A DNA stretch of 64,000 nt from Chara braunii (Eukaryota > Plantae > Charophyceae), in contig BFEA01000037.1 in NCBI GenBank assembly GCA_003427395.1, positions 140,956-204,955 of the forward strand. The letters run 5' to 3'. A program made the translations under genes and the position numbers. Each line of letters begins with the position of its first letter. The first letter of the stretch is position 1. The notes under the pieces were generated by a model. The model saw only the letters and a program-made list of their open reading frames with translations, ran no database searches and was not told where the DNA came from. Below, in pieces: positions 1-64,000 of the stretch.

Positions 1-2
1 CG

Positions 3-728
3 GAAGATGGGACGCGGACAGATCTTGAGCCAGCATATCAAACCGAAATGCTGGAAGGGGAGGACGCGTTCCTTTGGATAGAGACAGTATGGACTAATGT
101 CAGCCTGACAAGGTTGTCGCCGAGTTTAATGGATTTGGAGTTCCGAGGGACAGTGGAAGCCCGGGGGTGGGTCTACTTGTCACAAGATGGGGAGAATGCT
201 ATGGTCATAGATTTGGCGCTCGGGAATACGTCGGACGAGTTGTTTAGGAAGGCAGAAGGGGATGTTGTATGGACTGCGTGTCAGCGGAGGGAAACGGAAA
301 TGGAAAGGGTAGATGTGCGGGTGGAACTTGGGGATAGAGAAAACGTGAGGCGGCCCGTCAGAACCATGCGATGTATGCTGCCTCCCTTTCTGGTGGATGC
401 GGTTTTCGGAACCCAGACCAAACTAGTACAAATATGCCAATCCATGACGACCCTCGGACTATACCAATGCGCCAGGCGGGACTTCTTTCGGTTGTCGGTA
501 GAAATGGGGCCGTTTGAAGGGAACTGGGCGGAGGAGCTGACTGAAATGTTAAACTGCCTTAGCACAGACAATGTCTTTGTCCCTAGCTCGGTGCATTGGG
601 GGATAGTCTACAAGAATGTGGCAGTAGGGGAGATATTCCTGAAAGGGGTGAAGGAATTGTTCTACAATGAAGAGGACGACTTCAGTAATGAGGACGAAGA
701 TGATGAGATAGAGGACTGGGACTTCTAG
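3..728 (+). CDS. Unknown protein, paralogue 1 of tandem three-ORF cassette; open from window edge, acidic C-terminal tail
   Basis: Frame is open from position 3 (EDGTRTDLEPAYQTE precedes the ATG at 48). Motifs WIETVW, GTVEARGWVYL, RVELG, LPPFLVDAVFG and GPFEGNWAEEL align colinearly with the next two ORFs. Confidence 0.65.
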   Translation, partial: EDGTRTDLEPAYQTEMLEGEDAFLWIETVWTNVSLTRLSPSLMDLEFRGTVEARGWVYLSQDGENAMVIDLALGNTSDELFRKAEGDVVWTACQRRETEMERVDVRVELGDRENVRRPVRTMRCMLPPFLVDAVFGTQTKLVQICQSMTTLGLYQCARRDFFRLSVEMGPFEGNWAEELTEMLNCLSTDNVFVPSSVHWGIVYKNVAVGEIFLKGVKELFYNEEDDFSNEDEDDEIEDWDF

Positions 729-785
729 GGAGGGTGACTTACTTAGAGAAACCGAGTGGACTGGTATTATGCAGGAAGGGAAAAG

Positions 786-1541
786 ATGACTAGAGAGGAA
801 TTGCTGACGGAATACACCTTCAAGGGATGGGAACCAAGGCGACTCGGGGGAGGAGTAGAGATGCCTATACCAACAGAAAACGAATTGAGAGCGACCACAT
901 GCGACTGGGTCGGGTTTGAGGTTACCCCGGGACTATCATATGTATGGATAGAGCGGATTTGAAACCCGATAAGGGAAGAGGAAGGTTGGGACGAGGTAAC
1001 GGAAGGCACAGTGGAATCGGTCGGAACGGTCGTTATTTTCGAAGACGGGTGGCGCCTATTTTGCACTATGATAGCAATGGGACAGGATCCGATGTGACTT
1101 CCGGGGGATGCAGAGGCGCGAACCCGAAAGGAAGGCAAGAGGTTCGCCAACGAGGGATGGGACGAAGTTAGTAGCAGAGTTGTGATGGGGGAGTGGAAGG
1201 AACTCAAACCTCCCAGCCTACGAACGACGGTTTGGGTGCCTGAGCTCGTGGCCGAGTGGTTTGGGGGTTTTGAGCACATCGTAAAAGTGGCCGATTCCAT
1301 GAAAGAAGTGCATATAGAGTGTGCCTGGCTGACTGAGGAATTTCATAAGACCTCGTTAAAATACGGGCCCTTCTACGGTGATAAAGCCTGGGAAATCCTC
1401 ACCATTCTAAGGATAGGTAACTATGACCGCCTAGAGGTGGACGCGGAGGCTTGGGACGCCATAGTTAGTCGGGAGGCGACGACCGCTCCATCCTACGTAG
1501 ATGATGTTTTTAAACTATTTGAAGCATTGTGGTTCGATTAA
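786..1541 (+). pseudogene. Unknown protein, paralogue 2 (two in-frame TGA stops)
   Basis: ORFs 756..962 and 1182..1541 share one frame, broken only by TGA at 960-962 and 1095-1097. Read-through gives WIERI*, GTVESVGTVVI, RVVMGE, VPELVAEWFG, GPFYGDKAWEI. Confidence 0.7.
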
Positions 1542-1793
1542 AGGTACTAGGAGAGCGAACGTCGCGGGGAGGTCGGAGTATGGAGGGTGCATGTAGACTA
1601 GGGTGTAACATAAGAAAGAGGCATGTACATTGGTTTAGCAGGGCATGTGAGGGGATTGAAAACAAGGGAAGATGTTCGGCCATTGTGGGCACAAATGTGG
1701 GACGTGTGACAAAAAAGAGGGAAGGGAACATAAGTGAGAAGTAAAACAATAGGAGGGTGGGCAGTTGCTGAAGAACGGGCCGTAATCCTTTCT

Positions 1794-1825
1794 TTTTTTT
1801 TTTTTTTTTTTTTTTTTGAATACAC
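1794..1825 (-). mobile_element. Extremely 5'-truncated poly(A) retro-insertion
   Basis: T24+GAATACAC flanked by 18-bp direct repeat CGGGCYGTAATCCTTTCT (1776-1793, 1826-1843). Confidence 0.7.
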
Positions 1826-1852
1826 CGGGCTGTAATCCTTTCTGTGTGGGCT

Positions 1853-2667
1853 ATGCAGGAAATCACCAAAACAGCGATGGCAACAAGACGTGTTCGAACG
1901 GTACGCCAGCCCCGGTACCCCGGACCACCTTGGAATAATGGCAGAGGGTGGGAAGTGTCCCTACCGTCGAGTCCCGACTTTCGGGGGTTCGACGTGGAAT
2001 GGCGGGCCGTTATCTTGGGAAGGAATAACGCCTTCATGATGGTGGAGTGTCGGTGGACGGGGATGAGATTCAACCAAGGGTCTGGGGATGATTTGTATTC
2101 CAATTTAGAAGTTACTGGGACTTTGTATCTACCCGAGATCGGCTGGCACGCACTTGGGGTAGGAATAGCCCAAGGCCACGAGCTGGCACCGGTCTTTCGG
2201 AGGGCCGCCCGGGTGTTGACGTGGATAGGCCAATCAATCAGAAGTAGGAGGAACGTGGACTTACTTACCAGGGTGGAAATGGGGGGCTGGAGGGAGTTCA
2301 AGGCACCAACGACCCCGCTGAGATGCCGGGTCCCCCGATTCATGATAGACCTCATCTTCGGGAGCCTCGCGAGGGTGCAGGATCTGGCAGACTCGACAAT
2401 AATCTGGGTAAACCACTTCTCCTATCAGACCATCGGGATATATATGACGTTGATGTGGAGCATGGGCCGTTCTGGGGAAACCGAGCCCATGAATTGCTGG
2501 AAGTCGTTAATATCCTGGTATTTGGGTTGCCGCGGCTAGCTTGGGCGGAATACGAACACATAATCCGGAGGGAAATCGAGATAGGGGAGAGTTATCTAGC
2601 GGGGGTGGCTCAACTGTTCGAGGAGCCTACCGAACCGGAAGGGCCACGAGGGCGAGAGCGGGACTAG
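1853..2667 (+). pseudogene. Unknown protein, paralogue 3 (one frameshift near 2420-2445)
   Basis: ORF 1844..2539 (MVECRW, SNLEVTGTLYL, RVEMGG, VPRFMIDLIFG) continues in ORF 2323..2667 (GPFWGNRAHELL...IGESYLAGVAQLF). Confidence 0.7.
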
Positions 2668-3338
2668 CACCCGGAGGCAGGCCAGTAGGGCAAATCAAGT
2701 ATAGTCAGCAACGTACAGGGGCGCACCGATGGAAATGGGGAAGGACCGCAGGACCGGACAATCAGAAACCATTACAGAATAAAGGGGGAGGGGTAGACCC
2801 CTAAGGATTGACATGGCCCCGGAGGATGAAAAAGGGAATACTGCTCGGGAAAACTTTTCCTAATGAGATGCCCAACCAGGATTCCTACGCGCCGGCGCGG
2901 CGAAACAGGGGCACTCTAAACGAGCCTGTTATGAAGGGAACTAAGTCATTTCTCTTAAGTAGGGAAGCAATAGGGAGATGGAAGTGGGGAGAAGGCTACG
3001 ATCCAAATAAAGGTAAACTGACAAAGCCGGGACCTTTGGAACCTAAATACCTCGCGCTGCGTGTCCTGGGGAATCCTCTGGTTTATGCAGAACTAGGCGA
3101 AATGGCGATGGAGGATGAGACAGATAACCGTAGGAGCGAAGGAGGACCAGGCTTAGGAGGCAGCGCCGTACAAAGCAAAGAAGGGCAGACAGATAGAGAA
3201 TCGATAAATCCAGTTGGTACCAAAGGGAACCGGAAGGAAATCTCCTCAAGGGAAAGCTCGGGGAAAGCCGGGGGAAGCAGGCAAGGGACCCACGAGACCA
3301 AAGAGGGCAGAAATAAGGATAGGACAAGCCCCCGGAAT

Positions 3339-4104
3339 TCAGAGCCCCTCCAGCAGTCCCGGAATCGTTGCCACCTTGGTCTGTTCTGGGCATATGAAGC
3401 CCCTCAAGTAGGGTCTGGTCCCTGCAGCCCAGTCCCCAACATCAGACTTGGGGTCATCCCCCCTAAACTTGTTGGTGGCAGGGATCTTGGGACCTCTCTG
3501 ATCCCCTGCAGCAACAGCAGCATAGGTGGGTTTGGCTGTGGTCTTTTGGGAAGGAGATGGTGAAGGGGAAGAATGGTGTGAACCAGAATGGATGGAAGAG
3601 GGAGGAGAGGAAGGTTTGGGTTTCGCTGAGAGGATAGGAGACAGGGGAGCAATCAGTTTGGTTGTTGTCAGCTGAGCAGTCAGATCCTTGATTGCTGTCA
3701 GGATCTTGGACTGCTGAACTGCCAGGTCATCCACCCTGCGCTCAAAACGAGCGATACGGTCATCCCACTTAGTGAAATAGGAAATGGTGCCAGAATGGCC
3801 CACTCCACCAAGTTCCTAGTCACCTGGGCACAGCGCTCATCAGACACAACTTTGCCTAGTTGCTCCAAGCCTCCAACAGATACTCCTGTCGAGAAGCATC
3901 TGTTGCAGCCTCTAGCTCAGCTGCCTCCTGCCGCTCAAGTTCTGCTAGCAGGGCCTGCTCCTGCTGCAATCTTTCTTGGATCTCCTTCTTCCTGCGCTGA
4001 GTAGCAGTCAGAGGTGTAGTAGGAGTGGAGGTAGAAGGTTGTTCACCTTCCACCTTCATGACCACTTCCACCTGTGGCTGCTGCTGAGCAGTCTGGTCCG
4101 CCAT
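3339..4104 (-). pseudogene. gag: Ty3/Gypsy gag, N-terminal part, frameshifted and truncated
   Basis: Coiled coil, Pro/Ser linker, then KIPATNKFRGDDPKSDVGDW...KVATIPGLLEG resembling the start of a retrotransposon capsid domain; lies downstream of a PBS on the same strand. Confidence 0.7.
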
Positions 4105-5628
4105 TTTCCTCTTTCAGAACACCAACAATAAATAAATAGTAGAGAGTATGCAGCGATGTACAGATCCCCTTCAGGCACTCAGAAATCGCTGCTAACTCAT
4201 GCACAGAAGTCGTGGGTGTATAGGCACAAACGGTTTGGGGTTGGAACTGTTTCTCTGGGGTCAGGGGTCAGACAGACAGTTAGTCCGGCAAAATCAGTCA
4301 CACGATTTCCTTTTATTGACCCTGCACCACACTGGAGTTAGTAAACACTGTCCGCTACTCTTCCAAAGAACACTAGATTTCCAAAGCCCACTAGAAAACA
4401 AGAGTTGTAAGTGGGAATGATAGAACATGGCAAGCATAGAGTAGAAAGGTCAAACAAGCAGAGCGATTCAGTCAAAGACCCTGAATCCTTAGCTCAGACT
4501 CAATTTTCGACCTTGATGACTCTGGCAGCCATACCCTAGGGTATGGCGAAGTACAGTATTCACTGTTTCCAGTGAAATACTAGAAATCCAATCAAGCGGT
4601 TCTGCAAGAATGACTGTTTTTGAGTTGTGATTCACTGGGGACAGGCAGAACTGAATTCTGACGGACAGAATTGAACTTATGACTGACACTAGATAGCACA
4701 GGCTATAATTAGATTCGGCGCAAAACTACAATTCATAGTATCACTACTTTTCCAGTGCAGGATTCACAATCTGAACATCCCAGATCAAGCGCAATACAGT
4801 ACAGCAGTCACAGAACAATTTTGGATGCAAAAGAGTCAACAGAGGGTGAGAGATGAGCAGAGGAAGATAGGAGAGAGATGGCTATGGCTGTCATGCAGTC
4901 GGCGATTTTCAAATCCAGTCACTGACAGATAGATAGACCATAACTACTGACTAGTCTAACCCTATCTGAATCGCTATACAGGTAGGTGCATGGAACGAAC
5001 TCACTTTCATAGTATCTGGCAAAGGTTGATGAAGATCTGGCTATGGCAGATTGAAACCCTCATTTCGCCAATTTCTTCCAGAGCTTCTTCCCCACCGTCC
5101 CACGCACAGAACTGCTCCCAACTATCCTCTTCAGGATCCTGAAGCGCTGCACCCCTTGATGTTAGATTCCCTGAATCTGACCCTGTGGCACCCAAATCGC
5201 CAACTGAAGAAAATCTCGCCAGAGGACCTGAGGTCCGCTGATGCTATAAATAGCCCCAGATGGGGTTATTTCTTCCTGAGATTGACACAGACTGTCAATC
5301 TACCTCAGCGCTGCTCAAGGATGAAGCCGCTCCACAATCCCTGAAGTCTCCAGGGGTAATTCGCCACTCAGGGGTAGTTCACAATACTACCCTCAGGGTT
5401 GGCTATGGCGAATTGACCCTGTTCTCGTCACTTCCAGACAAGCGCCCTGACAGGCTCAGTGCGCTTGCTCAGTGCAAGCACTGCACTCTTGAATCCACCG
5501 CTTGAAGTCTTCTTCCTTGCTGACTCAGCAGTGGGGAAGATGAATCGCCATGAAACTCTCGCCAGTATATCGCCAGGATGAAGAAGATGCCCTTAACACT
5601 CAACCCTCAGTGCTCCAATTCCAATCTC

Positions 5629-5640
5629 GCTCTGATACCA
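5629..5640 (-). promoter_or_regulatory. Primer-binding site (tRNA-iMet)
   Basis: Minus strand TGGTATCAGAGC, 2 nt after an LTR-type ...AACA end at 5643. Confidence 0.9.
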
Positions 5641-5642
5641 AC

Positions 5643-7079
5643 TGTTATGATCTTGGTTGTCTGACGATTTTTACAGCCACTCACACACACAGACAATCTC
5701 ATACACGCCCAGAGAGGAGACAGAGTCCAAACTGCACACAGATCAGAGTAGATAGCTGAAGCACAACCATGCACAGATGGGGAGAAGACACACAATGTTT
5801 CTCACTCTCTGACGATACTCCCAACAACCAATCACAAGAAAGAACATGCGAGAATACAATTGGAATACATACTGATGATGAGCCAAGTAACCAAAAATCG
5901 TTACAAAGTTTGTTCCAGTGTCTCGCCACTCTCAGAACCTCACACTCCACTCACTACCCTACACCCAGTTAGTAGTGCCTCCCAGAGGCCAGCGCCAGCC
6001 ACCCAGATGAAGAACAGGTCCTGCGATGAAGTCTTCAGTGCCGCTGAACAACTCTGACGAAGAACCGGCAGCTATGGCTGTCGCCACCCACATAAACTCA
6101 GTGGGGAGTCTCCACACAGCCCAGCCACTCGTAGAAACCCACAGGGGTTGATGCGCAGGGGATGCCCCAGCTATGGCAAGCCCTCAACAGGCTGGCTATG
6201 GCTGCTGTCCACGGTGAGGGTCTCAGGGTACCGCCTGCAGACAATCGTCGTTGCAACGCTCCTTGGCTCCAAACGCTGTATCGCAAAAATGAACTGCCAA
6301 AAAGTCCTAAGCAGTCCTACGCTAACCTACTTGTAGACTCTACACTACCCTAGCCTACCGCCTACCGGTACCGGTTCAGTTAGGGCCAGCTCGGCCTCTA
6401 CGAAACCGGTCCTACTACTGCACTTAGGGCTCAGGGCCACTTAGGGCCGGTAACCACTCAGCCCCTACTGCTGTTGGTAGCTATTTTTAGAATAGCGAGC
6501 AGCCCTCAGCGCAGGCCAAAAAAAACACAGCAAAATACACAGCATACTGGACATCCACAGCAAGCACACAGCACACTGTACAACCTCGCAAGTCAGTCTC
6601 GGCAGTCAAAATCAGCAAGTCATTGCACTCAAGTGTCTGGGACTCCTGCCCAGTACCCGTTGTTGCAAAGTGTATGTCCCAGTATCCTTTCCCATGGTCT
6701 GCTGCTGCTTGGGCCATCGGGCCTGTCTCTTGGACTCCTGGTCTGAATCAGGACTGACTCGTGGGACTATGACTGGACTGGGACTGTGGCTTTTGACTCA
6801 TTGTCGAACAGACATGACTTTCCATCGAGGAGACATGACCCTAACTCAGCTTTGAAAACTGTGTCCAATACCTGTTCGTGCAGGACCTGTTCGTGACTGT
6901 TCAAAATGACTTTCCATTTAATTATGGATGCGACATATGCCTTAGGAACTTTGTCTTTTGGGTTGCTGCTCGTGAATTAAGTTCTGGCTGACAGAGCCCC
7001 TCGCTGTTGGGCCATTCATCTGGGGTTTAATTCGTAAAGGCCCTTTTATCATGGTGCACATGGATGGAGTGATGATACA
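5643..7079 (-). mobile_element. 5' LTR of left-hand Gypsy element (outer boundary approximate)
   Basis: TG at 5643 adjacent to the PBS; non-coding with GACATGACT-type repeats; candidate CA end near 7079. A degenerate relative lies at about 8600-9330. Confidence 0.55.
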
Positions 7080-8087
7080 AGTGGACCTTTGCACAAGCAC
7101 ACACAATATAGACTCATAAGACACGCCCCTTTCCCAACAGAAGGTAGTCAACAACATGGAGATACAACCGCCGATGAACCCAAACACTTTGCTTCAAACA
7201 CCGGAAGAACTACTATCTAACATCCCCTAATCCCTTTTCATGTGCTTCAAACAACGGGCCATAGGAAATCTCACCTATAGCACATGTTATCTGACTCTCC
7301 CCATATCCGACCCAGGAAACCAGTCAGCAACACATATTCATGGCACTTGGCTGTGACCTGAACCTTTGTATGATGCAAGCACTACTATGTAAAGCATGCT
7401 GGACTGCTTTTCTTCGAGAACACATTCCATGCGAAGCATACTCGCAGCACTCTTGTGTTTCTGTGATTACCTGTGTCTGTGTGTCTGTGTGTCTGTGTGT
7501 GCTCCTCCATCACTGCAACAAGTGGGCCCGTTGGCACTTTCGTGCACAGCTTAGAAACAAGAAAACCGATATGGAATTTGCCGTTCTTTTTCGCACCCCA
7601 GTATAATCCCATATGATGCAAAATTCGGCCTCCCATGTTGTTAGACTTCCCATTCACGCATCCCATCAGTGTGAAGCAACACCAGCCTCTCTGTCACGGC
7701 GTGCTTCCCATTCAAGCATCTTGTGGGCCCGATGCAAAGACTAGTCTTCGCATCGGCATGCATCCGAGGCCATGAGACGTGTGAATGAGGAGCATACCAC
7801 AAAAGAGATCAGGGTCATGTCATCCGCAGGATAGGAAGGCAAGCCTCTCAGTCGAGGCACTTGAATGTCATTTCACAGACGCAGGCGTCCCACACAGCAG
7901 ATAGCCCGAAACACAAGACTGAGGAAGATTGTGCATCATGCAACAAAATCAGATACGGAGAGTGGAACATGTGCCATAAGTTGGACAGCATTCAAGCACA
8001 GCTAGCATACAATTTCCCATACAATTTCCCAAGTGAGGCCTAACCTCTAGCAGGCACAGCAGAAGGAGATGGATAGGGGCCACTTAC

Positions 8088-8177
8088 CCTTAAAGTCAAA
8101 ATCAAAACCAGGTTGGCAACAATCGCTGCAGCGAGAACCATGAAGAAAAAATCCGTCAACTTTGCCCGTGGATTTAC
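8088..8177 (-). CDS. Putative exon 2 of host gene (VNPRAKLTDFFFMVLAAAIVANLVLILTLR, one TM helix)
   Basis: Acceptor TTCTTTTGGCTCAG before 8177 and donor GTAAGT after 8088; 90 bp, phase 0/0; continues YREK of the exon ending at 59718. Confidence 0.7.
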
Positions 8178-9879
8178 CTGAGCCAAAAGAACCAGACTGT
8201 TCAGCGCCAAGCCACCAAAGACAATAACCAACCACATTCCAGTATTCCCTCCTCTCCATAAATACCAACCCCCTTTCCCACACCCCTTTACTTCTCTCCC
8301 CTCTTCCCACTCTCCTCCAGCCTTACATTGGGCCTCAGACGGAAGATTCATTGTGTGGAACTACAACTAACCTGAACCAACCTCAATCAGAGTGCTATGG
8401 GCTCCTCAGGTCAATGCTTTTGTTTTTTGTTTTTTTTGGAGGGGAGGGGGAGAAGGGAGGGAGTGGGGGGAAGGGAGGGAGTGAGGGTGCAACGAACCTC
8501 CCAGCTCAACACCAATGAGAGCACACATTCACACCACTTACATGCATGAGGTCACACGAATTTCACACTGAAGACCAGAGAGATTAAGACCAGATAGCGC
8601 AGCTCAAGAATGCACTGGCGCAGCTATGGCTGCCTTCTCCCTGCCAGCGCTATCTTCTCTCTCTCTCTCTCTCACTTAGCGCAGCACTCTGGCCTCGGCG
8701 CTCTGCTCCTCACTTCAGCACACAAGTGCAGCAGCACTTCCACACTGCTTGTGAATGAGCAATCTGCCAGAATGTAAGGCTAGCCAGTCCTTTTGTAGTC
8801 TTGGTTTGCACTTCAACTCGTGCCAGCCTCTGTTTCTTGGGTCCTGTCTGGTTCCGGTACCACATCCCCACGGCCTGTCTGCTACTGAATGTCAAGGCCT
8901 GGAACCTTCTCGAATTTCCATTGGACTGTTGCTGCTTGGGCCCTTGAGTCATTACTTTTCACTTGTGACCATGACTTTTGACTGTGGACAGTGTCTCTTG
9001 CCTGTGGGTCACGACTTTTGCCTGTGAGACTACCTTTTACTCGTGGGATGTGTCTCTTCAATATGATTTTTCATTAGGAAACGTGACTCCTGTCTTGAGA
9101 CATGACTCTTGCTTAGTGAATCCGCCTTTTCACTCTGGAATGTGACTCTTTTGAATGGTTTTTATTATGAAACGTGACTCTTGTCCCCTGAGACATGACT
9201 GTTTGTTGGTTGCCTGTTGGACCAGACTGCTAAGGTACCCGATTGTGACTATTCTGAGTTTGACGAGTTCGACCTTTTCTTGGCCTGGCATCTGACCCTG
9301 AGATCCGAATTTGGGGTCTGAAACGTGGAAGGCCTTTCAAGGGGAAGAGAAAAGCCACAACAAACAAATATTTTCAGCCATGGTTCCATTGCACTTGTAA
9401 TGAACCCAGTCTAGCAGATACTCAGAAGTCGTCAAACATCAGTAGTCTCATTAATCTGCATCAAAGTCTTCAAATCGTGAAGTGATATCCCAAACAGTAT
9501 CTCATTACCATCAAAAGAAGAGAGTGGAGGCGGAATAGACAAAGGAGAAGAAGAGTGATCACACAGTAATAAACCCTTCAGACACCTCTCCTTCTCCGGG
9601 CTTCTTCCCTCTCCAAGTCAACAATGATAATAAGTATATTCCTGATCACAAACAATAGTGCCACGTGGCACTTTAGCTCGTGAAGACCATGAAGACATAG
9701 CAGATTCCAATGACGACGTCAACCTCAGGTGAATACCCGAACTCCATCCACAGATCCCGATCTTCCTCCTCCTCACAACCAGTCACCTCATGTAGATAGC
9801 GTGGACAATGCCACGTCAGCAGTCGAAACAGGTGGCATATGCCACATCAACAATGGAGACCAGAGACAACGCCACATCA

Positions 9880-10115
9880 ACATGCAATGTCGGTAACGCC
9901 ACATCAGCATGCAATGTAGACTAGAGGTAGCGCCACATCAGCATGCAATGTAGACCAGAGGTAGCACCACATCAGCATGCAATTTAGACCAGAGGTAGCG
10001 CCACATCAGCATGCAATGTAGACCAGAGGTGGTGCCACATCAGCATGCAATGTAGACAGAAGTGGCACCACATCAGCATGCAATGTAGACCAGAAGTAGC
10101 GCCACATCAGCATGC
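9880..10115. repeat. 34-bp tandem repeat inside family A LTR (about 7 units; also about 41395-41640 and 53855-54035)
   Basis: ACATCAGCATGCAATGTAGACCAGAGGTAGCGCC starting at 9901, 9935, 9969, 10003, 10037, 10070, 10104. Confidence 0.9.
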
Positions 10116-10696
10116 CACCTCAGCAAGCCTGGTGCACAATGCAGAAAGCGCAAGCATGCTGCCTCCACCTCCTGCCGTCGTCCGCATCGCCAATGCACAG
10201 CCAGCGTCGAGCCAGCATAATGCCAGCGTCTAGTCAAAGTCGATCCAGCGTCCAAGTAGCATAGCAAGACCGAATGCTTGACTCACTCGAGGCCAGCCTT
10301 AAGTAGTCATTGTCAAGGTTGTCTGGCCTCAAGTGCTTTCCCCACACTCGTCCAGATTGACTCACACTTGAGGACCCGGATTGTGAAGTTGCAGACTTCT
10401 CCCTTGGACCTGATGCTGTCTGGGTACCTGCATACAAACAAGTGTGTGTGCTTGACCAGCGGCCTGGGCTAGGTACCTTTGGACTTTGACTGTTGGGATC
10501 TCGACAGTTGACCAAAGTCAACTGCCACACGTCCAGGCCTTGAGTCCTCATATGGGGCCTTTTTGCCCCTGTTTAGGCGTGGGCTGAGGGCGGCCAAGTC
10601 GGTTCTCAGTTTTCCCACGAGACATATGGCATGGGTTATTGCATTCCCGCCGACCCAGTTATAGAGTTCCATCGCAGAAAATACATTAGTTCTCAC

Positions 10697-24062: not shown

Positions 24063-27000
24063 AGTCGGATCGCCCTGTCCGCGGCAGCCCCGCCTCTCCC
24101 CCACTCTCTCTATCTCGCTCGCTCACTCGCTCCCACGCCTGTTCTCACTTTCCAGCTAGAGTGCGCAGGTTTGTGTTCGTGTGACCAACGGGCGAGCTCG
24201 TCCAGTGCACTTGCGAGCGGTGGTGTGCTCTTCGCATTTCTCCGTGATCTGTTCCGACCGTGTTCCCATCTTTCCGTTCGAGCACACTCTCGATCTTCTC
24301 TATCACTCGGGAGCTGGCTTCAGCTTCATAGAGCCCAACTCCTGTGGATCTTTGGTCCAATCCCCACCTTAGGATGCAGTTCCCTCTGTCGCGCGTTCTT
24401 CCTTGCTTACTCACTCCCTGCCCCGCTAGGCCACGCAAGCTTTCCCCTTGCTCGTTTGCTGCTCACTGCTCCACACTCACTTCCTAGTGTTGGCAATCTG
24501 ATCCTAACTCACGCGCTTTATCACCATCTCCTGTTTGCGCTTGCTGTCTTCGCTAGTGCGCCCTCCAATCCGCTGCCTGCACGACTCTTCCCACTACCTC
24601 GCGCACTATCTTTTCGCTCTGTTCACTCCTTCGCAAGCTTTTTTACTCATATGATCTCTCGCCCTCGCTCACCGATCATCCCCACGCAGTTTCGTTCGAT
24701 AGCGGAAAGCTTAAGTTATATGAGCAAAATCAAATGTTTGAGTTCCCACTCGCGATTGATAGAGGGAAAGTCCCCCCTAGCACGTTTGTCCCTTGCCATA
24801 GGGCTATTGCCTCTCGTAACCGTGACCAGTCAACAAATCAGTGGCGATTGCCGCACACCAAACACACAGTCGACCACCAACAAGCACAAAACAAACTCGT
24901 CCACACCCTCGTCCACTCCTTCACTTGACAGGTGCTCGCACGTAGCAATATCATCACTTGCGATCTCCCTCGCTACGTGTATCTCATGAAGAAGGAAACC
25001 TTGCCCTTGAGTTCATCTGTGCATTCCTTCGGGTGCTGATTGAACCTCCCTATCATGTCCTTTAGGTGCACTAACGCAGTTGTTCGCTCCTGTTCGCTGG
25101 AACGTACGTTGTATGGGTACGTTCCGAATGCCCCAAATCCATGCTGGTGCACCTAGGGACCGACACACTTCTGTGTGTCAGCACCAGCAGTCCTCATTCG
25201 TCGATCCTTGTGGTTGGATGACCGCCAGGGGCAAGTCCCGATTCCTCCAATTGGCCCGTTGTTTGGCCTGCCCCTTTGGTGCACGATGTCCACCTTCGCT
25301 TGTGCGTGCGTTGGAGCGTGCTCTGGAGAAAGCTAGCACACACTGCCAGTTTCTCCGGTACCTCCCGGACCTCCCCTAAGAAGGGGCCAGTCCAGCTTAA
25401 GTACTTTGCTGGACCCAGCAGCAGCAGCCTCCACCCCACCAGAACCACCGAGAGTCGGGCACGCTGTCGAAAGACTTACAGCGCCTCAGTACCGTGGCAG
25501 AGAGCGAGCGTAGACCTGAGCCGGTTTCGGCCCTAAAAGGACCCAAGCAGGATCAAGCAGGCTCGGCTGTCAAGAAAACTGAGGCCCGATACCGTCCCAC
25601 TTCCAAGCCTAGTTTTAGAGCCCAGGCCCATACTTCGCTCCTTTACCATTATCGGGCCTGACCATCGAAGAACCCAAAATTTTATCCTTGTCCTCGTTTC
25701 TTCTCGCACGACTATCAAGGAGTAGACTTTTAACTTTCCCCCGACAATATTCCCACGCGTGTCCCCGAAGGCAGCAACTTCATTGTAAGCTCGTAGATTC
25801 CCACTCCTAGGTCGTTCGTCGGTCTGAATAAATTTACCACCCGTACGCCCGTCTCAGTAATTTTCGTGCTTCGATCATACACTAATTTCAACGCTGTTGC
25901 TGACATTTTCCTTATCCAAACTCGCGCCTCAACAGTCAGAATACTCTTTGTCTTGCGCGTCAGCTCAAGGTCTGGTGCACATTCCCCCTTCTTTCCCTCA
26001 CCTCTCCCTCGGCACCTTCGATTATTTGTCTTTTGTTGTAATTTTCAAATTCTCTCTGGTTATTGACAAGTTACCCATCTGCAGAAATTCCTTCCGCTAA
26101 GTTTGTCGAACCCGTTCTCTCAGCTTCCCGACTTCGACTTCTTCACATTCAACCTTGTTGCCGTCAAATCTCGATTTAAAAGGTGTTCAGCACGACTCTC
26201 GCGGTTGAGCTTAAACCTTGCCCGATGTTTTTCTCAAGGAAGTAAAGGGCGGCATAGGGCTTCAGTCGTCCGACAACGTACAAGGCGCTGACCTTCTTGA
26301 AGGCGCAAGAGCTTCTTGATCTATCTTTTTGATTAATCGACGACATACGTGTTAGGTTCTCACTTAGTCTTTCTGATTGCTATTTAGGACGGTTTATGTA
26401 TGCACACTTATTCTTTCTTATTGCTATTTAGGACAGTTTCTGTATGCATCGAATGGGTATCTTTCTCTCTTCCGGATGTCTGATCTCGCAGTGTGGATGC
26501 TTGGATGATAGTCTCTTTGTGTAGTTTCCTCGGTTGATCAATGGATGTTGCTCACATGCGCATGAAATGAAATGTATCGTCTCAAATTATATGCGTTTTC
26601 TCCATGGTTGTGATTTTGTATGGTAGTCGGAGTGAGATGCAGTGAAACTTCCTTCCATAGATCAGGCAGAGGAAGTTCCTAGCGAGTTAAACTCGTTGCG
26701 CCCTTCCACTTGCATGACGTAGGTGTGACTGTTGAGTGGTTTCGAAGTCTGTGCGACTCGGAGAAAGGAGTGCGTACGACACTCCCCTTACACACTTCAT
26801 CTCGCAAAGGAGCGGCGAGGGCGAGGTGACAACCGCATCCGTTCGCTGGCTCATTGCTGTGAATGGCAATGTGTGAGATAGATGTCTCCTTTGTTTTGTG
26901 TTAACTTTCAAGTTCCCCTCTGTGATATTTGTCAACACGTCTCGGTCTTCTGCTTCGGTATCGTACAAAGATCTTAGTCTATGTCCTGAGTTCCTATATA

Positions 27001-29537
27001 ACGAGGAACAATGTGTATGCAACTCGGATGTGCACGACCCTATAGCACAAGATCAGACGACCATATATCAATTCCCCTCAAAAACAGTGTTTGGTTTTGA
27101 TCAACTCTAGGTTTGTGATTGTGGATACAGCATTTCCCCGGTACTTGGTCTTCCTTTCGTGGTCCCGTGTCCGACTATAGCTTCCCATTGGCCCCACACT
27201 TTGTGTTGTGATTGGTGTCGTGTGCAACAACTAAGGGTGAGAGGGTATGACTACGTGCCACGTGGAAACGCGGAAGTTGCAAAAAGAGTCGCGTGGTTGC
27301 GCCCCTCTGATTCCAACTCTGAGCTCTACGAGACACGGCATCGGACGCTCATTCATAGTCGAGATCCGACTTACACGCCCGCACCATTTCGGGCAAGATA
27401 AAGGCGCCGCAGGGCACGGAACGATGTTCAACGATATTTTATGAATTAGATGGACATTGCGAGGAATGAGCCCAAGCGGGCCCCTTATCAGACATGCAAG
27501 TGTTATGGGCTGCGGCTCCCAACAACCCCGTGCCCGCCCTAAGTGAAGGTGACGCCTGAATATCCATGTGAGGCCTATTTTTGTCATTTTCCATATGTGG
27601 AGAATCAGACAGTTGCAGCAGACCAGTTTGGTTACAAAGCAATGTGAGCCTCCAAGCTCTTTCCAAAAGCAGTAGCTCCACTCTACACTTGAGCCCAGGG
27701 CTCAGGCAGTTACGCCCTGGGCACATGATGTGTGAGGCAAACACATCACGGACTGGCCATGGCCCAATGAGAGAGCCCCATTGTCGTCACACATACCGCA
27801 AGCCAATGAGAATGATGCGAACACTTTGCTGGATGGCTGCCTGAACGTGCCTAACTGCACGAGGCCCAGGCCAGTATCTGAAATTGGGCCTGGGCACAGA
27901 AACTTGGGGCCAGAGTCAAGCTACTGCGCGAGGCCCAGGCTAGTATCTCAAACGTGCCTAATTGCACAAGGCCCTGACCAATATCTGAAACTGGGCATCG
28001 ACGTTGGCACTCGAGTTCATTGTACTGTTGTTATTTGGATGGTATCTTGGTGCATTGTGCTCTTTGCTTGGTACATGATTGTCTGGACTACTTCGTGATT
28101 TTGCAACTCGGATTTTTGTCTATCGCTCTCGCTCATATTCCTTGCATTTCGGTATCGGAGCTGGTTGAATATTGCCATTACCGACGCTGGCGGCTTTATT
28201 ACTTGGTGCGCTGACGAAGCTTCTACGTAGTAAGGATACATTGGTGCTGGCTTGTGAAGCCATTCCCGGGAAGAGGGAGTTTGGCGGGAAGGTTGTGGCA
28301 ACAGCGTGGGAGTTGTGGCGACGGCAGGTGTCTGTGGGATGATGAGAACATGCTAACATGGCATTTTGACTGAGGTGGCACTCCATTTGATTGTGCATGG
28401 TACCGAGGCTATGACCGGTCATCAAAATGCGCGTTGGCTCAATTGGTGAGAACAATGGTTGGGGGCAGCTATCCTTATGTACGTTGTTCCCTTACCTCTT
28501 TTGGTTCAAGAATCGTGAACGCTCTACCTTGAGAGTCGACATTCTTCCTCATGGCCATTTGGAAGAAGAGGGTAGTGCCTTTAAAGGGCCCTAGTCAAAG
28601 CAAGGGTCACGGTCACCATGCCAACCCATGGGAGTAGAGCACGCAAGCTTTGCTGCTTTTTCCTCTTGCTGCGCCGTAGAGGGAACGTGGACTAGCTAGT
28701 TCTAGGAGAGAGGTGCACCAGACCGTCGATAAACAACCTCCGGCGGGGATCAGATATCTGGTTGTGATCGTCGTCCTGTTTGCGACATTAAATAATTCCC
28801 GAGGACTTCGAGGGCTGTTCTTATGCCTCTTGATCAACCAGATCATCGGATGTAAGACTCGTTGCAAGTGAAAATAAAAGAAGGGCAAAACTGGTCATAA
28901 CCAGGTGCCTGGGCAAAGGGTTGGGTCGTTGTGCACATGATAAACACCGTTGCTCAATGCTGCAATCAGATTTGTTGGATATAGGGGAGGGAAGGTTCCA
29001 ATTGATGTTTGAACACATTCAAGAATATTTCCATTTCTGCATATATCTGTGCACTTGATTTATTTCCATTTTTGATGTTCGACGCTGCTGTGAAAGAACT
29101 AGTCAAAGTAGGAATGGCTCAATTGCTTACTTTGTGTAAATGTCGCTGACACCATTTGATCAGTAGCCTAGGTGACTTGCCGAATATTTATTATTTTTAT
29201 TTATTTTCCAACTCAGTCAGACACATATGGTGGTACAACCCAGTGAGGGCAATAGTGTAGACAGTGATCTTCTTAATTGACGAGTGGATTAGGTAGTGTG
29301 GAGGAGAGATCTGAAGGTATAAGGGTGACATGTTAGGCATCACTTAGGATACCCATCGTGCACTAGACCTTACCACCCGAGGGCGAAAGAGCTATACGGG
29401 AGGAGGGAACTATTGAATGTTTCCAAAGGGATAGGGAAGCAGCAGCAACAACGAAGCGAGTACTGGCAGCAGCAACAACCACTGCTGGAATTATTGCTAC
29501 TTCCGCTGCTACATCTCAGGGTCAGCAGACACTAGGC

Positions 29538-31160
29538 ATGCCGTCCAATTCACCGGCTACGTCCAACGGGATGACTGCAGGCACTCCGTCCAGTCATATG
29601 GCGGGTTCGCAGTACAGTCAGCCACCTTCGCGCACCAGGGAAGTGACAACACTCCAACAGGTGGAGTTGATCCGCTTACGGTTGGAGAAGGAACTTAGAA
29701 AAGCTTTCGAAAGAGAAACAAAGATTAGAAATAAAAAACCCAGGTTAGAGAACAGAAGGGCAGACAAAGCTGCATTGTAAGGGTTAGATGACTCGGCCCT
29801 CGACGACACGACTAAGATCCTCAAGGCACGTATGTTGAGCATGCATGCGTATATGGACAGCAATTGGATGATATCCAAGACATCCTTGACCAGATATTGA
29901 GTGTCATGCAGGGGAAGGGAAGAAGTCCCTTCCACAACAGGCGGGCCTAGTATCCGGTCAGCAGCAGCTTCCATTACCGACGATCACAGGCCCATTTGTC
30001 CCTCAATTTGGCATCCCAGTGATCCCACCAAGTGGTACGTCAGCAGCAGCAACACAGACTGTTGCTTCTTCATCCTCAGGTCCAGCTGCTGCAGCTACGG
30101 GGCAGAAGGTCCCACAAATGGGACCACAGCAGCCTTGGTACCCCAAGACTCCACTGAAACCACCTCAGACCACCTCTGGAGACAAGAAGGATGAGGCACT
30201 CAACACTTGGTTGAGAACAGTTCCAGTGTGGGTAAGGGCACAAAGGACGTTGAGAGAAGAAGAGGTGATCACCACCGCCTCATATCTTGATGGTTCGGCA
30301 GCGAGCTGGTTAGATGGACTAGTGGCATCCAAGGGTTTCGGCAAATGAATGACCGGGCGCAGACCCACAAATTAGAGAGTTTCATGGAGTTAGTTGAGAC
30401 GCGATGGCACAACCCTCAACAGGCCCAGTCGACCACTGATGCGTTGACCCGGCTTGATACTAGGGAGTACAAGTCTGCGTGAGAGCTCACCACACTGCCG
30501 TAGAGAAGCTCATCGTCCTCCCTGGTGTCCACTATGATCCACATGTCCTCCTGACCATGTATCTCAAATGTCTTCCCACAAACATCAAGAACTTAATGGT
30601 CAATGAGGCAAGCATCGACTATCATGCTCTTGATTCCTTCAACAAGGAGGCCTTAGATTTGGATGCTAAGCTAGGAGGGAGCACAACAACCTGCAACAGA
30701 CGGAACGAAGAAGAAGACCCCACAAGAATGGAAGAAGAAGGGTAGTCGATTGATGATGGTTGGTTCCGATGGAAATCAAACCAGTATCAAATATCTTTCC
30801 AATCTTGTGGAAGAGACAGAGATAGGCAGCGAGGATAGTGCAGTGGGCGGCAACCTAACTGCTATAACCAAAGGCAAGGCAGTTCGTCGCTACATGGGTG
30901 ATCAGCAAAAGAGTCAGGGGCAGGCCCATAACTCAAACAAGACTCCAGCTTGGGTGAGGCCTGGCCTCGATCAAGATGTGTGGAGGGACCGATATTCGCG
31001 AGGAGCTTCCATCAACTGTGGCAAGTATAGCCATCAACAGTTCATATGCAAAAATGCAAAGGTCCCTCAGAAGATACCCCCCAAAGGTGGTTTTGGAGGG
31101 ACTTCCACCCAAGGAGGAGCTTTTACGAGTTCCACCTCGGGAAACACATATGACCAGTAG
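29538..31160 (+). pseudogene. gag: Family C gag
   Basis: LNTWLRTVPVW...ASYLDGSAASW capsid-like segment; degenerate knuckle SINCGKYSHQQFIC; several stops and frameshifts. Confidence 0.8.
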
Positions 31161-34100
31161 AAGTTACAGTTGCTTCTATTCATGCTGAAGTGGTTGACAT
31201 ACCCTCACCACTTCAAAAATTGGCCGAAGCCATTGACTTACTAGTCACCACGCAAATACATCGGACCAGACGACACTGTTTGTTAGGTGTATCTCAAGCC
31301 TTAAAAGACTTAGAAACCGAGTGGTCGACAAAGAACCCTCGTGAGTCTTGGGTGGCTTGTCAAAAGATCCTAGAGGGGAGCATTTCGTTGTGGAAGTCGG
31401 TGTAGGTGGCCGCAAGTGTGGTGCCTTCTCCATGCGAAACTTCGTAAGTCGCGACTACGTTGAGAGACTGCGTTGAGAGACTGCGCCTAGGGGACCGGCT
31501 GCAGCGCTTGAGTAGATCTGTAGCATCTACTCTAGCCAACAAAGACGCATGTTGGTCAAAGACTACGACAAGGACATGGTCTGCACCTTCTCCTATGGAG
31601 GAGGGAAACTTAATCATCAAATTTCGCTCCTTATTAGCAATGATTTGCCATTCGATATGTTGTTAGGTGTGTAGCACACCGAACATGTTCAGAGCTTTTC
31701 CGAACGTCCGAACATCTTCGGGTGTTCGGCTGAACGCCACCCGAACGTGTTCGGCCGAANNNNNNNNNNNNNNNNNNNNNNNNNNNNNNNNNNNNNNNNN
31801 NNNNNNNNTTTTTTTTTTAACTTGAGTTTGGTTATGAATTTGATCATCCCTCCAAGGCAAAAGTTGTTTGTATTATTATTGTACATCACATATATTTTTT
31901 TCAGATGTTTTGGAGAACTTTTTTTTTTTTTATGTTCGCCTTCGGAGAGTTTCGACGCTCGTTCGTGTTCAGTCACGCTAGCAGGTTGTTAGGTATGTAC
32001 TACCTCGAGGTTGCCTAATGGAAGGACTGTTAGCCTAGCTAAGTATAAAGCTAGCAGGTTAGTTAACTCCTATGGGTGCATGTATGCAACTGCGTTCTAT
32101 AATTACTATAAATAGAACCAAGAGGAGGGTGTGTACTTAGTATTCATCTCTAAGAAAGGGGAGGTCGTTAAATCACCCCCAGAGATAGAATTTGTCGTTG
32201 CTGAGTACCCAAATCTGTTTGGGGAGCCTTCAGGAGTCATAGACAAAGATCATCCCAAGTAGCAAGACACAAAAGGGGAGAATTTATAGAATGGTTTCGG
32301 ACGAGTTGGACAAGCTCCGTCGACAACTTAAAGAACTCACAAAGAAGGGTTGGATATGGTCTCGTACCTCCCCCTTCGGCTCACCAGTTCTATTCATTCT
32401 GAACAAGGGGGGGGACACTAAGGATGTGCATTGATCATAGAGGCCTCAATGCCATCACCGCGTCACATCGACGACCTTTCGGATAGGGTGCAAGGATGTA
32501 AGCACTTCACTTAGATAAATCTTAAATCCGGTACAAAACCGCATTTCACACCAGGTACAATTTGTACGAGTTTGTGTTGATGCCTTTTGGCCTCTCTGCA
32601 ATGCGCCGGGTACATTCCAGCACGCCATGAATAGGGTCTTTCATGACTACTCAGACAAGGTTATCCTTGTGTACCTTGACGATATCCTCATCTTTAGTAA
32701 GTCTGTCGGAGCATGCACAACACTTAGATTTTGTACTAGGCCTCCTTAGACAACATAAATATAAGATCAATCAAGAAAAGTGTGAATTCGAACGTACAAA
32801 GATCTTGTACTTGGGTCATGAAGTATTTGTGGAATAAGTGAGGCCTGAAGATGTGAAGGTGGCCAACATTCGTGTTTGGCCACGACCTCAGTCTGTGACA
32901 AAGGTCAAGTCATTCTTAGGGATGACCGACTACTATCGCAATTTCGTAAAAAACTACAAAACGGTGGCCGCCCCTTTGACTGATCTCACATGCCTCGACA
33001 CACCATGAGAATGGACAGATGAATGTGAGGCATCCTTCAAACGATTGAAGTATGCTCTCATGCATCACGAGATTCTCATGCTTCCCAACCTAGAAAAGCC
33101 ATTTGTTCTGACCACTAACACAAGTCAATATGGCATTGGCGCAATGCTGCCCCAGCAGGAAGGGAAGAACTTGAGGTCGATCGAGTACATGAGTAAGAAG
33201 ATGTCATCTAAGAAGTTGCGAAGTCCACCTATAAAAGGGAACTCTACGCCCTTTACAAAGCCCTTGGGTGTGGCAGAGTTGGAGCCGCCCTGCAATCGAG
33301 ATCTGCAACCTAGGCGCACTCAATAATTCCTTGCATCATAGGAGTGGCTGCATCCTGAAATCTATATTGCCAAGGCTCTGCAGCGTCCATATAAGCAATC
33401 TGCAATAACCATTCGTTTTTCATTTTGTATTGTATGTTCTCGTTTTGTTGATGGGCCCATAAGAGGTCGCGGGCTGCTTCACAAGTAGAGTAGAGAGGCA
33501 AGCAACGAAGCGCTTGTACAACATCTTCTATCAGAGAGCTAATCATCCGACACTCAAGTGGATCAAGACACAGCTTGTTCTCTACGATGCACTTAAACGC
33601 TGGATTGAAGTCATAGACCAATACGACTTTAAGCTAGACTGCGTGAAGGGAGCGTACAACAAGGTTGTTGATGCATTGTCACGCAAGGCAAACTACCTAG
33701 GTGCACTGATTTATGAGTTTGGCCTATCTGACGAAGTAACTCAATCATTGGTGGATGCTTGCAAGGAAGATCCCCTCATGATGGAAATCATACGCAAACT
33801 AGATGCTAAAGACAAAGCTACATCTATCGAGTTTGTGATGGTGGATGGATTACTCTTCCTTGAAAAGGCAAGGTTCAAAAGATTGCGTACGTCGTCTAAC
33901 GAGTTCTTGCGTAGGTCATTTTTAGGCGAGTGTCATGATGCTACTGGTCATTGCGGTCACAAGAAGACTTGTGCTAACATAGTGCGGCATTTTTGGTGGC
34001 CTAGTATGCTTGATGATGCAAGGAAGTACGTTCGGACTTGTAAAGCCTATCAGCAGGATAAGTCGCGTACCAAAGCCCCGCTTGGGTTATTGAAACCTTT

Positions 34101-35285
34101 GCCCATCCTTGCTGGTCCGGGACAAAGTGTCTCTATGGACTTGATGGACCAGCAAGAGTGGCAAATGACACATATTCATCATAGTAGACATGTTCACTAA
34201 GTACGCTAGATTAATCCCTATGCCAGAAACTGCTCAGACCAAGCACGTCATCAAGTTAAGCTACTTATGGATAACTGGGTGGGTGACTTTGGACTGCCCA
34301 AGACCATCGTTAGTGACATAAAGGTCTGATTCACCAGCGAGATGTGGAAAAGGGTTGCCGAACAGATGTGCAATCAACTCCAAATGACTTCGGGGGACCA
34401 TCCCAAAGCTAACAGCCAAGCTGAACAGATGAACTGCGTGATGCCGCACTTGCTGAGGCATTACATCAAGCCCAACCAAGATGACTTGGATGAGAAACTT
34501 CCTCTCATCGCTAGCCTGTACAATAACGTTGTAAACAGCACCACCGGTGTCATTCCCAATCAGTTACATTTGGGGTGGAAGCCTAGATCTGCACTAGACT
34601 TCCTCCCTTCTTGAAAACCGACCCACCTGCAACACCTGGAACCATAAGAGTTCGGTGTCCAGTATGAGAAACTGTTGCACCAGGCTGTCGACCACATCAT
34701 AATATCTCAGGAGGTCATGCTCGCCTTTGAGAACAAAACAGACGACAATCCACATTTCAGGTAGGGGAACGTGTCAGGGTAAAGGCTAGCGAATTAGGAT
34801 AGGGGTTTGAAATCTCTAGAAAGTTAATGCTGCAGTATTTCGGTCCTTGGGAAGTCTTGGATATTGTGGGTAGTGATTTAGATGGACCCTCATACGTCAT
34901 CAGAATCCCTGGTCATCTGCTCACTTACCCTATACTCCACGCTTCCAAGCTTGCACCTTTCGCTAACACATATTAGTTCCCATCAAGAAGATCAATGTTG
35001 CCCCCAACCATGGATGGCCATGTGGACATCGAGGACATTTTGGCACATCGAGACTTGCCTGTTCCCAAGCCTGTGGGCAGAGGAAGACCGCCCAAACCTA
35101 TGAGGGAGTCCCGGGTCAGATTCAAGCATCATACGGATCCAAAAGAAGATCGTTGGTTTACAATAGAGGAGCTGGTTAAGAGAGCACCTCGGATTGTGGT
35201 TGAGTTGAAGACTGAAGGGGAAAGCACCTGCGTAGAAGCATCTCAGCGGACTTTTAAAGCTAAGGGGGATGGAATGCGAAAATGA
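31161..35285 (+). pseudogene. pol: Family C pol with chromodomain
   Basis: LPFDMLLG, VYLDDILIF, QYGIGA, ECHDATGHCG...C, VSMD, HPKANSQAEQMN, DIEDILAH...RVRFK...EDRW. Confidence 0.9.
31672..31980. mobile_element. MITE-like insertion in family C protease region (contains N gap)
   Basis: Imperfect TAG...CTA inverted ends and CCGAAC/GTTCGG subterminal repeats; host sequence GTTGTTAGGTRTGTA appears on both sides (31659-31673, 31985-31999). Confidence 0.55.
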
Positions 35286-36994
35286 GCCACTATCAGACAT
35301 GCAAGTGTTCTCGGTTGTGGCCCCCAGCAACCCCATGCACGCCCTAAGTGAAGGTGGGTTTGAATATCCACGTGAGGTATATTTTTGCCATTTTCCATAT
35401 GTGGGGAATCAGACAGTTGCAGCACGCCAGTGGCTTACAGAGCAACGTGAGCCTCCAGGCTCTTTCCGAAAGCGAGGGCTGCGTTGTACAGTTGAGCCCA
35501 GGGCTCAAGCGGTTGCGCCCTGGGCACGTGTTGTGTCAGGCCAACACATCACGAACTGGCCGCGGGCCAATGAGAGAGCAGCATTGTCATCACACATGCA
35601 CCACGAGCCAATGAGAAAGCTGCGAACACTTTTGAGGTTGGGTGGTTGCCTGAACATGCCTAACTGCACGAGGCTCAGGCCAGTATCTGAAACTGGGCCT
35701 GGGAGCAAACACTTGGGGCCAGAGTCAAGCTATTGCACCCCCCCCCCCCCCCCCCCCCCCCCGCCTGGCGAGGCCAGCCAGCAGCAGGCACACTTTCCAT
35801 AAAGGAAAGTGTGTGCCCCAGAGGAGGGCATTTTGGCCTTGGTGGGCGATGCGGCCACGCTGCTGCACTCGCAAACAAGCAACTACATTAGCGCTGCGAA
35901 CCAGACGTGCGCACGGGCGCTGAGGTGAGAGGGGCGCTGCTGAGGCAGTGGGCACACGGCGGCCACAGTCGGGCTGCTGGGGCGCAACCAGGAGATGGCG
36001 ATGGTGGTCTTCAGGTAGGACGCGCATGCTGAGGGGAGTCAAGGTGTGAGGAGGGGAGGAGAGAGAACGTACCTGGTGTATGCTGGCAGCCGGCATTGGT
36101 GATGACATCACGTACATTGATCTTCAACTTCGATGTGATCCAGTAGCATGAACGTAGATAGGATAGATAGGCTCAGTAGTGTAGGCTGAGCGTTGGGCGC
36201 CAAACAGTAGGAGCGGCATTGGATACAGTGTTGGTGTGACCAGAGAGTGTCGGCATTAGCAGTCGACTTCATTGTATTGCTCTTACTTGGATGGTATCTT
36301 GGTGCATTGTCCTCTCTGCTTGGTACATGACCATCTGGACTACTTCTTGATTTTGCAAACTTGGATTTCTGTTTATCGCTCTTGGTCATATTCCTTGCAA
36401 CATTGTTTGCCCGCCATTTTTTTGTCTTTCACCCTTATTTTCCGACCATAACTGGAACCACACGGGACATTCCAGTTCCGATATGGAACTTCACACTCAT
36501 TTTTTCCTAAAATTTTGGCACACCCCAGTTGCATGCTTTCCACGTAGGGCGTGAGGTTGAGTGTCGCATACCGTAACGGTACCGACCAGAACAAGAACCG
36601 ACCTCTCTCACATAGTACAAGATAGCACAACAGAAGGCTTACATACCAATGATCCGAACAATCAATGTCGCCATGCAGACCAAACATACATCATCATCAT
36701 TCCATGGTGTGAAGGGGTCTGGCGCTCACACAGGAAGAAGGCACCAGTCCCCATCTATACACAGACGAAGAAGAGGAGACGAAGCAGACGGGAAGATGGG
36801 AATATCGTCAACACCAAGTCTTCGGTCCAGTCCCAAATAATCCCTCGTCAAATGTCTGAATCCCAATGTCGAGTTTGGATCCAAATGTCGTCAAGTCCCC
36901 CAAAGTCACCAATCTCTCTCTCTCGTAGTTTGCAGATACTGAGAAGTCAGGTAGCGAGAGGGTGAGGAAGAGATGGACTTAGAAGAGGAAGAAG

Positions 36995-37036
<42 letters not shown>

Positions 37037-37768
37037 ACTAACCTGTGAAGGTGGCCCCTTGTTGCAGGTACATCGAAGACGAAGCTAGAGCTATTGTGCC
37101 ACAGGTAAGTCTCCCTGGCCTTCGTCAACCATCTCTCTCTCTCTCCAACGCTACTCTACCTCCTACTAGCGCCCGACGTTGAAGACTATTGCTAACGCTA
37201 CTACTCCTGCAGCGCTCCTCTAGAGTGCTGCTACCGAATCCTGAAGACTACCTCCTGCCTCCTGCAGGTGAAGTGCCTGGGAAGTTCCTATGAACTGCCT
37301 CCTGACTCCCCTGCAGCCTGTAGGGCAGGCCAATCTTATATAGTGTTGGCCCGTCAAGGAGGTTGCTCTTGCCAATGCAAAAACATGCTAGACCAAACAA
37401 AGGTTGTCCTGAAAACAGGCCCAAAATGGCCTATGCTAAAACCCTAGTCTGGTGCCTAAGTTTCAAGGGAGGTCAACTTTATGAGGGCCTGAAAATGACC
37501 CTCGTTTTCAGGCTTTAGGCTGAAACGACACAGGGCCTGTAGGCCCTCGTTTTCAGGCTTTTAGGCTGAAACGAAACAGGCCCTACACCTACGGAACCCT
37601 AGTCTACCATGTTGGGCCCTGTTGGGCCCATGTGGTACTGAGTATGCCACATTGAGCCTCACACTACATTCTCATGCGGGAATGCCAATCCTTACAGGTT
37701 CTTGCAGTTTGTGTGCAGGGGACCCTCTCAAAATCATTCAGAATTTGAAGACATGGTGTAGTGGAGCG

Positions 37769-37812
37769 ATACCTTTCTCGGCCTGTTGGCTTAGATCAAG
37801 TGTAACATGTTC
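37769..37812 (+). pseudogene. U2: U2 snRNA 5' fragment
   Basis: ATACCTTTCTCGGCCTGTTGGCTTAGATCAAGTGTA versus plant U2 start ATACCTTTCTCGGCCTTTTGGCTAAGATCAAGTGTA (2 mismatches); similarity fades right after. Confidence 0.85.
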
Positions 37813-38183
37813 GAATGAATTCCATATTGATCCATGGTCAATTGCACTGACACACAAGGGGAAAAAAATGTTCACAAAGACAATGCAGAGGTGGCAGTGG
37901 GTGCAGCTCCAAGGATTAGTCCTACATGGTCTCCACACGCCCACCCATATCCATACTTTACCTATAGGTTAAGCCAGACGGTCTGCGGATAGGCACTAGC
38001 ACACCCATCCAGAACTGGGAGGATAGCTGACAACACTATTTTTAAACACCCTTATCCACGCTCGGGCAACAAGCGTTCAACTCCCCCTGTTCCCTCTAGG
38101 AGAGTAGTATGATAAGGGTTCCCTTTAACAATATTGCTACCGTCGTTCTCCTAAACGTAACGCACCCTCATCACGACCATAAC

Positions 38184-38457
38184 TGCTCAGGAAGATGGCT
38201 TGCATGCATTCATATTCAATGTGTGTTGTGTTCAAGGGAAGAGGGTAGCAGTACCTTAGCTGGCACTGTCCGCAAAAGTTGTCCTGCAAAAGTTATCTCA
38301 CCCTTATTTGCAAAATATTGCTCAGGAAGATGGCTTGCATGCATTCATAATCAATGTGTGTTGTGTTCAGGGGAAGAGGGTACTAATACCTTAGTTGGCA
38401 CTGTCCGCAAAAGCTAAGGTCCTGCAAAAGGGATCTCACCCTTGTTTGCAAAATATT
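38184..38457. repeat. Tandem duplication of about 135 bp
   Basis: TGCTCAGGAAGATGGCTTGCATGCATTCAT...TTTGCAAAATATT occurs twice. Confidence 0.85.
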
Positions 38458-38878
38458 CAATACCTCAGAGGTGAGGGCCGTGCTGGGATGCCTCAGAGCA
38501 ATAGGTCAACCCAGCAAGCATCCCCGTATAATTTCCCAATCACCCAGAAAAGTTAATTTAATATCATTTGGTTCGATGAACCTCGGATCAGATACCGAAC
38601 TGGTTCCAGAAAAGAAGAAGAAGGAGATATTAGACTAATCAGAATAGATAGTACACTTGATCTTAGCCTAGTTTATTTCCATTTATTTTCTTTCGTCTTA
38701 TCAGCTTACTTCGGCTAAGGGAACATTATAAAATTAGGGGCTACCCCCTCTCAAAAGCCACCATTTATGGACAAGCTAGGGGTCCAGTCCATCAAAAAAA
38801 TCACTCCATTAGATAAATAAATAATATCACAGTTCTTACCCGTAATTTCATTTTTTCAAAACAAAACAAAGGTTGTTT

Positions 38879-40491
38879 TGCAATAACCCGCTCAAATATG
38901 CCTATGTCGTCGGCCAAGGGGGCCACCCACAGGCCACGGATCGGCCTCAAGGCCCTGCGTCTGACCGTTGGAAACAGAGCCCCTGAAATGAGGCTTCAAA
39001 GGCCCTGTGCCCGACCATTGACCGAAGTCAACTCTAAATCAGAATATCGAGGCTCACGAGTCAAAGTCTTCACGGACCCAGTCCAGGCCACCAATCAGAC
39101 ACACACACTTGGTTGTACGCAGGTATCCAGGCAGCATTTGGTCCCAGTGAAAGTCTGCAACTGTACGAGATCCAGGTCGTCGACTGTGAGTCAATCTAAG
39201 CCTCCGTACGTGAGAGACCAAAGGGTGGTCAATGGCATCAACACCATTTATTGACACAGGCCCTGGAAGTCAACATTCAGTCTTGCACTTGTTGCTTGAC
39301 GATAGCACGAAACTGGCTTGACACTGGCTCGACGCTGGGAGGACGTTGGCATTGTGTGATGACGATGCGAGACAGTTGCATTGCGTGCTGGCGCCTTTCT
39401 GCTTCTGGCGCCAGCTGTCTTCTTAAATACTGACGTGGCACTTACCACTCTGTCTTTGGCATTGCTGACGTGGCGTATGCCACACGCAGATTGGGGATGC
39501 GACAAGGAGGTAGATCAGGATCTGTGGGATTAATAATGTGACGGAGGGGGAAACTTACCTGTTGATGTTGTCGACATTGCGCACCGCAGAGACGTCTTCA
39601 CAGGAGATTTGTGCCTAGGCTCGTTTCTGGGACACTGTTTGCTGACGTGGATATGGGAGACACCCGAAGAAGAAGTGAGGATTGAGGGAGTTTTATCCAC
39701 GTGGACATTGATGGATACTTTCTCTTCCACCCTCTAAGTCTATTCTCCCACTTATCTACTTCATCCTACGGTTACGAGACATTGTATTACAGATCACATT
39801 TCACGATTTCTGGAGACATTTATCATGGCTACGATCAGGACGTCCGGACCGCCATCCGGACGGTCTGGATTCAGTCCGGAATCCAGACGTCCGGTCTGGA
39901 AGGTCCCGATCTGGCAAATTGCGGGAAAAAAAAAAAAAAAAAAAACGGTCCAAGACCCTTCCCCATTGAGAAGCCAAGCCCCCAAAATTGTTTTGGGGGT
40001 TTTTCAGGCCCGTTTATGCCTTTTTTGGGGGTCCGGACATGCTCTCTCTCTATAGTAATTTATTAGACAACCCCAATTTTTTAATTATTAATAATTCATT
40101 ACCTTTTATTAGTGTTTATTACTTTTTAAAGTCTTTTTTTAAGCTTTTTATAGTTTTTGACTTTTAACTCAAGTTTAGTTAGGAATTCTGACATGACTCT
40201 GAGGCAAAAGTGGTTTGCATTGTTATCCTGCATAACATACTTTTTTTTCAGATTTTTTTATTTTTTATTTTTTTTTAATGGTCCGGACATTTCCGGACCG
40301 TCCGGATCCCCCCATGTTCGAAGGTCCGAAAATGTCAGGAAATTCGGGCGTCCGGAAACTACCGGACACAGGTCCGGTTCCATGTACGGAAATGTCTGGG
40401 TCCGGGTCCGGCGTAGCCATGACATTTACCAGCGCTAGGTTATCTTGTATTTCGACACTTCTCGAGTTTCCTCCTAACTGGGTTCATTACA
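38879..40491 (+). mobile_element. Solo LTR, diverged relative of family A
   Basis: Same termini TGCAATAACCC...CTGGGTTCATTACA; no PBS follows; flanks GTTT/ATTT. Confidence 0.75.
39824..40421. mobile_element. hAT-type MITE nested in the solo LTR
   Basis: TIR CATGGCTACG/CGTAGCCATG; 8-bp TSD ACATTTAT/ACATTTAC; GTCCGG subterminal repeats; AT-rich core. Confidence 0.88.
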
Positions 40492-42972
40492 ATTTTTTTT
40501 AATCATCATCACAAGCCACAAGATCACATTCACCGCGATGATGTTGTCAGCTAACCAAACACAAGCCGTACTTTTGATGCTTCCGCCGTACTCAGGAATG
40601 CATCATGAGCAAGTCCTCCATTAGGCTAAATAGGAGGTGAGCCATGAGAGACTAACGATAGAAGAGATTCTCCTATCAAAGTTTCGGCACTACGAATACA
40701 AACAAGCGGCAAAAAGACTAATAGAAAAAATCATGAAGAAACTAACGGCAGAAGAGATTAACTAAGAGAACCCTTAAGAAGCTAACAACAGAAGAATGGT
40801 GGACAAAAGGCATCCATGCCTTCCACCATCTCCTCCAACAATCCGAAGAGCAAAGAAAACCCTCAAGAAACCAACCGCAATAACCCATGCCATGTCTCGT
40901 GGAATCTGAGGGTCATCTGAGGGCCCACTTGGCTGCTCTCACCGCAGGCTGAAACAGGGAAAAAAAACCACACGAATTCAGGGCCTGGCGTGTGACAGTT
41001 GACTTTAGTCAACTATCGTTCCATCCAACAGTCAAAGTCCAAAGGTATCTAGCCCAGGCCGCTAGTCAAGCACACACACTTGTTTGTATGCAGGTATCCA
41101 GACAACATCAAGTCCAAGGGAGAAGTCTGCAACGATACAATCCGGGCCTTCAGATGTGAGTTAATCTGGACGACTGTGGGAAAAGCACCGAGGCCAGACA
41201 ACCTCAACATCTGCTACTTAAGGCTGGCCTCGAGTGAGCCAAGCATTCAGTCTTGCTATGCTGCTTTGACGCTGGTTCGACTTTGACCAGACGTTGGCAT
41301 TATGTTGGCTCGACGTTGGCTGTGCGCAGGTGTTGTGAACGACAGCACACAGTGGAGGCAGCATGCTGGCGCTTCTTCTCTGCGCCAGGCAATGTCGATG
41401 TGGCGCTACCTTTGGTCTTCATGGCATGCTGATGTGGCGCTGCCTCTGGTCTTCATGGCATGTTGATGTGGCGTTGCCTCTAGTTTACATGTTGACATGA
41501 CGCTGTTACTGGTTTACATTGCATACTGACGTGGCGCTGCCTCTGGTCTATACTGCATACTGACGTGGCGCCACCTCTGGTCTATATTGCATGTTGATGT
41601 GGCGTTACCTCTGGTCTACATTATATACTGATGTGGCGCATACCACCTGTTTCGACTGCTAACGTGGCATTGTCCACGCTGTCTACATGAGATGACTGGT
41701 TGCGTGGAGGAGGAAGATCGGGATCTGTGCATGAAGGAGGTCGGGTACTCACCTGAGGTGATGAAGGAGGTCGGGTACTCACCTAAGGTTGACGTCGTCA
41801 CTGGAATCTGCTATGTCTTCACGGTCTTCAGGAGATTAAGTGCCACGTGGCACTACTGTGTGTGATCAGGAATATATTTATTATCATTGTTGACGTGGAG
41901 AGGGAAGAAGCCCGGAGAAGGAGAGGGGCCTGGAGAGATTATTATTGTTTGATCTTTCATCTTCTCCTTCGTTTGTTCCCCCTCCACTCTCTTCTCATAA
42001 TGGTAATAAGATATTGTTTAAAGATATCACTTCACGATTTGGAGACTTTGATGCAAATGATGAGACTACTGATTTTTGACGACTTCTTAGTATCTGCCAG
42101 ATTGGGTTCATTACAATTTGGTATCGAAGCTACTCTTTCATCGCAATCTGCTCTCTGCTGTCAGGTGCTGACGTGGCACCCAGGTAAGTGGGAAGTGCCG
42201 CATGTGAAAAACGAAACGCGTTTATTAACGTGCGCGGTATGTACCGCAAGTCTAGACATGGTAGTATTGCACGTGCGAGAAGCTGTCCCTTGAAGATGAT
42301 GACGCGGCTGCATTGAAGATTTCAAGATGTCGACAAGAGCTTCGTTGGCAATGTGCTGACGTGGCGCTGGTACGGAGAAAGATTGGTACCGCCGATGTGG
42401 CACATTGTTTATGTGGCATGCAGGGCATGGTCTGAAGTGGCACGTACCTGCGTCACTATTGCTCGCTGTTGATGTGCTGACATGGTATGCTAGTGTTGAG
42501 TGTGTGGCAAATCTGCATTGCTGGCGTGTCATCCCCTCTAGAAGACCTTGCAGGTCCTTGTCACTGATGTGGCAATAGTGCTACGTTGGCATGCCAAGGT
42601 GACACGTGGCATGCAAAGATTGTGCACTTGTTGTCGAGGGTCACATTGTTTCTGCAGATGATAAAGTAGAAGCTAACCATTGATTGTATTGTTGTGCTGG
42701 CTTTTCTACTTACCTGTTGTCTGTTCTGTGGATGTTGTGTGTACTCACAAGTGTGTTGTTGCCTTGATCACACTGGCTGTGGCTGCGGTACCTGTAGTTG
42801 TAGGACATCATCACATAGGAAACAAACAACAAAGTTAGACTCAGAAATTGATTGAGAACCTGCTTCTTTGTATTTACCTTGTTTGTTTCTTGCCTTAGGA
42901 GTTGCGTGTGTCGTGAAATTTATTATTGTCTTTTGATTTTATTTGTTGTGTGGCATCTACACGTGTGGGAAA

Positions 42973-44806
42973 ATGAACTCCCTCTGGAAATGTCTGCATG
43001 AATCAATCTTGACGTGGCTCATTCCTCTTGTTTTCTTCCCTATCCCTCTCATGGTCTATGCCGATGAAGAAGGGCGGGAGAAAAAGTCCCGTGGGCAAAT
43101 TGATGCCAGAAAGAAGACTTTCATTGGTCCTCTCCACCACTTTCTCGGTGAGGTACACGGTGCCGGTTCCGAAATTGAACAGCGGATTCATGGCTAGTTC
43201 GATCTGCAAGCTGCAGAAAGCGAATTGGAAGCCGTCGAAACAGTAGTTCAAGTGATTGAGACCGGTAAAAAGGTTGAGGACCTCATAAAGCAAGGACGAA
43301 TAGTCCTTGACCGGTATGTCGCCGAGGGATTTGCCAAGATAGGATAGGAAAGAAAGAAGAGAAGAAAAGAAGAAAAGAAAAAACAAGTAGAACCACATTC
43401 GTCTATTGAGGTGATGGAGGAAAACATCAGAGAATTAGAAAACACTCTGAGGGAAGAAAGGAGAAAGATCGACGAGTTCCGAAGAATACAAGCAGCACAG
43501 GAAGAAGAGCAATGAATAAGGAATGAATTAAGGCAAATATTTTAGTATGAGGAAGCAAGCAACGAGCTTGCATCCATCCTTCAATCAATCATGATCTATC
43601 TTGTTTCCCTTGAAAAGAAGTTTGACAGTAACACTGCCTCATTAGAGACAGTGACCAGAATCTTGAAAGGAAAGAACAAGGTAGGATTTGAGGAGGCGAC
43701 CAGGGGGGAGTTAGTAAAGAAGGAACCCCAAGAGAAATTGATGAAGAATGCCATGAAGCGAGCTACGCCAGACAAAGCCAAAGGTTCTAAGAAAACCTGA
43801 GAGACCGGCCGAGAAGAAAGAAGAACCCACTAAGAAAGAGGAACCGGTCAAAGAAGTGGAGAAGCCAAAGAAAAAGGAAAAGGTTAAAATGAATGTCATT
43901 TACGTATAACAACAAGAAGGGAAAAAAAAATATTGTTATGGATTGCAAAAATCTAGACTTATTGTAGCACTGCACTCGTTGGTCACGTTCTCCACGTTTT
44001 GTCTGGGAGGAGTGGCCAAGGAATGGGTGTTGGTCGAAGCCAATGCTGCTGCTTTTGAGGATATCGGTGATTGGGCTAAAACTCTTGACCTCGAGCAGTT
44101 TCTCCAAAAGATAAAGGAGAGATTTCTTGACAAGACAACGATCGATAAGGCCTTCGACGAACTGACCAGCATTGGCCAGAAACATTGGACTTCGGCTGAT
44201 ACTTTGTCGCGTGAGGTTGATCGTCTTCTGCAGGTACCTGGACTGAACCTTCAGGATAACCAAGTTCTCTATATCTACTCACGTGCACTGCCCGAACCCA
44301 TCCGTGGACAGCTTGTGGCAGAAGCTAACTATCGGCAGTTTCGTGATCTCACTCTCCAAAAAGAGCAGATGACCGCACTCGTAAAAGGATCTTACGCTTC
44401 GGTAGTCAAATCGGGACCGGTTGGGGGATATGGCAAGCTGGTCCTCTGGCGGCAAAAGCGCCAGGACCACATGCTTGTGTTATTTGACGATGAGATTGTA
44501 AAAAAGTTACCACTCGAAGAATCCAAGGGAGGAGGTGGTACAGGCAGCAGTGAGTCCGGGAAGGGTGAAGTCACTGTTGTCATGGGCAACAACGGAGGCC
44601 AGAACCAATAGAAGAAGAACAGGAGGCCACGCTCGTTTCCCGAGCATCCCGGCATCGCATTTGGGAGACCTTGGGAGAAAATGAACATGACTGGTGAGGA
44701 ATCGCAGTCCAAGATGGACAACCGCTAGTGCCTCAAGTGCGACACCGTGGGGCACGTGATAGCCTGGTGCTCGCATATTCGTAACCCAAAAGCAAGCAAC
44801 CAGTAG
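42973..44806 (+). pseudogene. gag: Family A gag
   Basis: Hydrophobic N-terminus, coiled coil, CLGGVAKEW...FLQKIKERF...YSRALPEPIR capsid region, degenerate CCHC knuckle. Confidence 0.85.
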
Positions 44807-44978
44807 GAGTAGCATCTGCTCCTACTGAGTTGAAGGGATTAGACGAAGACAAAGGAAAGACGTTTGTAACCCCTTCTACCCCTTCGACTCTTAAGGCAGA
44901 GGATGGCTCTTCTTCCGCCCATCGTCCGGACCACCCTGGCACAGTACTTTATTATGTCTCACTGAACGATTCCCTTAA

Positions 44979-47900
44979 ACCACTAGTACCTCCCAACCTT
45001 CTTTTGCCAACCCTGAATTTCACTGAGCACTGAAANNNNNNNNNNNNNNNNNNNNNNNNNNNNNNNNNNNNNNNNNNNNNNNNNNNNNNNNNNNNNNNNN
45101 NNNNNNNNNNNNNNNNNNNNNNNNNNNNNNNNNNNNNNNNNNNNNNAGACAGCCCCATCCAGTGCTAGGGGTGCTGGTAAAAGCAGACACCACTAGCACC
45201 GGGGGACGGCTCCATCTATTGGTGGGGAGCGTCACCTGCTGCAAATCGGGTCCAGTGTCCCATACACAGAGTGAAAGCACCTGCTGGAAATCGGGTCCAG
45301 CGTCCCCTACACAGAGTGAAATCACAGACTAAAATTAGGGAGAATCCTGCCAGCATTGATTGCTCTGGAACCCAGAGGATTTAACTGAGCAGATTGTGTC
45401 AGAACAGGGAGGAGCCTCTTCACACCATGTCGGGCGCCAGATCACTACGTATACAAACTGGTCCCTCCCCTGCATTTGCAGTCTTGCTTACTCCGCTCCG
45501 TACCATTGCATGTCCACCACAGCCAACTGATGAGGGGGAAAGGGGTCGGGGAAGTCCGCAGAAGGCCGTAACGGGACCTCTTGGCCCACCGTTGTCCAAT
45601 CTTTAAAACAAAGTTGGTAGTCCTTCCTGATCGGATCCCGGTTACCGACTTGGTTGTCTCCTTCGCCTTCCGGGATTATGCCGCCCTCCAATTGGATGGA
45701 GGCAATTCGGCCGCCATTCTCGCCGCCCAACCAGTCCCCCGAGAATTTTTGGATTTTTTGTTTTATTTCATTCCTTGTTTGGCACAGATCTAGCTGGCCC
45801 TTAACCTTCTGCCATTGCGTCATTAGTTCTTGCTGTATAAATTGTCTGATCATGTCCGTCATTTCCTCCCCCGCTATACGGACGCCCTCCAAAGTGTGTA
45901 TGCAGTGTCTTCTCCAGATCGCCCACATAACCGCCCTCCTCCCTATTCTAAACATGTTCTCCTCAAAGGTACTAAGTGTGGGGGAGGTCCATGTCTCACA
46001 CAGTATCGCCCTCCAGTCCCATGGCCAGTTCGTTTTGGTGTCCAGCAGACTCGAAATTATGTCCCACCATCGCCATGTGAGAACGGACTCCGGGCATTGC
46101 AATAAAATATGTTCTATGGTTTCCGGAATCCTCCGGGAGGGGAACGCCATGTCACACGACTTGCACCATGGGAGGGCAAGACCTCTTTGTTCCAAATAGA
46201 TGCAATCTATTAACCAGTCATTGGTGGGGAGGCAGCGGTGTTCCATCTACCACTGCAGCGAAGCTAGCTTCGCAGGTTTGGCCCGCGTAAGGGAAAACCA
46301 TCGGATAGGGCGAATCACTTCAGCCCCAACATTCAAGTGGGACCTCCAACGGGTTTTTACTATATCCTTCAGATTTACCCTGGGGCGCAGCAATCGATAA
46401 GTAGCCTTCACTGTCAAGCCGTGGAGCTCCCGGCTCCGTGATCTCGGGGATCTGCGCGGGGAGGGCCATTTCCACTCCTCCTAATCGAAAGGGAGGTCCA
46501 CGATGCAGGTCCCGGCTGGTATGCTATGCAGTCCTCCTTGTCACACAGAACCCGGATCCTACTCAGATCAGAGTTTCGGCACCATCTCAGCGCGGCCGGG
46601 GCCCGTTCAGTTAATCTGTTGTCATTTCCTTTGTGAAAGAGATTAATCAGCAATTCGTCCGTGCGTGTTTCCACAACCTTTCCCACACACTCTGGCTCTC
46701 CGGGGGTCATTACCCAGTCCCCAGTCTTCAAATTGGGTCCCTTACGCAGAATGCTCACCCAGTCCAGGGGGATCTCAAAGATCAACCTTTCCAGATTATC
46801 TGCTAAGTTGTGGCAGTGCTTCAGCAACGTCCTCATTTGTGATTCTGTTTTCCAACCCTTATTGTCTGAGTCCCAGATGTCTTTAACTCTAATTATACCC
46901 CTTTTGACCCAGCTATTCCACGGGGGGTCCGAACTACAATACACTCTTCCATTTCAGTCCGTGATATTTCTATTCCCGAACAGAGGTTGTCGGGCCACCT
47001 TCTACCATCTGGTTGGCCTAGGTATTTCTGGCAACGGTAGTTGACGCCAACGAATCCAGAAGTCATCTTTTGTGATGTCGCTGCGGGCCGCATCTCGGTT
47101 GGTAAGGTCGCTGCGGGCCGCATCTCGGTTTTGATTCCTGCCTGCGCGGGAGCGCCGCGGCAAGGGCTAGAAACGGTCTTCCAACCAAGTCAGGGGGGTT
47201 ACTGTTCGAGGGGCTTGTGGGGCGAGACGAGCGATCTGTTTCAACGCCAGAGCTTGCCATGGGAGGTCTTGTGCCAACACCAGTCTCCTGATCCACTGCA
47301 CCATCAGCGCTGTGACCTGGACCCCTGGGTCTAGGATCCCCAAACCTCCTCTGTCCTTAGGCTGGATCACCGTCGTCCACGCCACCCTATTGATAACCCT
47401 GGGAAGCTCGTTGTTACCCCTCCACAGCATTGCCATTAGTTGTCGTTTGAGCGACCTCACTGCCTCCTTACTAAGTGCCCATATCGCCGATTTATACCAG
47501 AGGGCAGCAAGCACCACATTGTTAATCGCCAGCGCCCTACCGATTAAGGAGGTGTATTTATCGTTCCAACGCGCCGGTTTCCCTGTTGCTGTTAACATTA
47601 TTCCTAACACTCTCACCGAGGCTATTTCCGGAAGCCATTTGACTCGTGGCAGCTCCGGGGGGCGCACTCCTTGGTGGTGTATCCACCACCTAAAGGTTTT
47701 ATTGCCCCAATTAACTGTCATATCTGACACCGCTGTGAACTTGTCAAACAAACGTCTAATCTCCTCCATGTTCTCAGTGGTGGCGTCGACCATGAGTGTC
47801 AGGTCATCCGCGAACATCGATCAGACAGGGATAGCCACTTCCGGAATGGCCGATATCTGCAGCTTCCTCAAATTTTTGTTAGCCCGGAGATTCGCCGCCA

Positions 47901-49691
47901 TGGCCTCCATCACTATTATGATCAGGAATGGGGCCAGGGGGTCTCCTTGGCGGACAGGCCGCCGCAGAGGGAATGCCGGTGCGATTCTGCCATTAATTTG
48001 GACACACGTGGTCGCGTTGTGATGCAAGATTTCAGTCCCGCGGCGAAAGACCGGGCCTATGTTCATTTTTTCCATGCACCGGTCGAGAAAAAGTCAGTCC
48101 ACATGGTCGTAGGCTTTCTCCAAGTCTATGAAGACCACGGCCAGGTTTTGTTTGTCTTGCCTGGTTAACTTAAGCAGTTCATTCACCAGTAGGATGTTAT
48201 CTTGGATCCTGCGACTCTTGACAAAACCGGTTTGAGTCGGATGGATGATCTGATTCAGGACCTGGATCAGCCGGTTAGCCAGTGCTTTCCCTAGCATCTT
48301 ATAAACGACCGTGAGCAGCGTTATCAGCCAGTAGTTTCTAATGTCCATCATATCCCCTTTTCTGTGCAGCAGCGTGAGGACACCCTGCCCCACCACCTCC
48401 CCCATGTTTCCGGTCTCCCACACCGAGTTGTAGTATTACATGAGGTCTGAGGCCATCTGGGGCCAAAAGGTTTCCCAGAATTCTTTGGGGAGACCGTCCA
48501 CCCTCGGGGTTTTCTCATTCTCCATCTGCTCCATTGCTACCCATATTTCTTCCTTGGACAGCGGCCGATCTAGGGTCAATCGTTGCTGCTGTGTTAGGGT
48601 TTTGCTCATTGGTTCTAAAAATTCAGTTATTTCTTGTTCTCGAGTGTTTTTCTCTTGATGGACGCACCTGGACGTGAATAAGTCCTTGAAGAAGGACCTC
48701 GCTATCTGCATGCATTGAGGTGTAGAACATGCCACGCCCCTTTGTGCCGAGTGCGGGTCGTATAATGCTTCTATCGTTGTTCTGCGCATGCGAGCCCGGA
48801 CCAGGCTAAAGAACTTTTTATCCATGGAGCCTTCCTTTTGATGCCATGTGAGTCGCCCTCTGATTCGTGCCCCCTCCCAGCGTTGTGAAGCCTCCCAGCC
48901 TGTTTTTGCCAACCCTGAATTTCACTGCGCACCGAAAGTTGCTGAGTCTGGGTCCCATTGTGTTTTCTTTTATGCGTCTCTTCGAAAATCGAAAGAAAAA
49001 AAGAACAAAAAATAAATAAAAAAAATCAACTACGCTAGGGACGTGAAAACAGTCGGATTCAAATTATAGGGTACATGTGAGAGTATGCACCTTCAACGAG
49101 CGTTACAACTCTGCTGAAATCATGACAGCAGAAAAAAAACAAAAGAAAACAAACAAAAATTCAACAACAACTCTTTGGACGTGCTAGATATAGAATCTGT
49201 AGTACCTGTGACAGTATGCCCTCCCAACGGCCATTGCAGCCCTGCTGTAATCACGACAACAGAAAAAAAAAAGTAAGAAAAAGAAAACAGAAAAGCATCA
49301 TCACTTTGGACGTGAAAGCAGCTAGATACAAAATCTGGAGTACGAGTGAGAATGCGCCCCCTGTTGCAAAGTGTCAGTTGCCCGTGGAATGCGCCTTGCC
49401 TCTCGTTGGCAGGGCACTAAACGCGGATCACCAAAAAAAGAAAGCAAAACACATACAAAAAATGAAACTGGCTATGTTTCTGGATAGATGCGTTCCTTTG
49501 AATTCTAATGTGAGCACATCTCCTTCATGGCCTTTCCCGACGTCCTTCCTTTCTTTCTTTTCTTCTCATTTTTCTTCTTTTTGGTACTAGGAAATACAAC
49601 TGATGTCGGGCCTGTGGTACCTTTCTTCGGGGAAAATGGAAAAATGTCCATTTTTTCCTAATTTCCCAACACTGGCGAAGGTACTAGTGGT
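44979..49691. mobile_element. Non-autonomous TTAA-specific TIR transposon (about 0.8 kb without the nested LINE)
   Basis: 13-bp TIR ACCACTAGTACCT/AGGTACTAGTGGT flanked by TTAA (44975-44978, 49692-49695); the empty site is visible in the paralogous copy near 14190. Confidence 0.9.
45148..48903 (-). mobile_element. 5'-truncated L1/Tx1-type LINE; decayed ORF2 (RT and C-terminal zinc finger)
   Basis: GARIRGR..W, KTPRVDGLPKEF, KGD..DIRNY, QTGFV, DLEKAYD, RQGDPLAP, MFADD, CKSC..ETIEHILLQC; flanked by a duplication of about 34 bp (45002-45035, 48904-48937); 3' end lies in the N gap. Confidence 0.9.
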
Positions 49692-52596
49692 TTAACGAGC
49701 TCGACAATTAACTTATAGCACTACGGAGCTCGTGGGAGAAGAAAACTAAGTCTAATGGTGAACTAATGATCGCGGATATTGAGATTGCGCACACGTGAGT
49801 AGGTGCCCCGATAGATCTAGAATCGACGCAGTCTTACATCTCAGAAAAGGCAATTCGAAAATTGCATCTGGGAATAAAGGTAAAAGACTTACCTAGACCT
49901 ATCGCGTCTATATTGGTTGATAAGAGCACGATCATTGTCTCTCAATACGTCGATCGTGTTAAGTGTTATTTCAGGACCAAGGAAGGTAGGAAGATTATGC
50001 ACGAGATATCCTTCCTTATAGAGAAGAATTTACCCTTTGATATGATTCTGGGAATGGATTGGCATGAAGAAGCCGACCCAGAGGTCAAGCTCAAGGATAA
50101 AATTGTCAAACTCAAGGACGAGAAGTTTGAACTTCGACCACTCAAGTTATATCTTAGGTCTGGCTCTGACTCTACTCTGTCTTTCTGTTGTACGAGTTAC
50201 CCAACTTTTCGTTTTATGGTAGTAAAAAAGAAGTTGGATCAGGAGGTGATGATGACGCTTGTCAAGCGAGTTTGTGAGTGTTCCTCATCCTATCCACCTT
50301 CTGTCAATAAACTTCTTGACGAGTATAAGGACTTGCAAACTGAGCCGACAGGAATCACTAGCGTGCTATTAAGCACACAATCGAGATCATTCCCGACAGC
50401 AAGATTCCCAAGGGTCCCATCCACCAAATGTCTCCCAGGGAACTTGAGGAACTTTGAAAGCAGTTGCAAGAACTTACTGACAAGAAATAGATTCGCCTTA
50501 GCCCATCTCCTTATGGTGCGCCTATCTTATTCGTGCCCAAAAAGGAAGGTGAACTTCGTTTATGTATTGACTACCGCGGGATGAATTTCGTCACTGTTAA
50601 AACCGCGGAACCTCTTCCGCGCATTGACGATCTATTGGATCAATTGCAAGGGTGTAGATACTTTAGCAAATTTCATCTCAAGTCAGGGGACCACCAGATA
50701 GAAATGGCTCCTGAGGATCAACACAAGACGGCATTCCCAACAAGGTATGGTCACTACGAGTTCGTGGTTATGCCATTCAGATTGACCAACGCACCTATGA
50801 CCTTCCAAAGGTCCATGAATTAGTTGTTTCGACAATGGCTCGATCAATTCATAGTAGTCTATCTCGATGATATTCTAGTGTACAATAAGACACTGGAAGA
50901 TCACGAGAAACACTTACCAATGGTCTTGCAGAAGTTACGTGAGGGCAATTTCAAACTGAATCCGAAAAAGTTTGAGTTTGCTAAGCTTGAAGTCTTGTAC
51001 TTAGGGCATATAGTGAACGAGGAAAGACTAAGGCCTGAAGAAAAGAAGATTACAACAATCAAAGATTGGCCACAACCAAAGACTATATAACCGAACTAAG
51101 ATCTTTTTCGTCAGAAACTTCTCTCTAATAGCTACTCCAATGAGAAGACTACTGAAGAAAAAAATACCTTGGTTGTGGGATAAAGACCGAGTCATCGTTT
51201 AAGAAATTAAAGCATGTTCTGCCTCACTATCCTGTCCTAAAAATGGTTGACCCTTCTCCTCCTTTCATCGTCATCATTGACGCAAGACTATATGGGATTG
51301 GGGTTGTGCTACAGCAAGACAACGACCTGTTGAGTTTATGTCCAGGAGACTTCCGTCACAAAAATTGGCCAAATCCACTTATGAAAGGGAATTGTATGCC
51401 TTAGTTGTTGTACTAGATACCTGGAAGCACTACTTGTTAGGGAGGCATTTCACTGTCTACTCTGACCACTCTACCTTAAACTGGATCAAGACTCAGCCTA
51501 AGCTCTCCCACAAGCTGGTAAGGTGGTCCGCTTTCCTTGACAGCTAGACTTTGAGGTGAAAAACATCAAAGGTAAGTCTAACGTGGTTGCGGATGCTTTG
51601 TCCAAGCGTGCAGATTTTTTTAGAACTATTGTCTGTAATCTCGATATTGAAAGTGAGCTGAAAGAACAAATCCACCAGGGTTATAGGAGTGATCCTATTT
51701 AGAGTCCTATCATTGGAACTCTACAAAAGAACATTGAGTTGTTTCCATAATATCAAATGACTGATGACTTACTCTTCTTATTGGATAAAACCGAAGAACG
51801 ATTGTGTGTTCCTCACTTAGAACCAATCAAGAGTTTAATTATTAGGGAATGTCATGATGTGGAAGGTCACTTTGGTATTAAGAAGACGTATGCCGATGCT
51901 CGTGAACGTTTTGAATGAAAAGGAATGAAAAAAGATGTACTAACGTATGTGCGAACTTGTCTTGTCTGTCAGAGGAACAAGCCCTCACATGAGAATCCGA
52001 TGGGACTATTGAAACCGCTGCCAATTCTAAGTGAGCCAGGTGAGTCTATCTCAATTGACTTTATGAATCTCACTAAGAGTCGAAATGGCAACAATCGGGT
52101 AATGGTCATTGTCGATAGATTCTCCAAGTATGCTATGTTCATTTCTTTGCCAGTTGAAGCTACAACCGACCTCGTCATTCAAAAATTTCAAATGCGATGG
52201 GTCTCCGAGTATGAATTTCCCAAAACCATCGTATCAAAGATGTTCGATTCACCAATCCACAATGGGAGAAGTTGATGGAAGTCTATGGAACCAAGTTGAC
52301 TATGTCGTCAAGCAGACATCATGAAACGAACAACCAAACTGAACAAATGAATCGTTTTTGCCAACAACTTTTGAGAATGTATGTTCGTCCTAACCAAATT
52401 GATTGAGATGAGAATTTGCCAAAAATTGCTAGTGCTTAAAATAATAGTATGCACATACTGTCACAGGTAGAACACCTAACGCACTGCATAAAGGATATAA
52501 GATTAAGTGTCCCGTTGATGCACTAACCAGGGACCGGATTCAAAGGTTACCCCCAGGTACGTGTGAATTCGCAGTTTTGTATGAAGAAGATATTAA

Positions 52597-52762
52597 ACCA
52601 CCAGTACCCTTGGCGTCCGGTTTCGACAAGTCATGGCCAGCACCCAAACTTTTAGGAGGCCAAGCCTGACGTTAATCAATCTGATCGGTGGCCGTCGTTT
52701 CGTTTCGGCCTCCTTAAAGGTCGGAGGCCAAGTATTTTCGAACCGACAAAGGTACTGGTGGT
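52597..52762. mobile_element. 166-bp TTAA-specific MITE, same TIR family as 44979-49691
   Basis: TIR ACCACCAGTACC/GGTACTGGTGGT with TTAA on both sides; a single TTAA at the empty site in the other copy (near 11256); internal inverted repeats. Confidence 0.92.
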
Positions 52763-54946
52763 TTAAGAAGGTGAAGGAAAACATACAAAAGTCCCAACTG
52801 CAAATGATCGAACAAGCTAATAAACATTGTCGACCTTCACAGTTCCAAAAAGGGGACTTTGTTTAGGTTAAGTCTAAAGACTTTTCCTTAGAAGAAAATG
52901 TGTCTGAGAAACTGCTACCTGTCTACTACGGACCTCGGGAAGTGAATGGAGGTGAAAATGGACCTTCCTATCGTATAGATGTACCTCCACATCTAAGGAC
53001 ATACCCTGTCTTTCATGCATCTAAACTGCTACCCAACGTAGAAAGTGATAACTTTCCGCATAGACCATCTCCATTTCCACCCTCTAAGAATGGAGGCTAC
53101 GAAGTTGAAAGGATATTGGAACACGGCTATTTTTCTACAGGTGGCAGAGGACGACCTCAAAAGCAATATAAGGTAAAGTTCAAGTCCCAACCTCCATCTG
53201 AAGCCAAATGGTTTAGTAGGAAAAAACTCCTACCCACTGCTCCTGATATTGTTGTTGCATATGAACGTGGGTTAACTGAGAATTGATGTCATTTCTGCCA
53301 TGGAACTCAAAAACTGGGCCGACAGGAATGCAATAACACATGTCATACATCTCGTGGAATTTGAGGGTCATCTGAGTGCCTACTTGGTTGCCCTCACCCC
53401 AAGCCGAAACAGGGAAAACACCCCACACGAATTCAGGGCCTTGGCGTGTGACAGTTGACTTTAGTCAACTGTCAGTCCACCCAACAGTCAAAGTCCAAAC
53501 GTATCTAGCCCAAGCCGCTGGTCAAGCACACACACTTGTTTGTATGCAGGTACCCAGACAGCATCAGGTCCAAGGGAGAAGTCTGCAACTGTACAATCCG
53601 GGCCTTCAGATGTGAGTCAATCAGGACGACTGTGGGAAAAGCATCGAGGTCAGATAGCCTTGACATCTGCTACTTAAGGCTGGCCTCCAGTGAGTCAAGT
53701 ATTCAGTCTTGCTATGCTGCTTCACGCTGGCTCGACTTTGACCAGACGCTGGCATTATGATGGCTCGACGCTGACAAGACGCTGGTTGTGCGCAGGCGTT
53801 GCGAACAACAGCACAGTGCAGGCAGCATGCTGGCGCTGCTTCTATGCGCCAGGCAATGCTGATGTGGCGCTGCCTCTGGTTTTCATGGCATGCTGATGTG
53901 GCGCTGCCTCTGGTTTACATGCTGATGTGACGCTGTTACTGGTCTACATTGCATACTAACGTGGCGCTACCTCTGGTCTATATTGCATGCTGACGTGGCG
54001 CTACCACTGGTCTACATTGTACGCTGATGTGGGGCATACCACTTGTTTCGACTGCTGACGTGGCATTGTCCACGCTGTCTACATGAGGTGACTGGTTGCG
54101 TGGAGGAGGAAGATCGGGATCCATGGATGAAGGAGGTTGATGTCGTCACTGGAATCTGCTATGTCTTCACGGTCCTCAGGAGAAAAGTGCCACGTGGCAC
54201 TACTGTGTGTGATCAGGGATATACTTATTATCATTGTTGACGTGGAGAGGGAAGAAGCCCAAAGAAGGAGAGGTGTCTAAAGAGATTATTACTGTGTGAT
54301 CTTTCATCTTCTCCTTTGTCAGTTCCCCCTCCACTATCTTCTCGTACTGGTAATGAGATACTGTTTGAAGATATCACTTCACGATTTGGAGACTTCGATG
54401 CAGATGATGAGACTTTGACGACTTCTGAGTATCTGCCAGACTGGGTTCATTACACAACTGTGGAAAAGACTCATTGGTGGAATAGACTACCGCAGAAAAC
54501 ATAGAAAAACTAGAGGCAGAAATATGGTCAAGATGAGGATCACGGTCTTTCACCTCCTGCAACAATAAGTAGAGAGCTCACTCTTCTGAGTGTCAACTGG
54601 AAACTTCAAATCCCTCCTCCCAGTGGGCTTCTGACATAGCAGCACTTGCTCAAATATGAAAGGCTGAACTCTAAATAAGACTCTAATACCAATCATTCTA
54701 TAGATTAGTTTACAAGGCAAACCCTCTTCAATTTCAATAAGTGTAGTCGTCTTGCAAATCCCCCCTCTCTCCTGGTTCACAAATTCAGCGTACGTGTGTC
54801 ACTCAGACATAGCACAGGCAAGGGCGCCAACAAGAGCACCAGAACAGGAAAGCAGATCACAAACATGGCAGCTGGTTGAAGACGTGCAATTGCATCACCG
54901 ACCCAATGTATTCAATTGCACAGGCAGGACGTGGCACAGATTACAA

Positions 54947-55046
<100 letters not shown>

Positions 55047-55309
55047 GCACCCACCACAGACACGAAGTAAAAAAGACATGACATCACCCTGGTCACGTTG
55101 ATTTCCTGTTCTTGGAGATGAATCACTGTCGTAATCGGCAAACGTCTCTCTTCCCTCATCACCCTTCCTAAATACCGACTTCCTTTTAAGTATTTGTCGC
55201 TGGCATCCGAAGACAATCATTAAGATTTTCGCCTTACTGCCCGCAGATCCTGCTAACCTCTTGTATGAACTACCAAATCGGAGCGCAATTGTGTTCCACA
55301 CTCCGCCGG

Positions 55310-56236
55310 CCGATTGGAGAATTTCTCTGCCTTATCGGGAAATAATTTCAAGAGCAAGTAGAGTTGTAATGAGGACAGTCCCGAGAACAATGCTGATCTT
55401 CCCTTGAATGGCCGCGATTCCTGCTTTGCCGGCATCCCTTAACTCTCTCTCCCCTTCTTTCTCGAACAGGCCGGCCTTAACTGCCTGCAGGCCGCTTGTT
55501 AGACAGCTGACCTGCTGATACCCAGCATCCACGATATCCTCAGCAGCCTTGGCAGATCGAAGGCCCTCCTGCCAAACCAGCAGAACTTTACTGTTCTTGG
55601 GAAACCGCACTTCCAGGAAGCAGTCGTTTGGTTTCATGAAGGTCGTTCCGTGCAATGTGCCGGTCATCATCGAGTGCATCTGCCGCTTAGAGTTGTAATG
55701 AGGACAGTCCCGAGAACAATGCTGATCTTCCCTTGAATGGCCGCGATTCCTGCTTTGCCGGCATCCCTTAACTCTCTCTCCCCTTCTTTCTCGAACAGGC
55801 CGGCCTTAACTGCCTGCAGGCCGCTTGTTAGACAGCTGACCTGCTGATACCCAGCATCCACGATATCCTCGGCAGCCTTGGCAGATCGAAGGCCCTCCTG
55901 CCAAACCAGCAGAACTTTACAGTTCTTGGGAAACCGCACTTCGAGGAAGCAGTCGTTTGGTTTCGTGAAGGTCGTTCCGTGCAATGTGCCGGTCATCATC
56001 GAGTGCATCTGCCGCTTACTGATAGTCGCAGGGTCCATATCCCTGTTCTCAACGAAGAAAGGGACATGAACACTATCGTGCAAGTGCGACTGCTGGAACT
56101 GCGTGTTATCACGCACGTCGATCACAGTGTGTGCCCTTGCCTCCTCGAGAGTGACGAAAGCAACGTCCGCCAGCAATACGTCATTTGCCGCACAAACTCC
56201 GGCAGATGGACGTCGCACGTCAGTGACGAACGCCAT
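55310..56236 (-). pseudogene. STR11: Intronless retrocopy of chloroplast rhodanese-like protein STR11 with 329-bp internal duplication
   Basis: VIDVRD..QF..SH...HVP, LLVWQEGLRS (CQEGLRS in STR11), SGLQAVK, AGKAG...IQGKIS.VLGTVL; terminal LFPDKAEKF is out of frame; duplicated units start at 55359 and 55688. Confidence 0.85.
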
Positions 56237-57627
56237 TCGTCATGGCCGAATGACACAGGTGCCGCGCAACAGCCCGGGCAAAGGCGGGAGAAAACACGTG
56301 CTCAGACTTCGGCTCCATCTTCGACTCCATTGCTCCGTCGCCCCTCAGTTGGCCGACGCTGTTGATACCCACGATGATAGCGTACGCCTAGGATGCCGCA
56401 CAACGCCGCTCCGCCGAAAGCTGTGCGGCACCTCGCCAGCTGCGCTTGTTGCCAGCCGTCCCCCTGACAGCCGCCCAATGTTGTCTTCGCCCCCAGATAG
56501 CAGACAGACTTCCTATTCAGCTAGATCCGATTCCACCGGATTCAAGACACGAGATGCGTGCAAGCAAGCTTTCCCTGAGCCCGCCAGCACATCGCCACGA
56601 GCAAGCATTCCAGGTCATCGTCCTTCACTGTGCCGCCACGCAAGCGGCTGAGCGGACAGCCTTGGCAGCAGCGAAGATCGCACAGCACGGCACGACACGT
56701 CACCGCACCAAGCGTTGGAAACCCGAACACTCAGTGGCCGCGCCGAGTAACGTACAGAGCCCACTTTGTGGACGGATGTTCTAGTCTTTATCGATTATTT
56801 CCTTTTCCGTTTTTTTTTCCATTCTCCCTTTCCGAATGTGTGTTTCGGATACGGTGATATGCCCTTATCCTTCCACACAGCAATGCCCACGATGTGGACA
56901 CGTTCCATTGATCCGCGACTTCACTTATTATGCAGACGGCAAGCTACCAGCAGTGCTATACATCTGGGCCAGTTTTCCAATGTGGACTGGTGGGGAAGGC
57001 CCCACTGCACTTGACCGTCCCCGTGATTCCGCCAAGATTCAGCCTAGAAAGTCCAAGAACAAACCCGGGGAACAAAGAAAAAAACAAAAGGCGTTGTATA
57101 CAGAACGTTACCGTGAGGAATCGGATGGCACCTGGCCATAAATGAGTGAATATCATGATCCGATATCCACCGTCAGATTTCCTTAGAAAGTCCCAGGAGA
57201 AACTCCGGTGGGCTCCGCTAGTCACAGGGGTCCTGATAATCATCGGCAGTGTCCACCCCTCACCCGGATTGTTCATTTCCCAACCGTAGATCACGGAGAT
57301 CGATGCACAAAGACAGGGACTGTCTGTCAAGTAGGGGGACATTAGCGCCGGTAACTACTAGGAACGTCGATCACTTCCGTTTCCACTTCCCTTACCCGAG
57401 GTAGCCGACGGGATCCAGGGATAGTTCAGAACTCAACCTTGAAATATCAACGAGGGACTGACAACCCCAGGTAGAATTTCATTCACCTAATCCATGAGGA
57501 TTCGAACTCAGGTCCGTATTTCAACAGTTCATGGCTGAAACAACTGAGCTAGGCACGTTTGTTCTATCTTTTTTTCCCCCTTTCTTCCTTCTCTCCTTCT
57601 CTTCTTTTTTTCCCGTTTCTTTTTTCT

Positions 57628-57686
57628 TCGACAATTTCTCCATTTGTGCGTGTTATCCTTGCGCATGGAGCTTATCTTATGTTTTC
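57628..57686 (-). pseudogene. U6: U6 snRNA 3'-half fragment
   Basis: Minus strand TGCGCAAGGATAACACGCACAAATGGAGAAATTGTCGAA versus plant U6 TGCGCAAGGATGACACGCACAAATCGAGAAATGGTCCAA. Confidence 0.75.
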
Positions 57687-58702
57687 AGACTTGTACTTCA
57701 AACATACCCTACGCATCAAGCACTTCAGCTGTGGAGATTGGCATGGGCCATCACCACTTTACTCACCAAATGTGTGAAATGGAGGGTGAAATTTGAGCTA
57801 GAAGCTGGAAAGGTAAGCCCGCCATGTTTTCTTTCTTGTCACGCCCATCATCTTCGCGCCTCATGTTAACCTCCATGCACTCTTTTAAGTTGCATGGTGT
57901 TCGTGATAACCCTTGGGTCAGTGCCCTGTCTGCGTAAGCTAGGCGGGACCAGCAGGTTTCATTTGTATGGTGCATGTGTGCTTTCACATGAAGCTACCCA
58001 CACATCAAGTGCTTGAGCTCTCGAGTAGGGCGACGAGTACTCGACGTCATCCACTACCCGATTGACTGAGCGTACAAACCGTCAAAAGAGCCATCAGCAA
58101 CTCGTTCAATGTCCAGATAGAACATCCTGACCGAGAAAGCTATCGACTTTAACTCGCCTTATACTGATGCACTGAGGGCGCACCCACACAGTAGACCTTC
58201 CATGAATGTATCTATTGATTGAGAAAGTTGTTGGCATTACCTCGCCTGACTGCGGTTCACTGACGGTGCACCAAACTACTTCCATGGATGTATCTGACAG
58301 CCATTGCCGATTAATTCAGTCGATATAGCCCTATTGAATGGGTACAACATATCCTGGCACGTACGCAGAAGTTCAACTGGGAAACATTTTGATTCACTTT
58401 TCTTAGCGAGCGTTCACGGTAAAGTGGGGTCGAGCCAATTACACAGACACCGCGACTGACTGCACTGTTCGCATAGATGACCGGGCAGACATACATACAC
58501 GCACACACATACATGCAAACCAAGACAAGGAAAGTGGACACAGCACCAGACACAGCATTCGCCTTAGAAAGGCAAGACAAAAAAGGCATTCATTCCAGCA
58601 GGTCTTCTTGCAACCCACCCTACCACCCATAACACGAGCACCACTTGCTGAACCCCTGGAAGTGCTGCGACATACAACAATCGCCCCCTACTGACGACTG
58701 TC

Positions 58703-58772
<70 letters not shown>

Positions 58773-58919
58773 NNNNNNNNNNNNNNNNNNNNNNNNNCCC
58801 CCCCCTCCCCGCTGGATCCCTTTGCGGAGAAAGGGCACAGAGAAAATAGGCTGGTTCACTCTCTTTTGAAAAAGGGACCGATGGATCTCTAGCATTCCAA
58901 CATCGTGAAAGCCCTTTCC

Positions 58920-58987
58920 GTCCGCCGCGACATCCGTCAAAAACAGGACAATACAGAGAAGATGCGCAAGCCCACTGCGCAAGGATG
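58920..58987 (+). pseudogene. U6: U6 snRNA 5'/central fragment
   Basis: GACATCCG...ATACAGAGAAGAT...CTGCGCAAGGATG with U6 spacing, including the ACAGAGA box. Confidence 0.75.
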
Positions 58988-59404
58988 TTTCGACAATCAT
59001 GTTCCCCGTACCGGGTGTGCGTGAGGCATTCCTTGTTCCTTGAACTTTTCGACGCCCTGCGACACGCTTCTTGTTTTTTTCCTCGGGGTTATTACAGGCA
59101 GGTCGTGGTTAGGAAAGCACGACACATTGCAGGTGAATATACATCACCAGAGCAGTATTGAAAAATAGAAGAATCAGCGGAAAACAGAGGAGAAAAGTGT
59201 CGCATTTTGGGGGCCCAGGCCAGTACGGCGGGGTGCAGTTGAACAGAAAGAGAAGCCTAAAGACCGGTCAACAGGAAATGCAACTATCCATGCCCCGACG
59301 TCATCATCCGGACATGAATGCACTTCTCAGTCTATGGACAGTGGATCGCCAATCGCCATCTAAGGTTGATTCAAAATTTCCGTCCAAGTTAGAACGATGA
59401 CACA

Positions 59405-59447
<43 letters not shown>

Positions 59448-59717
59448 CCACCACGATCATCTTCATCGTCGTCGTCATCAGCAGCAGCAACAGCAGCAGC
59501 ACCATCACGATCTCGATGTAGCTACCTCTGCACAGCGCACGTGCCACACAGGCCCCAACAATGAACGACACGTTTCACCCACCTTTCCCCATCGTACAAC
59601 ATTCGTACCTCTGTCTTTTCCACAATTGGGAAGGGCCCGTAACATTACTGTATAATCTGTTCACTGATACTTACATGCGTGTACCTTGTCAGTGACGTGG
59701 GCTGGGTACATACGTAC

Positions 59718-61379
59718 CTTTTCTCTGTACAAGTAGAAGAGAATATAGCCTGCGAAGGGGAACGTGACGACGGACGGTCCCAACCAGTCCGGAACAGTTG
59801 CGTCAGCGACGGTTTTCGCTGCGTCATGAGCGGTGGCAGCGACCACAGGGGTCGATAGCTTGTCTAGTTCCTCAGCAGCTCCGGCGATAGCCTCCGCTAT
59901 TTGCGCCTGCGCCTCCGATGCCAAGGCTGCCGCGGCTCCAGGTTCGGGGTAGATCAATGACCAGAGCAAGGCGGATCCTTCGAACATGAGAGCAACGATG
60001 GCATTCCACATCATCCCCCGATGACGATCGGACTCGGTTTCCTGATAATACTCAGGTTGGTTCTTCAACAGTCCTCGAACTTTCGTCATCCGCGAGACCA
60101 AAACGTGGACGAGACCTCCCCCCCGCGTGTCCAATTCCACTTCCTCGCCCCCTTCTGCTCCTTCGCGCAAACTGATCTCCTCCAAGTCTTTGATGGCTAG
60201 GGCAATACCAGCCCTTTTTCCGATCATTTCTGAATCAACGGCTGCGACCACAACAGGAGGGACAGCGGGCGAACCTGACGACGACAATCGATCGACAATG
60301 CTTCTTTGATGGCCAGCAGCAGCGGCAGCGCGCAGCTCCGTCGCTGCGTCCTGCCAAGAGAAACCGTCATCAACGGCGGCGGACAGCTGCCGCGCCGCGC
60401 CCAAGGACGCTCGGGCGCGCAGCTCGGAAACCTCCACTTGTTCATTCCACTCTGCCTCCTCGTGTGTTTGCGGTTCCGAATGCAGCTGCAGGGCTGCCCG
60501 CCTTCTGTTCTCGCTCTCTCTCTCCCTCCTCGATATCGTCGTCGGCGCCTCCATTGTCCCGACGCCGTCGCGTGTCGTTGATTGGAGATCCGGATCTGTC
60601 CACCAAGCCGTCCACAGATCCTCGGCCGCAGCCAACCCCATTACCAGCGACAGCTTGCCGCCGTCGGCGTCAATCCTCTCTGCATCCTCCATCACGGGCT
60701 CGGTCGGCGACATTCCCCTAGTCCGGGTGGTCGTCAAGCGCAGAGTCGACGAGGCCCATTTCCTGAGCCTTCCTGCCATGTCGGCGAAATCCAGACCTTC
60801 GCACAAGGTTGCCTCCACCCCCTCGCGATCATCCAAATCCGACATATCATCGAGAGAAAGGTTCCAAGCCCTCAGCAACCCCTCTACACCGAGGGCAATC
60901 TCTCTCTCTCCATCATCGGCAAAGGACCCCGCACCTGCCGTAGCTTCGCCACATATGCTCGACCCCGCCTCCAGCCAGCTGTCTGATGGTTGACCCCGGG
61001 AGATAATGGCTCTGCGACCCCGAGGCGATGACAATCCCAGACTTCGAGAGGATGATTGACAAAGTTTACACAGTGCGCACAGTGAAGAGAGGACAGCACC
61101 TCCATTATCGCGACGTGTCACGTAACGATCCATCATCATCGTCCTTGCAGGATCTTCACCCCCAACGCCAACCGTTCTGCCATGGCTGTTCTTGTAGTTA
61201 TCATCTCCAGAATGGCGACGGAGCATCCGGCGCGCACTGACAACCGGCTTCTGATTGAACAGAAGGGCCGACACCGAAGAAGACAAGCCGCAGCACCGGG
61301 GGCCGTGTGCACTGGCGTCAAGCCCACGGAGTCGTTCTGGCAAGACTATCACGTGGCGACATGCTGTGGCCCAGGCCAT
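59718..61379 (-). CDS. Host gene coding exon 1: transit-peptide-like N-terminus, Ala/Glu-rich body, hydrophobic C-terminal segments (possible plastid membrane protein)
   Basis: Longest ORF in the window, GC-rich and uninterrupted; ends PDWLGPSVVTFPFAGYILFYLYREK at donor AAG|GTACGT (phase 0). Confidence 0.8.
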
Positions 61380-61739
61380 CTCTCGAAACTCTTCTCACGT
61401 CCGTCGTCACAGAAGGAGAGATGAACGAGCAGATTACTTTCAAGGACAACAGTCGCAAAGGCAAAAGAAAACCAAAAAAGCAAAATTATCGACGCTGTTT
61501 CAATTGACGCCGAGGGGAAGCAGAATAGAGAAAGAGGAAGGAAGGAGAAGGAGAGTCGAATCGACTCACCAAAGGGGATAAACCATCAAAAGGAACTCCG
61601 ATTGGCGGTCGCCCAAGGTCCAAGGCCCTACGCATACACGTGAAGGTGGCGCAAGCTCGCTTGAACATCGACGCGGAAGCAGAGGAGCCCCTAATCTACT
61701 TGGGGAAATCAAAACGCACAAAACACACAGGCGCGTGCG

Positions 61740-61798
<59 letters not shown>

Positions 61799-62251
61799 AC
61801 ACGCGGATTAACAGGAATAAGTGAAATCATGAAATTATAAGACACGTTGTGATCGGTAGGTTCCCCAACGGTCTGCGTACCCACGTGGCGGAGTTAAACG
61901 ATTCTTCCTCCGCTTTGGTTACTGACAATTAGTAAGGGGGTGAAGAGCGGTGAAGAGTGGAGATCAAGGTCAGCGCTCAGAGGGGTGACGAGGAGCGAAC
62001 ACGGAGAGAATAAGGAGACAGAGGAAGAAAGGAGGTGGGACGCAAGGGAAGCCAACGAATGGCCCGACACAGCACGAAGAACGAACAACGAACGACTCCG
62101 TGATGGCGGCTCTTCGCTGGGTTGGTCATAGCCAATAACGAAACACAATTCCCCCGCCAACGGAAAGGCCATGCGCATCTACAGGAAGCTCCCCGCTAAC
62201 GGTGTGTGAAAGAGAGTCAATCTATACTCGATATTTGACGACCACCCAACC

Positions 62252-62475
62252 GGACCAGTGAGCTATTACGCTTCCTTGAAAGGATGTCTGCTTCCAAGCC
62301 CACCTCCGGGTCGTAATTGCTCGATCACTTCCTTTCCCACAAAGTGATCGCTTTAGGACCTTACCGGACGATCTGGGCTGTTTCACTTTTGAATTTGGAT
62401 CTTAGCACCCAAAGTCTGTCTGCGCGATGCTCAGTTGCAAGTATTCGGAGTTTCCTTGGGGTTGGTCAGCTTTGG
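62252..62475 (-). pseudogene. rrn26: Organellar (most likely mitochondrial 26S) LSU rRNA fragment, NUMT
   Basis: GACCAGTGAGCTATTACGCTT...CTGCTTCCAAGCCCACCTCC...GATCTGGGCTGTTT...TTAGCACCC...GTATTCGGAGTTT is the reverse complement of bacterial-type LSU rRNA around the GTPase centre. Confidence 0.85.
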
Positions 62476-62581
62476 GCAGTTCGGAGGGCGCCCGTACTCG
62501 ATATTTGAAGACCACCCAACCTCGAGGAATTGCACTCGCACGGCAGTAGAATAAAAACACAAAAAGTGCAAACTACTACGT

Positions 62582-62619
62582 CTGTCTCTTATACACATCT
62601 AGATGTGTATAAGAGACAG
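62582..62619. other. Nextera mate-pair junction adapter (assembly artefact)
   Basis: Exact CTGTCTCTTATACACATCT+AGATGTGTATAAGAGACAG, with about 80 bp duplicated on each side (62502-62581, 62620-62699). Confidence 0.98.
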
Positions 62620-63943
62620 TATTTGAAGACCACCCAACCTCGAGGAATTGCACTCGCACGGCAGTAGAATAAAAACACAAAAAGTGCAAACTACTACGTC
62701 AGTCAAATTCGAAGCGATGTCCAGTGCTTCGAAAAGCTACAACCCCCTCCGTCAATCCTCAAGTCGGAAGGTCAGAAAATCTCACACAGAGCACGCAATG
62801 GACGTCGAGAATATCATATATACGGAAACAGAAGGCAGGCAAGCGTGCCTAGCTTCCGCTTCAAATGACCCTTCTATTCCGAATACCATCTCGGGAATGT
62901 GGAGAGTATCTATGAAACGCAAGGAAGGCTATCATCTCCGGAATGTGGAGAGTATCTATGAACCCCTAACTGCCCTCAATTGAGGGCGCCAAATTCCTCA
63001 CGGCACCACAGACACAGCTCACCAAAGCGCTGACGAAAACATTCGTTCGTGAAGTTCTTTGCGCGGTAAGCGAGCATTTCCAGGAAATCCAGGAAAGTGT
63101 GCTTGACGCGTCCATTAAAAATTTTCACTGAGGGCGCCGGATCACACCGATTGAATTGTATGTGTGCTTGCAGGAGAGTGAAGGTGAAAAAAGAACTTGA
63201 AAAAATGTGTCGTCGACAAAGCCATTCGCTGGAGATTGCGTAGGCCCGATCGCTATCCGGGACAAGGCTACCTTCTTCCCCCGAATACAACGTACGGTCA
63301 TTATACCTGTAATTTGGGTTATCTGACGTTGTATTCGGGGGAGGAAGGTAGCTGCGCCGGGACCTCGACCTAGACCGCGATAAGCAGTGGATAAGGGCCT
63401 CGCCACACCACTCTCGAAATTGCAATATGAGAATGAACTTTCCCCTAGAACATGGCCGGATGCACCCGCCACACTTTCGTCTATTTCATATTTCGAGAGA
63501 GATGTGCCGAGGCCCTACGTTCGCAGCCATTAGTATAGGTTGAGCCTTACCCGTAGCCCAGTTCGCAGCCCGTCAGGGTTGCGTTTGGCCCCCCTGAGAC
63601 ATTTCAACGTTCAACGTCATTTCAACTCATTTCAACGTCGTGGTCGTCGGGAGGGTGGGCATTTTGAGGTTTTGGGGCCTTGCAAGGGCCACGACCGCGT
63701 AAATAGAGGCCGAGGTCCTGAAGCCTTTTTCGAAATTGAAACGGTGCGGTGCACTTTTTTCGAATACCACAGTTTCCTCGAATAGAAAATGTACAGGTTG
63801 TATTCGAATACAACCTGTACCCTTTCTATTGTATTCGGATTTCGAAAAGAAAAACTCTTGTATTCCGATAAAATTACTTCTTCTTTTTGTTGGAGGTCAG
63901 CGCCTGCCCTCTTGCGCCCCGCCACTGACATGTTGCATGCTGC

Positions 63944-64000
<57 letters not shown>

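Follow-up and report, generated by a model that had tools for sequence, protein, structure and literature searches.

The window analysed here, a 64,000-nt stretch of Chara braunii DNA, opens with a cassette of three paralogous ORFs in tandem on the plus strand (3-2667). In alignments they are homologous over their full length, and three-frame translation displayed every conserved block quoted in an earlier note on this DNA. ORF1 (3-728, frame 3) is open, with its 5′ end lost at the window edge and approximately 40 codons absent. The ATG at 48 is not its true start, because the homologues begin approximately 40 codons farther 5′ than the window edge. The C-terminus of ORF1 is an acidic tail (last residues EIEDWDF) that was kept in nine homologues, and 14 Chara braunii proteins matched ORF1 at 65-86% identity. 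Annotated homologues of the cassette ORFs were 226-317 aa long. In the spacer between ORF1 and ORF2 (729-785, 57 nt), a conserved TRTGCAG|G motif lies 12-14 nt 5′ of the ORF2 ATG; it resembles a splice acceptor and is taken here as a putative one.

ORF2 (756/786-1541, plus strand, frame 3) is a pseudogene in the window, with two TGA stops (960-962 and 1095-1097) at positions where other copies have Trp codons. Both positions were Trp in copies L003 and L002, and the first was also Trp in L006; L003 keeps ORF2 intact (10888-11643). The spacer between ORF2 and ORF3 (1542-1843) is a remnant after the loss of a fourth gene, ORFx, and the deletion junction (approximately 1668/1828, equivalent to L003 11771/12803) is common to copy L001. 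The same spacer contains a 50-nt insert (T25 plus GAATACAC) between 18-nt direct repeats (1776-1793 and 1826-1843). ORF3 (1844/1850-2667, plus strand) is broken: compared with L003, L001, and L007 it lacks one nucleotide near 2450 and so passes from frame 2 into frame 1. Copy L007 (assembly GCA_003427395.1, contig BFEA01000181.1, reversed range 2336704-2366960) keeps ORF3 intact (12591-13424; basic protein, pI 9.0), and an intact example of each cassette ORF is known among the copies. The earlier note had described three paralogous ORFs, two stops in ORF2, one frameshift in ORF3, and 57 nt between ORF1 and ORF2; translation, BLASTP, and the other copies bore out this description.

Downstream of ORF3, a non-coding spacer (2668-3101) colinear with L003 and L004 leads to the gag of the element itself, of which the first 81 codons are present (3102-3344, plus strand). 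This low-complexity N-terminal part continues into the Retrotrans_gag region in L003, L004, L006, and L007. The window copy breaks at 3344/3345, after the start of its own gag (approximately 3102), and is joined there head-to-head to a truncated gag-like fragment on the minus strand (3345-4104). The fragment lies outside the element and belongs to another Chara repeat family; it was 56% identical to Chara protein P0076 and had no Pfam match, and the minus-strand gag-like ORFs of this region (3339-4104) had no match in L001-L006. The junction interrupts both gag ORFs, the element's own on the plus strand and the foreign one on the minus strand.

The paralogy of ORF1, ORF2, and ORF3 exceeds chance in protein comparisons. 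BLASTP of ORF1 against ORF3 gave 1e-14 for the N-part and 2e-11 for the C-part; the C-part of ORF2 matched that of ORF3 at 5e-8 and ORF1 at 0.006, and tblastn of ORF1 against the window gave 1e-7 at 1005-1520. The fourth paralogue, ORFx, was found in other copies and is missing (deleted) in the window, which shares the three-gene variant with L001. The ancestral cassette is reconstructed as four genes in the order ORF1-ORF2-ORFx-ORF3. The tree resolved four clades (support 99-100), with both element lineages within each clade, and serial duplication of the cassette genes was shown to predate the split of the sampled element lineages. Each ORF had its own ATG and the same stop in every copy; the spacers did not align as coding sequence, and some were short (57 and 85 nt). 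In Logan contig L008, an ORF1-like tail is followed, after a spacer of 66 nt, by an open ORF2-like gene (36% identity), and P0066, a remote member, has a gag-like ORF 240 nt downstream of it.

The cassette was present in eight Chara braunii copies. In L003, L004, L006, and L007 it lies upstream of gag-protease-RT-RNase H-integrase on the same strand, and the colinearity of these four copies extends from over 10 kb 5′ of ORF1 into gag-pol, which supports the earlier proposal of a retrotransposon-borne accessory gene family. ORF3 was followed by the gag start, never by flanking DNA, in 6/6 informative copies. In L004, Pfam searches located RVP/gag-asp_proteas (14784-16613), RVT_1 (16667-17641; 1.9e-11), RT_RNaseH_2 plus Integrase_H2C2 (17620-19200; 2e-19 and 1.2e-14), and, 3′ of Integrase_H2C2, rve_3 and SH3_Tf2-1; RVP scored 4.7e-4 in the L004/L007 searches and rve 2e-5 in L007. 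The pol order (PR-RT-RNase H-integrase, with integrase after RT) was that of Ty3/Gypsy elements (Metaviridae). Retrotrans_gag matches (E = 3.6e-4, 21.1 bits in L004; E = 1.1e-3, 19.6 bits in L007) fell below the gathering score of 24.1 bits; the position and motif of this gag candidate fit a capsid-like domain upstream of pol.

The LTR start (TGTGTCGGGACTGG) was located on the 5′ side at L005 495 and on the 3′ side at L001 20294 and L007 26941, and both 3′ LTR starts were preceded by a purine tract (GAGTGGGGGGAA). The LTR starts approximately 10.1 kb upstream of ORF1. No LTR 3′ end, primer-binding site, or target-site duplication was found in the loci, and no further LTR 3′ end in the loci or the window; the initiator-Met primer-binding motif was absent, and a search for a terminal inverted repeat matching the LTR start found none. 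A candidate primer-binding site, TGG(G)TGCACCA, lies near L003 9000 and may resemble the complement of the 3′ end of plant tRNA-Gly(GCC); no tRNA-Gly gene turned up in the loci. Two features begin approximately 1 kb upstream of ORF1, as an LTR/leader boundary would predict: a series of highly conserved non-coding blocks and the homology with the divergent copy L002. Indirect evidence of this kind places the cassette in the internal region, between the 5′ LTR and gag. We infer an LTR of approximately 9-11 kb and a whole element of approximately 40 kb. Positions 3-3344 of the window probably represent the 3′ part of a leader, now dead, from a giant plus-strand Ty3/Gypsy element of Chara that carries a sense tandem accessory cassette before gag. 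The family may be inactive today, because 0/8 copies have every cassette ORF intact.

In-frame dN/dS of the cassette ORFs ranged from 0.07 to 0.32 (ORF1, 0.07-0.32; ORF2, 0.08-0.23; ORF3, 0.10-0.23), in pairwise comparisons of transposable-element copies that mix selected and post-insertion changes. Shifted frames gave 0.6-2.3, and gag, RT, RH, and INT of the element gave 0.07-0.24. Between lineages with saturated synonymous divergence (dS > 1.4), dN/dS was 0.07-0.17, with ORF order and reading frames unchanged. Substitution patterns thus showed the cassette genes to be held by purifying selection about as strict as that on pol. No DNA-level repeat was found between the window ORFs, only short chance matches; together with the dN/dS values, this agrees with the earlier suggestion of selection at the protein level.

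The cassette proteins (approximately 235-285 aa) are soluble, have no transmembrane segment, and combine an alpha/beta domain at the N-terminus with a C-terminal half that is helical. ORF3 encodes a basic protein, and the other three genes (ORF1, ORF2, ORFx) encode acidic ones. When 1.84 billion representatives were searched with a profile, 64 relatives and no known host or transposable-element family were returned. Of the 20 relatives whose source was checked, 19 came from Chara braunii and one from a Logan run, and none was a land-plant protein. Many of the 64 matches were gene models far longer than a single cassette ORF, and these look like fusions of cassette ORFs with other sequence: six of the long models bear UniRef names indicative of gag, protease, or integrase domains, and one matched model was fused to a kinase.

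No Pfam family rose above noise for any piece of the cassette ORFs, and Pfam gave nothing for P0066 or its gag-like neighbor. No single stretch passed in the PDB profile search; its only candidates, designer "Pizza" propellers, were rejected as noise, a weak 40-residue match summed over six identical blades. AlphaFold models had a mean pLDDT of 50 for ORF1 (12 rows) and 63 for ORFx (21 rows; confident only at residues 10-110). Fold searches stayed within background with Foldseek against PDB (best E = 0.24), BFVD (best E = 0.03), and VIA-align wide (best Z = 6.0 against a stated background of 7-8; best for the N-domain, chimallin, Z = 5.8), and the highest ESM Atlas feature score was 0.79. A gag-derived origin, prompted by the GPFxGN..A.EL motif, was also rejected (hhalign against the element's own gag, probability 0.1%). 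Comparing the A4 profile with P0066 by hhalign was circular, P0066 being a row of A4, and the result was not used. A complex prediction for ORF1 plus ORF3 of L007 scored 0.00, which is evidence neither way. The cassette proteins are an orphan two-domain family whose fold was matched by no tool, in line with the unrecognized fold reported earlier.

The earlier note had read the cassette as antisense accessory genes of a minus-strand LTR element, with its gag at 3339-4104 and the cassette between integrase and the 3′ LTR; this would be an arrangement of the Retand/Grande type. A minus-strand gag-like ORF does face the cassette, and plant elements are known to have antisense ORFs between pol and the 3′ LTR (PMC7264820). 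However, the minus-strand ORFs were missing from all six loci searched (L001-L006), both gag ORFs are interrupted at 3344/3345, and a gag running from 4104 to 3339 would put pol over the cassette rather than place the cassette after integrase. The four full copies, with the cassette 5′ of gag-pol on the same strand, refute this reading, to which we give almost no credence. The antisense impression arose because an unrelated minus-strand gag-like fragment of another repeat family abuts the broken cassette. Thus, of the earlier overall interpretation, the element-borne, selected gene family of orphan fold stood, and the antisense orientation, the position after integrase, and the assignment of the minus-strand gag to the element did not.

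Three further explanations concern the origin and placement of a sense cassette. The LTR of MMTV carries the sag gene, and the Chara cassette might likewise lie within a very long LTR (at least 13 kb) and so occur twice per element. The LTR start approximately 10.1 kb 5′ of ORF1, an LTR 3′ end that was never seen, and the lack of a canonical primer-binding site and terminal inverted repeat are compatible with this; however, 3′ or solo LTRs would end in flanking DNA, whereas ORF3 ran on into gag in all six informative copies (a chance of approximately 1/64 under equal sampling), and the L002 homology and conserved non-coding blocks start only approximately 1 kb upstream of ORF1. We consider this placement unlikely. 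That the genes are a host family captured by transduction, a decaying passive cargo with no role for the element, would agree with their dissimilarity to any transposable-element protein and with some ORFs being broken in 8/8 copies. It is very unlikely given that order and frames were kept at dS > 1.4 with dN/dS of 0.07-0.17, that many of the 64 matches are long gene models, six of them with UniRef names pointing to gag, protease, or integrase, and that no free-standing host paralogue was seen. The short spacers and end-to-end homology of the units could also suggest one large upstream polyprotein of repeated domains, later split by stops. An individual ATG and an identical stop for every unit in every copy, spacers not alignable as coding sequence, and annotated homologues of only 226-317 aa make such an origin highly improbable.

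For the preferred reading, a sense cassette between the 5′ LTR and gag, the genes are kept about as strictly as pol, from which we infer that they help the element itself to propagate. The proteins would be expressed from the genomic RNA that the LTR drives, or from sub-genomic products of that RNA, and would assist replication as accessory factors, associated with the particle or RNP or linking the element to host factors as adaptors. Plain scanning is excluded by the four long ORFs before gag, and splicing, reinitiation, or shunting must therefore be needed to express gag-pol. A conserved donor-like site, GAG|GTATGG, was observed in the leader (L003, approximately 9600). A more specific model is tentative, and we hold it to be possible rather than probable: this green-lineage Ty3/Gypsy element would produce four two-domain paralogues (three acidic and one basic) from one LTR-driven RNA, either by splicing from the GAG|GTATGG leader donor to the acceptor-like TRTGCAG|G before the ORFs or by reinitiation, in the style of complex retroviruses and caulimoviruses, and the proteins would form a hetero-oligomer required for replication or silencing evasion.

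Reviews credit LTR retrotransposons with no more than one or two additional ORFs (PMC6431247, PMC7264820). With a duplicated four-gene cassette in an element of an inferred 40 kb or so, the giant Gypsy element of Chara would rank among the most gene-rich retrotransposons described, and it poses the question of how a eukaryotic retroelement translates gag-pol behind four long upstream ORFs. The conserved acidic-aromatic tail of ORF1 is a possible handle for a host partner, and the fusion-like gene models flag annotation errors in the Chara braunii proteome. We found no paper on extra ORFs of Chara retrotransposons.

In Caulimoviridae such as CaMV, a polycistronic pregenomic RNA carries closely packed accessory ORFs before the capsid gene. 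By analogy, the Chara element would face the same translation problem, with accessory cistrons before gag/CP and pol on one strand, but it differs in having LTRs and integrase; in Pfam and BFVD searches, the cassette proteins showed no similarity to movement, transmission, or virion-associated proteins. With regard to VANC-like anti-silencing proteins, Pfam and the profile search gave no match outside the cassette family. Coding capacity beyond gag-pol is also found in the giant Burro Gypsy elements of planarians and in complex retroviruses (PMC6431247), and the Chara element is likewise gigantic with accessory ORFs; however, the extra domains of Burro are recognizable host-like modules inside the polyprotein, whereas those of Chara are separate ORFs of one orphan family. 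Retand, Grande (gene23), and RIRE2 are plant Gypsy elements with orphan accessory ORFs, as in Chara, but these are antisense and located between pol and the 3′ LTR (PMC7264820), in contrast to the sense cassette 5′ of gag.

The closest likeness in position is to Ogre ORF1 and to ORF0 of Retrosat2, RIRE3, and RIRE8, sense extra ORFs of unknown role upstream of gag-pol; Ogre/Retrosat2-type ORFs are lineage-restricted, evolve faster than pol, and occur in unusually large elements with long LTRs (PMC6431247; PMC3485330). The Chara cassette is likewise sense, 5′ of gag, and in what is probably a large element with long LTRs. The profile search of the representatives, which returned only Chara-type matches, detected no sequence relation to Ogre ORF1 or Retrosat2 ORF0. 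Ogre has LTRs of 1.9-6.5 kb and a length of 16-25 kb, compared with the inferred 9-11 kb and 40 kb in Chara, and Ogre and Retrosat2 carry one or two such ORFs, whereas Chara has four paralogues by tandem duplication. We read the locus, by analogy, as a lineage-specific accessory-gene cassette akin to Ogre ORF1 or Retrosat2 ORF0, yet multiplied.

Three-frame translation of window positions 1-2900 gave three plus-strand ORFs. ORF1 (3-728, +) was open up to the window edge, and its homologues start ~40 codons further upstream. ORF2 (756/786-1541, +) carried TGA codons at 960-962 and 1095-1097, both TGG to TGA changes, and ORF3 (1844/1850-2667, +) changed from frame 2 to 1 at a 1-nt deletion near 2450. 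BLASTP between pieces supports the interpretation of the three as paralogues (ORF1 versus ORF3 N-part, E 1e-14; ORF1 versus ORF3 C-part, E 2e-11; ORF2 C-part versus ORF3 C-part, E 5e-8; ORF1 versus ORF2 C-part, E 0.006), and an end-to-end alignment was obtained for the full ORF set. Every block quoted in the earlier note was recovered, and, as it had stated, no DNA-level repeat linking the ORFs was found. At 1776-1843, an 18-nt direct repeat (CGGGCYGTAATCCTTTCT) was observed on both sides of a 50-nt insert (T25 plus GAATACAC) missing from copy L001; viewed on the minus strand, this insert reads as 8 nt followed by a poly(A) tail, with the repeat as target-site duplication, a putative LINE-type retroposition with extreme 5′ truncation.

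ORF1 matched 14 proteins, all of them Chara braunii "hypothetical protein CBR_g..." (65-86% identity). The seven loci fetched around ORF1-matching genes (L001-L007) had one DNA family in common, which the window matched at 83% in L001 (over 3-2948) and as far as 3344 in L003 and L004. L003, L004, L006, and L007 were colinear on one strand through >10 kb upstream of ORF1, the cassette, and 6-8 kb downstream. Downstream of the cassette and on its strand, an ORF resembling gag (Retrotrans_gag with E 3.6e-4 and 1.1e-3, both short of the gathering score) was followed by an aspartic protease, RT (E 1.9e-11), RNase H (E 2e-19), and integrase (Integrase_H2C2, 1.2e-14; rve, 2e-5; SH3_Tf2-1), a gene order that is Ty3/Gypsy. 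Thus, the cassette is sense and 5′ of gag in these four copies, and the proposal that it runs antisense to a Gypsy element did not hold.

The antisense reading is explained by a junction in the window copy. There, ORF3 was followed by a 434-nt spacer and then by gag, whose first 81 codons were present (ATG ~3102), and similarity to L003 and L004 stopped entirely at 3344/3345. The next stretch (3345-4104, −) encoded the N-terminal portion of a gag-like protein that belongs to a different repeat family of Chara (56% identity to the Chara protein P0076); its ORFs, a truncated pair with the motif KFRGDDPKSDVGDW, had no match in L001-L006 or in Pfam. The junction truncates both gag ORFs, which are joined head-to-head, and this contact arose by rearrangement, nesting, or an assembly join and is no structure of the element. 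Elsewhere in the window, Rfam matched a eukaryotic LSU rRNA fragment of 212 nt (23420-23631, −; 160 bits) and a 386-nt bacterial-type LSU rRNA fragment (62172-62557, −; 88 bits), which could be an organelle-derived insert.

A fourth paralogue, ORFx, was located between ORF2 and ORF3 in L002, L003, L004, L006, and L007. The same ~1-kb deletion removed it from the window and L001 (window 1668/1828 corresponds to L003 11771/12803); therefore, the three-gene form is a derived variant present in at least two copies. Each gene was found intact: ORF1 in many copies (226-317 aa in annotated homologues), ORF2 at L003 10888-11643 (251 aa), ORFx at L003 12027-12734 (235 aa), and ORF3 at L007 12591-13424 (277 aa). 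All four were open together in none of the copies.

The LTR start (TGTGTCGGGACTGG) was found in three places, preceded by unrelated DNA at L005 495 and by the purine tract GAGTGGGGGGAA at L001 20294 and L007 26941. It lies ~10.1 kb upstream of ORF1, and the two LTR starts of L007 are ~30 kb apart, an approximate span that includes a LINE fragment (apurinic-endonuclease-like ORF, 22641-23033, +) and an assembly gap (run of N, ~25400-26150), both between integrase and the 3′ LTR. ARAGORN reported a tRNA-Leu-like sequence at L007 2144-2229 (+), within the presumed 5′ LTR region. The 10 kb upstream of ORF1 contained tandem arrays with units of ~712 and ~91 bp (in L001, at 27-1437 and 2677-6300, a tandemly duplicated 712-bp unit and long stretches of ~91-92 bp units); such repeats between LTR start and cassette were also present in the upstream regions of L003-L007, with lengths varying by copy. 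The 3′ boundary of the LTR is most likely ~1 kb upstream of ORF1, because both the homology with L002, a divergent copy, and a series of strongly conserved non-coding blocks begin there. With this boundary, the LTR would measure ~9-11 kb and the element ~40 kb. The cassette is probably internal and not contained in the LTR, since the gag ORF start came after ORF3 in all six informative copies (window, L001, L003, L004, L006, and L007), and 3′ or solo LTR copies would end in flanking DNA.

Selection was estimated as dN/dS (Nei-Gojobori) in the true frame and, for control, in shifted frames. All pairs of the four cassette genes gave 0.07-0.32, versus 0.6-2.3 in shifted frames, which bears out the suggestion of protein-level selection; gag, RT, and RH-INT of the same copies gave 0.07-0.24. 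Between the two element lineages, nonsynonymous divergence was approximately twice as high in the cassette as in pol (0.2-0.33 vs. 0.08-0.16). In a maximum-likelihood tree, with broken ORFs read through with X, each of the four genes formed one clade (support 99-100), and ORF2 and ORFx were sister clades. Both lineages were represented in every clade, so the duplications pre-date the lineage split. The cassette belongs to the element, lies upstream of gag in sense orientation, and is under purifying selection; overall, we consider it quite probable that a giant Gypsy element carries it as an accessory cassette.

Searched with a profile, 1.84 billion representatives yielded 64 proteins at E ≤ 1e-3, many of them long gene models. 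Among 20 matches looked up from the best and weakest, 19 were Chara braunii proteins, and the UniRef names of six indicated gag, protease, or integrase domains. One, P0014 (Chara braunii CBR_g52611), was a kinase gene model that ends in the last ~90 residues of an ORF1 copy (EDWDF tail included); either the annotation is chimeric, or a fragment of the element was exonised. The remaining match, a 1349-nt Logan contig (L008, run ERR14794633), was, among these 20, the sole family member from outside the Chara braunii assembly. It encodes an ORF1-like C-terminus whose acidic tail ends in ELWDRDW, a 66-nt spacer, and an ORF2-like gene (36% identity to L003 ORF2, E 2e-50), both frames being open; thus, the order of the genes has persisted over a far larger divergence. 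In another element, a remote member, P0066 (profile A2, E 7e-9), stood by itself with a gag-like ORF 240 nt downstream, which suggests that the cassette started from a single upstream ORF.

The fold was, as before, not recognised: Pfam had no match for the cassette ORFs, and Foldseek, VIA-align, and BFVD gave background-level matches only. A gag-derived origin was rejected, the profile comparison with the element's own gag being negative. The cassette proteins had no transmembrane segments; pI was 4.4-4.8 for ORF1, ORF2, and ORFx and 9.0 for ORF3. The ORF1 C-terminus always consisted of an acidic run followed by E(I/V)E(D/E)WDF. The better AlphaFold model showed a confident N-terminal domain (three strands, two helices, one strand) and a helical C-terminal half of low confidence.

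The cassette proteins would serve the replication cycle of the element and would be made from LTR-driven RNA. Scanning ribosomes would not get past four long ORFs to gag, so splicing, reinitiation, or shunting must take part in expression. A 75-nt almost invariant non-coding leader block with a donor-like GAG/GTATGG was located ~400 nt upstream of ORF1 (L003 9550-9625, with equivalents in L001-L007), among other conserved blocks across L003 9008-9800, and TRTGCAG/G motifs stood a short way before ORF2 and, in the window and L001, ORF3. Block and motifs are compatible with splicing, without being evidence for it. Published gene models splice from the GAG/GTATGG site. A specific model of hetero-oligomers with complex expression appears rather unlikely to us.

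No paper on extra ORFs in Chara retrotransposons was found. The nearest known elements, Ogre and Retrosat2/RIRE3/RIRE8, each have a single sense ORF upstream of gag; these ORFs are orphan and faster-evolving than pol, in large elements with long LTRs (PMC6431247; PMC3485330). The cassette resembles this type in its orphan ORFs, evolving faster than pol, and in its presumably large element with a long LTR, whereas the antisense extra ORFs of Retand, Grande, and RIRE2 (PMC7264820) differ from it in strand and position. New in Chara are the gene number, the way in which the genes arose, by tandem duplication, and the size inferred for the element.
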